In this document: one piece after another, positions 1 to 64,000 of the stretch | Layout of the letters: every line of letters begins with the position of its first letter | How positions within the stretch are numbered: position 1 is the first letter of the stretch | From: Thermoleophilia bacterium | Lineage (GTDB): Bacteria; Actinomycetota; Thermoleophilia; RBG-16-64-13 | DNA: 64,000 nt | NCBI GenBank assembly: GCA_040768135.1 | Contig: JAXGNF010000002.1 | Location: 18,435 to 82,434, forward strand | Direction: 5' to 3' | Made by a program: the position numbers and the translations under genes | The notes under the pieces: model-generated | Told to the model about the DNA's origin: nothing | Database searches by the model: none | The model's input: only the letters and a program-made list of their open reading frames with translations

Positions 1-21
1 CCACCCGAGCCGCGAGGGTGG
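1..21 (-). terminator. GC-rich hairpin CCACCC-N9-GGGTGG immediately downstream of the ftsY stop; possible factor-independent terminator. The window edge prevents seeing the flank.
   Basis: Inverted repeat seen directly at positions 1-21; there is no U-tract, which is common in high-GC genomes. Confidence 0.2.
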
Positions 22-106
22 GAGTTTACTAGCCTCCATAAGTCCCGTCAAACTACAACCCATCCCCGCGCCCCGAGAGCGTCCCCTCGAAACGGCGTTG
101 CGTGCA

Positions 107-1105
107 TCACCTTCCCAGCGAGTCGTCGAACAACATGGCCGCAAAATCCTTCGCATCGAAGGGTTGCAGGCTCTCCAGCTTCTCCCCCGTGCCGATTAGT
201 TTGATGGGCAGACCGAGTTCGTGCGACACCGCCAAAGCGATGCCGCCTTTGGCTGTGCCGTCCATCTTGGTTATCACCACTCCGGTCAGCTCCACCGCTT
301 CTTTGAACATGCAGGCCTGGATAAGGCCGTTCTGGCCGGTGGTAGCATCGATACACAGAAGGGTTTCGTGCGGAGCTCCGGGGATGCGCTTCTCGATGAC
401 CCGGCGAACCTTCTCCAGTTCTTTCATAAGGTTCACCTGGGTGTGCAACCGGCCGGCAGTATCGATGATGGCCACATCGGCCCCTCGGGCTTCGGCGGCA
501 GCCAACCCGTCGTACACCACCGCTCCCGGGTCGCCTCCCCGCTCGTGGCGCACCACCTCACACCCCACCCGGCGGCCCCACTCCACCAATTGTTCGATGG
601 CAGCAGCCCGGAAGGTATCACCCGCCACGAGTATGGGCTCTTTGCCCAGTTCTTTCAGGTGCCAGGCGATCTTACCGATCGTTGTCGTCTTGCCGGTGCC
701 GTTGACCCCGACCATGAGGATCACCGCAGGTGAATGGGCCACATCGATACGGGTATCGGCCTGGCAAAAATGATCCGCCGTCACCTCGCGCAGTTTGGCC
801 AGCAACTCCACGGAGTCTTTGATGACCCCCGCATTGGCCTGTTCCTCCAAAGCCTCCACGATGGATACGGTGCTGTCCACGCCCACGTCGGCATATATGA
901 GCGCTTCTTCGATGTGTTCCCACAGGTCGTCGTCGAAACGGTCAAAAAGGATAGAGGCGAACTGCTGTTGGAGGGCTTTGCGGCTCTTGGCCAGACCGTC
1001 ACGCAGTTGAGCCAACCATCCCCTGCGGTTCTCAGACGCCGGGATCCCCTCAACCGCGGCCGTCTCTGATACACCGATGAACACGTCCGCCCAGTTATAG
1101 CTCAC
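107..1105 (-). CDS. ftsY: Signal recognition particle receptor FtsY (short form, NG domain only)
   Basis: 332-aa ORF with a GVNGTGKTTT P-loop and a DTAGR motif; typical SRP-GTPase NG domain. Confidence 0.9.
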   Translation of the reverse strand: MSYNWADVFIGVSETAAVEGIPASENRRGWLAQLRDGLAKSRKALQQQFASILFDRFDDDLWEHIEEALIYADVGVDSTVSIVEALEEQANAGVIKDSVELLAKLREVTADHFCQADTRIDVAHSPAVILMVGVNGTGKTTTIGKIAWHLKELGKEPILVAGDTFRAAAIEQLVEWGRRVGCEVVRHERGGDPGAVVYDGLAAAEARGADVAIIDTAGRLHTQVNLMKELEKVRRVIEKRIPGAPHETLLCIDATTGQNGLIQACMFKEAVELTGVVITKMDGTAKGGIALAVSHELGLPIKLIGTGEKLESLQPFDAKDFAAMLFDDSLGR

Positions 1106-1109
1106 AGCG

Positions 1110-4100
1110 CTACGCCCCTTTCGATAGTGCCAGTCTGCGCGACAGCACCCGGGAAGTACCGTCGCTCTCGAGCGTCACGCCGTAGAGCGTGTCCGCTACC
1201 TCCATAGTCTGGCGCTGATGGGTGATGATAATGAACTGCGTTCTATCCCGGTATTTGCGGACCAAGGAGAGAAAACGCCTGATGTTGATGTCGTCCAGAG
1301 AGGCTTCGACCTCGTCCAGGATATAGAAGGGGCAGGGCCTGGCCAGGAACAGCGACAGTAGGAAAGCTATAGCCGTCATGGCCTTCTCTCCTCCCGAGAG
1401 TAGACTGAGGCTACGGGGCGCCTTGTTCGGGAATTTGACCTCTATCATGACGCCTGGAGCCTGCTCGCGGTCGTCCCCTCCGTCGTCACCGTCGGTCGAC
1501 ACGACCTCCTCTTCCTCTAAGTCATGAAGCGCTGAACTCCCGCCATCGGGTCTGGCTCTCCGGTCGGTCACCTTCGACTCGGTGAGTCTCAGGCTGCCTT
1601 TGGCGCCGGGGAACACCGAGGCGACCACCGAGGCGAAGTGCTCGCGGGTGGCTTCGAATATCTCACCGAAAGTACGTTCGATGTGCTCACTCAGTTCTCG
1701 GATGACGTCCTCTAGTTGGGCAAGCGACGCCTCGAGGTCGCGCCGTTGCTCGGCGAGAAACGAAGCCCTCTCCTCCAACTCCGCGCACTCCATCTCGGCC
1801 AGGGGATTGATGGGGCCTATCCTGTCCCTACGACGTTCGGCCCGCTCCACCGCCGCCGCTAGGGTATCGGCGTCATCGCCGGCGATGTCGGCAGGCGTCA
1901 ATCCGCGCGGCGACCGATGCCGTCTCCGCAAATCAGCCAATTCATCTTCGAGCAACTTCCGCCGATCCTCCAGGAGCGCCCACTCCACACGCAGATCGGC
2001 CGCTCGGATACCGAGCGCCTCGTATTCGTTCTGCAGCGCCGCCTCTTCGCCTCCGCGGTCTCGAAGGCCACGCGCAGTCCCTTCTGTATACGCCCGCACA
2101 GCTTCCACTCGCTGTTCGAGATCCGCGGCCATCCCCCGGGTCCGCTCCCCTAGAAGACCTCCCACCTCAAGTAGGTCGGCCAACACCGGTAGATAACGTT
2201 CAAGGGCTTGGACACGCCACTCACTGATCTCGACCTCGCGCCGGGCGGCCTCCCACTGGCCGCGCACACGCGTGCGCTCGTTCTCGTGAGCTCGGCATCG
2301 TTCTCTCAGCCTGACTTCGACAAGAGCGGCCTGGCTCTTCTTGCTTTCGAGTCTGCCGACCGTTCTTCGCAGGCCTTCGACACGCTCCTGATGGGAACGC
2401 AGACCAGTGCGCGCCTCTTCGACCTCACGCTCCCTCTCGCCCACCGACGCCTCCACGGTGTGCAACTCGGCCTGCATCTCCTCAGCTGCGGCAGCCTCCT
2501 GCTCCCGGCGTTCCAACAACTCCCCCTGTTGTAGACGCGCCTCTTCCACTCTACGGGCCAGCAGGTCGGCTTCCCCTTTCAGCGCCGCCAGATCGTGTTC
2601 AGCCTGCCGCAGGACCTCCTCTGCAAGCCGGTACCTATCGTCGGCCTCTTTTGCCGCCGCGACGGCCTGCGCGACCTCCTCTCGGACCTCGTCGCGCTGT
2701 CGAACAAGGGTCTCTTTCTCTCTCGAAGCCGCTTCAAGCTCATTCCGGGCTCGGAGCAGGCTCTCGGCCCCCACATCTTGTCTGCGGGCAGCATGTGCCC
2801 CCGCCTGCAGCAGCTCCCCCGCCCGGTTCACCAGACGCCAGTGAGATCCTTCGTCTCTCACTTCGCCGTCGAGGTAGTCCCCATCAACAAGGACGGCCGT
2901 CGGGACAACTAGACTACGCAAGGTGGCCATCACCGGCCCAGGGCCCGACACGGTCTCCCATAGGTCTCTCGTCCCCGGTGGGGCGCCCTGCGACGCTCCA
3001 GGCATCCGACCGACCGAAGCCGGCGACGCACCCCCCGACAGATCCTCGCTCTCCTTGATGGCTTCAAGCGCTCCGGTGGCCTTGAACACCTGAGTAAGAT
3101 CTGCCCCGGCAGGGACAACTACTGCTTCGATGAGCGGACCCACCGCTGCGGCAACGGCCCGCTCGTAGCCCACTTCTACGGTAAGGAGTTCGGTGAGCAG
3201 CCGGTAGCCTTCTCCCTGATCGAGTAACTCCCTGGCCCCGGCGGGAGTGCCCTCTCTGCGGGCCAGTAGGTGGGATAGGATCGCCAACCTCGAGTCAAGC
3301 CCGGCCAACTCCTCACCCAAAACAGCCTCGGCCTGGGAGACCTTCTCTGAGCGCGCGCGCGCCTCGGCACGTTCTGACGCAGCCCGCTCCATATCCGCTC
3401 GGGCGCGCCGCAAGGCTCCCTCGGCCTCGACAAGCCTCTGCTCGATCTTAGTGAGTTCGTCCTTCGCCTGTTCGAGTCGGGTGCCGCTCTCTTCAGCCAG
3501 AGCCGCCAACTGGGTACGCACCCGGCTCCGCTCTTCGACTTCGCGCCGCAGGAACTCCCGATCCTGCACGGTCCGAGACCGCGCCGCCTCCAGTTCGAAC
3601 ACGGCGTCTTTCAGGTCGTCCTCGGCAGCCACAGCCGTCCGATACGCGGGCAACGAATCCTCTAGCTCCAACCGGAGAGCCTCCACCCACCCGCTCACCC
3701 GGCGCATCCGGGACTCATCACTAGTCTCGGTTCCCATCTCGTCAACACGTAGACCTAACGACGCGAACTCGCTCTGGGCCAGATCCCTGCGTCGGCGGGC
3801 CCGGTCGAGTTCTCCCTCGATCCGCACCAGGCGTTGCCGCAAAGACGCCGTTCGAGCCTCGAGGTAGTCGGCCCCGGCCTTGGCCTGGTGGTACGCTGAG
3901 GTCAGGGTCTCTCGTTCTTCCAGGACGGCGCTGAACCTGTCTTCATCTGCGGCCCGTTGTCGGCGCAGTTCGGCCAACGCGGCCTCAAGCCGCTCACGTT
4001 TGTCTTGGGCAGTGCGCAATTCTTCGCCGATCCTCGCCCCCGTCTCTCGCGTCCCCACCAGGGCATGCAGCACCGCGCGTCCTTTGGCCAGAGCCCACTC

Positions 4101-4763
4101 TTCGGTGGCTTCGGCGAACCGTTCGGCCGCTACCACTTGTTGCCTGAGCGGCCGGAGAGCGGTCTTCACCTCTCTCTCGACATCAGCCACCCGCAGCAGG
4201 TTCTGTCTCGTACGTTCCAACTTGCTCTGGGCCCGTTCGCGACGTTTGCGGAAGCGGGCCAGGCCGGCTGCTTCTTCGACCATGGCCCGGCGGGCCTCCG
4301 GGGTCGAGTTGAGTAGGGCCTCGACCTTCCCTTGCCCGACGACGCTGTGCATCTCTCTACCCAGTCCCAATCCGCCTACGAGGTCTTGTATGTCGAGCAG
4401 CCTGCACGCGCTCCCGTTCAGCCGATACTCCGAACTCATATCTCTAGTGAGCCGGCGCGTGATCTCCAACTGACCGTAGCCCAACGGTAATGAGCCACCA
4501 TCATCTTCAAATACCAGACTGACCTCTGCCACCGCGCTCGACTTACGCCCACCGGCGCCCGAGAAGATGACGTCCTGCATGCTCCGTCCCCGCAGGTTTC
4601 CAGGACTTTGCTCCCCCAGCACCCAGAGCACCGCGTCCGCGATGTTGCTCTTGCCACTACCGTTAGGCCCGATGATGACGGTGACACCGGGCTCAAAGAT
4701 CAACTCGGTTGGTTTGGCGAAGCTTTTGAAGCCACGCATACGGACGGAATGCAGATGCACCAT
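1110..4763 (-). CDS. smc: Chromosome segregation ATPase SMC
   Basis: 1217 aa with an N-terminal Walker A (GPNGSGKSN), long coiled coils, a hinge, and a C-terminal LSGGEKA signature plus Walker B ([10 protein letters not shown]). There is an acidic insert just before the signature motif. Confidence 0.9.
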
Positions 4764-4766
4764 CTC

Positions 4767-5495
4767 TCAGCCCGCCGGGCCGACGGAGCGGCGAGCGGCA
4801 GCACGGTTCGCATCGTTTGGGGCACCCAAAGAGGAGAGAGCCTCACCGGCAGCCGCCTGCTCGCTTGTCTTGATGGTCGTGCCTGTCCCCCTTCCCCGAG
4901 GGACTCCGTCGACCCAAACCTCCGAAGTGAAGACCCGGGCGTGAGCCGGGCCGGTCTCAGTGACCAAGCGGTATTCGGGATGCACACCCTGCGGAGCCAA
5001 CAACTCCTGGAGGACAGTCTTGTGGTCGACATGACCGGTGACCGCATACCGCACTTGCTCCTCGAATGCGTCGACCACAGCCAGGCGCGCCTGTTCGAAG
5101 CCGTGAGCGAGGAAGACCGCGCCGATCAGAGCCTCCAGCACGTTGCCCAGGATGGTGTGATTGCCGGCTATCTCCCTGCGCCGAGGTTCGGGGGCAGGTC
5201 CCTGTTCTATGAGCAGCCGAGCAATGTCAAGATTCTGCGCAACCTGCGCACAGCTTGCCCGGCTCACAACAAAGGCCTTCAACCGGGCCAACTCTCCCTC
5301 TTCGCTGTCCGGATAACGTTGATGAAGAGCCGCGGCTATGGCGAGTCCCAGAACACTGTCTCCCAGGAACTCCAGACGCTCATAGGAGCAGGTGCGATCC
5401 GTGACCCAAGAAGCGTGGGTAAGCGCCCGCCTTCTGAGGTCAGAAGGGAGCTGCTCGATCAAACAGCCGAGGGTAACGCCACCCGAAGCCCTCAT
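4767..5495 (-). CDS. rnc: Ribonuclease III. The track ORF extends to 5744 but that extension overlaps acpP out of frame; the likely start is the Met of MRASGG near 5495 (alternatively MGMWG at 5582).
   Basis: The [12 protein letters not shown] RNase III signature and a dsRBD C-terminus; rnc conventionally follows acpP. Confidence 0.85.
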
Positions 5496-5601
5496 CCGCC
5501 CCGGTGTGACCCTGGGTCTTGAGGGCCTCTGGAAAAGAGCGGGGACCGTCCGCAGTACGGCCGGCAGTCCCCACATACCCATCCTGTCCTGGGAACGGAG
5601 A

Positions 5602-5841
5602 CTAGACCCGGGCGGCGATGAAGTCCACCGCCGCGCCGACCGTGGTGAGAGTCTGCGCTTCTTCGTCGGTGATCTTGATGCCGAACTGGTCTTCGAGTTC
5701 CATGATGAGTTCCACCAAGTCCAGGCTGTCGGCGTCGAGATCATCCTGGAATGAAGCCTCTAGCGTCACCGCTTCAGGGTTCACATCAAGATGTTCGACC
5801 AGGATTTCGCGCACCTTGGCGAGGATCTCGTCTTTGCTCAT
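5602..5841 (-). CDS. acpP: Acyl carrier protein
   Basis: 79 aa with the LDADSLDLVELIMELE phosphopantetheine-attachment motif; an AGGAG Shine-Dalgarno lies upstream of the ATG. Confidence 0.9.
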   Translation of the reverse strand: MSKDEILAKVREILVEHLDVNPEAVTLEASFQDDLDADSLDLVELIMELEDQFGIKITDEEAQTLTTVGAAVDFIAARV

Positions 5842-5879
5842 CTGTTACTCCTTACCACACCTTATAGACTAATGCCTGC

Positions 5880-5958
5880 GCCCTCTGCGGGCCGGGGCCA
5901 TGGCAACGTCATGATGACGCGCCGACCGGATTCCGCTCTCGCCCTCTGCGGGCCGGGG
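5880..5958. repeat. Two perfect 18-nt direct repeats GCCCTCTGCGGGCCGGGG (5880-5897 and 5941-5958) in the plsX-acpP spacer
   Basis: Seen directly. The flanks are also similar (ccatgg versus tcattg). Confidence 0.5.
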
Positions 5959-5976
5959 TCATTGTACCAATGCCGC

Positions 5977-7041
5977 TCAAGAATCGGCAGGGCCCGCCGC
6001 CTTCGCGATATTCGCGAACTCCTCATCAATAGCGCCCAAAACGCCCTTGCGCAGGGCGTCGGCGCCGAACAGCAACGCATTGGCGATCGCCCGCCGCCTT
6101 GAACTACCGTGGCAGATGACAACCAGTCCCCGCACGCCCAGAAGATACGTGCCTCCGTATTCTTCCGGGTCGAGACTGGCGCGCAGGCCTCGCAAGGCAG
6201 GACGCAGCAAGAGCCCCCCTGCTTTCGCCCTGGCACTACCGGCGGCCGCCTCTTTGATCCTCACAAACAGTGAAGATGCGCAGCCTTCGAGCAATTTGAG
6301 GGTCACGTTGCCCGTGAAACCATCGGTCACTACCACGTCGGCCGCATTGCGAAGCAGATCCCGGCCCTCTATGTTACCCACGAAGTTGAGGCCCGACGCC
6401 CTCAATTCGGCGTGGGCCGTCCGGGCCAACTCGTTGCCTTTGCCCTCCTCTTCGCCAATGTTGAGCAGCCCAACACGCGGTCGGGTCATCCCCAGGACGG
6501 CCCGCGCATAAGCGGTGCCCAGTGCGCCGAACTCCAGCAGGTGTTCGGGACGGCAGTCGGCGTTAGCACCGGCGTCGAGCATGACCACCGGCCCATCTAT
6601 ACCTGGGAGCATCGTGACGATCGCCGGCCTTCGAAGGCCATCCGCCCGCTTCATAGTGAGGAGGGAAGCCACGACCGTTGCTCCCGTGTTGCCGGCCGAA
6701 ACCACACCTTGCGAGCGGCCCTCGGCCACAGTGCGGGCTCCCACAACAATGGACGAATCAGGCATGTTCCTCACAGCCTGAGCCGGTTCGTCCTCAGCGC
6801 CGACAACAGATGTGCTCGGCACCAATTCGACGTACTCGTGCGGCCCATCGGCCAGAAGTGGCTCCACCACATCTCGTCGTCCCACTAACAACACCCGTAG
6901 AAGAGGCGAAGCGGCCAACAACGCGCCCGCAACAACCTCCGTAGGGGCATTGTCTCCCCCCTCCGCGTCAAGGGCCAGGACCACAGGTTCTTCAGCGATT
7001 GTCGTGAGGTCAGGGTTCACCCTATCTCCTTCTGCGGGCAA
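5977..7041 (-). CDS. plsX: Phosphate acyltransferase PlsX. The true start is probably a GTG near 6984 (VVLALDAEGGDNAP).
   Basis: 354-aa ORF with the PlsX motifs LALDAEGGD and GNTGATV. Confidence 0.85.
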   Translation of the reverse strand: MPAEGDRVNPDLTTIAEEPVVLALDAEGGDNAPTEVVAGALLAASPLLRVLLVGRRDVVEPLLADGPHEYVELVPSTSVVGAEDEPAQAVRNMPDSSIVVGARTVAEGRSQGVVSAGNTGATVVASLLTMKRADGLRRPAIVTMLPGIDGPVVMLDAGANADCRPEHLLEFGALGTAYARAVLGMTRPRVGLLNIGEEEGKGNELARTAHAELRASGLNFVGNIEGRDLLRNAADVVVTDGFTGNVTLKLLEGCASSLFVRIKEAAAGSARAKAGGLLLRPALRGLRASLDPEEYGGTYLLGVRGLVVICHGSSRRRAIANALLFGADALRKGVLGAIDEEFANIAKAAGPADS

Positions 7042-7053
7042 CCATCAGTTGCC
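7037..7053. promoter_or_regulatory. Perfect palindrome GGCAAC-CATCA-GTTGCC overlapping the annotated plsX start; candidate operator
   Basis: Inverted repeat seen directly; about 55 nt upstream of the likely true plsX start. Confidence 0.2.
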
Positions 7054-7258
7054 ACGGGTACGATCCGATCACGGATGCCTTGCAGTCGGTGAAAACTGTC
7101 TCACAAAGCACCGCGGCCGAAAAGACCGCAGTTATCACGAGGTAGCATATATGAAGACAGCTCGCCCAGATGAAAAGGGTCTGCCGAACACGCGCCGGCC
7201 TGGTCTCGCGCCCGCAGGGGAACCACAACAAATGACAACGCGTCTCTTAGAGAGAAAA

Positions 7259-7349
7259 GTCATCAGTCGGCGGGCGCCGCGGGCGGCCGGTGGAGTCGTC
7301 AGTCGGCAGGCGCCGGAGGCGGTCGGTGGAGTCGTCAGAGCCGCCCTGG
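7259..7349. repeat. Imperfect tandem repeat of 39 nt, then 36 nt, then a partial 16-nt copy (GTCA(TCA)GTCGGC..GGTGGAGTC), upstream of the rpoD promoters
   Basis: Seen directly; the units run 7259-7297, 7298-7333 and 7334-7349. Confidence 0.5.
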
Positions 7350-7350
7350 G

Positions 7351-7379
7351 TTGCGGTACGAACGTTTGTTCGCTATAAT
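7351..7379 (+). promoter_or_regulatory. Candidate promoter P2 for rpoD: TTGCGG, 17-nt spacer, TATAAT
   Basis: The -10 hexamer TATAAT at 7374-7379 is perfect, with a 17-nt spacer to TTGCGG at 7351-7356. Confidence 0.4.
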
Positions 7380-7405
7380 GAACGTAAGTATCGGGAAACC
7401 GATGA

Positions 7406-7434
7406 TTGACAGTTCGGGATAAGCGGAGTATACT
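7406..7434 (+). promoter_or_regulatory. Candidate promoter P1 for rpoD: TTGACA, 17-nt spacer, TATACT
   Basis: TTGACA at 7406-7411 is a perfect -35; TATACT lies at 7429-7434; the spacer is 17 nt; it sits about 70 nt upstream of the rpoD GTG start in an AT-richer island. Confidence 0.5.
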
Positions 7435-7504
7435 ACTATGGTTTGCGTGAAGAAATGGTATCGAATAGGAAAGCCTTAATCTACAGTTAGGATAGCAGAA
7501 GACC

Positions 7505-8593
7505 GTGCAGAGAGAAAACGACATTGCCACCGTCGACGTCCGCCAGATCGTGGACGTTCAGGACCTCCTCCAGGCGGGCCAGGAGCGCGGGTACGTCACC
7601 AGTGACGAGATCATGGCGCTGGTCGAAGAGTTCGACATGGCCATGGAGGAGATCGAAGACCTCTACTCCCAACTCTTCGATCAGTCCATCGAGATCTACG
7701 AGCAAAGCCCCGTCACCCACGGAGCCCTCGAGCCTACCGAGCCGACTCTCGATCTCTCCATAGAGACCGTCACCCACGACCCGCTGCGCCTATACCTGAA
7801 GGAGGCCGGCGAGATTCCCCTACTCACCAAAGACGAAGAGATCGAGTTGGCCAAACGAATCGAGGCGGGCGACAAGAGGGCCAAGGACCGCATGATCCAA
7901 TCGAACCTGCGTTTGGTCATCTCCATCGCTAAGAACTACTACACGCAGGACATGGACCTGCTCGACCTGATCCAGGAAGGCAACACCGGTCTTATCCGGG
8001 CGGTGGAGAAGTTCGATTACCGCAAAGGTTACAAATTCTCCACCTACGCTACTTGGTGGATCAGGCAGGCGATCACCCGAGCCATTGCGAACCAAGACCG
8101 CAACATCCGCATCCCGGTGCACATGATCGAAAAGATAAACAAGATGGTCCGCACCGAGCGGAAGCTGCTGCAGGAGACCGGCAAAGAACCCAATGATGAC
8201 GATCTCGCCCTCGAATTAGGGATCGAACCACACGAAGTGCAGGAGATGCGCAAGATCGCACAACGCACCACCTCCCTCGAGACCCCCATCGGCGACGAAG
8301 AAGATGCTGAACTCGGCGATTTCATCGAGAACCAACGTACCCCCGATCCCGCCGACGAGGTCGCCAGAAACATCGCGAAGAGCTGTCTCGACCGGGTCCT
8401 CAAGTCCATGGATGAGCGCGAGCGCAAAGTGGTCGAACTGCGTTTTGGCCTCAAAGGCGAACATCCCCGTACGTTGGCCGAAGTGAGCTCCCGCTTCAAC
8501 GTCAGCCGGGAACGCATCCGCCAGATCGAGGCCAAAGCCCTTGAGCAGATCAAGGCGGCGGAGGAGATCCAGGCGCTGAGGGAGAGCGCTTAG
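7505..8593 (+). CDS. rpoD: Primary RNA polymerase sigma factor (sigma-70 family, short N-terminus)
   Basis: 362 aa covering region 1.2 ([16 protein letters not shown]), region 2 ([14 protein letters not shown]) and region 4; a GTG start is used in the track. Confidence 0.9.
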
Positions 8594-8652
8594 CGTCCTT
8601 CTTCGTCAAACCCCGCCCGCCAAGTAGCGACGGCAATACTACGTACGACCGC

Positions 8653-8690
8653 GAGAGGCGCGCCAGTCGGCGCGCCTCTCCTCGTTTTCG
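8653..8690 (+). terminator. Intrinsic terminator after rpoD: stem GAGAGGCGCGCC, loop AGTC, stem GGCGCGCCTCTC, then CTCGTTTTCG
   Basis: A perfect 12-bp GC stem followed by a T-rich tract, 60 nt after the rpoD stop. Confidence 0.45.
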
Positions 8691-8790
8691 GGCAGCACCC
8701 ACCACCCTCCGCACATGCGCTCACGCCTCGGAGCCGCGCTCCAGACCGTCGGGAGCGTCTTCCGCCATCTTCGATCTTGTTGCCCACAGG

Positions 8791-9060
8791 ATGCCAGGGC
8801 GCTTGGCCGGACACACGGCTTATCTTATGCCGGGCTCCATGGACTACGAACAATGGGCCGGCGACCCGGACAAGCCGGCGGCGCACATAAGCATCTCAGT
8901 GGCGGTGAACGAGTACCGGAAGGGGAGTGACAGACCGTGGGCCGCTTATGAATACGTGGTCGAATGGGTATCGACCGTCAGGCCCGACGGCTACGAGGGC
9001 CGTTGGCTCATTACCTCGGCACGACAGATGGAGGATTTCCCCGACCCGGCCTCCCCATAG
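8791..9060 (+). CDS. Small hypothetical protein (73-89 aa; possible internal start at MDYEQW); no family recognised
   Basis: An ORF with GC3-rich codon usage in an otherwise gene-free 600-nt gap; no motif identified. Confidence 0.3.
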   Translation: MPGRLAGHTAYLMPGSMDYEQWAGDPDKPAAHISISVAVNEYRKGSDRPWAAYEYVVEWVSTVRPDGYEGRWLITSARQMEDFPDPASP

Positions 9061-9207
9061 CGGGCGGCGGTGGGGTAGCGAGAATCACGGACCCCCCTCG
9101 CGAGGTTGCGCTTGGCCACAAGAATCGGCCGGATTGCCCACTTCGTTCGGGGGCCATGAGTGTGATAGATACCGGCAGCGCAGCGACAAGCGCGCCGTCC
9201 GGGCCTA

Positions 9208-10446
9208 CTACGCGGTAACCAGGGTCTCTCCGTGGCGTCCGCGGACAGCCTGGGCGATGTTGTCCAATATGATCTCGGCCACGGTCTCCTTGGGGGCCCG
9301 CTCCACCAGGACCTCGGAGTCACGTGTCAGGATCCGCACCTCGTTGTAGTCGGAGTCGAAGCCGATGTCGGTACGGGAGATATCGTTGAAGACGATCATG
9401 TCGAGTTGCTTCCGTTCCATCTTGCCGCGGGCCCGATCCAAGCCCTCCAAGCCGTATTCGGCGGCGAATCCCACAAGAAACTGATTCTGATGACGCGCAG
9501 CCACCTCGCAAAGGATGTCGGTCGTCGCTTCTAGGGTGATAGCCCACTCGTCCCGGCCCTTACCGATCTTACCCCCGGCCGGTCCGTCGGCCACGCGGTA
9601 GTCGGCCACAGCCGCGGCCATGATCAGGATGTCGGTATCGGGGAGCCGCTTCATGACTTGCGCGTACATCTCTCCGGCGGTGGGAGTCTCGATCTGCCTA
9701 ACCCCGGGGACGGCCGGCATGTCGACATTCGCCTCGATGAGGTGCACCTGGGCTCCCCGGTCGAACGCCGCCCGGGCGAGAGCGAAGCCCATCTTGCCCG
9801 AGCTACGGTTGCCAATGAAGCGCACCGCATCGATGGGTTCTCGGGTGCCGCCGGCTGTGATGAGCACTCGCAGGCCGCGCAGATCACGCTTACGCTGTAC
9901 TTGTAGCCGCAGCTTGACCTCCGCCACTATGCTATCCGGCTCGGCCATCCGACCCGAGCCATAGTCGCCGCAGGCCAACTCCCCGGCCCCCGGCTCGACC
10001 ACGAACACCCCCCGCTCTCTGAGCAACTCGACGTTGTGCTGAGTGGCCGGATGCTCCCACATATTGGTGTTCATAGCCGGAGCGATCACCACAGTCTTAC
10101 CAAACGCCAATATCATCGAGGTCAGGAGGTTGTCGGCAACGCCGTTCGCCATCTTGGCGAGGGTGTTAGCCGTAGCCGGAGCAATGACCATGATCTCGGC
10201 GTCCTGCGCATCCTCGACGTGGGTGATCTTGGAGTCGGCCCGCATCTCGTTCACCTGGTCCAGACGCACGGGAGCCCCGGACAGGGCTTCAAACGTCATG
10301 GGGCACACAAACTGGGTAGCGGCCCGCGTCATGATGACACGGACGCTCAGACCCGCCTTCTGAAGTCCTCGGAGAAGTTCAGCGGCCTTGTAAGCAGCGA
10401 TCCCCCCCGTCACTCCGAGGAGAACCACGGGTTGGTCGGCCATCAC
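9208..10446 (-). CDS. coaBC: Bifunctional phosphopantothenoylcysteine decarboxylase/synthetase
   Basis: 412 aa with an N-terminal flavoprotein domain (LLGVTGGIAAYKA) and a C-terminal CoaB domain. Confidence 0.9.
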   Translation of the reverse strand: MMADQPVVLLGVTGGIAAYKAAELLRGLQKAGLSVRVIMTRAATQFVCPMTFEALSGAPVRLDQVNEMRADSKITHVEDAQDAEIMVIAPATANTLAKMANGVADNLLTSMILAFGKTVVIAPAMNTNMWEHPATQHNVELLRERGVFVVEPGAGELACGDYGSGRMAEPDSIVAEVKLRLQVQRKRDLRGLRVLITAGGTREPIDAVRFIGNRSSGKMGFALARAAFDRGAQVHLIEANVDMPAVPGVRQIETPTAGEMYAQVMKRLPDTDILIMAAAVADYRVADGPAGGKIGKGRDEWAITLEATTDILCEVAARHQNQFLVGFAAEYGLEGLDRARGKMERKQLDMIVFNDISRTDIGFDSDYNEVRILTRDSEVLVERAPKETVAEIILDNIAQAVRGRHGETLVTA

Positions 10447-10464
10447 ACGCTCCCAGTGGTCTCG

Positions 10465-10734
10465 TTACCGGTTGGGACGCAACCTACAGCCGATCTCGCC
10501 CCTGGCCGCCTCGGCCATGGCGATGCTGAGATAGTTCTTCGAGAAGGCAGGTAGAGGCGGCGGGACGAACCCGTCGAGCCCGGTCCCTTCGCCCAAGCTA
10601 TGGTAGTAGCTGTTGATTTGTCTCGCGCGCTTCGCACACACCATGACCGCCGTGTAGCGGTTGGGCTCTTCACTTTCGTCTTGGCACGCACCGGCCAGGC
10701 CGGTCAGAATCTCATCGATGGTCGGTCTGTTCAT
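10465..10734 (-). CDS. rpoZ: RNA polymerase omega subunit
   Basis: 89 aa with the RYTAVMVCAKRARQIN motif, in the conserved gmk-rpoZ-coaBC order. Confidence 0.85.
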   Translation of the reverse strand: MNRPTIDEILTGLAGACQDESEEPNRYTAVMVCAKRARQINSYYHSLGEGTGLDGFVPPPLPAFSKNYLSIAMAEAARGEIGCRLRPNR

Positions 10735-11326
10735 CCTCTTCCCTGGTTAGCTCGATTATGGCGGCCAGCTCTTCACTCGCCTTTTTGACGCTGTCGTTCA
10801 CTATAACATGGTGGAATGGCGGTAGACCCTGTTCCACCTTTTTCTGCACGTCAGCCAATTCTTCCCTTGCCCTGGCCAAACGGCTCGATATGGCCTGTTC
10901 GCTCTCCGTCCTGCGCCCCCGTAGGCGCCGCTCCAGTTCTCCAAGAGACGGGGGGACAATGAATATCATCACCGCTTCCGGACACTGGGAAAGGATCTCT
11001 TTGGCGCCTTTCAGCTCGATCTCAAGCACTACATCACTCCCCCGCTCCAGGTGCTCCTGGACGGCCTTCGCCGGAGTCCCATAGAGATTGCCGGTGTACT
11101 CGGCCCACTCCAAAAAAAGGCCTTCGCGGATCCAGCGTTCGAACTCGTTCCTATCCAAGAAAAAGTATTCCCGCCCTTCGGCCTCCCCGGGTCGACGCGG
11201 GCGAGTAGTAGCAGACACCGACAAGGCAAGCATCGGGTCATGCTTCATGACCTGCTTGATGAGAGTGCCCTTGCCGGCTCCCGACGGGCCGGAGATGACG
11301 ATAAGCCTAGCGATAGCCGCCCCCAG
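10712..11326 (-). CDS. gmk: Guanylate kinase. The track ORF (from the ATG at 11248) lacks the P-loop. The frame stays open upstream to the mihF stop and encodes LIVISGPSGAGKGT, so the true start is a non-ATG/GTG/TTG codon (CTG at 11326 or ATC).
   Basis: Translating 11249-11338 in frame gives PSRPLGAAIARLIVISGPSGAGKGTLIKQV directly followed by MKHD; guanylate-kinase motifs lie downstream. Confidence 0.85.
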   Translation of the reverse strand: MGAAIARLIVISGPSGAGKGTLIKQVMKHDPMLALSVSATTRPRRPGEAEGREYFFLDRNEFERWIREGLFLEWAEYTGNLYGTPAKAVQEHLERGSDVVLEIELKGAKEILSQCPEAVMIFIVPPSLGELERRLRGRRTESEQAISSRLARAREELADVQKKVEQGLPPFHHVIVNDSVKKASEELAAIIELTREEDEQTDHR

Positions 11327-11338
11327 AGGACGAGAGGG

Positions 11339-11689
11339 TCAGCCGCCCAGCATGTCGAGCAGTTCCTTGCGCTGACGTGGAGTAAGACCGTTGACGGTCT
11401 TCACCGGACTTACACGGCAACGCTCAAGAACCCTGTTGGCCTTCACACGCCCGTACTTTGGCACAGCGAGTAGAAGATCTAGCACCTTGGCAGTGTGGAC
11501 ACAGGAAGGCGGATCGTTCAGAAGATCGGTTATGAAGAGCTCACCCTGACGTAGCCGCTCTTTGATACGGGCCCGCTCAGAACGGATATCGTTCGCCCTG
11601 CGGAGAGCCTCCATCCGCTGCTGCCGACTGCGCTCAGGTGTCTGGGAAGTGGTGCTGGACATTGGAATCACAGCCGCCATTATACACAC
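11339..11689 (-). CDS. mihF: Actinobacterial integration host factor mIHF (likely start at the Met of MSSTTSQ near 11662)
   Basis: Its C-terminus (LLLAVPKYGRVKANRVLERCRVSPVKTVNGLTPRQRKELLDMLG) matches mycobacterial mIHF as recalled from memory; it sits upstream of gmk as in actinobacteria. Confidence 0.8.
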   Translation of the reverse strand: MCIMAAVIPMSSTTSQTPERSRQQRMEALRRANDIRSERARIKERLRQGELFITDLLNDPPSCVHTAKVLDLLLAVPKYGRVKANRVLERCRVSPVKTVNGLTPRQRKELLDMLGG

Positions 11690-11756
11690 CCGCAGAAGGG
11701 AAGCAACTCCTATTTTGCACGTATTTCTGCGATAACCTTTAAGCTATAGTTGAGCT

Positions 11757-12716
11757 TTAGATAATCGCGTGGGCCAGCCCTCGCAGTCTCCCTAGGGTCA
11801 GCTCTCGGCTCTCCAAGAACGCCTCCAGACCGACCGACAGGGTCCGGGGAAGACGTGGGTCCAGAAAGGCCGCGGACCCCACCGCCACGACCGTCGCCCC
11901 ACAGGAGATGAAAGCGACCACGTCTTCCACGGTGGAAACCCCGCCCATGCCTATGATAGGGATGTCCACGCTCGCGAAAAGCTCGTACACTGCGCGTAGA
12001 GCAAGTGGTTTGATAGCGGGACCGGAAAGTCCCCCCATCACGTTGCCCAGATAAGGTCGTAGGGTCTCACGATCGATGACAAGACCCTTGTATGTGTTGA
12101 CCGCCGCCAAAACGTCTGCTCCGGCGGCGGCTGCGGCCCGACCGATCTCGGTGATATCGGTGACATTGGGAGTGAGCTTGGCAACGAGAAGCGCCGGCCA
12201 GGCCGACCGCACCGCCTCGACCACAGCGGCGGTTTCGCTCGCGTCGGCGCCAATCGACGCGCACCCTGAGTGGACATTCGGACAGGAGATATTGAGCTCA
12301 AGGCCCGCCCGAGTGCTCCAATCAGTCCGCGGAGCGTGCCCGTCCAAGGCTTCTCGTAGCGCCTCGGCTAGGAGGACGTATTCCTGCCGCGAGAACCCGC
12401 CCACACTGATGATGACCGGACAGGGGAGCGCCAGGAGTCGAGGAAGCTCCTGCTCGACGAAAGCCTGTATCCCCCGACCAGGTAATCCGATAGCGTTGAT
12501 CATGCCGCTCGCCGTCTCTAGGATCCGAGGGGCCGCGTTGCCGGTCCTAGCTTCCAGCGTCACGGTCTTCGGAACGTAGGCGGCCACCGGAGGATCGGAA
12601 AGTATGTCCGGCCCGAGGGCCGTAGCTACATCAAACAACTCCATAGTTCCCGAGGCGTTTATCAAGGGATGTTCTAGGCGCAGAGGGCCAAGTTGAACCG
12701 AGAGATCAGGCACCAA
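11757..12716 (-). CDS. pyrD: Dihydroorotate dehydrogenase 1B catalytic subunit (start at TTG 12716 or GTG 12713, overlapping the pyrK stop in a GTGCCTGA arrangement)
   Basis: The LEHPLINASG, GLPGRG and NISCPN motifs of class 1 DHODH. Confidence 0.85.
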   Translation of the reverse strand: MVPDLSVQLGPLRLEHPLINASGTMELFDVATALGPDILSDPPVAAYVPKTVTLEARTGNAAPRILETASGMINAIGLPGRGIQAFVEQELPRLLALPCPVIISVGGFSRQEYVLLAEALREALDGHAPRTDWSTRAGLELNISCPNVHSGCASIGADASETAAVVEAVRSAWPALLVAKLTPNVTDITEIGRAAAAAGADVLAAVNTYKGLVIDRETLRPYLGNVMGGLSGPAIKPLALRAVYELFASVDIPIIGMGGVSTVEDVVAFISCGATVVAVGSAAFLDPRLPRTLSVGLEAFLESRELTLGRLRGLAHAII

Positions 12717-13644
12717 AAACCTCCCTCCCCAAAAAAACGGGGCCGTCGTGGCACACGCGCGCGCTCGTTCCGTCGGCCAGTCCAATCAGGCAGCCGTGGC
12801 AGGATCCCACTCCACATGCCATCTTCCCTTCCAGGCTGAACCACGCACGAACACCCCCTACTGCAGAACAGACCCCCCAAACCGCCGCCAACATGGCATC
12901 GGGTCCGCACACCGCCAGCCGGTCCCCAGGCCGCAGATGACGGGCAAGAAGATCGGACGCCTTCACGGCCGGACCCCGCGACCCGTCTTCCACAGCCACC
13001 TCCAACCGGCAATGCACCCCTCCTCCCTCCATCCGAGCAGCGGCCTCTTTGACCGGAGCAGCGCAGCCGGCCTGCGCATCGTTGCGAAAACCAAGGAGTA
13101 CTAAGACCTCGGAGACAACCCCACCGGGACCTCGGAACCGGCCTACCTTCGACGCAGACGACAGGGTCCGATAGCGTTCCCGCATACGATCTAGCAGCAG
13201 GGGGAAAGGGGCCACGCCGGCCCCTCCGGCCACTAAGACGGCCCTCTCCGGGCTCATAACCAGGGCGTCAACGTCGAATCCTTTGCCAAGCGGACCCAAG
13301 ACCCAGAGGCGGTCACCACTCCGGAGCGCACAGAGTTCCCGGGTAGCGTCTCCTATCGGAGCGATGAAGAACGATATCTCCTCCCCTCTTTGTCCCGACA
13401 CTGAGATAGCACGGGCGAGAAAACTCTGAGAGTGCTCAGCCTGCAGCATCGCAAACCGACCCGGCGCGACCTCTGATATGCCGGGAATGACCACAGTCAA
13501 TCGGAACATAGTCCCCAAAGGCTCGTTGGCCTTCACTTCGGCAAGGACGCGCCGGGCCCCCGGTGGGTGACCGGCCGGACGACTCTCAGACCGGTGGTGA
13601 TGACCGCCACCGCAAGAAGCATCGATCGAGGGCCGATCGTTCAC
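12706..13644 (-). CDS. pyrK: Dihydroorotate dehydrogenase electron-transfer subunit PyrK (the true start is probably internal, near 13548)
   Basis: A ferredoxin-reductase-like fold followed by the C-terminal [2Fe-2S] cluster motif CGVGSCHGC. Confidence 0.8.
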
Positions 13645-16600
13645 TCCGCCGCTCCCAAGACGGCATCGGCAGCGCCGTCATCGCCCTGCAACAAGCGACC
13701 ATGTAGGTCTTGGAGGCAGGTCACCGTCACGGTGCGGTTCCGGCGGGCCGCGGCAATGGCCTGGACGGCCGCATGGGCGGCGGCCGCGCTGGTCATGGTC
13801 GGGACACCGCGTCTGAGGGCGGCTCTGCGGATCTCATAACCATCGGCCCGCGCCCCCCGGCCTCGGGGGATATTGATGACCAGATCGATCTCGCCCGCCT
13901 CGATGAGATCGACGATGGTGGCAAAGGGGTCGACATCCGTGGAGACCCGTTTATCCACCGCCGGTGACTCCTCGGCGGCACCCCAGGGACCGGACTCCTC
14001 AGTTCCTGAAGACGCGCCCTCAGCGTTGGACCCAGCCCTGGCGATCGCAGCAGCACGCAGGGCCACTCCTTCAGTGTGTTTGAGAACCGCCTCGGAACTG
14101 ATGCCGTTCAACGTGAGGGCCCGATGCGTACCCGCCGTGGCCAAGATACGAAAGCCCAAAGTACTGAGCACCAGGGCCATGAGGATGGCGGCATCCTTGT
14201 CGGCGTCGGCGATGGACATGAAGATCGCGCCCTCCTCAGGGAGCCGGTCGCCGGCGGCAAGTGAGGCTTTGGCGAAGGCGTCCGGAAAACTGGCGCCCAC
14301 GCCCATCACTTCGCCGGTGGATTTCATCTCCGGACCCAGAGTGGTATCCACTCCAGGGAATCGCGCAAAAGGCAGGACCGCCTCCTTCACGGCTACGTGC
14401 TGGAGGTCGCGCCGGCAGGGGATCCTGCCGGCGCGCAGAGATCCCTCCCAGCCCGGCAATCCCAGATCGCGCAGCTTCTGCCCGACAATGACCCGAGTGG
14501 CGATGCGGGCCAACGATACCCCGGTCGCCTTGCTGACAAAGGGTACTGTACGGCTGCTGCGTGGGTTGACCTCCAGGACGTAGATGCTCGCCCCGCCGTG
14601 GTCGCTCTGCTGTACCGCGTACTGCACATTCATGAGGCCTATCACACCGAGCTCCCGGGCCAACGCCGCCGTCTGGTCCTCGATGCGTCGCACCACTTCG
14701 TCGCCTATAGAGACGGGCGGGATCACACAAGCGGAGTCACCGGAGTGCACCCCGGCCTCCTCTACGTGCTGCATGACGGCGCCGATGTATACGTCCTCGC
14801 CGTCGCAGAGAGCGTCGACGTCTATCTCGGTAGCGTGCTCAAGAAAACGGTCGATGAGGACCGGGTGGCGGGGAGAGGCCTTCACGGCGGTGGTCAGGTA
14901 ATGCTGTAGACCCTCCTCGTCATAAACGATCTCCATGGCCCGTCCGCCCAGCACGTAAGAGGGGCGCACCAACACCGGGTAGCCGATGCGCTCAGCCACT
15001 GCCAACGCCTCATCCGCGTTCCGGACCGTGCCGTACGGAGGCGCCTTGAGGCCCAATCGTTCGAGCACGGCACCGAAGTGCTCCCGGTCTTCGGCCAGAT
15101 CGATCGCCTCCTGCGAGGTACCCAGGATGGGCACCCCGGCCGCGGCCAGCCGCTCAGCGATCTTGAGCGGGGTCTGGCCGCCAAACTGCACCACCACGCC
15201 TTTGGGGTTCTCGCTTTCGATGATGTTAAGCACATCCTCGAAAGTAAGCGGCTCGAAGTAGAGACGGTCGGACGTGTCGTAGTCGGTCGACACCGTTTCG
15301 GGGTTGCAGTTGACCATGATGGCCTCGTATCCAAGCTCACGCAACTCCTGGACCGCGTGTACGCAACAGTAGTCGAACTCGATACCCTGTCCGATGCGAT
15401 TGGGTCCACTCCCCAGGATGATCACCGACTCCCGGCCCGATCTAGATAGCGTTTTCTTCTCTTTTTCGTAAGTGGAGTAGAAGTAGGGCGTGTAGGCTTC
15501 GACCTGAGTCGCACAGGCGTCCACAGCCCGATAGACAGGAACGACCCCGTCGGCCTTTCGGCGCGTCCGGACCTCAGCCTCAGACGTGCCTAAGAACTTC
15601 GCGATGTATGGGTCGCTGAACCCCAGTCGCTTCGCGCGCCATAAGTCCTCTGTGGGCAGCGTGGAGAGACCCCCTCTTGGATAGAACGACCGGAGATGCT
15701 CCTCGGCTTCGACGATCTCCCACAGTTCTCTGAGGAACCATTTATCGATCAGAGTGACGGCGAAGATGGCTTCCAAAGTGACGTTCCGTCGATAGGCTTC
15801 GAGGATGAGATCGTAGCGTTCGGCCGAAGGGGTCGCGATCATCGCCACCAGCGCGCCGTTGTCGACCGGGAAGTCCGGCGCCACGTCGAGCTCGCGAGAA
15901 CGCATGGACTTCTGAAAGGCCTCCTTGAAGGTGCTCCCGAGGGCCATGTTCTCCCCCACGCTCTTCATGTGCGTGGTAAGACGGGCGTCGGCTAAGGGGA
16001 ACTTCTCGAACGCCCAGCGTGGGGTCTTCACTGCTACATGGTCTATGGTGAGCTCGGAACAACCCACAGCCGCCGATAGAGGGCTGCTTATGAGCTCGTC
16101 CAGAGTGTAGCCCACGGCCAGCTTGGCTGCGATCTTAGCGATGGGGAATCCGGTGGCTTTGGAGGCGAGGGCCGAAGAGCGACTGACACGCGGGTTCATC
16201 TCGATGACCACCAGTTCGTCAGTGTCAGGAGAGTACGCGAACTGGATATTGCAGCCCCCACTCTCCAATCCGATGGCCCGAACAATGGCAGGCGCAGCCT
16301 CACGCAGACGTCGGTATTGGGCGTCGGAAAGCGTCTGCTGAGGGGCGACGGTGATGGAATCCCCGGTGTGGACCCCCATGGGATCGATGTTCTCGATGGA
16401 ACAGACGATCACCACGTTGTCCTTTGAGTCCCGCATGACTTCTAGCTCGAACTCCTTCCAGCCGATGACGCTCTCTTCGAGCAGTACCTGGTGTGTCGGT
16501 GAAGCGTCGAGCCCGGCCTGGACCACATCCTCGAACTCTTGGTCGGTATTGGCCACACCTCCTCCATGGCCGCCCAAAGTGAAACTGGGCCGGATGATGA

Positions 16601-17135
16601 GCGGCAGCCGGAGCAGTCCGTCGGAGCCGCCGTTCTGGTGTTCCCCGGAGCTTCCGGCTAGAGCCGCCCGCGCCTCGGCCACACTGTTCACAACAGCGCT
16701 TTCCGGCACCCGCAGGCCGATAGAAGCAATGGCGGCTCGGAACTCATCACGGGCCTCAGCCCGGCGGATCGTGGCATAGTCGGCGCCGATGAGCTCGACT
16801 CCGTATTCATGAAGGGTACCGTCCTCCGTGAGCGCCACCGCCAGATTGAGAGCGGTCTGACCACCTAGGGTGGGAAGCAGAGCGTCGGGTCGCTCGTCGG
16901 CGATGACCCTGGCCACCACCTCGGGCACCAGGGGTTCGATGTAGGTGCGGTGGGAGAGCAACGGGTCGGTCATGATGGTGGCCGGGTTGGAATTCACCAG
17001 CACTACCTCGAAGCCCTCGTCCATCAGCACTTTGCAGGCCTGAGTACCTGAGTAGTCAAACTCACAAGCCTGACCGATGACGATGGGGCCCGAACCGAGC
17101 AGGAGGATCTTTTGGATGTCGGTACGCCGCGGCAT
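13641..17135 (-). CDS. carB: Carbamoyl-phosphate synthase large subunit
   Basis: 1164 aa; the N-terminus [23 protein letters not shown], duplicated ATP-grasp halves and a C-terminal MGS-like domain are all present. No carA is adjacent. Confidence 0.9.
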
Positions 17136-17137
17136 GA

Positions 17138-17296
17138 CTAGCGACCGGCCTTGTGGACGCCGTCATCGGTGCTTCCCTGCGGCCGGCGCGCCGAGACTAG
17201 CGGCGGTGGCTCAAAGCACAAGGGAACAAGAGGGGGCATGAATTGGATGATCCATAGACGGGGGCAGCCTGAAACGGCGGACGGGCGCGTGCTCAT
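17138..17296 (-). CDS. Candidate 52-codon upstream ORF ([52 protein letters not shown]) in the carB leader. Its TAG stop lies 2 nt before the carB ATG.
   Basis: An ATG at 17296 sits 9 nt downstream of an AGGAG that forms part of the PyrR motif; the stop is at 17138-17140; the ORF is absent from the track because it is under 60 aa. Confidence 0.3.
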
Positions 17297-17307
17297 GCCT
17301 GGCGTCT

Positions 17308-17337
17308 CCTTTCGGCCTCACAGGGCTCGATTAAAGG
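17308..17337 (-). promoter_or_regulatory. PyrR-binding RNA motif (mRNA sense CCUUUAAUCGAGCCCUGUGAGGCCGAAAGG) in the carB leader
   Basis: It matches the PyrR binding-loop consensus (UUUAA, then a UCCNGNGAGG-like loop, then GAAAGG) and is near-identical to the motifs upstream of pyrB and pyrC in this window. Confidence 0.6.
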
Positions 17338-17585
17338 TCGATCAATTGTACGTTATGAACGGCCCTCCTGGGAAGCGACGGGTGAAGAAGACCAAATCGG
17401 TCATCTATTTGTGGAGTCTTGGTCTTGGTTCACTCTCGTGACGGTCAGAACGCTTCTCACTGGGAACGACATGGATTCCATTGTCGGCAAACGGTCCGAT
17501 CGCGGCCTGGCCTCCGCACTCTCAGCCGGTCGCAGGGTCTATCCAACCCACCTCGATTCCCCCACGCCTCTCGCCTCGGCCACCA

Positions 17586-18296
17586 TCAGATAGCGACCGA
17601 ATAGACCCTGCCGGGCTCAAGGCGCGCTTCGACCAAGCCGGCGATGCGCTCAGCCACCGCAGCCGGAGAAGCCAGTCGACCCTCCCGGTGAAGACGGATA
17701 AAACGCTCCACCGTGGGGAAGTCCCCGACGTCTGCACTACGCACTGAATCCTGCATCGCCGTATCCATGACTCCCGGGCTGATGCTGATGGCGCGGATGG
17801 GATGAGGCCGCAACGCCTGCTCAAGCGCCACCGCCCTGATGTAGTTCTCCATGGCGGCCTTGCAGGCACAATAGAGAGACCAACCAGCCAATCCGGTCGT
17901 CGCCGCGCCACTAGAGATATTGACCAGCGTCTTCGGACAGGCATGGTCCTGAAAAGCCGCCACCACAGTCCGGGCGAAAAGAACGGCCGATGTCACACCA
18001 ACATGGATATGGGCCACGATGTCCAAAGGCGACGAACGTTCGACCGGTCCCACCGGACCGAGCATCGCGGCATTACTAACCGCCACCACTTCTGAGAGAC
18101 TTAGGTCGCCCAGTGGGACGATCGTCTTTTCGAAGACCTCGACCGCGCGCCCCGGGTCAGAGAGATCGACGTGGACACTGAAGGGGTGAGGAGCGGTCCG
18201 AGAGAACTCCACAACCTGTCGGCCTGCCCCCGCGTACATTTCACAGAGAGCCGCGCCTAACCCACGAGACCCGCCCGTGACAATGACCAACTTCAC
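17586..18296 (-). CDS. Classical short-chain dehydrogenase/reductase (SDR)
   Basis: 236 aa with the TGGSRGLG cofactor motif and a YxxxK catalytic region. Confidence 0.8.
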   Translation of the reverse strand: MKLVIVTGGSRGLGAALCEMYAGAGRQVVEFSRTAPHPFSVHVDLSDPGRAVEVFEKTIVPLGDLSLSEVVAVSNAAMLGPVGPVERSSPLDIVAHIHVGVTSAVLFARTVVAAFQDHACPKTLVNISSGAATTGLAGWSLYCACKAAMENYIRAVALEQALRPHPIRAISISPGVMDTAMQDSVRSADVGDFPTVERFIRLHREGRLASPAAVAERIAGLVEARLEPGRVYSVAI

Positions 18297-18323
18297 GCCT
18301 GCATCCCCCCAGCCGTCCTCTTA

Positions 18324-19244
18324 TCACGCAATTCGGCCCAACCGGTCCCCCACTTTGATGCCGGCCTCCGCCACAAATTCCGCTGCGCTCACCTTCGCGC
18401 TGCCGGCCGGTTGCACCCGCTTCACGAAGATGCTGCCCCCGGCGGCGGCGACCAAGAACCCTTCAGACGACACCTCCGTGATGGTGCCCGGTCTCTCCGG
18501 CCCACTGACCCCCCACTTCTCGCAATCGAAGATCTTGAGCTGCTGACTGCCCCAGATCGTGGCCGCCCCGGGGGACGGATTGCACCCGCGGATCACGTTG
18601 TAGACCACGCCGACCGGATACATCCAATCGATGTTCATAGCGTTACAGATGGGCTCGTACTCCCCTTGGCTGAGATCTTGGACGATCTTCGGGGCCCGGC
18701 CCTCTTCGACCAAGCGGACCGACTCCACGAGGGCCTCGACCCCCAGCGGGAACAACTTGCCGAAATACAGGCTCCCCAAAGTATCGCCGAACTCGATATC
18801 GACCTCCTTCTGCAGAAGAATCGGTCCCGTGTCTAGGCCTTCATCGGGCCAGAAGATGGAGAGCCCTGTCTTGGTCTCACCGTTAATAATCGCCCAGTTC
18901 ATGGCACTGGCTCCCCGGTGGCGGGGCAACAGTGAGGGGTGATACTGGATCGTCCCCAACCGCGGGTGGTTAAGGATAGAAAGCGGGACGATATCGGTAA
19001 CGAAGGCCATGACATTGAGATCGGCGTCGAAGGTCGCGTATTCCTCGAACACTTCGGGGTCCCTCATCCGAGCCGGTTGCCGCACAGGTATACCTTTTGC
19101 CTCAGCGGACTCGCGGAAGGGATTGCCCCTGCCGGGGGCCGCGTCCGGCGGTGCGTAGACCACCACTATCTCTTGCCCAGCGTCGAGAAGGGCTTCAAGG
19201 ACCTTTTCTCCGAAAGCCGCCTGGCCGATAAGCGCGATCTTCAT
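18324..19244 (-). CDS. Methionyl-tRNA formyltransferase-like paralog (formyltransferase N-domain plus an Fmt-type C-domain). It reads YHPSLLP where Fmt has NVHASLLP.
   Basis: 306 aa with strong similarity to the Fmt architecture, recalled from memory; def and the canonical fmt context are absent. Confidence 0.75.
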   Translation of the reverse strand: MKIALIGQAAFGEKVLEALLDAGQEIVVVYAPPDAAPGRGNPFRESAEAKGIPVRQPARMRDPEVFEEYATFDADLNVMAFVTDIVPLSILNHPRLGTIQYHPSLLPRHRGASAMNWAIINGETKTGLSIFWPDEGLDTGPILLQKEVDIEFGDTLGSLYFGKLFPLGVEALVESVRLVEEGRAPKIVQDLSQGEYEPICNAMNIDWMYPVGVVYNVIRGCNPSPGAATIWGSQQLKIFDCEKWGVSGPERPGTITEVSSEGFLVAAAGGSIFVKRVQPAGSAKVSAAEFVAEAGIKVGDRLGRIA

Positions 19245-19437
19245 ACCTTGCTCCTGTCGTCATCGAAAGATCCGTCCGTTGCTCTGAACGTCCCCGGGGT
19301 CGCTCAGTCTGCTCGGGAGATTCTAACCCCTGGACGCCCCCGGATTCGAACAACCCTGTACACCGCTGAAGGACATTCGGGGGAGCGACCGGCCTGAGGG
19401 CTACGTGACAGCGGGCTGCCGGAGGACCCGCATACCG

Positions 19438-20442
19438 CTACCACGGCGACCGATAGAACGCCGAAGGCCAAAACTCGACGCCCTCGAACTCAGCTGCTAT
19501 CACAGTGCCTGCCCGTCCTTCTACGACAGCCACCGCGTCTTGTAAAGCTCCGATACAGGCACGACCCCCCGTAGCTCGAACAAAGTCACACGCAGCCTCG
19601 ATTTTCGGCCCCATCGACCCGGGGGCGAAGTGGAGCCTTTCCAGGGTTTCGGGCGCTGCCCGCCTGATGGCTCGGGCCTCGACCGTCCCCCAATCGTCCC
19701 AAACAGCCTCGACATCGGTCAGCATCAGAAACATCTCGGCACCCAACGACTTCGCCAGGAGGGCTCCGGCATAGTCCTTGTCGATGACTGCCTCCACCCC
19801 GGTGCATACCCCCTCAGTCGACATCACTGTGGGCACCCCCCCTCCACCAAGGCAGATCACCACCACCCCGCGTTCGACCAGCCGGTCGACCACCGTCACT
19901 TGCAGTATGCGTTTCGGCTTAGGTGAGGGCACCAGTCTGCGGTACATGTCGTTGTCAGGCCCCACGGTCCAACCCCGCTCACAGGCTAAGCGCTCAGCCT
20001 CCTCCCGAGAGTATTGTGGCCCTATGGGTTTGGTCGGGTTCTGAAAGGCAGGATCAGCGGGATCAACCTCTACCAGACTGAGAATGGTAGCCAGGGGAAC
20101 GTCTCCAGACAGAACGTTACCCAGCTCTTGTTCGATCATGTAGCCAATCATGCCCCCCGATTCGGCGTTCAGAATGTCCAGAGTGAACGGTTCTCCGCCG
20201 TCATAGGCCGCCGCCTCCAGAGCCAGGAGGCCCACTTGAGGCCCATTGCCGTGGGTGATCACCAGACTGTGGCGACGTACAAGCGGTGCCAGAGCGCGTA
20301 CTGCGATCTTGACATTCTCACGTTGGTTCTGCGCGGTCAGGGCCTGGCCGCGTCTGAGAAGAGCATTGCCGCCAAGAGCGGCCACTATCCTCATCGCACC
20401 GGCTCCATCGTGTCCCATCGCGCCTTGTGTGTCACGCCCCAT
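19438..20442 (-). CDS. arcC: Carbamate kinase (likely start at the Met of [10 protein letters not shown] near 20394)
   Basis: [13 protein letters not shown] and the C-terminal carbamate-kinase motifs; arcA and arcB are not adjacent. Confidence 0.85.
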
Positions 20443-20483
20443 CCCACCGTGTGCGTCATGCTCAGACAGGGTTCTGCCGCCCT

Positions 20484-21032
20484 TCAGCTCACGCCCGCCG
20501 TACGAAGCGCGGACAGCAGTTGTTCGGGCGACTGGGTACCGATGAGGACACGCCGACCGTCTTTCAAGACCAGTTGGACCCCCTGGTTACCAGAGGCATT
20601 GTACGCTTTGCCGGAATGCCGGCTAACGCGTATCCCCCAGCCTCCATACTCACGCATAGGAGAGTATTCGCGCCATTCGGCACTTGCGACCTGGGCCAGA
20701 TCGATAACCGCCGGACGAAACGGGTAGAGCCTCACTGACAGCTCACCCGGCCTAATCTCGGTGATCATGCGAACCGTGACCGCAAAGATCGGGAAACCCA
20801 GGCCAAAGACGATGGTCAACACCCAGGCCAACCAATCCGGCGCCGGATTATTTCCTACCGGCCGGCCAAACAAGATTTGTTGCACGAACTGCCACCAGAC
20901 GATCCCAGTAACGATGGCGATGGGAACGTAGAAGAACCAGTGTTTGAACCGTTGGACCTCTCTGAAAAGCGGCGGTATGGCGCCGGTGACGCCACTGCTG
21001 AGACCCCCGCTTCCACTCATTCCGCCCACCAT
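20484..21032 (-). CDS. Membrane protein with two N-terminal TM helices and a C-terminal PH-like soluble domain; function unknown
   Basis: Hydrophobic segments followed by a roughly 90-aa soluble domain; no confident family assignment. Confidence 0.5.
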
Positions 21033-21085
21033 ACCCGTCTCCCGACGTATCCGTGCCGGCGGCTACCATAGTACACTAAGCGCCA

Positions 21086-22387
21086 ATGCATACCGACCCC
21101 GCGACAGACCCTCAGGACGCGGGTAGACGAACGCGACTGGCTTGGTACTCCTACGACCTCGGTAATACCGCCGTTGAGTTCGCCATTCCCCTGTACCTGA
21201 CCACCTGGATAGTAAGCGACTTGGGCGTGGCCGCATGGATATTCGGGTTGGCCTCGGCCGTGTCGTCTTGGGCCATCGGCCTGAGCGGACCATACCTCGG
21301 TGTGCGGGCCGACGAACGGCGCTCGCGCCGACAATGGTTCTCGATATCAGTGGTCGTAGCGACGGCACTCTTGGCGTCGTTGGTCTTCTTCCCTCGATCG
21401 GGTACCGGCGCCTTGACCGCGATTGTTGTGACCGCGATGGCGGCCAACTATTTCTTCCAGCTTTCCAGCCTCATTTACAACGCCTCCATGCTGACCGCCG
21501 CCACCGGACAGAACGTGGTCAGCATCTCGTCTATCGGCTTAGCCTGGAGTTTTCTTGGCGGGGCCGTGGGAGTGGGCGTCATCGAACTGGTCATCTCGGG
21601 CAGAATCATCTCGGGGGTGAGCGGACGTGGGTACGCTCTGCTGCCCGCGGCGCTGCTGTTTCTTGTCTGCGCTGCGCCCGGCATCTATACGCCCCGGTTG
21701 TGGCAGAAGAAGTCGGACACCGTGGATATCCCCCAAGGGGGTCTCCACTCCCGCATGAGGATCCTCTGGGACGAATCATCCCGGCAATATCGGGCCGGCT
21801 GGTTCTTGGCCGGCTATTTTGCTCTCAACTCGGCCATCCAGGGCCTCACCCTTTATCTGCCTCTCCACGTCCAGACTGTCACCGGCCTGGAGGGCCCTGG
21901 CCTACTCCTCGCTTTCGGGATAGTGGTGGTCTTCTCTGGGGTGGGAGCCGGCGTGGTCGCCCTCCTGCGGCCCGACGGGCGGATGGTGCGCCGGATAATC
22001 CTAGTCGGACTGACCCTCTTGGCGCTCAACGCCTTCGTCTTCAGCGTCGTGTCCGCTTTGCCCCTCGTCGTGTTCTGCGCTACCCTCCACGGACTGTTCT
22101 CGGGCGCCCTTGTCCCCACCGTGCGAGGCGCCTTCGCCCAGACCTTCCGCTCTGACTACCAAGCATTGGCCTTTGGGCTCTTCGGAGCCGTCCAGCGTGT
22201 GTCGCAAGGGCTTGGAGCGGCCCTATGGCCGATAGCGGGCGCTGCCGGTAGAAGCGAAGCAGCATCGTGGGGCATCGTCGCCATGGGAGTGCTGGCGCTC
22301 ATCGGGGTGCCGCTTTTCTCCCGTTGGAAGTTCGGTCAAATGGAGACCGAAGGAGCCGCCGCCGTAGAGGAATCCGGCCTAATCTAG
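21086..22387 (+). CDS. MFS transporter
   Basis: 433 aa with about 12 predicted TM segments and MFS-like loops. Confidence 0.8.
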   Translation: MHTDPATDPQDAGRRTRLAWYSYDLGNTAVEFAIPLYLTTWIVSDLGVAAWIFGLASAVSSWAIGLSGPYLGVRADERRSRRQWFSISVVVATALLASLVFFPRSGTGALTAIVVTAMAANYFFQLSSLIYNASMLTAATGQNVVSISSIGLAWSFLGGAVGVGVIELVISGRIISGVSGRGYALLPAALLFLVCAAPGIYTPRLWQKKSDTVDIPQGGLHSRMRILWDESSRQYRAGWFLAGYFALNSAIQGLTLYLPLHVQTVTGLEGPGLLLAFGIVVVFSGVGAGVVALLRPDGRMVRRIILVGLTLLALNAFVFSVVSALPLVVFCATLHGLFSGALVPTVRGAFAQTFRSDYQALAFGLFGAVQRVSQGLGAALWPIAGAAGRSEAASWGIVAMGVLALIGVPLFSRWKFGQMETEGAAAVEESGLI

Positions 22388-22463
22388 GCCGACTCACGCT
22401 CCAACAGCCCGGCTGACACGGCGAAGTTCGCTCCCCATTAGGTGGACTGCCGCAACCAGTAGC

Positions 22464-23246
22464 TTAGGACCCGACCTCAGAGTCGTTCGCCCCCCGGGGA
22501 TAGAAGAGCTTCACTAACGAGCGGTAATGCGCCCCTTTCCAGTACAGGCGCCCGCAGCCGGTGCACCGCCAGAACTCGTGGTAGTAACGCGCGGTTCTTG
22601 GCGGCAACTCGGCGAGGACTTCCGACTTGAGCACCGCTTCTACCGGGCTGTTGCACACGGAGCAACGGGTGAACGGACGAAGCGACCTCCACAGATCAAA
22701 CCGTTCGAAGATCTCAGCGACCTGAGCGCGGGGTGAGGTCTCGCGGACCAGGTATCCGTGAGTCACGGCGGTCCTCATCAGAAGACCACGGTCGCGGGTG
22801 AGAATGATCCTCTTCTCGGCCAGAGCGGTCTCGACTAGGACGCGATCGTCCCAATCGTTGCGGTACAACGTATCGAGGCCGGCCAGGCGCAGATAGGCGG
22901 CTGCTCGACCCAGATGCACATCGGCCGCGAAACGGACCACCCGTAGCGGCTGCGTCCGTACCAGCGATACCGGCGAGATGTCAAACGACTCGAACATCGG
23001 GTAAACACTCACCCGGTCGCCGTCTGTAAGCCGGTAGTCAAAGCCGACCGAGTCGCCGTTCACAAGGATAAGGTCGACCTCGGTGTGAGGTATACCCAAC
23101 CCTTCGATCAAGTCTTTAACCGAACCGCCTCTGGGGCACGCATGTTCGAACTCCTTCCCCCGGCGTGAAGAAGGCAGAAGATCCCCGAGTTCGGCGTAGA
23201 AGCGGATGTAGACGGTGCCCGTTTTGGCCTACCCGACGAAACCCAT
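22464..23246 (-). CDS. Mut7-C RNase-domain protein (N-terminal MoaD/ubiquitin-like domain plus a PIN-like domain with a CxxC...CxxC zinc ribbon). It is interrupted by an in-frame TAG at 23229-23231; the track ORF begins at the TTG at 23111.
   Basis: Downstream of the TTG lie VRFAADVHLGRAAAYLRLAGLDT and CSVC...CTGC. Upstream, in the same frame, the sequence reads ATG GGT TTC GTC GGG TAG and then AKTGTVYIRFYAELGDLLPSSRRGKEFEHACPRGGSVKD, which is the conserved start of the ubiquitin-like domain. Confidence 0.7.
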
Positions 23247-23254
23247 CGCCTAGA

Positions 23255-23629
23255 CTACTCGGCCGTCTGAAGACGTACCGGTCCCGCGAGCGAGAACACT
23301 ATGATTCGTTCCCCCACACGGGTGCTGATGTCGGTATGGAGGCTGCGCACGGCCTGGCCTGTGACATCATGGATGATGGCCTCGAGCAACGGACGGGCTT
23401 TCTCGATGAGCTCGCGCCTCACTTCTTTGACCAACGTCCGACCGTGCGGCGTCCCATCCACTCCGGCAAGCTGCCGTTCGGCCTGAGTCAACACTCCTCG
23501 CAGGCGCACGAGCACAAGGTCGTCGATGATGTAGGTCCGGGCCTCCTCGGGACCGCGGCCCATGTAGTCGAGTTCGAACCTGACTATGGCGTCGCTTATC
23601 TCCGCCTCAAGCCGGCCTTTCGTCTTCAT
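23255..23629 (-). CDS. DUF2294-family protein
   Basis: 124 aa; LEAEISDAIVRFELDYMGRGPEEARTYIIDDLVLVRLRGVLT matches DUF2294 as recalled from memory. Its stop lies 8 nt before the Mut7-C ATG. Confidence 0.7.
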   Translation of the reverse strand: MKTKGRLEAEISDAIVRFELDYMGRGPEEARTYIIDDLVLVRLRGVLTQAERQLAGVDGTPHGRTLVKEVRRELIEKARPLLEAIIHDVTGQAVRSLHTDISTRVGERIIVFSLAGPVRLQTAE

Positions 23630-23741
23630 GGCCCCTCTCCTTCGTGCCCTGTAGCCATGAGGCTCTCTATGCCTGACGGCAATCGCTCAGCACCCCGACC
23701 CGTGATACCGGCCCGAAACAGCCTCCCGGTTCCCGGTCCTC

Positions 23742-25067
23742 CTAACGTTTCTGCATCTCCAGAGCGCAGGTCAACATCACCTCGAACAGGTCGACAAGAT
23801 CGCCTTCGTCCACACAAGAGACGGCCACCCGTATATCGGTCTTGCTCGTCGAGATGACACCGACACCGTAGTCGTTCAGAAGCTTCACGCGATAGGCTTC
23901 TGCGTCGAGCTCGTTCAGCCGCACACACATGAAGTACCCAGAGTTGAACGGGTAGGGCTTCCAAGCCGCGGAGAATCGCGGCTCCGCCAAGATGGCCCGC
24001 ACCTTCTCGGCCCGCCGGGCGAGAATCGCGAACTTCTCGGCTTTCTCGGTCCGGTACGCAGGATCGTTCATGGCCCGCAATAGCAAAGACTGTGACAGGT
24101 TAGACGAGTTACTGATGGTCCCCCGGATGCACCCTCCGGTCTTTTTCTCCAAAGCTCCGTAAGCCCCTGAGCCCCCAGATATACCGTAGGTGATGAACGC
24201 GACCCGTAGTCCCCAGGCGTAATCTTCCTTGGAGGCGCCGTCGAGCTTGACCGCAAGGATGCGGGGATGCGCGTCTGCCAGACGTGTGAACAGAGATTCC
24301 TTCAGCACACCGGCCTCGTAGAAAAGGCCGAAATAGGCATCGTCGCAGAGGGCCACGATGTCGCACTGTCGCTCATCGGCCGCCCGAACGAGAATGTCGC
24401 GTAGCGCGTCGGCTTCGGCCCCAGTTATCGCGTAGCCGGTCGGATTGTTGGGGAAGTTGAAAAGGATCACCAATTTGCCCCGGTGGGCATGTTCGTCCAC
24501 CAGAGAGCGGAACCCCTCTACGTCAAAGCCCTCACCGAGGCGCAGTAACGGATAGTCAACCAACCGAGCGCCTCGCTTGACCTCGAAGACGAGCTTGTAG
24601 TTACCCCACACTTGGTCGGGCACGAACAGCAGATCTCCCTCGTCGATGAACATGTCGGCCATCGTACTCAGCCCGTGAGTGATCCCACTGGTGACCACCG
24701 GGAGACTGAGCGGAATGTCGCCTAGAGACGGGTTCTTCTCTCGTATCTCTGCGAGCCAAGCAGACCTCAGGTCGTTGCGACCGGCCGAAGGAGCATAGGG
24801 CAGAGCCTGATCCGGGCTGAGATCCTGTAGATAGCGAACCACCGAGGGCAGAGCCATCGAATGTTGTTCTTCACGGGCCTCACCGATAGTGGCGTTGTAC
24901 CGGTAGGCCTTCTGGTTCGCCTCCGCCGACTGAGTCAGAATGCCCTTGGGGAAGTAAAGGGCCTTACCCAGGTCGGAGAGCATCCGCATAACTGCGGGCG
25001 CCTCTCGTTCGATGGTTTCGTTGGCCTCGACCGCCAGCGGGTTCAGCCTGACCTCCTCTCCACTCAC
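23742..25067 (-). CDS. PLP-dependent aminotransferase, class I/II (aspartate-aminotransferase family)
   Basis: 441 aa with the NFPNNPTG motif and a Lys-containing PLP region; adjacent to pckG. Confidence 0.8.
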   Translation of the reverse strand: MSGEEVRLNPLAVEANETIEREAPAVMRMLSDLGKALYFPKGILTQSAEANQKAYRYNATIGEAREEQHSMALPSVVRYLQDLSPDQALPYAPSAGRNDLRSAWLAEIREKNPSLGDIPLSLPVVTSGITHGLSTMADMFIDEGDLLFVPDQVWGNYKLVFEVKRGARLVDYPLLRLGEGFDVEGFRSLVDEHAHRGKLVILFNFPNNPTGYAITGAEADALRDILVRAADERQCDIVALCDDAYFGLFYEAGVLKESLFTRLADAHPRILAVKLDGASKEDYAWGLRVAFITYGISGGSGAYGALEKKTGGCIRGTISNSSNLSQSLLLRAMNDPAYRTEKAEKFAILARRAEKVRAILAEPRFSAAWKPYPFNSGYFMCVRLNELDAEAYRVKLLNDYGVGVISTSKTDIRVAVSCVDEGDLVDLFEVMLTCALEMQKR

Positions 25068-25070
25068 CGC

Positions 25071-26885
25071 TCACTCCTCACTCAGGCGCTCTTGCAGAGC
25101 GGCCAGTTGTCGACGCAACGCCGCCGGGAGCCGGTCTCCAAAGTTGTTGTAGTATTCGCCCAGATTGGCCGCCTCGGCCTGCCAGGCTTCTCGATCGACC
25201 GTCAGGAGCACGCGGAGATCTTCGGGCGAGATATCGAGACCGGTCAGGTCGAGGGCTTCCGGGGTGGGCAGGTTGCCGATAGGCGTCTTCACCGCCTGGC
25301 CTTTCCCCTCAATACGCTCGCAGATCCATTTGAGCACCCGGCTGTTCTCGCCATATCCGGGCCACAGCCAGCGGCCGTCTTCTCCCTTTCGGAACCAGTT
25401 GACGAAGAAGATACGGGGCAGCTTGCTCTCGTCGGTGCGATCGGCCATCGAGAGCCAGTGGGCAAAGTAGTCACCCATGTTGTAACCGCAGAACGGCAGC
25501 ATGGCGAAGGGGTCGTGTCGGAGCACACCTGTCTTGCTGAGATTGGCCGCCGTGGTCTCTGACCCCGCGGCCGAACCCATGAACACACCGTGCTCCCAGT
25601 CGAACGACTCATAGACCAGCGGCACGGTGCCGGCCCGCCGGCCTCCGAACAGTATCGCCGAGATGGGCACACCAGCCGGATTCTCCCAGTCGGGGTCGAT
25701 AACCGGACACTGCGCGGCCGGAGCCGTGAAGCGGGCATTGGGGTGGGCGGCTTTGCGTCCCGAGTCGGGCGACCAATCATTACCTTCCCAGTCGATCGCG
25801 TGAGCAGGCGCGGCGATGCCCATGTCCTCCCACCAGATGTCGCCCTCATCAGTGAGAGCAGCATTGGTGAAGATGGTATTGGTCGTAAGGGTCTCCATAG
25901 CATTGGGGTTAGATTCAGCGGACGTGCCCGGCGCCACCCCAAAAAAGCCGGTCTCGGGATTCATGGCATATAAACGCCCGTCCGCACCGATCCGCATCCA
26001 CGCTATATCGTCCCCGATGGTGGTCACTTTCCAGCCCGGGAGAGTCGGCTTCATCATAGCCAGATTGGTTTTGCCGCAGGCACTGGGGAAGGCTCCCGCG
26101 ATGTAGTACTTCTTCCCCTCAGGAGAGGTCAGAGCCAAGATCAGCATGTGCTCCGCCAACCAGCCTTCCTTGCGGGCCATAGCCGACGCGATGCGCAGAG
26201 CGAGGCACTTCTTACCCAGAAGGGCATTACCGCCGTAACCGGACCCGTACGACCAGATAGAGGGATCATCGGGAAAGTGCACGATGTACTTGCGTGCCGG
26301 ATCGCGCTCGCAGGGCCAGGTGGCATCTTCCTCTCCCGGTTCGAGCGGCGCTCCCACCGAGTGCAGGCACGGGATGTATTCGCCATCTTCTCCCAAAGTC
26401 TCAAGCACTTTGGTTCCCACTCGAGTCATGATCATCATGTTGGCCACCACATACGGAGAGTCGGTGACCTCGATCCCGATCTTGGAGAAAGACGAGCCGA
26501 TCGGACCCATGGAGAAGGGGATCACGTAGAGCGTGCGGCCTTTCATGCAACCGTCGAACATGGCGGTCAGCTTCTGCTTCATCTCGCCTGCTTCGATCCA
26601 GTTGTTGGTGGGACCGGCTTCTATCTGCTGAGGAGTACTGATGTAGGTGCGGTCTTCGACCCGGGCTACGTCACTGGGATGTGAACGGGCCAACACGCAG
26701 TTGGGCCTCAGGGTCTCGTTCAACCTTGTGAACGTACCGTGATCGACGCACACCTGACACACATGCGCGTACTCTTCGGGGGAGCCGTCGCATACGTGCA
26801 CGCCATCCGGCCTACAGAGCCGTTCGATCTCCTCCAACCACGACCGCAACCGCGCATGTCTGATCATCTCGAACCCGGCCGTCAT
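25071..26885 (-). CDS. pckG: Phosphoenolpyruvate carboxykinase (GTP). The track ORF extends to 27068; the likely start is the Met of MTAGFEM at 26885.
   Basis: GTP-PEPCK motifs: FSMGPIGS, kinase-1a GKTNLAMM, and the [16 protein letters not shown] region. Confidence 0.9.
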
Positions 26886-26998
26886 CCTCTCTCCTTCCTT
26901 CCTCCCGGCCGGTCGCGACCGACCCTGATGCATATCTGAATAAACAGGAAGCCGGCGCGCACTCAACCGAGTCTCGCTGCCGGCCTCTCGACGCGGCC

Positions 26999-27015
26999 GG
27001 TGGAGTGACTCCACC
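26999..27015. promoter_or_regulatory. Perfect palindrome GGTGGAGT-G-ACTCCACC about 115 nt upstream of pckG; candidate operator
   Basis: Seen directly; 8-bp arms. Confidence 0.25.
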
Positions 27016-27172
27016 CCCCGCCCGTCTGCCTGACAAAAAATACCACGTATCGACCGTCCCGTCCGCAATCAGGGTCGACCGTAGCCCCCGCGGACACAGT
27101 CGCCGCCTCGCCCGGGTGTTCCGGCGCGGCGCCGAGCGCAAGCGCTCCGCGCCGCGCGCCCAACGATACGGA

Positions 27173-28123
27173 CTATCCACCCACCGCTTCGCGCACCATG
27201 TCCAAAGTACCAGCCGATTGCAGCTTCTGGTTCTTATGCGCGATGAAACGCGCATACTCCGCCATGAAGATCTTGCCGGGATCGCGTAGATCGAACTTCT
27301 CCGGATTGTCACGGAAGAACTCCCGGTGCACCCGAGTCCAGACCAAGCGACCGTCGGTATCGATGTTGACCTTGGTCACGCCCAAAGGCACTGCTTTGGC
27401 GAACTCCTCTTCGTCTACGCCCCGCGCGCCCTTCAATCCCCCCCCTGCGGCGTTGATACGGGCCACTTCCTCCTGAGGTACGGAGGACGATCCGTGCATG
27501 ACCAGCGGGAATCCAGGCAGACGCTTCTGGATCTCAGCGGCGACATCCAGGCGCAGGCTCTGGTGGCCGCTGAACTTGTAGGCCCCATGACTGGTACCGA
27601 TGGCGACGGCCAGACTGTCGCAGCCCGACTCCCGCACGAACACCTCAGCTTCAGACGGGTCGGTAAGGTGGGCGTTCTTCTCGTCCACCTGCACGTGTTC
27701 CTCCACCCCGCCCAGTTGGCCCAGCTCGGCCTCTACCGAGATGCCCCGCGCGTGGGCAGCATCCACCACCTGGCGGGTGATACGGATGTTCTCCTCCAAC
27801 GGCTCATGGGAGGCATCGATCATGACCGATGAGTAGAACCCGCTCTCTATACAGTCGAGAGCGGTGGGTAGATCGCCGTGGTCGAGATGTACGGCGAACA
27901 CGGCCTCGGGAAAGATCTCATCAGCCGCCTTGATTATCCCTTCGAGCATACGCTTGTCGGCGTACGAGCGGGCTCCCTTCGATATCTGGATGATGAACGG
28001 AGCCTGCGACTCCAGATTGCCCCTGAAGAGCCCCAGGGCCTGCTCCATGTTATTGATGTTATAGGCGCCCACAGCGAACCGGCCGTAGGCCACCTTGAAG
28101 AGTTCCTTCGTGGTGATGATCAT
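27173..28123 (-). CDS. fba: Class II fructose-bisphosphate aldolase
   Basis: 316 aa with HLDHG and the class II aldolase zinc-ligand pattern. Confidence 0.9.
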   Translation of the reverse strand: MIITTKELFKVAYGRFAVGAYNINNMEQALGLFRGNLESQAPFIIQISKGARSYADKRMLEGIIKAADEIFPEAVFAVHLDHGDLPTALDCIESGFYSSVMIDASHEPLEENIRITRQVVDAAHARGISVEAELGQLGGVEEHVQVDEKNAHLTDPSEAEVFVRESGCDSLAVAIGTSHGAYKFSGHQSLRLDVAAEIQKRLPGFPLVMHGSSSVPQEEVARINAAGGGLKGARGVDEEEFAKAVPLGVTKVNIDTDGRLVWTRVHREFFRDNPEKFDLRDPGKIFMAEYARFIAHKNQKLQSAGTLDMVREAVGG

Positions 28124-28152
28124 CAGGCGCTCCTATCAGTCGCCGGCGGGCT

Positions 28153-28434
28153 TCATTGGGCGTTCGCGGCCTCCCAGTAGGCCTCGGCTTCTTCTTCCAT
28201 CTTCTCGAGCCGATCGTAGTAGTCTGGGAACTCCTTGAGGTGGGCCCACGCGATCTTGGCAGTCATCACCATATCGTCGTCGGTGACGTTCGTCTCGGGG
28301 TCGTGAGCTCCGTGCTCCAGCTCTACGTCCATCCCCCTACGAAACTGCTCGACGTCGAAATCTTTCCAATCAATGCCGATTTCATCGCCCACTGCTTTCG
28401 CCTGCTCGGCGGTGAAGTGTTTCGAACCGCTCAT
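28153..28434 (-). CDS. Small acidic hypothetical protein (93 aa)
   Basis: A clean ORF with ATG, good codon bias and a 29-nt gap to fba; family not confidently recognised. Confidence 0.5.
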   Translation of the reverse strand: MSGSKHFTAEQAKAVGDEIGIDWKDFDVEQFRRGMDVELEHGAHDPETNVTDDDMVMTAKIAWAHLKEFPDYYDRLEKMEEEAEAYWEAANAQ

Positions 28435-28663
28435 GTCACTCCTTGAGGTCGAGGCCCAGCCGCTAACGGAGGCCGTATTGTCGATGACACACCTTCACAG
28501 CATAGCAAGCAGCTAGGATCACGGCTCGGCTCCTTCATATTTGCAACCCCACAGAGTGCGGTCAGAGTGTTTTTGTCAGGCCGTTCGTCGAAGCGGCCTA
28601 GGTATCTCCCCACTGTTCGAGACGGCGTGCTAGTCTGAAAACCGACCGAGGAGGTGCACCTAC

Positions 28664-30385
28664 TTGAAGGCCCCGATATCTACTTTGGCCTACATACCGA
28701 GAGGTAGATCGGGGCGGAACGTGCTCGTCCTGGTCGGATACGTGGTGTTCTTGGTGATCGTCATGATGACCTACGCCCGGGTCTTCCAGTACCTCATGGC
28801 GGAGTACGAGGGACGGCCGGACCACTCTTTCATCAACGGCCTCTATTGGACCGTCACTACCATGACCACCCTCGGTTTTGGCGACATCACCTTCGTCAGC
28901 CATGCCGGTAGGCTGTTTTCGGCCTTTGTCACCCTGACCGGTTTCGTCTTCCTGCTGGTGTTTCTCCCCTTCGGCGTTATCAGCGTGATCTTCGCCCCTT
29001 GGCTCGAGAACCTGCTGCGCTACCGCCCTCGCCTCAGGCTGACACGCAATCTGAAAGGACACGTGGTTATTTGCGGCTGGGATACGGTCACCGAGACTTT
29101 GGCTAAAACCCTCACGACCACCGGTGTGTCGTATGTGGTCCTTACCCCGGATATGGAAGAAGCCCGCCGCCTGGAAGAGGCGCGCGTGAACGTCGTGCTT
29201 GGGGTGCCCACTCATGCCGAAGCCCTCAAACGAGTGCGAACCGAGTACGCCAGGGTAGTCATTGCCAATATGAGCGACCCCGACAACACCAACCTGGCCC
29301 TTACCGTAGCCTCCTTCTGCTCTACTCCTGTTGCCGCAGTGGTCACCGTACCCGAACGCAAGGAATTAGTCAGGATGGCCGGGGCGACCCACGTGGTGCC
29401 GCTACGCGAGACGCTGGGCAACTACATGGCGGTGCGGGCCACCACTCGGGGGGCCATGGGTCATGTCGTCGATTCCCTCGGCAACCTCCTCTTTGCTGAG
29501 ATACCGGCGCACGGGACTCCGTTCGTCGGAGTCAGCCTGCGAGACAGTGGGGTCAGAGCCAAGACCGGCGTGTCGGTCATCGGCATCTGGCAACGAGGGC
29601 ATTTCTCTTTGCCTGAGCCCGAAACCGTGATCACCGACGGCATGGTCTTGTTGTTCGTAGGCACCAAGAGGAATCTCGAGGCCTTGGAGCGGGTTCTTGG
29701 GGAATGCGAAACCGATGACCTAGTGATGATACTTGGCTACGGCACGGTAGGTTCCGCCGCGTCCGCGTTCCTGCGACACCGCAAGGTCCCGCACATCATC
29801 GTGGATCGTGCGGCCGAACCGCAGCCGGACGAGCCCGTTATCATCCAAGGCGATGCGAGCAGACGAGCCGTCCTCGAAAAAGCGGGCATCGATCGGGCCA
29901 GGGGGCTCATCGTAACCACTAACGACGACGGTACCAACGTCTTTCTGACGTTGGCGGGCCGGCACCTCAACCCACATATCCGCATAGTCTCCCGGGCGAA
30001 CCGCGAGGAGAACATCGCCGAGCTATACGCTGCCGGAGCCGATTTCGTCGTCTCTCATTCTTCGATCGGATCGAGCATCCTCACCAACATCATCGAAGGA
30101 CGCCGGAACGTGTTTCTGACCGAAGGGGTGCATGTCTTCTGGCGACCGGTCACCCCTGCCTTGAATGGACAGACCTTGGCCGAATCACGTCTGCGCTCCC
30201 TGACGGGCGCCACTGTGGTGGCAATCCAGCGGGGTCCCGACGCCATCGATTTAGACCTGGCTCCCGACACCGTCCTTGACGGATCGACGGCCCTTATCAT
30301 GGTAGGCACTCCCGAATCCGAAGAGCGCTTTCTACAGCGTTTCGGTAAGACCCGCAACGGGACCGCCGGACGACTGAGCCGCTGA
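28664..30385 (+). CDS. Two-TM potassium channel with tandem RCK (TrkA-N/TrkA-C) domains, MthK-like; TTG start
   Basis: Selectivity filter TTLGFGD between two TM helices; two Rossmann-like RCK domains (ICGWDTV.. and ILGYGTVG..); GAGGAGG Shine-Dalgarno upstream. Confidence 0.85.
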   Translation: MKAPISTLAYIPRGRSGRNVLVLVGYVVFLVIVMMTYARVFQYLMAEYEGRPDHSFINGLYWTVTTMTTLGFGDITFVSHAGRLFSAFVTLTGFVFLLVFLPFGVISVIFAPWLENLLRYRPRLRLTRNLKGHVVICGWDTVTETLAKTLTTTGVSYVVLTPDMEEARRLEEARVNVVLGVPTHAEALKRVRTEYARVVIANMSDPDNTNLALTVASFCSTPVAAVVTVPERKELVRMAGATHVVPLRETLGNYMAVRATTRGAMGHVVDSLGNLLFAEIPAHGTPFVGVSLRDSGVRAKTGVSVIGIWQRGHFSLPEPETVITDGMVLLFVGTKRNLEALERVLGECETDDLVMILGYGTVGSAASAFLRHRKVPHIIVDRAAEPQPDEPVIIQGDASRRAVLEKAGIDRARGLIVTTNDDGTNVFLTLAGRHLNPHIRIVSRANREENIAELYAAGADFVVSHSSIGSSILTNIIEGRRNVFLTEGVHVFWRPVTPALNGQTLAESRLRSLTGATVVAIQRGPDAIDLDLAPDTVLDGSTALIMVGTPESEERFLQRFGKTRNGTAGRLSR

Positions 30386-30408
30386 ATCCATTCGCGGGAA
30401 GAGCGGAA

Positions 30409-31239
30409 TCAGCGTACCGTGATCGTAGTCAGGACCTCGGGCAGTGGCTTCATCGAACCCTCGGGACCAGTGGAGGCCGTCACCTTGGCGGTCACTTTGT
30501 AGACACCCGGAGCCAGCACGACCCGATCGTTGAGTACGATGGCCTGCTTTCCACCCGATGGTAGGGTATCCACCGTTATCCCCTGGAGGAACGACTTACC
30601 TTCGCTCCACCGGTAGAGCTCTTCCCCATCGCGCTGAAAGACCACCTCCCCCATCTGGCCGGTCGGGAACGTCACATCCAGGGAGGCGGAAGTCAGGTTG
30701 GTCACGTCAAACACCCACCACACCACATTGCTGACCATGAGCGGCTCTGCCGCCGGGCTGAAACGGACCCGGACCTCATCCGTAGCCGTCTCGACCACCG
30801 GAGGTGTCTTCTTCACCTGGAGTACGCCGTCCCTGATGATCCCTTCCAACACCACCGGGAAGTCCGACCATGTCACCTGGGCAAGGTCAGGCTGGTTCGC
30901 TGTAGAACTGAGTCCCACCAGCATTTCCAGGTCAAGGCTTTCTAACTCAAGGGTGGTACCGCCGGCCTGCGGTGGGTACGACTCGAGGAGAGCGGAGGCC
31001 AGAAGCGCCTGGTTTTCGGTTGCGACCAGGTGGCCCTGCACCCTTACGGCTTGGCCGGGCTTGGCCTTCAATGCCTGGTCGATGGTGAGTATCGTATCCC
31101 CGGCCTTGGTCGACCCACAAGCGGCGAAAGCGGTCATCAGACCGACCATGAGCATAACGGTCAAAGTCAGGAGGAACACACTCTGCCGTACTACGGCGCC
31201 TGACCCGGCTTCATAGACTCGAGGATCCTTCATCTCCAT
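30409..31239 (-). CDS. Lipoprotein with a BsuPI-like (proteinase-inhibitor-like beta-sandwich) C-terminal domain. It probably starts at MEMKD; the track ORF extends to 31299.
   Basis: Signal peptide with a lipobox (LMTAFAAC GS); the C-terminal segment VTFPTGQMGEVVFQRDGEELYRWSEGKSFLQ resembles BsuPI, recalled from memory. Confidence 0.55.
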   Translation of the reverse strand: MEMKDPRVYEAGSGAVVRQSVFLLTLTVMLMVGLMTAFAACGSTKAGDTILTIDQALKAKPGQAVRVQGHLVATENQALLASALLESYPPQAGGTTLELESLDLEMLVGLSSTANQPDLAQVTWSDFPVVLEGIIRDGVLQVKKTPPVVETATDEVRVRFSPAAEPLMVSNVVWWVFDVTNLTSASLDVTFPTGQMGEVVFQRDGEELYRWSEGKSFLQGITVDTLPSGGKQAIVLNDRVVLAPGVYKVTAKVTASTGPEGSMKPLPEVLTTITVR

Positions 31240-31352
31240 CCTCCATGGCCATTCCCGACGATCCCCTCTCTCCGATCGGCTGCACCAACGCGGCCCCACC
31301 GACGCGACAGGGGATGCCTACATGTGCGATAGCACCTAAATGTGACGAGGGA

Positions 31353-31952
31353 TCAAGAGTCTTTGGTTCCAAGCACCTTGCCTACGGAAAAAGCGGAGCC
31401 TAGTCTCTCTCCCAGTGCGTAGTAGGCATTGTTTCCCGGAGCCCAACTGAAAGGACGAACCAACTCCGCCGAGAGCCTGCCGTCCGCATCAAGGCATGTC
31501 TCTTCGGCCTTCACGTCAACGATCTCTCCCGCGAACAGCGTATGAAGTCCCAGTTCGTGCACGTGCACGACGTTGCACTCAAGAACCAGGGGGAACTCAG
31601 CGACGTAGGGCGCATCCACCAGATCGGAGCGCACCGGCGTGAGACCGGCGGCCACGAACTTATCTACATCCCGACCGGAGGCAAGGCCAAAATAGTCGGC
31701 CGCTACCACGTGCGCCTCCGATGGGATGCTGACTGTGAAGGCTTGTCGTTCAACCAGGTTGCCATATGTATAGGTGGCTTTGCGTACCGATATGGCGACG
31801 CACGGTGGTTTTGAGCAGCAGATACCTCCCCAAGCCACTGCCATGGCGTTGGGCCTGCCGTGGGCGTCATAAGTGCCGACGATGAACACCGGGGTGGGAT
31901 AAGCAAGGGTTTTGGCACCCAGCGAAGTTTTCATGGGGAGATCTCCTACCAC
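31353..31952 (-). CDS. Flavin reductase family protein (FMN-binding split barrel)
   Basis: 199 aa; flavin-reductase-like domain signature around YPTPVFIVGTYDAHGRPNAMAVAWGG. Confidence 0.8.
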   Translation of the reverse strand: MVGDLPMKTSLGAKTLAYPTPVFIVGTYDAHGRPNAMAVAWGGICCSKPPCVAISVRKATYTYGNLVERQAFTVSIPSEAHVVAADYFGLASGRDVDKFVAAGLTPVRSDLVDAPYVAEFPLVLECNVVHVHELGLHTLFAGEIVDVKAEETCLDADGRLSAELVRPFSWAPGNNAYYALGERLGSAFSVGKVLGTKDS

Positions 31953-32455
31953 TTGTCGAGGTGGACCCGGGCCGGATCGAAACGGTCGACCACCCCGGGG
32001 GTCTCGGCCGGGTGGCCGATCGCGATTATTGCGAAGGGGATGATATGCTCAGGGGGCTCGAAAAGGGCGCGCACCCATGCGACCCGTTCGTCTCGAGGGT
32101 AGATGCCGACCCAGACCGCACCAAGGCCGAGCGCGTGGGACGCAAGGAGCAGGTTCTGGGTGGCGGCGGCGCAGTCCACTACCCAGAAGCCTGGGCTCTC
32201 TTCATTCTCAAGATCCCCACAGACTACGACCGCTACCTGTGCGTGACGGACCATCTTGGCGTACGGGGATACCTCGGCCATCTTTTCCAGCAGCGACCGT
32301 TCGCGGACGACGATGAACTGCCAGGGTTGCTGGTTACGGGCCGACGGAGCAGCCATGGCCGCTCTCAGAAGTTGGGTCATCGAATCATCCGAGACCGGCC
32401 GGTCTGTATACCTGCGTACACTACGGCGTGTCAGGATCGCGTCTATGGCTTCCAT
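31946..32455 (-). CDS. Nitroreductase family protein
   Basis: 169 aa; ILTRRSVRRY and PSARNQQPWQF are typical of the nitroreductase fold. Confidence 0.85.
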   Translation of the reverse strand: MEAIDAILTRRSVRRYTDRPVSDDSMTQLLRAAMAAPSARNQQPWQFIVVRERSLLEKMAEVSPYAKMVRHAQVAVVVCGDLENEESPGFWVVDCAAATQNLLLASHALGLGAVWVGIYPRDERVAWVRALFEPPEHIIPFAIIAIGHPAETPGVVDRFDPARVHLDKW

Positions 32456-32536
32456 ATACCCTCCGGAAGGTCATGCAACAGATCACCGCCGAGTTGTGCT
32501 ATCGGCGGGCGTCGGCCTGCGGCCGGATGCCGGCGC

Positions 32537-33070
32537 CTAGGATACCAGGCCCGCAAGTGCCTCTTGGTAGACGGCCAACGCCCCATCGTCGTGCAACACG
32601 AACCGTACGGTCCGCACATACTCCAGCGTGGAGGCGATCTCCACGACCGCGCCGATAGCCACTGGGGCGGCCTCTGCCAAGGGATACCCAAAAATACCCG
32701 TGGAGATCGCCGGAAAGGCGACCGACTCCAATCGGTGCTCGTCCGCAAGGCGCAGGGCGTTGCGGTAGCAATCGGCCAATAGAAGCGCCGACGGTTCATC
32801 CACCCCATATACCGGTCCGAGACAGTGGATGACGAAAGGGTTGGGTAGGCCGTAGCCGCCGGTGATGACTGCTTGGCCGGGCTCGATAGGAGCGAGCGGC
32901 CGGCACTCCTCAGCCAACCCCGGGCCGGCCGCTCTATGGATGGCGCCGGCCACTCCCCCTCCGGGCAGCAGTTGTGCGTTGGCTGCGTTCACGACCGCAT
33001 CAAAACCGTCTTGGGCGGTGATGTCCCCTTTGACGCACTCGATCATGAGCGTGCCGACCGTCCGCTGCAT
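32537..33070 (-). CDS. Macro-domain protein (O-acetyl-ADP-ribose deacetylase-like, YmdB type)
   Basis: GDITAQ..DAVVNAAN and a GGGVAGAIHRAAG motif. Confidence 0.85.
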   Translation of the reverse strand: MQRTVGTLMIECVKGDITAQDGFDAVVNAANAQLLPGGGVAGAIHRAAGPGLAEECRPLAPIEPGQAVITGGYGLPNPFVIHCLGPVYGVDEPSALLLADCYRNALRLADEHRLESVAFPAISTGIFGYPLAEAAPVAIGAVVEIASTLEYVRTVRFVLHDDGALAVYQEALAGLVS

Positions 33071-33140
33071 GACGCATCCTCCTATCCTGCAGACGCCGCT
33101 TCCTCGTGCCGCTGCAGAATGGCTCCTTGTCTGTACTGGA

Positions 33141-34526
33141 TCAGGCCAGCACTTCTTTCACCATGTCTTCGAAAGCGCCCACATACCGGTCGATATCTTC
33201 GTCGGTGTGCTGGACGGACAGGGTCCACTCTTCTTCCCGCCCCGGGGCGATGATCACGCCCCGATTGAAGTTGTAGAGCCAAGCCAGGTGACAGAGTTCG
33301 ACGTCCTGGTATTTGATGAACGATTCATAATCGGTGATCTTGCCGGTGGCGAAGTTGAAGCACCCTTTGGACGAGATGCCTACCGTGTAGCCTGGGAAAC
33401 CGTATTTATCGGCGATGCCATCCATCTCGGAGATAAGACGGTCGTTCAAGTAGTTCAGGTGCATGTAGGCATCGGGGGTCATCACCTCTTCGAGGCTCGC
33501 ACGAGCGGCGGCCATGGAGAGCGGGTTGCCGTTGTAGGTGCCGACCTGGAAGACGGTACCGTTTTTGACAACCTCCATGACCTCCTCAGTCGCTCCTATG
33601 GCGCCAGAGGGCAGCCCTGCCCCCAACGCTTTCGCCAGAGTCACCATGTCGGGGACGACGCCGAACCGCTCGACGGCCCCTCCGGCCGCGGTGCATATAC
33701 CGGTCTTGACCTCGTCAAAGATGAGGACGATGCCGTATTTGCGGGTGATCTCTCGAACCGCTTCCAGATATCCGGGCTCAGGCAGGACCACGCCTAGGTT
33801 CATCATGGCCGCCTCCATGATGACGCAGGCCGGCTTATGTCCCTCGTCAATCAGGCGCTCGATGCGGGCCTCCATCATGGGAGCATCGTTGAAGGGCACA
33901 GCCACCGTCATATCGATCGATGACTGAGGTATGCCGGCCCCGTAGGAGATCGACTTGTAATTGTCGCGGGGGCCCACCTCGCCAAAATCCTTGACACCGA
34001 GACTCACCATCACGTAGTCGTGATGGCCGTGATAAGAACCAAAGATCTTGACCACATAGTCCCGGCCCGTGTACGCGCGAGCGATGCGGATGGCATCCAT
34101 GGTGGCCTCAGACCCCGAGTTCACGAAGCGCCACTTGGGCAGGCGGAAGTTCTCGGCTAGGTGCTCGGCCACGATGAACGAATCCTCGGTGGGGAGCGAG
34201 AACTGCGTGCCGAGCTCGCTTCGTTTCTTGATGGTATTGACGATGGCCGGATGGGCGTGCCCCTGCACCATGCAGCCGAACCCGTTGTGGAAGTCACTGA
34301 TCTCGCGGCCGTCGACCGAGTAGATCTTCGAGCCCTTACCGTGGGTGAAGTAGATGGGATAGGGATCACGCACCTGATAGGTGGACGAAACTCCGTTAAC
34401 GAGCGACTTCGAGGCCCGTTTGAACATCTCGTACGACTTAGGTGTTTCGTTCTGCAGACGCTTCTCCTCGCGTTCCGTCAACTCAGCCACCCGTTTGCCG
34501 TCTATGCCTGCAGGTTTCAAGGCCAC
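33141..34526 (-). CDS. Class III (GSA-aminomutase-like) PLP aminotransferase; GTG start
   Basis: 461 aa with the NSGSEA and HGHHDYV regions typical of class III aminotransferases. Confidence 0.8.
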   Translation of the reverse strand: MALKPAGIDGKRVAELTEREEKRLQNETPKSYEMFKRASKSLVNGVSSTYQVRDPYPIYFTHGKGSKIYSVDGREISDFHNGFGCMVQGHAHPAIVNTIKKRSELGTQFSLPTEDSFIVAEHLAENFRLPKWRFVNSGSEATMDAIRIARAYTGRDYVVKIFGSYHGHHDYVMVSLGVKDFGEVGPRDNYKSISYGAGIPQSSIDMTVAVPFNDAPMMEARIERLIDEGHKPACVIMEAAMMNLGVVLPEPGYLEAVREITRKYGIVLIFDEVKTGICTAAGGAVERFGVVPDMVTLAKALGAGLPSGAIGATEEVMEVVKNGTVFQVGTYNGNPLSMAAARASLEEVMTPDAYMHLNYLNDRLISEMDGIADKYGFPGYTVGISSKGCFNFATGKITDYESFIKYQDVELCHLAWLYNFNRGVIIAPGREEEWTLSVQHTDEDIDRYVGAFEDMVKEVLA

Positions 34527-34925
34527 TCCTCTCCGCTCCCCGGGATCGTGTCAACTACCTCGGGTGCACCGTGTGTCACTTATCCCGCACGAATAGTGGT
34601 CGAATATTGCGTGCGTCCTTACCACACCGCTGATCATACCCAGCAAGCAGCCGGAATGCATATTCCCACCCATCACGGCCCAAAGATCCGCTCGACCGCA
34701 TCCGCCACCGCCCGCCGAACCTCAGCATCAGTCAATTCCATGCCCCACACCTGCCATTCACCCGCGGAGCCGTCTCGCTTGAGACGCACCAAGGCCGGTT
34801 CCTTCCAGCGCGGCACCCTGCGGAGAGAGCCTTCCTGCTATCCCCCGACCGCCTATTCCGGCGAGCTGAACGGAGATCGATGCGTCCGAAAGAGCACTCT
34901 CTCGCGCACTCAAGACCGGAGCACC

Positions 34926-36137
34926 TCAGACGGGCATCTCCTTGAAACCGAATGGAAAATCGTATGCGGGCATCAAAGCCACGAAGGGGTCGGGGTCAAA
35001 GGCCTCGGGGCCAAGGACTCCTACACCCTGCCAGGTACCCGTGTCGAGCAGCTCCCAGGCGATCACCGGGTTGACGGCTGTCTGCCACACCACGGCTTGC
35101 ACTCCGTACTTCTTCATACAGGTCTCGTTATCGGCCACTTGGTATAGGTAGACTTGGCGGGGTTTGCCGTCCTTCGTACCGATGACCCACGTACCGGCGC
35201 AGGTCTTGCCAAACATCTGGTCGCCGAGGTGGGCCGGGTCGGGGAGACACGCGGCAACCACATCCCGAGGGGCCACCTGTACCCCCTTGACATCGATGGG
35301 GAAGCGGTTGTCCAGGCCTAGCATCTTGATGGTCTTAAGGACGTTGATGAACTCCTCGCCCAAGCCGTATTTGAAGGTCACCCGCTTACACTTGACCCAG
35401 CGTGGCACCAGGAGGACTTCCTCGTGTTCCACGTTCACACACTCCACCGGTCCGATACCCTCGGGGAACTCGAACACCTCCGGCTCAGAAAAGGGCGGGG
35501 TGGTCCGCCAACCGGTGCTCTCTTCCCAGATCACCGGGGGATTCAGGCACTCTTCGATGGTGGTCCAGATGGAGAAATTGGGAGCGAACTCATATCCTCG
35601 CACCTCGAGGTTGGCTCCGTCGCGGACATTGATCTCGTCGATCTCATCAAAAAGGTTCTTCTCGGCGTACTTGGCAAATACGTCGGCCATGCCCGGCTCC
35701 ACGCCCATACCCACGAAGGCCAGCCGGCCCTTCTTTTCCCAGGCCTCCGCCCGCTCGAATTGGTAGTCGCCCAGTTTGACTCCACAGATGTTATACGGGT
35801 CGGTGGCGTGCGGAGTGGACAGGGTCATGGCCATGTCCATGTAGTCGCACCCCACCTCGTAGGCCGCGTCGAAGACGGCTTCATTGAAGACCGGATCGAC
35901 CGCATTGTGAATCAGATCCACCTCATGCGTGCGGGCCAGGCTCGCGATCATCTCCTTATCACCCGCGTCGATGAACTCAACAGGCATGTGCGCAGGAGAC
36001 CCCACCTTGCTCCATACCTCCTGGGCCCTGTCGACGTTGTAGTCGGCCAGGACCAGTCTCTCCACCCACGGCTTGTCTTTGGCTATGACGGCGATAGCCT
36101 CGCCCACTCCGCCCACACCGACCAATAAGACTCTCAT
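34926..36137 (-). CDS. Saccharopine dehydrogenase family oxidoreductase (NAD(P)-binding N-domain plus a C-terminal domain)
   Basis: 403 aa; N-terminal VLLVGVGGVGEAIA Rossmann motif with a saccharopine-DH-like fold. Confidence 0.8.
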   Translation of the reverse strand: MRVLLVGVGGVGEAIAVIAKDKPWVERLVLADYNVDRAQEVWSKVGSPAHMPVEFIDAGDKEMIASLARTHEVDLIHNAVDPVFNEAVFDAAYEVGCDYMDMAMTLSTPHATDPYNICGVKLGDYQFERAEAWEKKGRLAFVGMGVEPGMADVFAKYAEKNLFDEIDEINVRDGANLEVRGYEFAPNFSIWTTIEECLNPPVIWEESTGWRTTPPFSEPEVFEFPEGIGPVECVNVEHEEVLLVPRWVKCKRVTFKYGLGEEFINVLKTIKMLGLDNRFPIDVKGVQVAPRDVVAACLPDPAHLGDQMFGKTCAGTWVIGTKDGKPRQVYLYQVADNETCMKKYGVQAVVWQTAVNPVIAWELLDTGTWQGVGVLGPEAFDPDPFVALMPAYDFPFGFKEMPV

Positions 36138-36217
36138 CTCTACCTCCGTGGAATCGTATGTCGTCTCTTCAGCGGGGCTCGGACCCGCCGCTCATGAAGT
36201 CGTGACGGGCCGCCGAG

Positions 36218-36253
36218 GGGCTGAGCCAACGCCCGGCGGGGCGCCGGCTCAGC
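36218..36253 (-). terminator. GC-rich hairpin (GGCTGAGCC...GGCTCAGCC) downstream of the small ORF; candidate terminator
   Basis: 9-bp outer stem with an inner stem; seen directly. Confidence 0.3.
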
Positions 36254-36294
36254 CTTCCCTGGGCCCACGTACAGCACACCAGGTCGGGAGATCG

Positions 36295-36447
36295 TTATTT
36301 GGACCCTTTGGCCTCCTCGCGTGCCCGCGCGGCGGCGGAGAACTCACGGAATTTCTTGCTGGCCGCCCTCCAGTACCAGTAGATGAGACAAAGCGGCCCC
36401 ACGACGGCGATCCCCCCGAAGAAGTAGCAGAGCACTCCCCAGACCAT
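36295..36447 (-). CDS. Small membrane protein, 50 aa (MVWGVLCYFFGGIAVVGPLCLIYWYWRAASKKFREFSAAARAREEAKGSK). Its ATG overlaps the TAA stop of the upstream symporter (TAATG).
   Basis: One hydrophobic helix plus a basic tail; GC3-rich codons; absent from the track because it is under 60 aa. Confidence 0.4.
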   Translation of the reverse strand: MVWGVLCYFFGGIAVVGPLCLIYWYWRAASKKFREFSAAARAREEAKGSK

Positions 36448-37973
36448 TACTTGCTCACCTCCTGCGCGGCAGCGTCGGCCGTCGTCTTCTTACCGAGGAA
36501 GTTGGCAACGATATAGACAACCAACACAATGGGGACGATGATCAAAATACCGTACTCCTGCCAGAGCTGGGTATCACCCCACGTGATGATCTGTGTGCCA
36601 ATGTCCTCGTTGGCCTCGCCGACCGTGACTGAGAGAACGTACCAGACCACTGAAAGCACCAGGCCGACCACCGTGGCCAAGGTGCCGGCGATCTTCTTGG
36701 GCGGCTTGCGGGAGAACGTACCGAAGTAGACGGGGATCAGGCAGGTGCAGATGATGATGGTGGCCTGAAACACCCAGACACTCATGATCTTCTCGAAGAC
36801 GAAGGCCAAGCCGCAGGAGAGAACGGCGGAGATGATGATGCCGTACCTCGTCCACCACGTCTTCTGACTGTCACTCGGGTCTTGCTTTCTGAAAGCCTTC
36901 TGCAGATCGTAGCCCACGACTCCGCCCGACACGAGGAAATAAGCAGAAGAGGTGGACATGGCCGCCGCCATGGCACCCACGAACGCCAAGCCCATAAGAC
37001 CTGTCGGCAGATACTCACCCAGCACGGCGAACAGAGCTTCGTTCGGTGCCACCTCAGGGATGATCGCCAACCCGACGGCAGCAGCTCCGATTATCCCGAG
37101 GAAGGTGCAGGCCCAGTCGAACGACAGCCACATGGGAACCCCGGCGGCGAACGCCTTCTTGATCTCTTTGGGACCGGAGGATGCGAAGATCCTCTGGAAG
37201 AAAGCGGGCTCGGCCAGGACCGCGAGTGCAGTGAGTGAGTACGAGATAAGCGTCCAAGCGGTCAGATACCCGGCTCCCGGACTGAAGTAGTAGCCGACAT
37301 CCTCCTGCTCCATGAAATTGCGCAGCCCCTCAATCACGCCGTCGTATCCGCCGATGCCGTGCCAGGCCAGTATCATTCCTATGCCCACCGCGATCATCAT
37401 GATCACGAACTGGACGAAGTCGGTCATAATCACGGCCCACAGCCCACCGGTCCAGGTGTATATCAGCACCACCGCCGCCCCGATGAGCACTCCGACCCAG
37501 AAAGGCCACCCCGTCACCAGGTGGACCATGAAGCCAATGCCCATCATCTCCATGGTGTTGGTAGAGTAGATGAACGTGGCAAGCGAGGAGGCCACCCCGG
37601 CCGTCTTGCCGTACTTCTCGAACGAGATGTCCTGCATCGTCGTGCCTTCAGGCCACTTGTCTTTGAACTTCGGCGAGATGACGGCCATGACGATGTAAAG
37701 CAATGTGTACGGCAGCGAGTAGGCGAAGAAAGCCGAGATCCCTTCGAAATAGCCTACTTCTGAGGTGCCGAACAGTGTGTCAAGACCGTAGAAAGTCGAC
37801 ACCAACGTGCCGACCAGAAGAGGCGCCGGGACGTTACGCCCCGCCATAAAATAGTCGTCGAACCCCCCTTTTCTCCTGGTGAAATAGAAGCCCAGCCACA
37901 GCATCCCCGCGATGTACAAGACGACGATAGTCCAGTCGACCCAGTGCAATGGAACAATGATGTCCGTTTCCAT
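36447..37973 (-). CDS. Sodium:solute symporter family transporter
   Basis: 508 aa with about 13 TM segments and SSF-like loops. Confidence 0.85.
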   Translation of the reverse strand: METDIIVPLHWVDWTIVVLYIAGMLWLGFYFTRRKGGFDDYFMAGRNVPAPLLVGTLVSTFYGLDTLFGTSEVGYFEGISAFFAYSLPYTLLYIVMAVISPKFKDKWPEGTTMQDISFEKYGKTAGVASSLATFIYSTNTMEMMGIGFMVHLVTGWPFWVGVLIGAAVVLIYTWTGGLWAVIMTDFVQFVIMMIAVGIGMILAWHGIGGYDGVIEGLRNFMEQEDVGYYFSPGAGYLTAWTLISYSLTALAVLAEPAFFQRIFASSGPKEIKKAFAAGVPMWLSFDWACTFLGIIGAAAVGLAIIPEVAPNEALFAVLGEYLPTGLMGLAFVGAMAAAMSTSSAYFLVSGGVVGYDLQKAFRKQDPSDSQKTWWTRYGIIISAVLSCGLAFVFEKIMSVWVFQATIIICTCLIPVYFGTFSRKPPKKIAGTLATVVGLVLSVVWYVLSVTVGEANEDIGTQIITWGDTQLWQEYGILIIVPIVLVVYIVANFLGKKTTADAAAQEVSK

Positions 37974-38200
37974 CCGCTACCCCCCTTCTCGCCTATTGCA
38001 CTGCACCTGCAGTTCTCGTATCCTGTCGCCTTAGGCCCACACTTCCCCGCGGATGGGCCCTCCATCGCCGTGGTTGTGACATCCACCGGCTTGTTGGCGA
38101 AGGACAACAAACGAGACCGGCTAACGTCTATGCAAAAAAGTCTCACATATACACCCTCAAACGCAAGCAAAAACGTGTTTCTCTCCAACCTAAATAGATA

Positions 38201-39787
38201 ATGGATCCCGAGACGTCTTCACCACAGAGGCCCCCTGCGGACCGACATCCCCGATCGGAACGCGGCACCCGACGCTCGTCTGCGAGACGACGATGGCTCA
38301 TAGCGCCGAGCCTGCTAACGGTTTTGGCCGTCGGTGCTGCGGTTTTTGGCGTCTACTGGGCGACTGGGTGCGGGCATGGCGCTAACACCGCGGTCGAGCC
38401 TTTGACTACCACCTCCGTCACTAGCGGACAGGCTTCCCATGGGACCGAGACCGCTCCCTCCTTACGGCCGGCCGACGTTTCCTTCACCGGCGCTTCGAAC
38501 CCGGACCCGAGTATCGACACCACGACCACGGTGGTAGAGACGACCAGCACCATCTTGGCCAACCTCCCGGCTCAGGACCTCAAAATCACCGCCAACCCAG
38601 AATTCGTGAAACTCGCCATCACCCTCCAGGACGGATCGGTGATCACCGGCAAGACACCTTTTGCGCAGAAGGTACCCGGAGGGCGGATCCACATCGACTT
38701 CAGCAAAGGGGGCTACAACAATACCGCCCGCGACCTCATTCTCGACCGCGACACCGCCCTCAAGATCTGGCTCGATCCCGAGAAGCAGTTGTTCCAGAGC
38801 CTGATACGGTTCAAATGTGGCCCGAATCCCAAGCAGGTAGCCTTCACTCCGGATGGGGAGGAACTCTGGGTGTCCCTCCTGGGGGGCTACGGACTCGAGA
38901 TCTACGAGCCTACCACCGGTGAGAAACTCGGCGGAGTCAAATTGGGGGAACACGGAGCCGTCGAGGTCATCTTCAGCCGCGACGGCCGGACCGTCTATGC
39001 CAGCCAGATGGAGACCGCGTCTGTCTACGAGATCGACCGGCGATCCCGGACGGTGACGCGCCGTTTCAATACCGGAGGTTGTTGGACCAAAGTGCTCCTG
39101 CTCTCCCCTGACGAAAAGATTCTTTGGGCGTCCAACTGGGTTAGCAACGACGTCTCTGAGATCGATCTTGTGACCGGGAAGTTGCTGCGCCGGATACCCA
39201 CGGTGGTGACTCCCCGAGGCCTCTATGCCACCCCTGACGGCAATTACTTGTTTGTAGCCGGTTTCGAAAACGGTGATATACAGAAGATCGACCTGGCTTC
39301 GGGTAAGGGCACCATACTTTTCAAGACGGGCGGCGCCATGCGTCACATGGTGGGCGACGACAAAGCGGGCCGCTTATACGTGGACGATCTGTCTACCGCA
39401 GAGGTCTTCGTCGTCGACCTGGCTTCGGATAAGGTGGTCAAACTAACCGACACCGACCACCGGCCCAATACCATGGACCTGAGTCCAGACGGCCGGGTAC
39501 TCTACGTGTCGAACCGGGGCAAGGACAACCCCAAGACTTACTACATCCCAGGACCGGAATGGGGCACCATCCTGGCTATCGACACAGCCACCGGCGCCAT
39601 TCTCGACGCTATCGTAGGTGGCAATCAGTGTACAGGGCTGGATGTGTCGCCGGACGGGAAGCTGCTCGTCTTCTCAGATTTTCTTGACAACAAGATCCGC
39701 GTCTATACGATTCCCGACTACGAGACGCTTGCCGGCGGCGGCGGAGGCCGGGCCGAAGAACGCTTCAGGGACATAATCAAGGACTGA
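38201..39787 (+). CDS. Membrane-anchored YVTN-family beta-propeller repeat protein
   Basis: Arg-rich cytoplasmic N-terminus, one TM, a Ser/Thr-rich linker, then repeated LYV(S/A)N..(G/D).V..ID motifs. Confidence 0.75.
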   Translation: MDPETSSPQRPPADRHPRSERGTRRSSARRRWLIAPSLLTVLAVGAAVFGVYWATGCGHGANTAVEPLTTTSVTSGQASHGTETAPSLRPADVSFTGASNPDPSIDTTTTVVETTSTILANLPAQDLKITANPEFVKLAITLQDGSVITGKTPFAQKVPGGRIHIDFSKGGYNNTARDLILDRDTALKIWLDPEKQLFQSLIRFKCGPNPKQVAFTPDGEELWVSLLGGYGLEIYEPTTGEKLGGVKLGEHGAVEVIFSRDGRTVYASQMETASVYEIDRRSRTVTRRFNTGGCWTKVLLLSPDEKILWASNWVSNDVSEIDLVTGKLLRRIPTVVTPRGLYATPDGNYLFVAGFENGDIQKIDLASGKGTILFKTGGAMRHMVGDDKAGRLYVDDLSTAEVFVVDLASDKVVKLTDTDHRPNTMDLSPDGRVLYVSNRGKDNPKTYYIPGPEWGTILAIDTATGAILDAIVGGNQCTGLDVSPDGKLLVFSDFLDNKIRVYTIPDYETLAGGGGGRAEERFRDIIKD

Positions 39788-39789
39788 TC

Positions 39790-39892
39790 CGCAGGGGTCC
39801 GACCGCGAGGACACGCCCACAGGGGCCCAACTACTTGAGCAAACCCGCAGGGACCAAGGCGCAGGGGCCAAGTCGCGGGGACCAAGCCGGGG
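39790..39892. repeat. Cluster of four or five degenerate CAGGGG-N-CCAAG-like motifs in the convergent intergenic region
   Basis: Seen directly at 39790-39810, 39817-39833, 39846-39861 and 39861-39892. Confidence 0.3.
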
Positions 39893-40076
39893 AGAATGAT
39901 CTCTAAGCACCTAGCCGCGGAAACCGACGACCGGCCTGAGTCACGAGCCACGGAAATCCCCCAAGAGTCGGTCTCCGGACACGCGGAGGCCCAAAGGCTG
40001 AGAGACTACACGTCACACCTACCGCTGTGGACGAGATGTATCCCGATCCCCCGTCGGATTCGCTCAGCCTCCGGGA

Positions 40077-41849
40077 CTACGGCACAGACAGCCGGTAGCC
40101 ACGAGCCAGGAGCTTCGCACGCACCGCCTGGTAGGACACGTCGTGCGGATCGACCCCCGACTCTGCAGCTTCGATGACGATCATCGCTGCGGCCCCGCCC
40201 ATATTGGCCCGAGTGTGCTCCATGCGGATGGCAGAACTGTAAGCCATGCAGTCGGTGGACACTGCTGTTGACATCAGGAGCGCCGGATGACCGGCGGCCA
40301 TCAACGCCTTCATGGGTACGTAGACATACCGCGTGGTCTCGATGTGGTTGAGCGGCGAGGAGTCGTGCCGATCGTACTCACAGTAGCAACCGATGGCGAC
40401 CGGTTCGACTGATGACCCGGCCCGCAGCGCGACGGCCGTGTAGGTGTCAAGCCCTACGATACGGGGACCCTCGCGCACGTATAGTTTCTGTGGTATGGAG
40501 TCGATCCCCACACGCGGGTACCCATTCTCCTGCAGGTAGCGGACCCGATTGATCACCCATTCGAGCACGCGCTTCCGAATGTCCCCTCGCTTCTCCGGTT
40601 GGAACACCCACTGGTACGAGAGACCGATGTCGGGCCAGTCGCTCCAGGTCTCGTTGAGTTCTCGTTTGCCGTTCGGCAACACCGCGATCTGCATGCTCCA
40701 ACTGCCACCGAAGGCGGCGAGGTTCTTCGCTGCGAAAGTCGTCCCCGCATAAGAGGCCGGGTTGTAGTTGGGATGAACCAGCGAGGCCACGCGGGGCGCG
40801 CGACCCGACGTATACACTTTCAGTGTCAACAGAGCCGAAAACCGCTGAGGAGCGGTCGCATAACTGTCTACGATACTCGGATAGGGGGGTTTGTTACCCG
40901 TCTGATCGTTAAAGACGTCTTCGGCGCTTCCCACCCGATAGTCGGCCCCCAGCATGCGGGCCAGGTCGGCCTCGACACTCGCGTCGATGAAGAAGCGGGT
41001 GCGAAGACGGGTAAGACCGCCCCCTTCTACCTCGATGTCAACGTAGCGCTCGTCACCTTGATCGTTGGCTGCAACAAGGTTGGCTGAATAGAAAAGGACG
41101 TTGGGTGCCGCCGCCCCCCTGACGTACGACCAGAGCAGCTGCGCAGCGATCTGAGGCTCATAAACAAAACGACCGCCGGTGGTGAACGCCCGCCGGCCCT
41201 GCTGAGCGTAATACTTGATAACCGCCTGCCGCCATTCACCGTAGAACCCACCGGAGACGTCACTGATGTTGCGGGCGTCCTCCACACTGAGGCCTTGAGT
41301 CAGCGGGGTCTCAAGAAGGTTGCCGCACGAGATGAGTGCGACCCGGAGGTGGGGAGCGCCCAGCGCCAGCTCGCGCACAGCCGCCAAACCAGAGGTCTGA
41401 GTGGCGTAGACAACCACATCGACATCCTCCGTCGTAGCGCCCGTGGGGAGAGTCGTGGTCGTTGATTCCGGCAAGGCGGTCGACTCCGGGGCAGTAGTCG
41501 ACACCGGCGAGGAAGTCGGTCCCGAGGCGGTCGTCGAGGGGGAATCGACCGGCGCCGGAACTGTTTCGGTGGTGGACGGATGCACCCATCTGCCCACGCT
41601 GACCTGCCCTTCAGGCACACCAGCAGCCCCGATCGGTTGGGCCCCGACGGCGAAAGCCGCGGCAAAGCCCGGCCCGGCGGGGGTCGATTGCGTGAACTCG
41701 GTCTCAGCAAAGACGGGAGACTCGGCGGTCCCCAAACCTATCGCGAGGAAGCAGAGGACGACTCCCACGACCAACAGCAGGACCACCAGACGCATCCATA
41801 TCCTACTCTGGCCCCACAGCCGGGTCCCTCTAGATATGACCTTCCTCAC
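40077..41849 (-). CDS. Membrane-anchored FAD-dependent-oxidoreductase-like protein (PF12831-like) with a degenerate dinucleotide-binding motif and a Ser/Thr/Pro-rich linker. The likely start is the Met of MRLVVLLL near 41795.
   Basis: 590 aa; the first beta-strand reads DVVVYATQTSGLAAV where GxGxxG is expected; one N-terminal TM. Confidence 0.55.
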   Translation of the reverse strand: MRKVISRGTRLWGQSRIWMRLVVLLLVVGVVLCFLAIGLGTAESPVFAETEFTQSTPAGPGFAAAFAVGAQPIGAAGVPEGQVSVGRWVHPSTTETVPAPVDSPSTTASGPTSSPVSTTAPESTALPESTTTTLPTGATTEDVDVVVYATQTSGLAAVRELALGAPHLRVALISCGNLLETPLTQGLSVEDARNISDVSGGFYGEWRQAVIKYYAQQGRRAFTTGGRFVYEPQIAAQLLWSYVRGAAAPNVLFYSANLVAANDQGDERYVDIEVEGGGLTRLRTRFFIDASVEADLARMLGADYRVGSAEDVFNDQTGNKPPYPSIVDSYATAPQRFSALLTLKVYTSGRAPRVASLVHPNYNPASYAGTTFAAKNLAAFGGSWSMQIAVLPNGKRELNETWSDWPDIGLSYQWVFQPEKRGDIRKRVLEWVINRVRYLQENGYPRVGIDSIPQKLYVREGPRIVGLDTYTAVALRAGSSVEPVAIGCYCEYDRHDSSPLNHIETTRYVYVPMKALMAAGHPALLMSTAVSTDCMAYSSAIRMEHTRANMGGAAAMIVIEAAESGVDPHDVSYQAVRAKLLARGYRLSVP

Positions 41850-42294
41850 GCAGTCTCCTCACGTCGGCCAGCACCTTCGCAGCATGTCCCTTTGCCTTGA
41901 CCCGTTGATAGGCTAACAGAATCGTCCCGTCCGTGCCGATCAGGACCGTATCCCGCTCGTGCGGACCGGACGTATCGCTCTTAAGTGTCCCGTAGGCCGC
42001 GCCGATGCTACGGTCTTCATCGTCGACCAAGTCGAACTTCAGGTCGTACTTCTCTTTGAACCTCTCGAGCCGTGCCGCCGGGTCCACCGACGTCCCGACC
42101 ACCGTCACCCCCAGTTCTTTGAATTCAGGAAGTAGTTGGTTGAACTCAACCGCCTCCGTCGTTCAGCCTGGGGTCATCGCCCGCGGGAAGAAGTAAAGTA
42201 CTACCGGTCCCGACTCCAACAGGTGCCCAAGAGCGACTGCCCCCTCGGCCCGCGGCACTGTGAAAATCGGCGCCTTCTCACCTATCCCCAGCAT
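41830..42294 (-). CDS. bcp: Bcp/PrxQ-type peroxiredoxin with an in-frame TGA (42163-42165) at the peroxidatic-Cys position; candidate selenocysteine-containing 1-Sec peroxiredoxin, 154 codons
   Basis: Translation from the ATG at 42294 reads MLGIGEKAPIFTVPRAEGAVALGHLLESGPVVLYFFPRAMTPG, then TGA, then TTEAVEFNQLLPEFKELG, continuing in frame into the 92-aa track ORF. AGGAGAGGAGGG Shine-Dalgarno upstream. E. coli Bcp (from memory) has YFYPKAMTPGCT. Confidence 0.75.
42128..42157 (-). promoter_or_regulatory. Candidate bacterial SECIS hairpin (mRNA GGAGGCGGUUGAGUUCAACCAACUACUUCC) starting 6 nt after the UGA
   Basis: An apical GGUUG..CAACC stem with a small AGUU loop. GGUUG sits at +12 to +16 from the UGA, the same offset as in the E. 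coli fdhF SECIS as recalled from memory. An outer GGAGG/CUUCC stem encloses it. Confidence 0.5.
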
Positions 42295-42310
42295 CCCGGA
42301 CCCTCCTCTC

Positions 42311-42616
42311 CTAGTCGGTCATCCCCCGTGACTCTATGGGCCCATAGGCCGATTCGTACTTCCTTACGTTGTCGGCAAGAGCCTCGACGATGCGCTTCAT
42401 GTGCGCGGGGTTGGTCACCACCCGGGCGACCACCTGTCCGTTCCCCCCTACGACCATGGCGAAATCCATGATGAACTCCGAGGGAGAATGCTGGACCATC
42501 ATACTGTTGGCGTACACCCCGCCCGCCACTTGCTCGGACATCCGCAGCTGAAGATCGGGCCGCTTATGGCCGTTACCATCGCCCGGGCCCTCCTGCATGC
42601 CTTCCCTTTTCGCCAT
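42311..42616 (-). CDS. DUF3467-like small protein
   Basis: 101 aa; YANSMMVQHSPSEFIMDF...VVARVVTNPAHMKRIVEAL resembles DUF3467, recalled from memory. Confidence 0.6.
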   Translation of the reverse strand: MAKREGMQEGPGDGNGHKRPDLQLRMSEQVAGGVYANSMMVQHSPSEFIMDFAMVVGGNGQVVARVVTNPAHMKRIVEALADNVRKYESAYGPIESRGMTD

Positions 42617-42712
42617 ATCCTCCTCCTAACCAGCGCCGGCCGGTGATTCGGCGCCCCTAGTCAACGAACCCTTCGGACGGCAGGACCAAACCGGGCGCCA
42701 TCCTTCGACCCA

Positions 42713-44224
42713 TCAGGCCTCTCCTCGGGCGCGCTCGAAGCGGCGCGCCCCTTCCACGACGGTGAGTCTCACCCGCCCGGTGAGTGTCTCGCCCAGGAAG
42801 GCACAGTTACGACCTTTGCTGCGCAGACTCGCAGGAGTTACTTCCCAGGTCTCGCCCAGATCGACCACACAGAGGTCGGCCGAGGCCCCCACAGTCAGCC
42901 GCGGCTCAGCTAAGCCCAGGACGCGACACGGCCCTCCAGACAGAGCTTCCACCAGACGGCCGAGCGATAGCGCACCGGTCAGCACGAGGCCGGTGTAAAG
43001 AGCGGCGAAGGCGGTCTCCAGACCGGTAGTCCCGCAGAGGGCGTCTTCGATCGGCACCTCTTTCTCCTGCGGTGCATGGGGAGCGTGATCGGTACCGACA
43101 CAGTCTATGGTCCCGTCGGCAAGAGCAGCGACCAGAGCCTCCCGATCGGCGGCCGATCGGAGAGGGGGATTGACCTTGAGGTTCTGATCGAAGCTGGTCA
43201 GGCGATCGTCGCTCAACAGCAGGTGATGGGGCGTCACCTCTGCGGTAACGGGCAACCCTTCCTCTTTGGCGCAGCGCATCAGGCGCACGCTATCAGCCGC
43301 CGAGAGGTGTTGAAAATGAGCAACAGGGGTGAACCGGCGGGCGCCTGCAGCCGAGTCGTCTCTCAGACCGAGGCCGCCGACGGTTACCCCTGCCGGCCCG
43401 GGCAGAGCGGTAGCGCCTGTCATCACTTCACCCGTGGGCATACTATTTGGAAGTATTCGCGCCGCCGACAAGCGCCTTTCTTCAGCGTGGACGTAACGCA
43501 CCATCTCGAGGTCGCGGGCCAAGGGACCAGACTCCGAAACCGCGGGTATCCCCCGCAGTCCCAGACGAGCGCTCCATCTGCCCTCGTGCATGACCCCGTC
43601 TACCGAGAGCGTCCTGTTCTCGAGGTGAAGGAGCAGGGGTCTACCCATCCCCCGCGCGTATCGCAGGGCATGGAGCAGCAGATCGGCATCGAACACCGGT
43701 TGGCCGTCATCCGAGAACGCCACCACTCCCGCGTCGGCCAACTCCCACATCTCGGCCAGCTCCTCGCCTCTCAGGCCTTTGCTGACCGCGCCCACCTGGC
43801 CGATGCGGACATGCGCATCCACACCGGCCTGGTCAAGCACCCAAGCGGCCACGGGCCCACAATCGACCACTGGGTCGGTGTTGGCCATCGCCACAACCGC
43901 TACGTAACCTCCCGCGGCGGCGGCCAACGATCCCGAAAGAAGATCTTCTTTGTACTCATATCCCGGGGTACGAAGATGAACATGCGGGTCGACGAAACCG
44001 GGGAACACCCAGCAGCCGGCCAGATCGTCAAGTTTCTCCACCCCCGGTGGCCCGGCCACCCCTTCTCCGAGGGCCGCGATCGAACCGTCCTCGATCAAGA
44101 GATCGCCTTCGAGATCCACTCCATGCTGAGGATCGAAGAGATGTACGCCGGGGAGGAGAAAACGTTCGGGGAGCGCCCGCCTGCAGACTAGCTTGGGCGC
44201 GGAGGGACGAGGGCTCGTGTCCAT
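42713..44224 (-). CDS. pyrC: Dihydroorotase (cyclic amidohydrolase). The track start (GTG at 44245) lies inside the PyrR motif; the likely start is the ATG at 44224.
   Basis: The DPHVHLR metal-binding motif and an amidohydrolase fold; an insertion of about 100 aa makes it long at 503 aa. Confidence 0.85.
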   Translation of the reverse strand: MDTSPRPSAPKLVCRRALPERFLLPGVHLFDPQHGVDLEGDLLIEDGSIAALGEGVAGPPGVEKLDDLAGCWVFPGFVDPHVHLRTPGYEYKEDLLSGSLAAAAGGYVAVVAMANTDPVVDCGPVAAWVLDQAGVDAHVRIGQVGAVSKGLRGEELAEMWELADAGVVAFSDDGQPVFDADLLLHALRYARGMGRPLLLHLENRTLSVDGVMHEGRWSARLGLRGIPAVSESGPLARDLEMVRYVHAEERRLSAARILPNSMPTGEVMTGATALPGPAGVTVGGLGLRDDSAAGARRFTPVAHFQHLSAADSVRLMRCAKEEGLPVTAEVTPHHLLLSDDRLTSFDQNLKVNPPLRSAADREALVAALADGTIDCVGTDHAPHAPQEKEVPIEDALCGTTGLETAFAALYTGLVLTGALSLGRLVEALSGGPCRVLGLAEPRLTVGASADLCVVDLGETWEVTPASLRSKGRNCAFLGETLTGRVRLTVVEGARRFERARGEA

Positions 44225-44231
44225 CCGGGTT

Positions 44232-44261
44232 CCTTTCGGTCTCACGGGACTCGTTTAAAGG
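44232..44261 (-). promoter_or_regulatory. PyrR-binding RNA motif (CCUUUAAACGAGUCCCGUGAGACCGAAAGG) directly upstream of the pyrC ATG; its 3-prime strand contains the Shine-Dalgarno sequence
   Basis: Near-identical to the pyrB and carB copies; AAAGGAACCCGG AUG. Confidence 0.6.
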
Positions 44262-44349
44262 TCGTCTTATGGTAGCGCGGATGCATGAGAGGGTCCAGCG
44301 CTTCTGAGCACAACACCTGTGAGACTAGAAACGCCACGGAACTCTCCAC

Positions 44350-45117
44350 TTAGACCGTCGACCTCCCTTGAGCGGAAGGCTCGTAGTCGAGCCAGGTCGG
44401 CAGAGACGAAGAAGCCGCGCGGAGCCTAGCCCTATGATCGCGCCACCCCGGATCACACGCCTCCAGTAGTGCCCAGAAGCGCGGTGAGTGGTTCATCTCG
44501 CGCGTGTGGCAGAGCTCGTGGAGCAGCACATGGTCGACCACCTCAGGCGACAGAAAGAGCAGGCGCGCGTTCAGGGATATTGTCTTTCGGCGAGAACAAC
44601 TGGCCCAGCGCGTCCGTTGCTGCCGGACGGCCACCGATCCATAGTCAAAGCCGTGCCGACGCGCGAGCAAATCCAGACGAGGCCCAAGAGCCATCCGCGC
44701 CTTCCGGCTTAGCCAGCGACACAGTGCGTCTTTGCCTGCCGACGGGTCTTCGATCCCGCCGCTCACCACTAGGAGTCCTCGGGGGCGCTCACGCGCTGCT
44801 GCGCGGCAAGCCCGGCATCCAGAGCCGGCGGGCGCCGGGACGGCCGGCACATACTCGACATCCCACTCCTCGTCAATGGCGGCCAGAAGGATCTTTTCTG
44901 GGAGCCTAGGTGGCTCAATCTGCAACCGTCTGCGCCGATCTTCCATACGGGAGGCCGTCCGGGCGATCCAGGCCCGTCTACTCTCGAGCACTTCGGGAAG
45001 CCTGCGGTGATCGAAGTCCTGGGGGACCACGACTTCCAGCCCTCGCTCCACCGTCATGACGAGGCGCACGCGCCGGGCGCGTGCGCTCACCCGCACCGAG
45101 TACTCCCGGTCAACCAA
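44350..45117 (-). CDS. YgjP-like / M48-related metal-dependent hydrolase (DUF45)
   Basis: 255 aa with the C-terminal HELCHTREMNHSPRFW HExxH-type motif. Confidence 0.7.
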   Translation of the reverse strand: MVDREYSVRVSARARRVRLVMTVERGLEVVVPQDFDHRRLPEVLESRRAWIARTASRMEDRRRRLQIEPPRLPEKILLAAIDEEWDVEYVPAVPAPAGSGCRACRAAARERPRGLLVVSGGIEDPSAGKDALCRWLSRKARMALGPRLDLLARRHGFDYGSVAVRQQRTRWASCSRRKTISLNARLLFLSPEVVDHVLLHELCHTREMNHSPRFWALLEACDPGWRDHRARLRAASSSLPTWLDYEPSAQGRSTV

Positions 45118-45187
45118 GTGACATGGCCTTCAATACACGACCCGCCTTCTGACGGCCGCAATATCCTGCAGCCTTCCCCTCCCCGGA

Positions 45188-48100
45188 CTAGTGCTCCTCG
45201 GTCTCATCAAAGTCCCGCCCCGCCGGCAGGTTCGGACCGCTGCTCTCCACGGTGACTCCGCGGGCTCCGGTCGCAGCCAGGACCTCCTCGTCCACCACTC
45301 CGGGCTCGAACGGACAAGCCTCGCTGTAAACCATCTCCGCCTGCTGTTTAAGGATCTGCCACCGGGTACACACATGCTTCTGCGCTTTGTCCCACAGCAG
45401 CTCAGCTGCCTCGGGGTAGGCCTTCTTAAGCATGTTGTACCGGTTCTCCTTGGGAACGAATTCCTCCACCGGCAGCGACATCTCTTTGGAGTCGATCTGC
45501 AGAGGGTTCTTGCCCTGCGCCGCCAGGCGCGGGTCGAACCGATAGCAGATCCAAGAGCCGGACTGCACCGCCATCTTCTGATGCTCATAGCCCCGGCTCA
45601 TGTCAAAGCCCATACTGATGCAGTGGCTGTAGGCGATGATCAGACTGGGGCCGTCGTAGGACTCGGCCTCCACAAAGGCGCGCACCGTCTGGGAGTCGCT
45701 GTATCCCATGGCCACTTGAGCCACGTAGACGTTGCCGTAGGTCATGGCGATAGACCCCAGGTCTTTCTTACCGGTTGTCTTCCCTCCGGCGGCGAACAGA
45801 GCCACCGATCCCATCGGTGTGGCCTTAGACATCTGGCCGCCCGTATTCGAGTACATCTGCGTATTCAGCACCAGCAAGTTGATGTTGCGCTGGGAGGCGA
45901 GAACGTGGTCCAGTCCTCCGTAACCGATGTCAAAAGCCCATCCATCGCCGCCGACGCCCCAGACGCTCTTCTTGACCAGGTAGTCGGCGACGGCCAGGAG
46001 CCGGCCGTACCGGGGGTCGTCTCCATTGCCCGCTAGAGCCGTTTCGATCTTCACTTTCAGTTCGGCCACCCGAGCCCGTTGCGCCGCGATCTCAGCCTCG
46101 TCCTCCTGCTTGGACGCCAGAAGAGCCTCCGCCAGATCAGCGCCGATGACCTCGCGCAACTCTGCGACCAGTTCGCGGGCGAACTCGGAGTGCTTGTCCA
46201 CGGTCAGCCGCAGACCGAAGCTGAACTCAGCGGCGTCCTCGAACAACGAGTTGTTCCAAGCGGGGCCGCGGCCGTCCCTGTTCCTGGAGTAGGGCGTGGT
46301 GGGTAGATTGCCCCCGTAAATGCTTGAACACCCGGTGGCATTGCCGATGAGCAATCGATCGCCCACCAACTGGGTGAGAAGCTTGAGATAAGGTGTCTCT
46401 CCACACCCGGCACATGCTCCCGGATATTCGAACAGGGGCCGCAACAACTGGCTACCTTTGACCGTGTTGACCCGCACTTCGGTGCGGTCGGGGTCATGCA
46501 GGCGGAGGAAGAAGAGGTAGTTCTGCCGTTCCTGTTCGCGCAGCGGCGGCTGGAAGGCCATGTTGATAGCATGCCGTTCCGGATCGGCTTTGTCTCTACC
46601 CGGGCAGATCTGTACGCAGGCTCCGCAACCGGTGCAATCCTCCACCGCCACCTGCACGGTCCACTTCTTACCGGCGTATTCCTTCCCTTTAGCGTCTACC
46701 GATTTGAAAGTGGGTGGAGCCCCCTCCAAAGCCTCCGGGTCGTACAGCTTCGTACGGATACAGGCGTGCGGACAGTGCAGCGAACACTTGCCACACTGGA
46801 TACACAACTCCGGTTCCCACACCGGTACCTCCAAAGCGATGTTGCGCTTCTCCCAGCGGGTAGTGGCGACCGGCCAGACCCCGTCGTCGGGGATCTTGCT
46901 CACCGGCAGGCTGTCGCCCTCGCCGGCCATGATGCGGGCGGTGACCTCCTGCACGAACTCAGGCGCTTCTGCAGGCACCAGCTTGGGCTTGCGCCGCGTA
47001 CTCGTCACCGCCGCCGGCACCTCGATACGGTGCAAATTGGCGATGGCTTGGTCGACGGCGTTGTAGTTCATCTGCACGACCTTCTCGCCTCGTTTGCCGT
47101 AGGTCGTTTCGATGGCCTTCTTGATAGCCGTGACCGCCTGTTCGGGCGGGATGATGTTAGACAGGTAGAAGAAGCAGGTCTGCATGATGGTGTTGATACG
47201 CCCCCCCATACCGGTCTCTTTGGCGACTTGGTAGGCGTTGATGGCGTAGACCTTCAGCCCGAGCTTGATTATCCAGTCCTGAGTCTCATACGGGAGTCTG
47301 TCCCAGACCTCTTCGGCGGGAAAAGGAGCGTTGAGCAGGAAGATGCCTCCCGGGACGGCCGCAGCCAGAGTCCTGTATCTCTCCACAAAAGCCCATACGT
47401 GGCAGGCGATGAAGTCGGCTCTATTCAGTAAGTAGGCCGAACGGATAGGTTGAGGGCCGAAGCGTAAATGGCTGACGGTGAGCACCCCGGCTTTCTTGGA
47501 GTCGTACACGAAATAGCCTTGGACATAATTCTCAGTGTCTTCTCCGATGATCTTGATCGAGTTCTTGTTGGCACCCACCGTGCCGTCACTACCAAGACCG
47601 TAGAAAAGGGCCCGGTACACGTTCTCGGGTTCGGTGCTGAAGGTCGGGTCGTACTCCAGGCTGGTGTAGGTGACGTCGTCATCGATGCCCAACGTGAAGT
47701 GGTTCTTGGGTTGCGGCTTGTTGAGCTCGTCGAATACGGCCTTGACCATGGCCGGAGTGAACTCCTTGCTCGAAAGGCCGTAGCGGCCCCCGATGACCTT
47801 CGCATCGAGACCCACCTCAGCCACCGCATTGACCACGTCGAGGTATAGAGGTTCACCGGCGGCTCCCGGCTCCTTGGTCCGGTCGAGAACCCCGATCAGC
47901 TTCGTCGTTTTGGGGAGGGCAGCCGCAAAATGCGCGACGCTGAAGGGTCGGTACAGTCTCACCTTCAGCACTCCCACCTTCTCGCCCCTCGCGGTCAGAT
48001 AGTCCACAGTCTCGTGAACGGTCTCCGCTCCCGAACCCATGAGCACAAGCACGCGTTCGGCTTCCGGGGAGCCCACATAGTCGAACAGGTGATAACTACG

Positions 48101-48862
48101 GCCCGTGAGTTCAGCGAAGGCGTCCATATACTCTTGGACGATCCCTGGGGTCGCGAGATAGTACTTGTTGACGCTCTCCCTCCCCTGGAAGTACACATCG
48201 GGGTTCTGGCTCGTGCCGCGGATGGTGGGGCGGTCGGGACTCATGGCCCGTTCACGTACAACCTGCACGAGGTTCTCGTCGACCATCGCTCGAAGCACAT
48301 CGTCTCCCAGGAGTTCGAACTTCTGCACCTCATGAGAAGTACGGAACCCGTCACAGAAATGAATGAAGGGCACCCGGGACTTCAGCGTCGCTGCGGTTCC
48401 GATGAGGGCCAGGTCGTGGGCTTCTTGCACCGAATTCGAAGCCAGAAGGGCGAACCCGGTCTGCCTCACAGCCATGACATCCTGGTGGTCGCCGAAGATG
48501 CTGAGCGCCTGAGCGGCAATCGACCGAGCCGTCACATGCCAGCAGGTGGGAGTCAACTCACCCGCGATCTTGTACATCGTGGGGATCATAAGGAGGAGAC
48601 CCTGACTGGCTGTGAAAGTGGTGCTGAGCGAACCCGCCTGCAGAGCTCCATGGACGGCCGCAGCCGCCCCGCCTTCCGATTGCATTTCGACCACCACGGG
48701 AACCGTACCCCAGAGGTTCTTCTGGCCGGCTGCGCTCCAAGCGTCTGCATGTTCGGCGATGGGACTTGAGGGGGTAATCGGGTAGATGGCGATTACTTCG
48801 TTCAGCCTATACGCAACGTGGGCGATGGCTTCGGTGCCATCCATCACTGCCATGTTCTTCAC
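45188..48862 (-). CDS. nifJ: Pyruvate:ferredoxin (flavodoxin) oxidoreductase, single-polypeptide PFOR
   Basis: 1224 aa; the N-terminus MDGTEAIAHVAYRLNEVIAIYPITPSS, two 4Fe-4S ferredoxin motifs (CIQCGKCSLHCP and CTGCGACVQICP) and a TPP domain. Confidence 0.9.
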   Translation of the reverse strand: MKNMAVMDGTEAIAHVAYRLNEVIAIYPITPSSPIAEHADAWSAAGQKNLWGTVPVVVEMQSEGGAAAAVHGALQAGSLSTTFTASQGLLLMIPTMYKIAGELTPTCWHVTARSIAAQALSIFGDHQDVMAVRQTGFALLASNSVQEAHDLALIGTAATLKSRVPFIHFCDGFRTSHEVQKFELLGDDVLRAMVDENLVQVVRERAMSPDRPTIRGTSQNPDVYFQGRESVNKYYLATPGIVQEYMDAFAELTGRSYHLFDYVGSPEAERVLVLMGSGAETVHETVDYLTARGEKVGVLKVRLYRPFSVAHFAAALPKTTKLIGVLDRTKEPGAAGEPLYLDVVNAVAEVGLDAKVIGGRYGLSSKEFTPAMVKAVFDELNKPQPKNHFTLGIDDDVTYTSLEYDPTFSTEPENVYRALFYGLGSDGTVGANKNSIKIIGEDTENYVQGYFVYDSKKAGVLTVSHLRFGPQPIRSAYLLNRADFIACHVWAFVERYRTLAAAVPGGIFLLNAPFPAEEVWDRLPYETQDWIIKLGLKVYAINAYQVAKETGMGGRINTIMQTCFFYLSNIIPPEQAVTAIKKAIETTYGKRGEKVVQMNYNAVDQAIANLHRIEVPAAVTSTRRKPKLVPAEAPEFVQEVTARIMAGEGDSLPVSKIPDDGVWPVATTRWEKRNIALEVPVWEPELCIQCGKCSLHCPHACIRTKLYDPEALEGAPPTFKSVDAKGKEYAGKKWTVQVAVEDCTGCGACVQICPGRDKADPERHAINMAFQPPLREQERQNYLFFLRLHDPDRTEVRVNTVKGSQLLRPLFEYPGACAGCGETPYLKLLTQLVGDRLLIGNATGCSSIYGGNLPTTPYSRNRDGRGPAWNNSLFEDAAEFSFGLRLTVDKHSEFARELVAELREVIGADLAEALLASKQEDEAEIAAQRARVAELKVKIETALAGNGDDPRYGRLLAVADYLVKKSVWGVGGDGWAFDIGYGGLDHVLASQRNINLLVLNTQMYSNTGGQMSKATPMGSVALFAAGGKTTGKKDLGSIAMTYGNVYVAQVAMGYSDSQTVRAFVEAESYDGPSLIIAYSHCISMGFDMSRGYEHQKMAVQSGSWICYRFDPRLAAQGKNPLQIDSKEMSLPVEEFVPKENRYNMLKKAYPEAAELLWDKAQKHVCTRWQILKQQAEMVYSEACPFEPGVVDEEVLAATGARGVTVESSGPNLPAGRDFDETEEH

Positions 48863-48963
48863 TATGGTGATCCTCTCCGTGGAACGCCCCCATCAGGGCT
48901 TGGTCTGCGCGGCGGGGTCTGTGTTTTACGTGACTTACTGTGGTCTTTGGGGTCCATGGATCC

Positions 48964-49884
48964 TCACGCGGCGGACTCCTCGCTGAGGCTCCCGGCCAGG
49001 CACCGGTACAAAATGGCCATTCTCACGGCCAGTCCCGATTCTACTTGATGAAGAATCAGGGAACGTTCGTCGTCGGCCAAGTCGGCCGATATCTCCACTC
49101 CCCGGTTGATCGGGCCCGGGTGCATCACCCTTTGTCCCGGCTTGACCCGGTAGGGCGACAGGCCCCAGATCCGGCTGTACTCGCGCAGGGAGGGCACGGG
49201 CGGCACTTTTCCTTTCGCCCGCTCCAATTGCATGCGCAGGAGATAGATGGTGTCCACCTCCGCAAGCGCCTCAAGATCATGGTAGACGGGCACCTCCCAA
49301 TACTCGATACCGGGGGGCATAAGAGTAGGGGGACCCACCAGTCGCACATCGATGCCCATCTTGCGAAAGCCAAAAAGGTCGGAGCGGGCCACTCGGCTGC
49401 GCAGGATATCTCCGACAATGGCCACCTTGAGCCCCGTCAACTCGCCATAAACCCGCCGCAGACTGTAGAGATCGAGCAGACATTGGGTGGGATGTTCGCC
49501 CGTCCCATCCCCCGCATTCACCACCGAGGCATTGGTGTATCGAGTGGCCATCCGTGAGGCCCCAACCCGGGGATGACGCATCACGATGATATCGGGCCGG
49601 TAGCTCTCCAGGGTCAGGATGGTGTCCTTGAGGCTTTCTCCTTTGGACACACTCGACGACGATTCTTTGATGTTGATTACATCGGCCGACAGGCGCTTGC
49701 CTGCCAGTTCAAAAGACGCCTGCGTCCTCGTCGAAGGCTCCATGAAAACATTGACGACGGTACGCCCCCTGAGGGTGGGGACTTTCTTGATAGAGCGCGA
49801 AGCAACCTCTAGGAAGCCGTCACTGAGCTGAAAGAGATCATCAATATCGGATGCGGTGAGATCGTCGATCGAGATGAGATGCAT
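48964..49884 (-). CDS. pyrB: Aspartate carbamoyltransferase catalytic subunit
   Basis: The STRTQASFE and HPxQ motifs; 306 aa. Confidence 0.9.
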   Translation of the reverse strand: MHLISIDDLTASDIDDLFQLSDGFLEVASRSIKKVPTLRGRTVVNVFMEPSTRTQASFELAGKRLSADVINIKESSSSVSKGESLKDTILTLESYRPDIIVMRHPRVGASRMATRYTNASVVNAGDGTGEHPTQCLLDLYSLRRVYGELTGLKVAIVGDILRSRVARSDLFGFRKMGIDVRLVGPPTLMPPGIEYWEVPVYHDLEALAEVDTIYLLRMQLERAKGKVPPVPSLREYSRIWGLSPYRVKPGQRVMHPGPINRGVEISADLADDERSLILHQVESGLAVRMAILYRCLAGSLSEESAA

Positions 49885-49892
49885 ACCATTAC

Positions 49893-49923
49893 CCTTTCGG
49901 TCTCACGGGACACGTTTAAAAGG
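49893..49923 (-). promoter_or_regulatory. PyrR-binding RNA motif (CCUUUUAAACGUGUCCCGUGAGACCGAAAGG) ending 8 nt before the pyrB ATG
   Basis: GAAAGGGUAAUGGU AUG; the motif sits between pyrR and pyrB, as in PyrR-attenuated or translationally repressed operons. Confidence 0.6.
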
Positions 49924-50018
49924 TCTGCGTTCTTCTTTGGAATTGTACCGCGCCCCGCCCGTCGTCTCCAACATCTGCCGACGAGACCGATACTTCAAGG
50001 ACAGACAGCCGTTGTCTA

Positions 50019-50627
50019 CTACTCTCGAATCATGACCTCGTCGACCCCGTCGGCTCCGATCAGATGCACGACCACCTTCTCACTGCGGCTGGTGGGAACG
50101 TTCTTGCCCACGAAGTCGGGTCTGATAGGCAGATCGCGATGGCCACGGTCGATAAGTACGGCCAGGCGTACGGCCAACGGACGCCCATAGTCGAACAAAG
50201 CGTCGATAGCCGCTCGGATGGTCCGCCCTGTATAAAGGACATCGTCCACCAGCACTATCGTCTTTCCGGTGACATCGAAAGGCAGGTTGGTGGAGTGGAC
50301 TTTGGGCTGCAACATATCCCTGCCTAGACGGATGTCGATATCGTCACGGTAGAAGGTGATGTCAATCGCACCCGTGGGCGGAGTCACCCCATAAAACCGG
50401 GCGAACAGCCCGGCCAGGCGCTCGGCCAGCTCCACCCCTCCTTCTTGGATGCCCACCAACACAAGATTATCCAGATCAGGAGCCTGCTCGGCGATCTCGT
50501 GGGTCATCCTGGCCAGCGTCCGACTGATCTGCCCCTCGTCCAGGAGCACCTTTGCCTTCCCACCGAGGCTGTCACCGGCCTCCGCCACCGTATTCACCCA
50601 CCTTTCGCCATTATCGCTCTTGGACAA
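50019..50627 (-). CDS. pyrR: Pyrimidine operon regulator / uracil phosphoribosyltransferase PyrR
   Basis: PRTase motif VLVDDVLYTGRTIRAA and the PyrR N-terminal region. Confidence 0.9.
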   Translation of the reverse strand: MSKSDNGERWVNTVAEAGDSLGGKAKVLLDEGQISRTLARMTHEIAEQAPDLDNLVLVGIQEGGVELAERLAGLFARFYGVTPPTGAIDITFYRDDIDIRLGRDMLQPKVHSTNLPFDVTGKTIVLVDDVLYTGRTIRAAIDALFDYGRPLAVRLAVLIDRGHRDLPIRPDFVGKNVPTSRSEKVVVHLIGADGVDEVMIRE

Positions 50628-50662
50628 CCCTAGTATGGCATTCGCCGCTTGGCCTCGGGTCC

Positions 50663-51838
50663 CTACCGGCTCTTCTTGTCAAGAGCCGTCCGCAACGCCT
50701 CAAACGACTCCGCGAACGCCTGCACCCCGTCTCGTTCCAACCGGAGGGTGACTTCCTCCAGAGCGATGCCCGCTTTCTCCAGGGCAACCAGCCGGGTGGC
50801 GGCCTGTGCAGCCTCCCTTGTGATGGTCTCGATCGGGCGGCCATGATCCCGGAATGCGTCCATGGTATGCAGAGGCATGGTGTTCACGGTGTCTGGGCCG
50901 ATCAACTCCTGAACGTACAAGATGTCACTATAGGTGGGATTCTTGGTGCTGGTGCTGGCCCAAAGCGGACGCTGAACGGTAGCTCCCTCAGTTTCCAGTG
51001 CCTCCCAGCGAGGCCCTGAGAATGCCTCACGGAACAGACGATAGGCCTCTTTCGCACTGGCCACAGCCGCCGTGCCCCGCAGAGCCTGGAGGTCCTCGAT
51101 CGCGGTCCCCCCGGATGCCCGAAGATCCTCGGACGCCATGCCTGCGGATGCTTGGGCGGCGATCATGCCGTCGAGTTCCTTATCAACGACCGTGTCGATG
51201 CGGCTGACGAAGAAGCTGGCCACTCCATGGACCGAGGACAACCGCGAAATATCTCCGTCCGCCGTCCGCCCGGCCAGGAGGGCCTCCAGCCCCGATAGAT
51301 AGGCCTCCATGACCTGTCGATAGCGGTCCAACGAGAAAATGAGCGTCACGTTTATTGAATGGCCGAGCGCAGTGAGTTCCCGTATGGCAACAATCCCCTC
51401 TTCAGTCGCCGGCACCTTGATCATTACATTAGGACGGTCGATGAGAGTCCGCAGACGTACGGCTTCCGCGACCGTACCCTGAGCATCGTAGGCAAACGAA
51501 GGGGCGACCTCCATGCTGACCCAGCCGTCTCGGGAATCGGTGGCCAAAAAGACGGGCCGCAACTGATCGGCCGCGTACCGGATGTCGTCGACCATCAAGG
51601 CTTCCATGATCTCGGCAGCACCGGCTCCTTCGGAGGCCAGAGTCCGTATGGCTTCGTCGTAGGCCGTGCTCTCTGTGATGGCTTTGTAGAAGATGGTGGG
51701 GTTGGAGGTGACCCCTGATACCCCGTCCTGCTCAATGAGGGCCTGCAGTCGGCCGGCCAACAAAAGATCTCTACCTATGTCGTCGCACCAGACGCTCTGT
51801 CCGAGATCGCTCAACCGGGCCAACGGGTTACATTCCAT
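50663..51838 (-). CDS. tal: Transaldolase (actinobacterial long type)
   Basis: 391 aa; VTSNPTIF and KVPAT motifs with an internal insert of about 30 aa. Confidence 0.85.
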   Translation of the reverse strand: MECNPLARLSDLGQSVWCDDIGRDLLLAGRLQALIEQDGVSGVTSNPTIFYKAITESTAYDEAIRTLASEGAGAAEIMEALMVDDIRYAADQLRPVFLATDSRDGWVSMEVAPSFAYDAQGTVAEAVRLRTLIDRPNVMIKVPATEEGIVAIRELTALGHSINVTLIFSLDRYRQVMEAYLSGLEALLAGRTADGDISRLSSVHGVASFFVSRIDTVVDKELDGMIAAQASAGMASEDLRASGGTAIEDLQALRGTAAVASAKEAYRLFREAFSGPRWEALETEGATVQRPLWASTSTKNPTYSDILYVQELIGPDTVNTMPLHTMDAFRDHGRPIETITREAAQAATRLVALEKAGIALEEVTLRLERDGVQAFAESFEALRTALDKKSR

Positions 51839-51884
51839 CGTGCCCTCCTTATCCTGCTCTTAGTCCTTCAACCTACCCAGTCGT

Positions 51885-53924
51885 CTATGGTTCTCGCCCC
51901 AACACGCCGAGGGCGCGGACCACCAGGTTCTCGGCGGTGAACCCGTACTCCCTGTAGAGAACGTCCGCCGGAGCCGAGGCCCCGAAATGGTCGATACCCA
52001 CCACGGCCCCCGCGTTCCCCACGTAACGCTCCCAGCCGAAAGATGAGGCCGCCTCGATCGCGACCCGGGCTTCTACACGGTCCGGCAATACCGTCTCCCT
52101 ATACGCCGCGTCTTGGGCCTCAAACAGCTCCCAACTGGGCAGAGCCACCACCCGAGCCGCGACCCCGCGGTCGTGGAGTTGGCTTTCGGCCTCGAGGGCG
52201 ATCTCCACTTCGGAACCCGTAGCGATGAGGATGATCTCTGGGTCCCTCTCAACCGGCTCTTTGAGGACGTATCCTCCTCTTAGCAGCCCCTCCGCCGAGG
52301 CCAATGCCGACCGGTCGAACACGGGCAGACTCTGGCGCGTAAGCACCAAGGCGGTCGGCCCCTCCCGCCTCTCCAAAGCGACCTGCCAGGCGACCGCGGT
52401 CTCGGCGGCGTCGCTCGGCCGGATGACCGTCAGCCCCGGCATAGCCCGTAGCGAAGCCAAGTGCTCGATCGGCTGGTGCGTGGGACCATCCTCACCTAAG
52501 GCCACGCTGTCATGGGTAAGCACGTATACGACCGGGAGACCGGATAGGGCGGCGAGCCTGATGGCAGGCCGCATATAATCGGTGAAGACGAAGAACGTTC
52601 CTCCAAACGGGAAGATACCTCCGTGATAGGCCAGCCCATTGAGGATCCCCCCCATGGCGTGCTCGCGGACTCCGAAGCGGAGGTTGCGACCTTCGGGCGC
52701 ACCGGCTTGAAAGTCGCCGAGACCGTTCAGATACGTGTTATTAGAAGGAGCCAGATCGGCCGAACCACCCATGAGGGTGGGGATGGTGCCGGCGAGCGCA
52801 TTCAAGACCTTGCCCGAAGCAGCCCGGGTGGCGATCTTCTCCCCTGGAGCAAAGACCGGGAGATCGTCCTTCCAGCCCTCGGGAAGCCGCCCGGCCTGCG
52901 CGTCGTCCCATAGGCGGGCCAGATCGGGGTAGGCCTGCTCGTACTCGGCCAGCGTCTTTCGCCAACGAGCCCGCGCCGCGGCTCCGCCGGCGGCGACCTC
53001 CGCATACTGCCCACGCACCCGCTCAGGTACGGCAAAATGCAGATCGCCGGGCCAGCCCAAAGCCTCTTTGGTACGCCTCACCTCTTCGGTGCCAAGAGGA
53101 GCCCCGTGGGAGTCGGCGGTCCCTGCCTTTTCAGGACTGCCGTAACCGATGACGGTGCGCACCTTGATGAGCGAGGGCCGGGCAGCCTCATTTCTAGCGG
53201 CGATCAAAGCCTGGTCTATAGCGGCCAAATCGTTACCGTCGTCTACAGTCAGAACCTGCCAGCCGTATGCTTCGAAACGCGCCTTCACATCCTCGGTGAA
53301 AGCCAAACCGGTACCGCCTTCGATGCTGATCTGGTTGTCGTCGTAGAGATAGATGAGCCTACCTAGACCCAAGTGCCCGGCCAGAGAAGCAGCCTCAGCC
53401 GCCACGCCTTCCATGAGATCGCCGTCGGTCACTATGCCGTAGGTGAAGTGATCGACCACAGTGTGGCCGGGCCGGTTGAAGGTGGCCGCCAGGAAGGCCT
53501 CGGCCACGGCCATGCCTACCCCGTTCGAGAAGCCGGCTCCCAAGGGCCCGGTGGTGGTGTCGACACCAGGAGTAAGCCCATACTCGGGGTGACCGGGAGT
53601 CCGGCTGCCCCATTGACGGAAGTCTTCCAGCTCTTCGATCGAGAGCCCAAAACCGGCAAGGTGGAGCAGGGCGTAGAGCAACATCGATCCGTGTCCCCCG
53701 CTGAGCACGAACCGATCCCGGTCCGGCCAAGCAGGGTCGGCGGGATCGAACTTGAGATGCCGGGTCCACAGAACGTGGGCCATAGGAGCCGCTCCCAGAG
53801 GCATCCCGGGGTGGCCGGAGTTGGCCTTCTGAACGGCATCGATGGCGAGAGTACGGATAGTGGCGATCGCCAATTCGTCAAGGTCGCGGCCCATAGCCAA
53901 AGCCTCTGGGAATTTGTCAGCCAT
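51885..53924 (-). CDS. tkt: Transketolase
   Basis: 679 aa; the TPP-binding GDGxxxEG region (DGDLMEGV) and the transketolase C-terminal domain. Confidence 0.9.
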
Positions 53925-53957
53925 GTGTATATCTCCTTCGTTTCATGCTACGTGAGA

Positions 53958-54686
53958 TCAGGGAAGTATCGGCCAGCCTGCCTCTTCCGCAGCCCTGCGC
54001 AGTGCAGGCTTGGGATTGACGGCAACAGGGTGGCCGACCGAGCGGAGCAGCCCCAAGTCGGTGTCGTGATCGGCGTAGGCCCAGCACTCGGACGGGTCGA
54101 CCTCCCACCTTTCCATGTAAGCCGCGGCTACCCGTATCTTTTCGTCGGCATGGGGGCTGGGGCCGTTCAAGCGTCCCGTGTACCGCCCCTCGACCACTTC
54201 ACACGGAGTCCCTATATATTCCTCCACGCCTAGGCGACAAGAGACCGCCCGGACCACCGGGTCCGGCGCGGCCGATATCACTACCACCCGGTCGCCTTCG
54301 GCCAGGTGCTCGGCCAGGGCCGCCGTTGCGGCAGGATGGAACCGAGGCGCCAGCACCTCCTCAGTGAAACGGGTCATCAACGCCTCTACCTCGGTCTCAT
54401 CCAGACCCCTGAATACACCGATGCCTTTTTCGCGCGACCTCTCGCTTACCTTGACCAAACCCAGTTTATACCCGACGAACCACAGTCCGGTCCCCATCAG
54501 GAAGGTCAGGCCGACGACACCCACCCTCCTTAGAAAGCTGACAAGAAGGAAGGTCGTCTGCCCTACCACCAACGTGCCATCGAGGTCGAAAAAGACCACG
54601 GCCCCGCCGGCACCTTCGCTCGCCACCGCAGCGTCGACCGGCAAGCGGGTGGAAGAATGAAGGTTGTCGCTGCGGTCATTAACCAT
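53958..54686 (-). CDS. HAD-superfamily hydrolase, subfamily IB
   Basis: FFDLDGTL motif I and downstream HAD motifs. Confidence 0.7.
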   Translation of the reverse strand: MVNDRSDNLHSSTRLPVDAAVASEGAGGAVVFFDLDGTLVVGQTTFLLVSFLRRVGVVGLTFLMGTGLWFVGYKLGLVKVSERSREKGIGVFRGLDETEVEALMTRFTEEVLAPRFHPAATAALAEHLAEGDRVVVISAAPDPVVRAVSCRLGVEEYIGTPCEVVEGRYTGRLNGPSPHADEKIRVAAAYMERWEVDPSECWAYADHDTDLGLLRSVGHPVAVNPKPALRRAAEEAGWPILP

Positions 54687-54695
54687 GGTCAGAGT

Positions 54696-55751
54696 CTAGC
54701 ATCCGGATTGGGAGGCTCGGGTCGCACTCTCGCCGGCATCGTCTCCGGGCCCGCCGGTCCCGGACCGCAATCGCCCCAGCACCGCCTCCAGGTCCGCCGG
54801 CAAGGGCAGTTCGCAGTTCAATGCTTCCCCGGTGACCGGGTGCAAGAAGGCCAGACGATGGCTGTGGAGGAACTGCCGTCCCAGACCCAAAGGGTCTCTG
54901 CGCGCATAGGTGGGGTCACCCACCACCGGGTGGCCGATGGCCAAGAAGTGCACACGGATCTGATGGGTGCGGCCGGTCTCCAGGCGGACCTCCACCAGCG
55001 TGAAGTCACCCAAAGGCTCAAGCACACGAAAGTGGGTCCGCGCCTCCCGGGCCGCCACTCCTCCGACCGTCATCGATTTTCTCCTGGCCGGATCTCGTCC
55101 GACGGGGGCCTCGATGGTGCCGCTGTCGTTGGAGAAGCAGCCATGGACCAAGGCGAGGTAGCATCTATCGATCTCTCTTCGCCGGATCATTTCGGTCAGC
55201 TTCCGATGGATCTCCGGGGACTTGGCCACCACGAGAAGCCCGGAGGTGTCTTTGTCCAGACGATGGACGACGCCGGGTCGGAATTCCTCGCCTCCGGACA
55301 CCCCATGTCCTAGAAGCGCGTGCACCAGGGTGCCGGACGAATGTCCGGGAGCCGGGTGCACCGCCATGCCGGCAGGCTTGTCGACCAGCAACAGCCACTC
55401 GTCCTCGTAAATGATTGGGACGGGGAGTTCTTCCGCCACCAGACCAAGTGGAGCGGTAGCCGGAGTGACCACCGCCACCGTCTGCCCCTCCGATACGAGA
55501 CGGCTCTTGGATCGCGTTCTTCCGTCGACGGTCACGGCTCCCGACCGGATCCACGCCGCCACCTGCGACCGACTCCCCAATTCCGGACGGCGTCCGAGGA
55601 ACACGTCCAGACGCAGACCCGCCTCGTCTGCAGCCACCGAATACTCGAAGCGGCCGGATCCGGTGCTCCTTTCCGGCTGCGGGTCGCGGCCTTCGCGCCA
55701 CCCATCCGCGGCGCGCCTTTTTTCGATCAGACCGTCTTCAGCGCCGTTCAC
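54696..55751 (-). CDS. rluD: RluA-family 23S rRNA pseudouridine synthase (RluD-like)
   Basis: N-terminal S4 domain followed by the HRLDKDTSGLLVVAK catalytic motif. Confidence 0.85.
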   Translation of the reverse strand: MNGAEDGLIEKRRAADGWREGRDPQPERSTGSGRFEYSVAADEAGLRLDVFLGRRPELGSRSQVAAWIRSGAVTVDGRTRSKSRLVSEGQTVAVVTPATAPLGLVAEELPVPIIYEDEWLLLVDKPAGMAVHPAPGHSSGTLVHALLGHGVSGGEEFRPGVVHRLDKDTSGLLVVAKSPEIHRKLTEMIRRREIDRCYLALVHGCFSNDSGTIEAPVGRDPARRKSMTVGGVAAREARTHFRVLEPLGDFTLVEVRLETGRTHQIRVHFLAIGHPVVGDPTYARRDPLGLGRQFLHSHRLAFLHPVTGEALNCELPLPADLEAVLGRLRSGTGGPGDDAGESATRASQSGC

Positions 55752-56311
55752 TGCTCGGAGGAAGGCGCACTACGCCCCGATCGCCTACTCCGGACCAATT
55801 CGACCGCCAGTCCGATCACTACTACCGCGATACCTACGTCGATGAAAACGTCGGCCATGTTGAAGTTCGGCCAGTGTGGGAACTTGAGAAAATCGGTCAC
55901 ATGGCCGTCACCCGTAAGCCGTTGCACAAGATTGCCGAGGCTCCCGCCCACGACCATCCCTCCGGCCAGACCGGCTAGCACGGCCCGCCGATCGATGAAC
56001 ACATAGGCGCCGACGATCGCTAGGGCTACGATATTGGCCACCACTATCAGAGCCGTCCTCCCCCCCAGCAGTCCGAAGGCCACCCCGCTGTTGGCCGTCC
56101 TCTCCAGATAGAGGAAGGGCAGGATCTTATCGGTATGGCCCAGGATCAGGCGGGCCTCGGCAAGATGTTTGGTCACCAGATCAACAGCCAGAGCAACGGC
56201 CGTAGCTACCGCGAACAACGACCATTTGAGCAAGATCCGGTGTTCTCGGGAGAGTGTGGAGCCGCCCGTCTGCATCGGCTGTCGTCCCTTCTCAGCGATT
56301 GCGGTCTTCAA
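55748..56311 (-). CDS. lspA: Lipoprotein signal peptidase II
   Basis: Four TM helices; NSGVAFG and FNMADVFIDVG motifs. Confidence 0.85.
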   Translation of the reverse strand: MKTAIAEKGRQPMQTGGSTLSREHRILLKWSLFAVATAVALAVDLVTKHLAEARLILGHTDKILPFLYLERTANSGVAFGLLGGRTALIVVANIVALAIVGAYVFIDRRAVLAGLAGGMVVGGSLGNLVQRLTGDGHVTDFLKFPHWPNFNMADVFIDVGIAVVVIGLAVELVRSRRSGRSAPSSEQ

Positions 56312-56349
56312 GGCGCACCCTCACGGCTTGGCCATCAGCCATATCTGTC

Positions 56350-56634
56350 TCACCGCCCCGCAGACCGTCCACCCATCAGTCGTTCGAGCCGGCTACGCAG
56401 CTCGGCCTCATCTATGCTTGAGAAGGCTACCACCTTATCCCGGCTACCGTGGCCGGATTCGATCCGCACGTCGTCCACACGCAGCCCCAGCCAGCGCGCC
56501 AAAGCCGCCGTCAACTGCTGATTTGCACGGTTGTTCTCAGGAGGTGCGTTCACCGCAATCTTGAGGCGATCGCCATAGACCCCGCGCATTGCCACCCTGG
56601 GCGCTGAGGGACTGACACGCACCCCTACCAGCAA
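56350..56634 (-). CDS. DUF167 (YggU-like) protein
   Basis: 94 aa; the pattern LKIAVNAPPENNRANQQL..VRIESGHGSRDKVV is typical of YggU. Confidence 0.7.
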   Translation of the reverse strand: MLVGVRVSPSAPRVAMRGVYGDRLKIAVNAPPENNRANQQLTAALARWLGLRVDDVRIESGHGSRDKVVAFSSIDEAELRSRLERLMGGRSAGR

Positions 56635-56692
56635 CCGATCCGCCTTGGAAGTAATGACCGGCCGCCCTCCGGAGGTACCCCAAGCGCCCTGT

Positions 56693-57844
56693 TCACCACT
56701 CGAAGTCGCGGGTCCTATCCTTTCTCACGATGTCCTCGCCCGGGAAGGTGTCGTCGACGTCTTCCAATTGCCGACCGAAGAAGAACCCGTGTCCGGAGAC
56801 GTCCGGGGCGGGGGTCCGATCTTCGTCGGGAAGGGGGCTCTCCACAGACGCCTCGAGCGTTGTCTCTTCGGTCTCCATCGTGTCTGCAACCGCTATGGCG
56901 GGGGTCTCGGCCTCCGCGATCGGTGAACCTCCTACGCCTCCGACCGACGGAGTCACCATCTCCGCGACCGACGGAGTCACCGTCTCCGCGACCGGCGGAG
57001 TCACCATCTCCGCGACCGACTCTGTTACCGCTACTTCGGCCGTGGTAATCCCGACCTCTTCGGCCCCGACCACAGCCTCGGCAACCGGCGCGGCCACCGA
57101 CGTTTCGCTCGTGGTAGCGCCCCCCTCTTCAACCTCGGCCGGCCCGGCCTCCACAACGGCCATCTCGGCCTCCTCGGTGGGGACCTCATCTTCGTACCGC
57201 TCAGGGCCATAGGGTTCAGGGGGCCTCTGCTCCGGCGCCGACCCCGCCGCCACTGCTCCCGCTGCCGATGCCGCCCCGGTCTCAGACGGACCGACTCCCA
57301 CGGTCGACTCGGGAGGCGAAGTGTCTGCCTGCTGGAAGGCCGCGGATGCGACCGTCGCGTCGTCATCCTGACCGGGTGTTCCGGACACGCTTGTCGTCGT
57401 GATCGGTACCTCGTTCAGCAGGTTGAGATATCCCTCGAGCAGCGAGCGAAACTTGAAACGGAAATCCTCCTCCAGGCGCTTCAGCCCCACTAGCGCCTTC
57501 TGCACCTCTTGCGTCTCCCCGTAGGAGTCGTTGACTATCGACCGGGCTTTGAGCTGCGCGTCTCGCAGAATCAACTCGCTCTCTTTGCGGGCCCCGGCTT
57601 TGATCTCCTCCGACTGGACCTGCGCCGAAATCAGGGTCTTCTCCAGAGCGTCTCTAACCTGGCCGTAGGTGGCTATTTGTTCCTCGGCCCGCTGGAGTCG
57701 ATCCTGCAGCTCAGCGTTCTGCTGAAAGAGCTGCTCTAACTCATCGGCCACCTCGTCAAGGAAGATGTCGACCTCCTCATCCGAGTAGCCTCGCATGGAA
57801 CGCCTGAACTCCTTCCGTCGGATATCGAGAGGCGTGATCTTCAC
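56693..57844 (-). CDS. divIVA: DivIVA-domain cell-division protein with a repetitive low-complexity C-terminus
   Basis: N-terminal MKITPLDIRRKEFRRSMRGYSDEEVDIFLDEV DivIVA motif and coiled coils; 8-aa peptide repeats VAEMVTPS. Confidence 0.85.
   Translation of the reverse strand: MKITPLDIRRKEFRRSMRGYSDEEVDIFLDEVADELEQLFQQNAELQDRLQRAEEQIATYGQVRDALEKTLISAQVQSEEIKAGARKESELILRDAQLKARSIVNDSYGETQEVQKALVGLKRLEEDFRFKFRSLLEGYLNLLNEVPITTTSVSGTPGQDDDATVASAAFQQADTSPPESTVGVGPSETGAASAAGAVAAGSAPEQRPPEPYGPERYEDEVPTEEAEMAVVEAGPAEVEEGGATTSETSVAAPVAEAVVGAEEVGITTAEVAVTESVAEMVTPPVAETVTPSVAEMVTPSVGGVGGSPIAEAETPAIAVADTMETEETTLEASVESPLPDEDRTPAPDVSGHGFFFGRQLEDVDDTFPGEDIVRKDRTRDFEW
56941..57012. repeat. 24-nt tandem repeat (CGACCGACGGAGTCACCATCTCCG) in three full copies plus a degenerate fourth, inside divIVA
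   Basis: Seen directly; it encodes the VAEMVTPS repeats. Confidence 0.5.
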
Positions 57845-57906
57845 TTCGCTCCCCCTTCGCTCGCCCTGGTCGCTCTCAAATCGGAGCCGTTATCGTCTGC
57901 TGCTAT

Positions 57907-58278
57907 TCAATCACCATCCGCGGCACCGGGCGGGGCACCGCCGGCCTTACGGCCGGGCTCGGTCCCGACCCCTGACTCCATGGCCCGTAGCAAAGCGCCC
58001 CGCACCGCGCCGTCTTCAAGGACGGCGAGGCCGGCGATGGTCGTTCCCGCAGGAGAAGCCACCTGGTCCTTGAGCTGCGCAGGTGAACAGTCGTGCTCCT
58101 GGAGTAGAAGCGCAGTAGACAGGAGCGTCTGTCGAGCGAACGCCCGAGCCGTCGACAATGGCAGCCCCGCCGCGACGGCCCCGTCCTCCAAGCCCTCCAA
58201 CACCACTGTGAGCAGACCGGCGGTCGTGCGGAGCGACCGCTCCAGGGACTCCACGCCTCTCCCTTTGTCGCCCACCAT
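57907..58278 (-). pseudogene. proC: 3-prime fragment of pyrroline-5-carboxylate reductase (dimerisation domain only, 123 codons); the NADP-binding N-terminal half is absent
   Basis: GLPLSTARAFARQTLLSTALLLQEHDCSPAQLKDQVASPAGTTIAGLAVLEDG matches the ProC C-terminal domain. Only 57 nt separate it from the sepF stop, leaving no room for the roughly 160-aa N-domain. Confidence 0.5.
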
Positions 58279-58335
58279 GTACTCGGCCCTCCTGGCCGGA
58301 GATGGGCCCCGTGCGATGCTACGAGGACCCTAGGG

Positions 58336-58890
58336 TCAATACTGGTTGAAGAAACCTTTCTCCATGAGACGCTGTCTCTCCTCCGCCGAAACCTCGACGT
58401 TTTTGGGAGTCAGCAGGAACACTTTGTCGGCGACCCGCTGCATCCCCCCGTCGAGGGCGTAGGTAAGCCCGCTCGCAAAGTCGATGAGCCGCTTGGCCAA
58501 GTCGGTCTCGCTGGATTGAAGGTTCAAGATCACCGGGATGTCGCCCTTGAACTTGTCGGCGATCACCTGAGCGTCGTTGAAGTTCTTCGGCATGACCAAG
58601 TGAACCCGCACCGGAGGGGGCTCCACCGCTGTAGGCAGAGATCTGACCGACGCCGTCCTTTGTAGGCCGGCGCTACGACGAGCCCGATAGTCGTCCTCGG
58701 CAAAGATATCGTCGAACTCGGCTGCCTGCCGACGGCGACTGGTGCGATCGAGCTTGCGGACGTTCGGACGGTCGCCATACGTAGGCTCGATGTCCGGGCC
58801 TACGCTCAGTGTCTCGTCGTCGTACTCGTCATCCTCGTCGGCCAGCCCGAAGTACACGAGGGTCTTGTGCCAGATCCCACCGCCAGCCAT
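58336..58890 (-). CDS. sepF: Cell division protein SepF
   Basis: C-terminal SepF domain (PKNFNDAQVIADKFKGDIPVILNL...DKVFLLTP); acidic N-terminus. Confidence 0.85.
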   Translation of the reverse strand: MAGGGIWHKTLVYFGLADEDDEYDDETLSVGPDIEPTYGDRPNVRKLDRTSRRRQAAEFDDIFAEDDYRARRSAGLQRTASVRSLPTAVEPPPVRVHLVMPKNFNDAQVIADKFKGDIPVILNLQSSETDLAKRLIDFASGLTYALDGGMQRVADKVFLLTPKNVEVSAEERQRLMEKGFFNQY

Positions 58891-58900
58891 CCCATCCTCC

Positions 58901-59587
58901 TTACGTGCTTGAGAAGAGCGCGCTCCCCAACCTCACTATGGTTGCACCCTCCTCGACGGCCACTTGGTAATCGTTGCTCATCCCCATGGACAGTTCAGGG
59001 AAGTCGTAGCGCCCGGAGAAGACCGATGCCAGATGATCCCGCAACTCGCGAAGCCCTCTGAAGAACGGTCGAGTAGACTCCGGGTCGGCCACCAAAGGAG
59101 CCATGGTCATGAGCCCGGCGAACCGGACTTTGCGGTACTCCGCAGCCCGCTCCAAGAAAGCCTCCGCAGCGTCGGGGAGAATACCATACTTGCTCTCCTC
59201 TCCACTTATGTTGACCTCCAAAAGCGCCTGCACTTCAGAGTCCGCCCTCTTCTCCAACTCCGCAACCAGCGACATCGACTCGACCGAATGGATCAGGGTC
59301 ACACACGGCAACACCTGCCGCACCTTACGGCTCTGCAAATGGCCGATGAAATGAAACTCGAAGTCCGTGCTCCATTGTCGCCACTTAGCTTCCAACTCAT
59401 CTGCCCTGTTCTCTCCTACCAGGCGGATTCCTGCCCCACGTAGCAATGACATGTCGTTGGCCGTCAGATATTTCGAGGCCACCAGAATCCGAGGGCGGCC
59501 CACCCGGCCGACCCGCCGACAGGCTTCGTCGATGCGTCTCTCTATATCTGCAAGGTTGGCGGCCAGTCGATCGGGGTGGATGTTCAT
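58901..59587 (-). CDS. yggS: YggS-family PLP homeostasis protein. The likely start is the Met of MNIHPD at 59587, overlapping the pgeF stop by 4 nt; the track ORF extends to 59749.
   Basis: The PRILVASKYLTANDMSLLRGAGIRLVGENRADE motif with its PLP-binding Lys. Confidence 0.85.
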   Translation of the reverse strand: MNIHPDRLAANLADIERRIDEACRRVGRVGRPRILVASKYLTANDMSLLRGAGIRLVGENRADELEAKWRQWSTDFEFHFIGHLQSRKVRQVLPCVTLIHSVESMSLVAELEKRADSEVQALLEVNISGEESKYGILPDAAEAFLERAAEYRKVRFAGLMTMAPLVADPESTRPFFRGLRELRDHLASVFSGRYDFPELSMGMSNDYQVAVEEGATIVRLGSALFSST

Positions 59588-60234
59588 CGCGTCTCCGCCC
59601 ACCCTACACAACCCTGTCTGCCCGTCACCGGGCCTTCCTCCCGGTAGGAGAAAAACAAATCTTTGTTGCAGACGGTGCACAGGCGGGGGTTCACCACTTG
59701 ACTCCCGGGGATCGAAATCTCGGCCAAGGCCTTCTCCGCTGCGGCCCACAAGTCGACGCGGAGTGCTCCGTCGTCCCCCACCACAACCGTCGGCCCGAAC
59801 CGAGCCGCAAAAGCAGCCGCCACCTCCTCGTCAACGGTGAAGCAACACGGGCCGATGCTGGGGCCGATGATGGCCGTCCCCGGAGCTCCCATCAGCGACC
59901 TACCTCCCTGCTGCACGACTCCTCCCAACAACCCTCTCCAACCCGCGTGGACGACCGCCATGTCTACCTCCCCACAGAGGACGACCGGCACGCAATCGGC
60001 GAACAGCAGCAATGCTGCCAGGCCTTCGTCGATATCGGCGTGGATGGTCAGCCCGTCGCAGGGAGTATCCGGAGGTTCTTGAAGATATTCGGCCGCGCCG
60101 ACCACACGGAGCCCATGAGCCTGCAGAGGACTCACCAGCCGTCGGCCCACGAGCGCCGCGATCTGGGCCCGGTTACGCCCTACGAGCCCCGGCTCGTCCT
60201 CGGAGCGTGGATCGAGGTTGAGCGACGTGAACAC
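59584..60234 (-). CDS. pgeF: Peptidoglycan editing factor PgeF (YfiH/DUF152, purine nucleoside phosphorylase/laccase-like)
   Basis: HADIDEG...FADCVPVV...HAGWRG motifs; the N-terminus may extend further upstream. Confidence 0.8.
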   Translation of the reverse strand: MFTSLNLDPRSEDEPGLVGRNRAQIAALVGRRLVSPLQAHGLRVVGAAEYLQEPPDTPCDGLTIHADIDEGLAALLLFADCVPVVLCGEVDMAVVHAGWRGLLGGVVQQGGRSLMGAPGTAIIGPSIGPCCFTVDEEVAAAFAARFGPTVVVGDDGALRVDLWAAAEKALAEISIPGSQVVNPRLCTVCNKDLFFSYREEGPVTGRQGCVGWAETR

Positions 60235-60435
60235 ACCGGTGCTTGCCCCTCCGACCCGGGTGGTGAAGAGCGCCCTGAAAGGCCGGGGCAGACGAGGCTC
60301 TAGGTAGGGAACACCACCGGCCTCACGGACGAAGATGTGGCCCCGGGCCTCTGGATCGATACGCTCCGCAAGCGTCGCACATAGACGGTCGCGGTCCTGC
60401 TCACTCGTCGACGCGATGACTCTTCCTTACCGAGA

Positions 60436-61548
60436 CTAATCCCTGTCGCGCAGAAACTTCGGGATGTCGAGGATATCCTCATCCATCTCAAAAGAGTTGG
60501 TCTTCTGCGGGATGATGTCGGACACATCGGGCGCCGGTCGAGTATCCGTGCTCTCCGGCGAATACTCGGGCGCTGCTTCGTCCACTACAACGGCCGGCCG
60601 GGCCCTATCGAACCCGGTAGCGATGACGGTCACCCGTATCTGATCGTTCAGGGTCTCGTCTATCACTGCGCCGAAGATCACGTTGGCGTCGGTGTCGGCC
60701 GCGTTGGAGATCACCCCGGCCGCCTCGTTGACCTCGAACAGACCCATGTCGGGCGGCCCGCTGATGTTGAGGAGCACACCGGTGGCCCCTTCGATCGACG
60801 ACTCGAGCAGCGGAGACGAGATGGCCGCCTTGGCCGCCTCGACCCCCCGGTTCTCACCGCTCGCATAACCGATGCCCATGAGGGCCGACCCGGCCTCACG
60901 CATGATCGTGCGCACGTCGGCAAAATCCAGGTTGATAAGCCCCGGCACCGTGATGAGGTCGGTGATGCCTTGGATCCCCTGCCGCAGCACATCGTCCGCC
61001 ACCCGGAACGCTTCTATTATCGATGTGCGTTTCTCTACCACCTGGAGCAGGCGATCGTTGGGGATGACGATGATAGTGTCGACCTTCTTAGACAGTGCCC
61101 CGATGCCGGTCTCGGCCTGTGTCGCCCTCCTCCGGCCTTCGAAGGTAAAAGGTTTGGTGACCACACCGACCGTCAACGCTCCCAACTCGCGCGCGATCTC
61201 GGCGATCACCGGGGCGCCGCCCGTGCCGGTACCGCCCCCTTTGCCGGCGGTGACGAACACCATGTCCGCCCCCTTGAGCGCCTCCCTGATCTCGTCCCGG
61301 CTCTCTTCGGCTGCCGCGCGTCCGACTTCTGGATTGCCACCCGCACCCAATGCTTTCGTGAGTTTGCCACCAATATGAAGCTTCACATCGGCATCGCACA
61401 TCAGCAGTGCCTGCGCGTCGGTGTTGACGGCGATGAACTCGACTCCTTTGAGACCGGCGTCCACCATTCGGTTAACGGCGTTGGTGCCGCCACCGCCTAC
61501 ACCGACAACCTTGATGACTGCGATGTAGCCGGATCCCGTGTCGCTCAT
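60436..61548 (-). CDS. ftsZ: Cell division GTPase FtsZ (likely the ATG at 61548 with a GGAGGA Shine-Dalgarno; the track uses a TTG at 61557)
   Basis: [13 protein letters not shown] tubulin signature and the NTDAQAL motif. Confidence 0.95.
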
Positions 61549-61566
61549 GGTACTCAATCCTCCAAA

Positions 61567-61595
61567 ATTATCTGATCACAGGACCCCAACTTGAA
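61567..61595 (-). promoter_or_regulatory. Candidate ftsZ promoter on the minus strand: TTCAAG, 17-nt spacer, GATAAT
   Basis: Hexamers at 61595-61590 and 61572-61567 in an AT-richer island between ftsQ and ftsZ. Confidence 0.35.
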
Positions 61596-61685
61596 CCTTT
61601 GCTCAATAGCCCTAGAGTAATACTTCATCCTGCGAGCTATACGTGACTTCGCCGCTGAATCCTGCTAACAGGCACGATACCACTT

Positions 61686-62459
61686 TCATCCGGCCCTGAC
61701 AGCCACCCGTTCGGGCATGCTCAAATCCATATACTCGATCTGTCGTCCGTCCCTCAAGTACTGCTGGAAGATGTCCTTGGCTACCATCAACTTCCGCTCG
61801 AGGCCGTACGGCTCCCCCAGTCGCAGCTCTGTCCCGCCTTTCAACAGCAACTTCACGGTACCGGTGGCAGACACCACAATTCGCTCCAATGCCGCCAGGT
61901 CCTTATGGAAGTCGTCGGCCGCCGCCAGGGTGACTGCTGGAAGTGAAGCAACAATCGCATCGGGTAATGTCTCACCGACTACAAGGGTCAGAGATCCTTC
62001 GTAAACCACAAGGGGCAGACCTACACCCCGCGGGGGGCGTACGCTCTCGAGCACCCGCCCGTCGTCCGCAACGAGCCAGACCCTGCCGTCTTGGTCTTTC
62101 AGTCGGGCAAACGGCTCATATTCGACCAGCCGGATATCGAGAGTGTCCGGAAAACGCCGGTGTACCTCGACCGAGCGGACATACGTCAGGCCGAGCAGAT
62201 CTTCTCTGATGGAATCCGTCGACAGCCTGAGGAGGCTCACTCCCAGAGCCTGTTCGGCAAGAACAGCAATCTGCTCTTGGCCTACGTGCTCCGTGACGGT
62301 AGCGGTCACCCGTTCGACCGCAAAGACGTCGGAGGACCGGAGCCAAAGGAACAGGCCAACGGCCGCTATTACCAAGACTGCGACGAAGACCAAGCCGGCC
62401 CGGCGGCGGCCCCGCTCCCGGGCCACCGACCGCCGCCGGTCACGCATCTTCTCATTCAT
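61686..62459 (-). CDS. ftsQ: Cell division protein FtsQ/DivIB
   Basis: Basic N-terminus, single TM, and POTRA/FtsQ domains. Confidence 0.8.
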   Translation of the reverse strand: MNEKMRDRRRSVARERGRRRAGLVFVAVLVIAAVGLFLWLRSSDVFAVERVTATVTEHVGQEQIAVLAEQALGVSLLRLSTDSIREDLLGLTYVRSVEVHRRFPDTLDIRLVEYEPFARLKDQDGRVWLVADDGRVLESVRPPRGVGLPLVVYEGSLTLVVGETLPDAIVASLPAVTLAAADDFHKDLAALERIVVSATGTVKLLLKGGTELRLGEPYGLERKLMVAKDIFQQYLRDGRQIEYMDLSMPERVAVRAG

Positions 62460-63447
62460 CGATGTCCGGCGGATCCTTGGGGCCGGCGCCGGACCGCTCC
62501 CACGGAAAGCTCGTGCCGAGTAGCCTCACTTCAGGCTCTAGCAGAACGTTGCCCGTCCGTTTGACTTCTTCTCGCATCAAGTTCATCAAGGCAAGCATGT
62601 CGGCGGTCGTCGCCTCCCCCAGGTTCACCAAGAAGTTGGCATGTACTCTGGATACTTCGGCGCCGCCCCGCCGCACTCCTTTGAGACCCGCTGCATCGAT
62701 CAGTCGACCCGCCGCCCCTCCCCCAGGGTTCCGGAAGGTACAACCGAAAGTGCGGACACCTCGCGGTTGCGCCCTTCGTCGTTGGCGAAGGATGGAACGA
62801 TGGCGCTCGAGGACGGCTGCAGCATCCCCGCGGGTGAGGTCGAACCTGACGGCGGTCACTACAGCATCGGCGGGCAGCTGACACGACCGATACTCCCAGT
62901 CTAGATCGACGGCCCTGACCCAGGAAACCCCAGAAGCGGTGGCCACTTCGATCTCCCCGACCACGTCGGCCATCGTCCCCCCGTAGGCTCCGGCATTCGT
63001 CGCCACCGCCCCTCCTACCGAGCCGGGGATCCCACAGGCGAACTCAAGACCAGTGAGACCGGCCTCGGCGACGACCGCCGCGAAGCGCGGGAGTAAGGTC
63101 CCCGCCCCCACAACAACCGTTACGGCTTCCCCGGCGCACCCGGTCTCCTCGGGCATGCCTTCTACGTAATGAAAGGTGTCATCCAGTTTGATCACGACAC
63201 CGCGATATCCTTCGTCGGCCACCAGGAGATCTGTCCCTGCCCCCAGACAAACCCACGGCACTGTATGGTCCCGCAGGATCCTCAGGGTGGCCACGACGGC
63301 TCCGGTGTCGATGGCCGTCACCAGCGCATCGGCCTTGCCTCCGGTCCCAATAGTGGTGAAAGGGGCCAGGGGTGCATCGACCCACAAACGCGCGCTTTCG
63401 ACGGCACGCAGTTCCGCGATCACATCGGGAGAAATCGTCATCGCCAA
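62452..63447 (-). CDS. murB: UDP-N-acetylenolpyruvoylglucosamine reductase
   Basis: FAD-binding PCMH domain with a MurB C-terminal domain (RNPGGGAAGRLID). Confidence 0.85.
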   Translation of the reverse strand: MAMTISPDVIAELRAVESARLWVDAPLAPFTTIGTGGKADALVTAIDTGAVVATLRILRDHTVPWVCLGAGTDLLVADEGYRGVVIKLDDTFHYVEGMPEETGCAGEAVTVVVGAGTLLPRFAAVVAEAGLTGLEFACGIPGSVGGAVATNAGAYGGTMADVVGEIEVATASGVSWVRAVDLDWEYRSCQLPADAVVTAVRFDLTRGDAAAVLERHRSILRQRRRAQPRGVRTFGCTFRNPGGGAAGRLIDAAGLKGVRRGGAEVSRVHANFLVNLGEATTADMLALMNLMREEVKRTGNVLLEPEVRLLGTSFPWERSGAGPKDPPDIDE

Positions 63448-63454
63448 CCGGCCA

Positions 63455-64000
63455 TCACGCCGCGGTCAGAAACCGTTCACCCACGCGGTGTACATCTCCG
63501 GCGCCTAGGGTCAGCACCAGGTCGCCCGCGACCGTCTCCTGTCGTAGATAGTCAACGATCGAACCCAGGCGGGGTAGGTAGACGACCGCCTTGTTCCGCT
63601 TCAAGCGGAGGATATCGTCGACGATCAGCTTGCCGCTGACACCCGGCAGCGGGTCCTCACGGGCCCCGTAGACATCGGTCACCACAGCTACGTCTGCCGC
63701 CAAAAGGGCTTCGGCAAACTCGGTATGCAGAAACTCGGTGCGCGAGTAAAGGTGCGGTTGGAAGACGGCGATCACCCGCGCCCATCTACCTTCTCGGGCC
63801 GCCTGCAGCGTAGCCCGCAGTTCGGTGGGGTGGTGGGCATAATCATCGACCACCGTGACCCCGTCTCGCTCTCCCTTCAGTTGAAAGCGCCGTACTGCCC
63901 CGCTGAACGAACTCAGCGCCGGAGTGATCTCTTGAGGGTTCAGACCCAATTCGGTCAGAGTGGCAAAACAAGCCAAGGCATTGAGGACGTTGTGGCGGCC
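63455..64000 (-). CDS. murC: UDP-N-acetylmuramate--L-alanine ligase, C-terminal part (the gene continues beyond the window end)
   Basis: The DDYAHHPTE Mur-ligase C-terminal motif; the ORF is open to the window edge. Confidence 0.85.
   Translation of the reverse strand, partial: GRHNVLNALACFATLTELGLNPQEITPALSSFSGAVRRFQLKGERDGVTVVDDYAHHPTELRATLQAAREGRWARVIAVFQPHLYSRTEFLHTEFAEALLAADVAVVTDVYGAREDPLPGVSGKLIVDDILRLKRNKAVVYLPRLGSIVDYLRQETVAGDLVLTLGAGDVHRVGERFLTAA

Follow-up and report, generated by a model that had tools for sequence, protein, structure and literature searches.

An upstream reading frame between a PyrR-type hairpin and carB in Thermoleophilia, and a proposed translational relay

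Genes and features of the carB locus

The window, which is the whole 64-kb stretch of Thermoleophilia DNA analysed here, carries pyrimidine genes at several places, and carB-pyrK-pyrD is one of at least three separate pyrimidine units in this genome that are presumably controlled by PyrR. [quoted passage not shown] The features needed for the argument, all on the minus strand, are the following (positions count from the first letter of the window).

11757-12713, minus strand: pyrD, dihydroorotate dehydrogenase (NF005574, 299 bits against a cut-off of 269)
12706-13644, minus strand: pyrK-like electron-transfer subunit of dihydroorotate dehydrogenase (Pfam PF10418; NCBIfam matches below their cut-offs)
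13641-17135, minus strand: carB, large subunit of carbamoyl-phosphate synthase, long form of 1164 amino acids (Pfam; NCBIfam NF003671, 1511 bits)
17136-17137, minus strand: two-base gap UC from the uORF stop to the carB start, the proposed termination-reinitiation junction
17138-17296, minus strand: uORF of 52 codons, ATG to TAG (taken from the ORF list)
17306-17312, minus strand: Shine-Dalgarno sequence AAAGGAG of the uORF (direct reading), with five of its seven bases in the hairpin's 3′ arm
17308-17337, minus strand: hairpin with the PyrR binding loop, CCUUUAAUCGAGCCCUGUGAGGCCGAAAGG, before the uORF of the carB leader (Rfam RF00515, 17 bits)
17345-17374, minus strand: sigma-70-type promoter, TTCCCA-18 nt-TACAAT (promoter scan, one site against 0.1 expected in shuffles)
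17586-18296, minus strand: SDR gene, the next gene upstream of carB, across an intergenic gap of 450 nt
44232-44261, minus strand: PyrR-type hairpin 7 nt before the pyrC ATG (RF00515, 19.2 bits)
49893-49922, minus strand: PyrR-type hairpin 8 nt before the pyrB ATG (RF00515, 21.4 bits)
50019-50627, minus strand: pyrR, regulator and uracil phosphoribosyltransferase (NF003549 equivalog, 232 bits against a cut-off of 138; Pfam PRTase domain)

Within the carB unit, the GTG start of pyrK overlaps the carB stop in a GTGA junction, as read in the sequence, and pyrD probably starts at the GTG at 12713, which overlaps the end of pyrK and has a strong Shine-Dalgarno sequence, GGGGAGGGAGG. Elsewhere in the window, pyrC is called by TIGR00857 (350 bits against a cut-off of 279) with its ATG at 44224, and pyrB by NF002032 (352 bits) with its ATG at 49884. 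The three hairpins are the presumed targets of the pyrR product. A preliminary description of this DNA had noted that carB lacks an adjacent carA and that the SDR gene is 450 nt away; the coordinates agree with the second point, and for the first, tblastn with two CarA proteins detects no carA in the whole 64-kb window (best E value 0.15).

Hairpin, promoter and upstream reading frame

The motif at 17308-17337, previously proposed as a third PyrR site, is confirmed as a further copy of the element found before pyrC and pyrB. For the region of the carB leader, Rfam offers a plausible match to PyrR (RF00515) alone, with an alignment that spans model positions 5-36, the binding-loop part only. 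All three hairpins of the window fall far below the RF00515 gathering score of 54 because the Bacillus-type element is here reduced to its binding loop. The loop itself is common to the pyr attenuators of Bacillus subtilis (RF00515) and the present hairpins in both sequence and shape, with an apical CC.G.GAGG and flanking stems. Shuffled versions of the window give zero matches to the motif, and the carB hairpin alone has a folding energy of -8.7 kcal/mol.

Over 28 distinct hairpin sites, 280 of 280 pair cells are paired, a count to be read with the caveat that most sites were retrieved by a pattern fixing 25 of the 30 positions. Compensatory changes occur at two pairs: one position is occupied by C-G, G-C, U-A or U-G, and the other changes from U-A to G-C. 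In relatives, the sites have a regulon-like distribution, preceding pyrB, pyrC, carA, pyrR and carB. The covariation, the location before genes of the pyrimidine pathway and the presence of a pyrR gene together support the assignment of the hairpins in the window as predicted PyrR binding sites.

Relatives have a matching promoter arrangement, TTC(C/T)CA ... TA(C/G)(A/G/C)AT, upstream of the hairpin. In the window, 7 nt separate the end of the -10 element from the carB hairpin, which therefore lies at or near the 5′ end of the mRNA. Because the promoter is conserved just before the hairpin, the 5′ leader of carB measures about 200 nt and not 450 nt, and 159 nt of it are taken up by the uORF. 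The preliminary description had called the leader unusually long, which overstates its length. A search of positions 17000-17700 finds no terminator-like site and no mutually exclusive antiterminator and terminator, in contrast to the attenuators of B. subtilis, which have both elements. A T-run is absent from 15 of the 17 long carB leaders that were compared, and these leaders have no conserved or unusually stable RNA structure (folding z-scores around 0 to +2). Long-range pairing between the two start regions through GGCAUG/CAUGCC complementarity was considered and rejected, as the complementarity is not kept among leaders.

The uORF fits closely between the hairpin and carB. At its upstream end, 9 nt separate AGGAG from the ATG at 17296; at its downstream end, the TAG at 17140-17138 is followed by UC and then by the carB ATG. 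Both junctions of the 52-codon frame had been described before and are verified in the sequence. The pyrB and pyrC genes are arranged like the uORF, with the 3′ arm of a hairpin and an ATG 7-8 nt further on (8 nt past the hairpin end for pyrB and 7 nt for pyrC, compared with 11 nt for the uORF). The weak Shine-Dalgarno sequence ascribed to carB is borne out by a scan of the window: GGAG, GAGG and AGGA are all absent from the 20 nt upstream of its ATG, and the sole purine-rich match near the start is AAGG at -17. The predicted pairing probability of the carB initiation region is 0.71 in the window and 0.46-0.86 across leaders.

Conservation of the uORF among relatives

A frame of this kind could be open by chance in GC-rich DNA, in which case the hairpin would act through mRNA stability or long-range structure. 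The window alone leaves some room for this reading. Several ORFs of 50-96 codons overlap the leader region on both strands, and 0.75% of shuffles of the window leader give an ORF that runs from the uORF ATG to 0-3 nt before carB, so that the probability from this single leader is only 0.0075. The comparison of leaders makes chance untenable. The survey set comprises 18 distinct, good-quality Thermoleophilia carB leaders with more than 20 nt between hairpin and carB, namely 17 unique long leaders and that of L160. In all 18, an ORF begins 8-12 nt past the hairpin and runs to within 0-3 nt of carB. The uORF of the window has positional counterparts in 17 other distinct leaders. Frame, position and the close junction of stop and start, whose conservation had been suggested as a check, are kept in 17 of 17 unique leaders and in L160.

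The uORF comprises 24-68 codons in the 17 unique leaders and 22 codons in L160, a locus with a CarB of 71% identity, a variant hairpin and the junction UAGAUG. The gap from the uORF stop to carB is 2 nt in 13 of the unique leaders, 3 nt in two and 0 nt in two, and it is also 0 nt in L160. Within the class with a 2-nt gap there are eight different distances from ATG to ATG, ranging from 77 to 209 nt, every one of which is 2 mod 3. Interior stops number zero in the uORF frame of the 17 leaders, compared with 25 and 9 in the other frames (about 630 codons each), so the depletion is specific to the uORF frame. This depletion and the frame-keeping length classes are indirect signs that the uORF may be translated. 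Shuffling reproduces the uORF architecture with a probability of 0.006-0.028 per leader, and the naive joint probability comes to about 10^-33 when all 17 unique leaders are taken together, although the leaders share ancestry and are not 18 independent events. Nor are the loci near-identical copies, as CarB identity among them is 71-82% and the peptides cannot be aligned. Together with the lack of a conserved or unusually stable leader structure, these data make a chance frame extremely improbable.

The scarcity of ribosome-binding signals before carB is also general. Among the 15 leaders with gaps of 2 or 3 nt, none has a GGAG, GAGG or AGGA placed to serve carB, and 12 have zero Shine-Dalgarno match within 20 nt of it. 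Leader L117 was left out of the set. Its uORF frame is broken and it resembles a counter-example; it is treated as an assembly error because its carB is frameshifted several times within 300 nt. Two truncated contigs, L116 and L125, agree with the uORF rule over their extent. The carriers of the uORF are uncultured actinobacteria. A CarB scan of the genome contigs gave just generic CarB proteins, of 50-56% identity, among the matches listed.

A second, direct leader type, in which the hairpin stands immediately before carB, is found in 25 unique relatives. Because these close relatives do without a uORF, PyrR control does not require one, and the uORF could be an accident of history that is tolerated but not adaptive. 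In a tree of the first 230 residues of CarB the uORF and direct types are interleaved, and in a tree of full-length CarB they separate weakly, with bootstrap values of 30-34%.

The peptide encoded by the uORF varies widely. A database search with the uORF peptide returned itself as the sole match, and no Pfam or NCBIfam family was found for it. Across leaders, the peptides are barely alignable and show no alignment beyond about 10 residues, with a weakly conserved N-terminus (M-S/T-x-R/C-P/A-H-A-...) and a low content of D, E, K and N. Within the group of 24-codon uORFs, variable columns number 5, 8 and 8 by codon position, and the ratio of nonsynonymous to synonymous changes is 40:20, compared with 224:277 in carB. 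Judged by these substitutions, the uORF peptide is outside purifying selection, and the uORF is probably translated merely as a conveyor of ribosomes.

A contrasting role is seen in fungi, where CPA1/arg-2, the gene for the small subunit of carbamoyl-phosphate synthetase, is preceded by a uORF encoding a conserved arginine attenuator peptide that stalls the ribosome. Like that system, carB has a short uORF before a carbamoyl-phosphate synthetase gene which is proposed here to control translation of the main ORF. Carbamoyl phosphate feeds arginine as well as pyrimidine synthesis, so dual control would be sensible, and the uORF might encode a sensor or arrest peptide, arginine-responsive as in fungi or TnaC-like, that brings a second signal to carB. 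In keeping with this, several uORFs have 24-25 codons, the N-terminal part shows its weak conservation, and half of the peptides end in Arg. Conserved sequence and length, however, mark peptides such as TnaC, SpeFL and the fungal attenuator, and here lengths range over 22-68 codons, alignment fails past about 10 residues, most substitutions are nonsynonymous, and neither a family nor a homologue was found. Enrichment in arginine codons was rejected, as 14.4% of uORF residues are arginine and our own calculation from base composition predicts about 12.8%. A sensor peptide is thus very unlikely. The fungal uORF senses arginine through its conserved peptide, whereas the signal at carB is proposed to be read by PyrR at the ribosome-binding site of a uORF whose peptide is variable.

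A programmed -1 frameshift that would fuse the uORF to CarB was also rejected. CarB proteins share the N-terminus MPRR.DI, counted from their own ATG, and the leaders have no slippery site in common. Relative to the uORF, the class with a 2-nt gap has carB in the -1 frame, and the classes with gaps of 0 or 3 nt have it in frame behind the stop.

A proposed relay from PyrR to carB and its relation to known systems

The comparative data suggest, as the likely mechanism, a PyrR-dependent translational repression of the mycobacterial type that is relayed to carB by termination-reinitiation coupling. Transcription would start about 7 nt past TACAAT and the mRNA would open with the PyrR-binding hairpin, the 3′ arm of which would supply most of the uORF Shine-Dalgarno sequence AAAGGAG. 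With pyrimidines in ample supply, PyrR carrying UMP or UTP would bind and lock the hairpin, denying the Shine-Dalgarno sequence to the 30S subunit and leaving the uORF untranslated. carB would be initiated mainly by ribosomes fresh from terminating on the uORF, because it has no Shine-Dalgarno sequence, its start lies 2 nt past the stop and its initiation region is predicted to be mostly paired. The block on the uORF would consequently silence carB, and pyrK would probably be lowered too through the GTGA overlap. When pyrimidines are scarce, PyrR would leave, and ribosomes would read the uORF to its UAG and, after termination there, begin again on carB. The uORF peptide would have no function of its own; translation up to the exact end-point would be what counts. 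A PyrR-gated leader ORF coupled to carB had been put forward in the preliminary description, and the conserved position of the uORF with near-zero conservation of its peptide argues for it. Many actinobacterial genes initiate without a Shine-Dalgarno sequence, and some initiation of carB independent of the uORF is therefore possible.

A loss of uORF translation may also affect transcription. Rho-dependent attenuation, either on top of the relay or as its chief function, would follow if the untranslated uORF region, being C-rich, G-poor and weakly structured, loaded Rho. The translational block by PyrR would then cause premature transcription termination of carB-pyrK-pyrD, with the uORF covering or uncovering the site. 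C exceeds G in 17 of 17 leaders, with a mean skew of +0.16 against -0.05 ± 0.11 in 160-nt coding-strand segments of this DNA, about 2% of which attain a skew of +0.17. The leaders are also slightly less structured than their shuffles (mean z +0.6, positive in 13 of 17). Termination by Rho under the control of a uORF is an established class, exemplified by tnaC and speFL (review, PMC12360218). However, an excess of C over G is a loose predictor of Rho sites and may reflect avoidance of secondary structure or of G-runs resembling Shine-Dalgarno sequences. With 66-75 nt, the shortest leaders have barely enough length for Rho loading, and the direct-type relatives would gain equal polarity from an untranslated carB. 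A contribution of Rho is possible but rather unlikely.

The translational relay can be set beside several known modes of control. PyrR, a textbook example of an RNA-binding regulator, acts in two established ways, by transcription attenuation in Bacillus and by direct translational repression in mycobacteria, and a third mode has been proposed for Thermus. The mycobacterial mode was reportedly described by Fields and Switzer in 2007 as PyrR-dependent translational repression in Mycobacterium smegmatis. Like the Thermoleophilia locus, that system is actinobacterial and has no terminator or antiterminator, and pyrB and pyrC of the window look like direct examples of it. [quoted passage not shown] In M. 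smegmatis, the occluded ribosome-binding site is that of a real gene, the first in a single pyr operon. At the carB locus, by contrast, it is that of a non-conserved uORF from which the effect must be relayed to carB, and the pyr genes are spread over at least three separately controlled units.

For Thermus ZO5, Van de Casteele et al. are said to have proposed in 1997 that a PyrR site controls a leader peptide and that the translating ribosome prevents a terminator. By this account, Thermus and the carB leader have in common a PyrR site, a leader ORF and a decision by PyrR on whether the leader is translated. Thermus reportedly differs in using transcription attenuation through an intrinsic terminator overlapped by the ORF, with pyrR as the downstream gene; the window leader contains no terminator. 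As the carB leader has neither a terminator nor a U-tract, and the uORF stop abuts carB, it points to translational coupling, unlike the leader of Thermus. The M. smegmatis work (Fields and Switzer, 2007) is cited in PMC13328217 and bioRxiv 10.1101/423392.

The closest likeness to the proposed relay is found with the regulator CsrA, which represses iraD via a short upstream ORF (Park et al., 2017; PMC5574718) and controls evgL-evgA through leader-ORF coupling (PMC11210196). In these cases, as proposed here, an RNA-binding protein occludes the Shine-Dalgarno sequence of a leader ORF. The stop of this ORF lies next to the real gene's start or overlaps it, the initiation region of that gene is itself weak or sequestered, and repression is passed on entirely by translational coupling, as it would be for carB. 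The surveyed leaders correspond in the abutment of stop and start (0-3 nt in 18 of 18) and in the lack of an accessible Shine-Dalgarno sequence for carB, its pairing being predicted. The CsrA cases differ from the carB locus in regulator, organism and pathway. Their stops overlap the starts, whereas a 2-nt gap is commonest in carB leaders, and they are experimentally proven, whereas the relay to carB is predicted from sequence comparison. The preliminary description knew of no report of a uORF relay for PyrR, and a full-text literature search for PyrR together with uORF returned nothing relevant. The statement is only partly correct and has to be qualified by the leader-peptide proposal reported for Thermus ZO5 and by the precedents for uORF coupling under CsrA.

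The carB locus would add a relay mode to the repertoire of PyrR, in which PyrR gates a disposable uORF and a gene devoid of a Shine-Dalgarno sequence is reached by termination-reinitiation. Natural variation, with relatives that have or lack the uORF and with uORFs of 22 to 68 codons that share one end-point, also offers an unusually clean comparative case of selection on the position of a uORF stop and not on the peptide. For annotators, this is a reason neither to discard such ORFs nor to treat them as protein genes. For the design of synthetic translational control, it suggests a protein-gated hairpin followed by any ORF and a UAGNNAUG junction. The practical impact is modest, given that none of the organisms is in culture and that CsrA has already shown the general principle.

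The origin of the uORF bears on a further alternative, in which the uORF is a functionless fossil of carA or of a duplicated gene junction and carB initiates alone without a Shine-Dalgarno sequence. The absence of carA from the window favours such a history, as does the outgroup L161, which keeps carA beside carB and has a small ORF duplicated from their junction. A fossil, however, would gather stops and frame-breaking indels, at odds with the zero in-frame stops (25 and 9 in the other frames), and the stop stays at the carB start in each length variant. No similarity to the 5′ end of carB is detectable in the leaders; alignment with the first 240 nt of their own carB is at shuffle level in 16 of 16 testable cases, and a duplicate of the carB 5′ end was rejected as a source of the uORF. 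A carA remnant was likewise rejected, since the tblastn search with two CarA proteins, which included the leader, gave nothing significant, and inspection by eye shows no likeness between the uORF peptides and the N- and C-termini of CarA from L101, L139 and L161. In the relative L101, carA is located elsewhere and has its own hairpin. The fossil reading is therefore unlikely.

The preliminary description had offered a leader left over from a lost carA as an alternative. Sequence similarity does not bear this out, although a carA-carB arrangement is plausible as the origin of the uORF, because the outgroup L161 has carA immediately upstream of carB, in the canonical order pyrC-carA-carB-pyrK-pyrD. 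Plausibly, carB evolved coupled to carA, and after carA moved, a short PyrR-fed ORF kept supplying ribosomes. A more speculative and rather improbable extension is that the uORF is a selected coupling adaptor derived from the carA-carB junction, giving control at two levels, loss of reinitiation and termination by Rho. If this were true, carB-pyrK-pyrD would be switched off as a unit, PyrR regulation would gain a fourth mechanistic class, and the locus would be a natural case of a ‘ghost’ upstream ORF kept after its coupled partner gene had left. In L161 a tandem duplication of the carA/carB junction forms a 12-codon ORF, MPRRSQSTGRNS, with a TAATG overlap at each end, and mini-ORFs derived from this junction thus do arise before carB.

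The carB locus and its hairpin

Features of the carB locus (window coordinates)
13641..17135, minus strand: carB, 1164 aa, with Pfam CPSase_L domains (NCBIfam NF003671, 1511 bits)
13641-13644, minus strand: GTGA overlap of the carB stop and the pyrK GTG start, from reading the junction
17296 (ATG) to 17140..17138 (TAG), minus strand: upstream ORF (uORF) of 52 codons, followed by UC and the carB ATG
17337..17308, minus strand: hairpin motif CCUUUAAUCGAGCCCUGUGAGGCCGAAAGG, followed by AG, 9 nt and the ATG at 17296
17374..17345, minus strand: sigma-70-type promoter TTCCCA-18-TACAAT, from a promoter scan
17586..18296, minus strand: SDR gene, the nearest gene upstream, 450 nt from carB

This region matches the preliminary description exactly (motif, uORF, TAG, UC gap and an SDR gene 450 nt away). 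carB lacks an adjacent carA, as stated there, and carA was not found anywhere in the 64-kb window by tblastn with two CarA proteins as query (best E 0.15). The leader had also been called unusually long, a view that the promoter corrects. Scanning the carB upstream region returned one site against 0.1 expected, and relatives carry the same -35/-10 pair. Since the -10 element ends 7-8 nt ahead of the hairpin, the transcript probably starts at the hairpin, probably leaving a 5′ region of about 200 nt, 159 nt of which are uORF. Between the SDR stop and the promoter (17381-17585) lie about 200 nt without an assigned feature. Within this stretch, AAGACCAA...TTGGTCTT form an imperfect inverted repeat, not flagged by the terminator scan, which might terminate the SDR transcript.

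At gathering thresholds, Rfam has no match in the window. In permissive local searches, PyrR (RF00515) is the sole plausible family at all three hairpin copies; they score 17, 19.2 and 21.4 bits, where the gathering score is 54. These scores are low because the model covers the entire 115-nt Bacillus attenuator, and the carB-site hairpin aligns to its binding loop only (model positions 5-36). The other two copies lie 7 nt 5′ of the pyrC ATG and 8 nt 5′ of the pyrB ATG, and a bona fide pyrR gene (NF003549, 232 bits; cut-off 138) is located just upstream of pyrB. The degenerate pattern CCTTTAATCGNGNCCNGNGAGNCCGRAAGG, run against metagenome contigs, yielded 64 loci. In most, carB is the first ORF past the hairpin; in the others this position is taken by pyrB (8), pyrC (3), carA (2), a pyrR leader (3) or an unidentified ORF (3). 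Over 28 distinct hairpin sequences, 280 of 280 stem pair cells are standard, a count to be read with the search pattern in mind, as it held most positions fixed and left few free to vary. One stem position varies among C-G, G-C, U-A and U-G, and an outer U-A pair is replaced by G-C in one divergent lineage.

No intrinsic terminator was detected by the scan in the window leader, and a T-run is absent from 15 of 17 related leaders. The carB leader thus differs from Bacillus-type attenuators, as well as from the Thermus-type leader-peptide attenuator, which is proposed to include a terminator. It resembles mycobacterial PyrR translational repression, in which the hairpin likewise lies on the ribosome-binding site. 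From these comparisons we conclude that the motif, previously proposed as a third PyrR site, is the putative PyrR operator of this Thermoleophilia lineage in the mycobacterial style, with the binding loop on the ribosome-binding site.

The pyr genes are scattered over 42713-50627 of the window. Between pyrR-pyrB and pyrC lie genes for a pyruvate:ferredoxin oxidoreductase of 1224 aa and for a YgjP-like metallopeptidase. pyrB is equipped with a TACAAT-like -10 element, a hairpin and a start codon of its own, and so is pyrC. In three loci from other metagenomic lineages, a short ORF comes between the same hairpin and pyrR, which has its own strong Shine-Dalgarno. The ORF has 20 codons and ends about 40 nt before pyrR in L132, has 22 codons and ends about 10 nt before it in L145, and stays open into pyrR in L150. 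PyrR-gated leader ORFs may, on this pattern, be spread more widely than carB.

Conservation of the upstream reading frame

The closest CarB relatives (72-82% identity) belong to uncultured Thermoleophilia. Pooling their loci with the metagenome loci and removing duplicates left 42 unique hairpin-bearing carB leaders. In 25 the hairpin sits directly at carB, 7-15 nt from its start; in the other 17 carB lies 87-218 nt downstream. All 17 long leaders share one architecture: the first start codon, 8-12 nt past the hairpin (ATG in 16, GTG in one), begins an ORF that ends right in front of carB. Between this ORF and carB, 13 leaders have a gap of 2 nt, two of 3 nt and two of 0 nt; 14 use UAG as the stop and three use UGA. 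An eighteenth case, L160 (CarB 71% identical), has a variant hairpin, CCGUU...AACGG, and a 22-codon uORF whose UAG abuts the AUG. L117, an apparent exception, was left out, its carB being repeatedly frameshifted on that contig, which was taken as an assembly error.

Interior stops are absent from the uORF frame, while the two alternative frames contain 25 and 9. When each leader is shuffled, 0.6-2.8% of the shuffles yield an ORF whose end lies 0-3 nt ahead of carB; the product of these values is not a true P value, the leaders being related by descent. The uORFs span 24, 25, 28, 29, 34, 40, 44, 49, 51, 52 and 68 codons. In the gap-2 class, the ATG-to-ATG distances are 77, 80, 89, 125, 137, 158, 161 and 209 nt, all eight equal to 2 modulo 3; read from this series, every surviving indel has kept the frame. 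Together, the frame control within sequences and the length series are difficult to account for unless selection has favoured translation up to the carB start. Conservation in relatives, suggested earlier as a check on the uORF, therefore extends to the frame and the stop-start junction, kept in all 17 long leaders and L160, but not to length (22 to 68 codons).

The peptide itself is not conserved. Database homologues were limited to identical copies from several assemblies of the same species, and the uORF peptides share a loose N-terminal pattern (M-S/T-x-R/C-P/A-H-A-...) with no alignment beyond it. Among the four 24-codon uORFs that form the closest group, variable columns number 5, 8 and 8 by codon position, with 40 nonsynonymous to 20 synonymous codon differences (adjacent carB, 224:277). 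R, P, S and L dominate while D, E, K and N are almost missing, and arginine is not enriched (14.4%, with about 12.8% expected from base composition). The lack of conservation and the mostly nonsynonymous change make a functional protein or sensor peptide very unlikely.

UAG ends 14 of the 17 uORFs; 27 long window ORFs end in TGA (14), TAG (10) and TAA (3). Just before the stop, CGC is a frequent codon and forms part of a semi-conserved GGUCGC-UAG-CC-AUG junction. Both the stop preference and the junction may be simply inherited or relevant to reinitiation. Some direct-type leaders (L090, L148) read GAAAGG-ATGAGTGGCTGACGC-ATG and contain a 3-codon ORF, M-S-G-stop, that starts right at the hairpin end and lies 3 nt before carB; in L107 and L146 the corresponding ATG is in frame with carB. 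This ORF may have been left behind when a uORF was deleted, or may be due to chance.

A probable reinitiation relay to carB

The carB initiation signal, formerly described as a weak Shine-Dalgarno, is indeed poor: the 20 nt upstream contain no GGAG, GAGG or AGGA, AAGG at -17 being the sole purine-rich match. None of the 15 gap-2 and gap-3 leaders has one of these motifs placed for carB, and 12 lack any such match inside 20 nt. In the three gap-0 leaders, L119, L137 and L160, GGAGG or GAGGG is present around positions -15 to -9. In the naked leader, the carB initiation region has a predicted pairing probability of 0.46-0.86.

The best-supported reading, which we consider likely, is a relay from PyrR through the uORF to carB by reinitiation. 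PyrR loaded with uridine nucleotides would lock the 5′-terminal hairpin, whose 3′ arm is the presumed uORF Shine-Dalgarno. With the uORF untranslated, the carB start, SD-less and partly sequestered, would stay silent because no terminating ribosomes would reach the UAG-NN-AUG junction. Once PyrR is off, the uORF would be translated and ribosomes would reinitiate on carB. Coupling could then pass through carB into pyrK via the GTGA overlap; pyrD, further downstream, is preceded by its own strong Shine-Dalgarno. The PyrR-gated, coupled uORF proposed in the preliminary description is well supported by comparative genomics. CsrA has been shown to act by the same uORF-coupling logic on iraD (PMC5574718) and on evgL-evgA (PMC11210196), which the carB leader resembles in all features readable from sequence. 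Leader ORFs are also enriched close to actinobacterial genes in general, which has been interpreted as reinitiation (PMC4833913). Within the literature searched, nothing relevant turned up for PyrR together with a uORF. The relay would be a modest extension of the PyrR repertoire and a clean natural demonstration that what selection maintains in a bacterial uORF is where it stops.

Rho could add a further layer if non-translation of the uORF exposed a loading site, a class of mechanism that has been reviewed (PMC12360218). C exceeds G in 17 of 17 leaders (mean skew +0.16). For coding strands in the window the mean is -0.05 +/- 0.11, with +0.17 reached in about 2% of windows. The leaders are also slightly less structured than shuffles. 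However, this signal is weak and unspecific, and a Rho layer seems doubtful.

Possible origin of the leader and a putative carB paralogue

In L161, a more distant locus (CarB 63% identical), the order is pyrC-carA-carB-pyrK-pyrD. Because this relative retains it, carA-carB adjacency is, on gene order, ancestral and was lost in the window's clade. Its carA/carB junction is tandemly duplicated (L161:2440-2510; …TCGTAATGCCGCGCCGC…AATTCGTAATGCCGCGCCGC…), giving a 12-codon ORF, MPRRSQSTGRNS, copied from the carB start. TAATG occurs twice: the ATG of this ORF overlaps the carA stop and its stop overlaps the carB ATG, a coupled-type overlap at both ends. The duplication exemplifies how coupling mini-ORFs can arise before carB. 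The window uORF has no detectable similarity to the carB 5′ end or to CarA, so that sequence lends no support to the earlier alternative that the leader is a remnant of lost carA. That a coupling-adapted gene kept a surrogate upstream ORF is an attractive idea.

In a full-length CarB tree, the six full-length crown sequences of uORF type group together, as do the eight of direct type, with bootstrap values of only 30-34%. The window CarB is a long form, 1164 aa compared to about 1070 aa, and a second carB, and carA, may lie elsewhere in the genome. L159 (1-6088) encodes two carbamoyl-phosphate synthase large subunits in tandem, of 1071 aa and then 1195 aa. A PyrR hairpin variant sits between the two genes, an arrangement suggesting that the long form is a separate PyrR-controlled paralogue.

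Follow-up and report, generated by a model that had tools for sequence, protein, structure and literature searches.

The minus-strand segment 42294–41830 of the window (the whole 64,000-nt stretch of DNA that was analyzed) is very probably a single intact gene for a Bcp/PrxQ-type peroxiredoxin in which the peroxidatic residue is selenocysteine (Sec), U44. The gene (41830–42294, minus strand) consists of an N-terminal coding part of 43 codons ending in YFFPRAMTPG (42166–42294), an in-frame TGA as the proposed Sec44 codon (42163–42165), a C-terminal coding part of 110 codons (41833–42162), and a TAG stop, giving a 154-residue product. Read from the ATG at 42294, the frame encodes MLGIGEKAPIFTVPRAEGAVALGHLLESGPVVLYFFPRAMTPG, meets the TGA at 42165–42163, and continues as TTEAVEFNQLLPEFKELGVTVVG and onward up to the TAG at 41832–41830. 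A Shine–Dalgarno-like sequence, AGGAGAGGAGGG, is located on the minus strand at 42301–42312, 6 nt 5' of the ATG (42294–42292), and shares bases with the TAG that ends the upstream DUF3467 gene. The ORF list holds a 92-amino acid fragment with a GTG start (41830–42108, minus strand) and a separate 43-amino acid ORF (42163–42294). The sequence-only reading of this DNA had described the 92-amino acid fragment, the ATG with its Shine–Dalgarno sequence, and a frame crossing the TGA into that fragment, and all three are borne out by the ORF list, the sequence, and the translation. In the translated product, the motif at the TGA is P37-R-A-M-T41-P-G-U44, where U is the proposed residue.

By profile and structure matches, the gene product is a Bcp/PrxQ-type peroxiredoxin. 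The read-through protein matched Pfam AhpC-TSA (PF00578) with an E-value of 3.1e-29 and 101.9 bits (cutoff, 26) over residues 4–125, a range that spans the TGA. It also matched PDB entry 5enu (4.5e-25, residues 5–147 of the read-through protein), and 14 solved Bcp/Prx chains aligned at E ≤ 1e-10. The peroxidatic Cys of the solved Bcp structures, which is the last residue of PxxxTxxC, falls on the TGA (YFYPKDxTPGCTTE versus YFFPRAMTPG-TGA-TTE), just as had been proposed from the sequence alone. The best NCBIfam matches were Bcp (9.2e-26) and PrxQ. The scores reached neither the cutoff of the Escherichia coli-type Bcp equivalog NF006960 (90.6 bits versus 140) nor that of the Deinococcus PrxQ NF053650 (81.4 bits versus 260). 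Because the protein belongs to a divergent branch, with these as its best-matching families but with scores below their curated cutoffs, we label it Bcp/PrxQ-type and not as an equivalog of either. The match to the PrxU equivalog NF040737, a Sec-peroxiredoxin profile 233 residues long, was 32.1 bits against a curated cutoff of 270. Residues E113, R114, and T116 of the catalytic Arg region (E113-R114-x-T116) are invariant in the homologue alignment and align with ER(S)T of the Bcp structures. The protein thus resembles the Bcp structures (Xanthomonas campestris 3gkk, 5iph, and others; 5enu) over its full length, including YF(F/Y)P(R/K)xxTPG-C/U-TTE and the ER(D/S)T Arg region, but differs from them in having UGA (proposed Sec) at the peroxidatic position, Val at position +5, and a score below the NCBIfam Bcp cutoff.

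Many Bcp proteins have a resolving Cys at +5 from the peroxidatic Cys. The read-through protein has no Cys anywhere, and residue +5 from the TGA is Val49, in agreement with the replacement noted earlier. Every main-clade Sec form likewise lacks any other Cys, and a second Cys was found in only two full-length Cys homologues (P0007 and P0009). These sequence features suggest catalysis of the 1-Cys/1-Sec kind. A Cys at +5 is, by contrast, present in the distant Sec forms L140 and L155.

The TGA is conserved well beyond this genome. Relatives were drawn from two collection scans (genomes and metagenomes) and from the fetched loci L161–L180. Of the 15 close relatives in the two scans, 13 had TGA at the codon, as did four distant loci (17 loci in all), and TGC or TGT was present at the aligned codon in 140 other loci. 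All of L161–L180 share the TGA. For this organism itself, each of six independent assemblies or runs shows TGA, so the base is not a misread TGC or TGT, and uncultured Actinomycetota contribute 20 further distinct orthologous sequences with TGA, located in the same syntenic position. Contig CAYUSF010000119.1 of NCBI assembly GCA_964447185.1 has an identical copy of the gene, and the TGA is also present in the metagenome-assembled genomes JAJFUK01, MELN01, JAAYJE01, CAWDXC01, CAWFJE01, and JAXGXJ01. Among the best 120 homologue clusters, 78 are fragments beginning after the TGA site, and wherever the DNA of such clusters was fetched, TGA was found (9/9). The non-redundant full-length sequences all show the same organization of start, 43 codons, TGA, 109–110 codons, and stop, with no other stop (17/17); the start codon is ATG in 16 and GTG in one. 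The median dN/dS was 0.16 before and 0.18 after the TGA, with a pS of about 0.6 (20 sequences, 190 pairs). A Cys orthologue occurs at the same syntenic locus in L181, and the two forms therefore constitute a Sec/Cys pair.

These data bear on the reading of the locus as an ordinary Cys-Bcp gene that either became a nonsense pseudogene or was misread in sequencing or assembly. The annotation as fragments, among them the 101-amino acid P0044, which NCBI lists as "redoxin domain-containing protein," would fit such a reading, as would the additional stop in the N-terminal part of the gene in one relative (L176). However, the TGA recurs in the six assemblies and the 20 further orthologues, the 17 non-redundant sequences are free of any other stop or frameshift, and both sides of the TGA are under purifying selection (dN/dS 0.16–0.18), with synonymous sites close to saturation. 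A single erroneous template is excluded, since the sequences are from different samples with identities of 58–75%. Together with the TGC/TGT orthologues, this evidence indicates neither a pseudogene nor a sequencing error; the reading is refuted by the assemblies, the selection, and the intact frames, and we regard it as extremely improbable.

A second alternative is a split gene, in which translation ends after a 43-residue peptide and the C-terminal piece either starts internally, yielding a non-catalytic or two-piece thioredoxin-fold protein, or is never produced. Gene finders call exactly a 43-amino acid ORF and an ORF of 85–109 amino acids, and purifying selection on both pieces would be expected of a two-piece protein as well. 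On the other hand, the sequences have no conserved start codon downstream of the TGA: at the most favorable position one is present in 10 of 17, and the first possible start shifts among codons 46, 54, 63, and 65. The stop lies on the catalytic residue and not at a domain boundary, with the Pfam and PDB alignments crossing it. Neither piece would contain the peroxidatic residue, though T41 and R114 are conserved, and a hairpin at SECIS distance would be left unexplained. A split gene is therefore very improbable. That TGA encodes Trp or Gly throughout the genome has a probability close to nil. A JGI translation that gives Trp for the TGA of one relative (P0014; the DNA in L173 is TGA) would fit such a reassignment. 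However, more genes in the window end in TGA than in any other stop codon (26 of 48 well-supported genes), and this refutes a reassigned genetic code. Moreover, genes such as carB, PFOR, and SMC align with their family profiles over the full length, and homologues have Cys at the site, not Trp or Gly.

The single read-through gene with Sec44 is further supported by a conserved RNA element downstream of the UGA. The mini-hairpin GGUUG-AGUU-CAACC (42138–42151, minus strand), proposed as the SECIS core and SelB-binding element, has a 5-bp stem (5' arm, 42151–42147; 3' arm, 42142–42138) and a 4-nt loop (42146–42143). In the alignment, an 11-nt spacer, ACGACGGAGGC (42152–42162, minus strand), separates the UGA from the stem, and GGUUG begins at the 12th nucleotide after the UGA. 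All five pairs are formed in 21 of 21 distinct sequences (105/105 cells, none broken). Compensatory changes on both sides occur at three of the five stem pairs (L085, L087, and L173), a covariation that comprises four changed cells in three sequences. This combination of stem conservation and covariation was reached by 0–1 of 500 shuffles, and RNAalifold predicts exactly the 5-bp GGUUG/CAACC helix on the alignment. The AGUU loop, which contains G-U, is invariant in 21/21 sequences, and the stem has no bulged U. Codons 48–53 show the lowest synonymous diversity in the gene (0.15 versus 0.51 in the rest), and the codon of Val49 is the GC-poor GTT in 15 of 16 sequences. In the Cys-form genes, the same register is fully paired (5/5) in only 2 of 140. 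The conservation of the hairpin partly overlaps that of the amino acids AVEFN.

Folding of the single sequence gave a minimum free energy (MFE) of −13.4 kcal/mol with a z-score of −0.57, and 49 of 200 shuffles folded as well. The hairpin signal stands above chance by virtue of its comparative conservation and covariation, not its single-sequence folding energy. An 8-nt loop picked by MFE was rejected in favor of the 4-nt loop because the covarying sequences break it. An extended lower stem (42128–42157, minus strand), pairing GGAGG (42157–42153) with CUUCC (42132–42128), can form but is not conserved: 76% of its cells are paired, no compensatory change occurs, and pair 11–36 is broken in 13 of 21 sequences. 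Thus, of the fold originally drawn from the sequence alone, the apical GGUUG(AGUU)CAACC is kept in all 21 sequences, whereas the lower stem GGAGG/CUUCC is not conserved. A covariance-model search of the region, as the sequence-only reading had suggested, was negative: Rfam gave no match at the gathering thresholds in the whole window and none at E ≤ 10 on 42000–42320. Overall, a hairpin at an fdhF-like spacing of 11 nt is supported by covariation in the sequence alignment.

The upper stem-loop of the E. coli fdhF SECIS is 11 nt from the UGA (PMC8659212), and its apical loop contains G-U (PMC8659212; PMC10945757). Like the minimal 17-nt upper stem-loop of fdhF (GGUUGCAGGUCUGCACC), the candidate described here lies within the coding sequence, opens with GGUUG, has a stem that starts at nucleotide 15 with an 11-nt gap to the UGA, and carries G-U in the apical loop. 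Unlike fdhF, it is 14 nt long (5 bp and AGUU) instead of 17 nt, lacks the bulged U (U17 of fdhF), and has no conserved lower stem back to the UGA. The loop G-U and the bulged U are the bases recognized by SelB of the E. coli type, and the bulged U is important in E. coli fdhF. The earlier description of the hairpin as fdhF-like therefore holds for the spacing and for the stem starting at the 12th nucleotide but not for the bulged U.

Here, we propose how the UGA may be decoded, by analogy with established bacterial Sec decoding. When the ribosome reaches the UGA at 42165–42163, the hairpin GGUUG-AGUU-CAACC, 11 nt further on, would be at the mRNA entrance. It would bind the Sec-specific elongation factor SelB with Sec-tRNA(Sec); SelB as the reader of the hairpin is inferred from known systems. 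Sec would then be inserted instead of termination, and 110 further codons would be translated. In the enzyme, the selenolate would reduce the peroxide and become a selenenic acid. A thiol from outside the protein, probably of the thioredoxin type, would then reduce it back. Since the protein has no other Cys, it may be described as a "1-Sec" peroxidase. The small size of the signal (5 bp and AGUU, without the bulged U or the lower stem) may instead indicate a SelB mode that differs from those of E. coli and Moorella, or Sec-independent read-through; we consider the two together unlikely. In the Sec-independent branch, which shares in that same joint estimate, SelB or near-cognate delivery of Cys would operate in genomes without part of the canonical machinery. 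If either were true, this widespread clade of Actinomycetota would offer a natural system in which to study UGA recoding in a minimal or alternative form.

The Sec machinery was sought near the gene. No tRNA-Sec was found in the 64-kb window, and no selA, selB, or selD was among the profile matches within it. The flanks of 19 loci (17 carrying TGA and two of the Cys form; 1–20 kb per relative) also gave no tRNA-Sec. A tblastn search for SelA, SelB, and SelD with approximate E. coli queries against 1.95 Mb returned two weak matches, both at unrelated Cys-form loci. With 64 kb of the genome and 1–20 kb per relative covered, this negative result is weak evidence against Sec. A screen of TGA flanks for sites with TGA or Cys codons, in the window and 15 Sec-clade loci, found no second selenoprotein gene; only the Prx site was clean (U 30, C 26), and the other candidates were rich in Arg, Pro, or Ser and arose from conserved genes read off-frame or on the antisense strand. 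A GC3-based scan of the window for further split genes was set aside, as it gave too many off-frame false positives at 62% G+C.

The UGA and the hairpin could also serve to insert a residue other than Sec, either Cys, carried on a tRNA-Cys that resembles tRNA(Sec) and delivered by SelB, or Trp or Cys through near-cognate read-through stimulated by the hairpin. The sequence evidence is for read-through of the UGA and does not specify the residue, and no Sec machinery was found in the window or the examined flanks. However, TGC or TGT would suffice for Cys, a change that has occurred in several lineages. The retention of a costly UGA and hairpin in 21 distinct orthologues suggests an advantage over Cys. 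With Trp as the peroxidatic residue, a peroxiredoxin would be inactive, but purifying selection acts on the active-site residues here. The tRNA-Cys route is reported to occur alongside canonical Sec systems and not in their place. We judge insertion of a residue other than Sec to be improbable, and Sec as the residue at the UGA is strongly supported by the comparative evidence.

Upstream of the Prx gene is a DUF3467 gene of 101 amino acids (42311–42616, minus strand; PF11950 in relatives). This neighbor occurs in most relatives for which upstream DNA was covered: L162–L166, L169, and L176–L180 have a PF11950 call on the upstream side of the Prx gene, and L167 and L170–L172, where carA adjoins, do not. 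The DUF3467 and Prx genes are probably in the same operon. Downstream, an FAD-dependent oxidoreductase gene (40077–41849, minus strand) is represented by its longest ORF, whose start is uncertain and which overlaps the Prx stop by 20 nt. PF12831 is the downstream neighbor in L161, L162, L169, L178, and L179. The oxidoreductase ORF had no NCBIfam match, and its product is probably membrane-anchored or secreted.

Sec-peroxiredoxins form the "Prx" selenoprotein family (PF00578; motif TxxU), for which PxxxTxxU is established (PMC13188914); its prototype is PrxU of Eubacterium acidaminophilum (Sohling et al. 2001, cited in PMC13188914). Actinobacteria are rich in selenoproteins, with Sec-peroxiredoxins as a precedent (PMC13188914; PMC1794560), and repeated Cys/Sec switches have been reported in the Prx family (PMC1794560). 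Like PrxU and the other members, the protein of the window belongs to the same Pfam family, has PxxxTxxU with Sec proposed in place of the peroxidatic Cys, and has Cys orthologues. It differs from PrxU in being short (154 residues), of the Bcp/PrxQ type, without a resolving Cys, and not a PrxU equivalog. It also differs from the known family in that the gene is from uncultured Actinomycetota and databases hold only truncated fragments of it. Sec-peroxiredoxins have been known since 2001 and PxxxTxxU is textbook knowledge, and the known picture of bacterial selenoproteins is unchanged.

Within the clade, the switch from UGA to TGC or TGT was made in several lineages. The hairpin has decayed in the old Cys clade (3/5 pairs in L181) and persists in Cys forms nested among Sec forms (L182 and L002). 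The genomes of the derived Cys clade include that of the 1.6-Mb contig_15962 of ERZ25039527. The clade is thus a natural series of Sec forms, recent Cys forms with the hairpin, and old Cys forms with a decayed hairpin, in which the exchange of Sec and Cys and the decay of a SECIS can be followed. At 14 nt, the candidate SECIS is compact enough that it could be of interest for selenoprotein engineering. In every relative with gene calls, the gene is split into a 43-amino acid ORF and a "redoxin" fragment of 85–109 amino acids, as had been anticipated of standard annotation. Because of this split annotation, the antioxidant capacity and selenium dependence of anaerobic Actinomycetota in digesters, bioreactors, and sediments would be under-reported.

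The peroxiredoxin (Prx) gene occupies 41830-42294 on the minus strand. Its ATG (42294-42292), with AGGAGAGGAGGG (42312-42301) 6 nt upstream, is followed by 43 sense codons (MLGIG...YFFPRAMTPG), an in-frame TGA at 42165-42163 (codon 44), and 110 sense codons (TTEAVEFNQLLPEFKELGVTVVGTSVD...EEGHI) up to the TAG at 41832-41830. At this locus, the mechanical ORF list is limited to two short frames, one of 43 aa and one of 92 aa that starts with GTG. The sequence-only reading had described this ATG with its Shine-Dalgarno sequence and the 92-aa fragment left in the ORF track, and its description of the sequence was correct in all details. The joined product of 154 residues, with Cys written at the stop for the searches, matched Pfam AhpC-TSA (3.1e-29) over residues 4-125, spanning the stop, and its top NCBIfam matches were Bcp (NF006960, 9.2e-26) and PrxQ. 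Among solved Bcp/PrxQ structures, matches were obtained to 5enu (4.5e-25, residues 5-147) and to Xanthomonas campestris Bcp entries. The segment YFYPKDxTPGCTTE of these structures lines up with YFFPRAMTPG-[TGA]-TTE of the Prx, so that the stop falls on the peroxidatic Cys of PxxxTxxC, as had been proposed. Val49 stands at the +5 position and the protein contains no Cys, in agreement with the earlier suggestion of a 1-Sec enzyme. A resolving Cys is absent from every main-clade Sec form (an orthologue with TGA at this site), and a second Cys occurs in just two full-length Cys homologues.

An 85-aa fragment 99% identical to the window Prx (cluster P0042) occurs on contigs from six independent assemblies or runs, with TGA and neighboring genes unchanged in each; the sequencing error allowed for in the earlier reading, a TGC or TGT codon misread as TGA, is therefore excluded. 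Among the best 120 clusters of the homologue search, 41 are roughly full length (137-176 aa) and have Cys at the site except for P0014, and 78 are fragments of 85-109 aa that begin 2-26 codons past the site, as expected of gene finders meeting an in-frame stop. TGA was present in 9/9 truncated clusters whose DNA was fetched. P0014 shows Trp, and its DNA (locus L173) has TGA: the JGI gene call at L173:562-1026 (JGI sample 3300078499) rendered the codon as Trp (FFPRALTSGWTTEAVEF), presumably because a TGA=Trp code was applied to the contig, and the database protein is full-length but wrong. TGA occurs in 13/15 close relatives (58-75% identity) from the genome and metagenome scans, with TGC and TGT in the remaining two; the relatives thus do not all have a Cys codon. 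Four distant loci (~40% identity; L128, L140, L155, and L158) also have TGA, and the other 138 Bcp genes in the collection scans have TGC or TGT. The non-redundant full-length Sec forms consist of a start codon (ATG in 16/17), 43 codons, TGA, 109-110 codons, and a stop, and are otherwise uninterrupted. The sole exception seen is L176:410-874 (GCA_040961595.1, 1.7-kb contig), whose extra N-terminal in-frame stop (GPVVL*FFPRAMTGG-U) points to a copy in decay or to a sequencing error.

The window is core chromosome of 62% G+C, with ftsY, smc, rnc, plsX, rpoD, coaBC, pyrD, carB, fmt, arcC, GTP-PEPCK, fba, PFOR, pyrB, pyrC, pyrR, tal, tkt, rluD, lspA, ftsZ, ftsQ, and murB among its genes. The relatives are uncultured Actinomycetota MAGs, many from digesters and bioreactors, labeled Actinomycetes, Thermoleophilia, Gaiellales, or Actinobacteria RBG_16_64_13. 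They keep the order pyrB, PFOR, YgjP-like, pyrC, sometimes carA, DUF3467 (most loci), and Prx. In the window, all on the minus strand, pyrB (48964-49884) and pyrC (42713-44245) flank the genes for pyruvate:ferredoxin oxidoreductase (45188-48862, 1224 aa) and a YgjP-like metallopeptidase (44350-45117); this arrangement (42713-49884) is accompanied in some relatives by an OsmC gene and carA. The DUF3467 gene (42311-42616, minus strand), a neighbor in many relatives, lies upstream of the Prx gene across a 17-nt gap, and a PF12831 FAD-dependent oxidoreductase gene (40077-41849, minus strand), whose longest ORF overlaps the Prx stop by 20 nt, lies downstream. Neither neighbor's protein had an NCBIfam match. 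The oxidoreductase is probably membrane-anchored or secreted, and the three genes may form a functional unit. The Cys-form (TGC or TGT at the site) cluster P0011 occupies the same syntenic position as the Sec-form genes; the two forms are therefore orthologues. Sample ERZ25039527 contains a Sec form (L169, contig_47414) and a Cys form (L181, contig_15962) in the same gene neighborhood, so both states coexist in one habitat.

TGA is the commonest normal stop in the window (26/48 genes), and hence the genetic code is standard. Selection was analyzed by the Nei-Gojobori method in 20 non-redundant Sec-form genes (190 pairs). The median dN/dS was 0.16 over the 43 codons upstream of the TGA and 0.18 downstream, with synonymous differences near saturation (pS ~0.6). 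Both halves of the Prx are thus translated and equally constrained, which rules out a pseudogene and speaks against termination at the TGA. An independently translated C-terminal part is also disfavored, since no conserved start codon exists past the TGA: the best position is shared by 10/17 sequences, and the first candidate start varies among codons 46, 54, 63, and 65.

The hairpin proposed as an fdhF-like SECIS (GGUUG-AGUU-CAACC, 42151-42138, minus strand) was examined in an alignment of 21 distinct sequences, gap-free from the UGA. The 5-bp helix GGUUG/CAACC (columns 15-19 with 24-28) around an invariant AGUU loop is paired in 105/105 cells, with no pair ever broken. Both sides have changed in 3/5 pairs, from G-C to C-G (L085 and L087), G-C to A-U (L085), and U-A to C-G (L173), and one more pair went from U-A to U-G in L005. 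At most 1/500 column shuffles matched the observed both-side-changed pairs or cells, or the covariation score; in slid registers the paired cells drop to 21-56%. RNAalifold returned this helix alone. The apical stem of the earlier proposal is thus conserved and covarying, but its lower stem (GGAGG/CUUCC) is not conserved, with 76% of cells paired, no compensatory change, and one pair broken in 13/21 sequences. The window's MFE fold, with an 8-nt loop, was likewise rejected: its helix is 89.5% paired but broken in the covarying sequences. Folding of the window region alone gave no significant energy (-13.4 kcal/mol, z = -0.57), and there was no Rfam match in the window. Codons 48-53 (GCG GUU GAG UUC AAC CAA) are the 6-codon stretch of lowest synonymous diversity in the gene (0.15; mean for the rest, 0.51). 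The Val49 codon is GTT in 15/16 sequences, in genes that otherwise mostly use GTG or GTC for Val. Since the hairpin is near-palindromic, a TGA with conserved flanks (GGTTGAACTCAACC) is also present on the antisense (plus) strand of 42138-42151.

In E. coli, the SECIS upper stem-loop comprises 17 nt (nucleotides 15-31), 11 nt from the UGA, with bulged U17 and loop bases G23 and U24 as critical positions (PMC8659212); the minimal element is ATCGGTTGCAGGTCTGCACC (PMC10945757). This clade shares with fdhF the 11-nt spacer, the first stem nucleotide (15), the first five stem bases (GGUUG), and a G-U in the apical loop (AGUU in the clade), whereas its element is shorter (14 versus 17 nt) and lacks the bulged U. 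The distant Sec forms (site codons at L128:3698, L155:1533, L140:3398, and L158:3611, on JGI and other metagenome contigs) have other stems, seemingly independent variants of this type of signal: an unrelated G+C-rich CGCGG-GUU-CCGCG at practically the same offset in L128 and L155, and a longer stem starting from the UGA itself (UGAACGC...GCGUUCA) in L140 and L158. L140, L158, and L155 have a Cys five residues past Sec (U-x4-C).

The hairpin register is fully paired in 13/13 close Sec forms and in 2/140 Cys-form Bcp genes, most of which have 1-2 pairs. L182:58-522 (P0002, TGC), nested among Sec forms, retains 5/5 pairs, identical to the Sec consensus GGTTGagttCAACC. The close Cys relative L002:459-920 (TGC; tree position not tested) also has 5/5, one changed on both sides. 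The more remote orthologue L008 (TGT) has 4/5, and the large derived "MTGGC" Cys clade, represented by L181 (P0011, TGT), has lost the hairpin (3/5). This series is as expected of a SECIS decaying after Sec-to-Cys conversion, and L182 and L002 look like recent conversions with a relic SECIS. In a neighbor-joining tree, approximate because the proteins are short, the Sec forms make up a grade within which a few Cys forms are nested, together with a single derived Cys clade; several Sec/Cys switches are implied.

Taken together, the gene product is very probably a full-length peroxiredoxin of Bcp/PrxQ type whose peroxidatic residue is Sec44, inserted via hairpin-recruited SelB. The step from a UGA that is read through and a selected hairpin to SelB-dependent Sec draws on the established bacterial system and the Sec-peroxiredoxin precedent; SelB-dependent Cys insertion or near-cognate read-through at the UGA is a minor alternative. 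In the proposed Sec mechanism, the hairpin 11 nt past the UGA would recruit SelB with Sec-tRNA(Sec), and Sec would be placed at residue 44. Since main-clade Sec forms have no resolving Cys, the enzyme is expected to be a 1-Sec peroxidase that depends on an external thiol reductant for its recycling. No tRNA genes and no selA, selB, or selD were found in the 64-kb window, no tRNA-Sec in 19 loci (17 TGA-carrying), and no ORF resembling SelA, SelB, or SelD in 1.95 Mb of sequence searched with approximate E. coli probes. With only a few per cent of any one genome covered, these negatives count for little. A screen for further selenoprotein genes by TGA/Cys-aligned conserved flanks returned the Prx gene only; one "conserved TGA" hit (L003|-0|3436) was spurious and came from the antisense strand of the hairpin.

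Sec-peroxiredoxins have been known experimentally since PrxU of Eubacterium acidaminophilum and are listed among the verified families of selenoproteins (PF00578, TxxU, conserved PxxxTxxU; 2026 review, PMC13188914). Zhang et al. (2006, PMC1794560) described 12 of them with five Cys-to-Sec events, and Actinobacteria as selenoprotein-rich. For specialists, the result is no surprise but a well-supported confirmation plus a tidy SECIS-decay series. The Prx scored 32 bits against the NCBIfam PrxU equivalog (cutoff 270) and fell below the Bcp equivalog cutoff, which places it in a new Bcp/PrxQ-type branch of the known Sec-peroxiredoxin kind, one that is evidently large and systematically mis-annotated.
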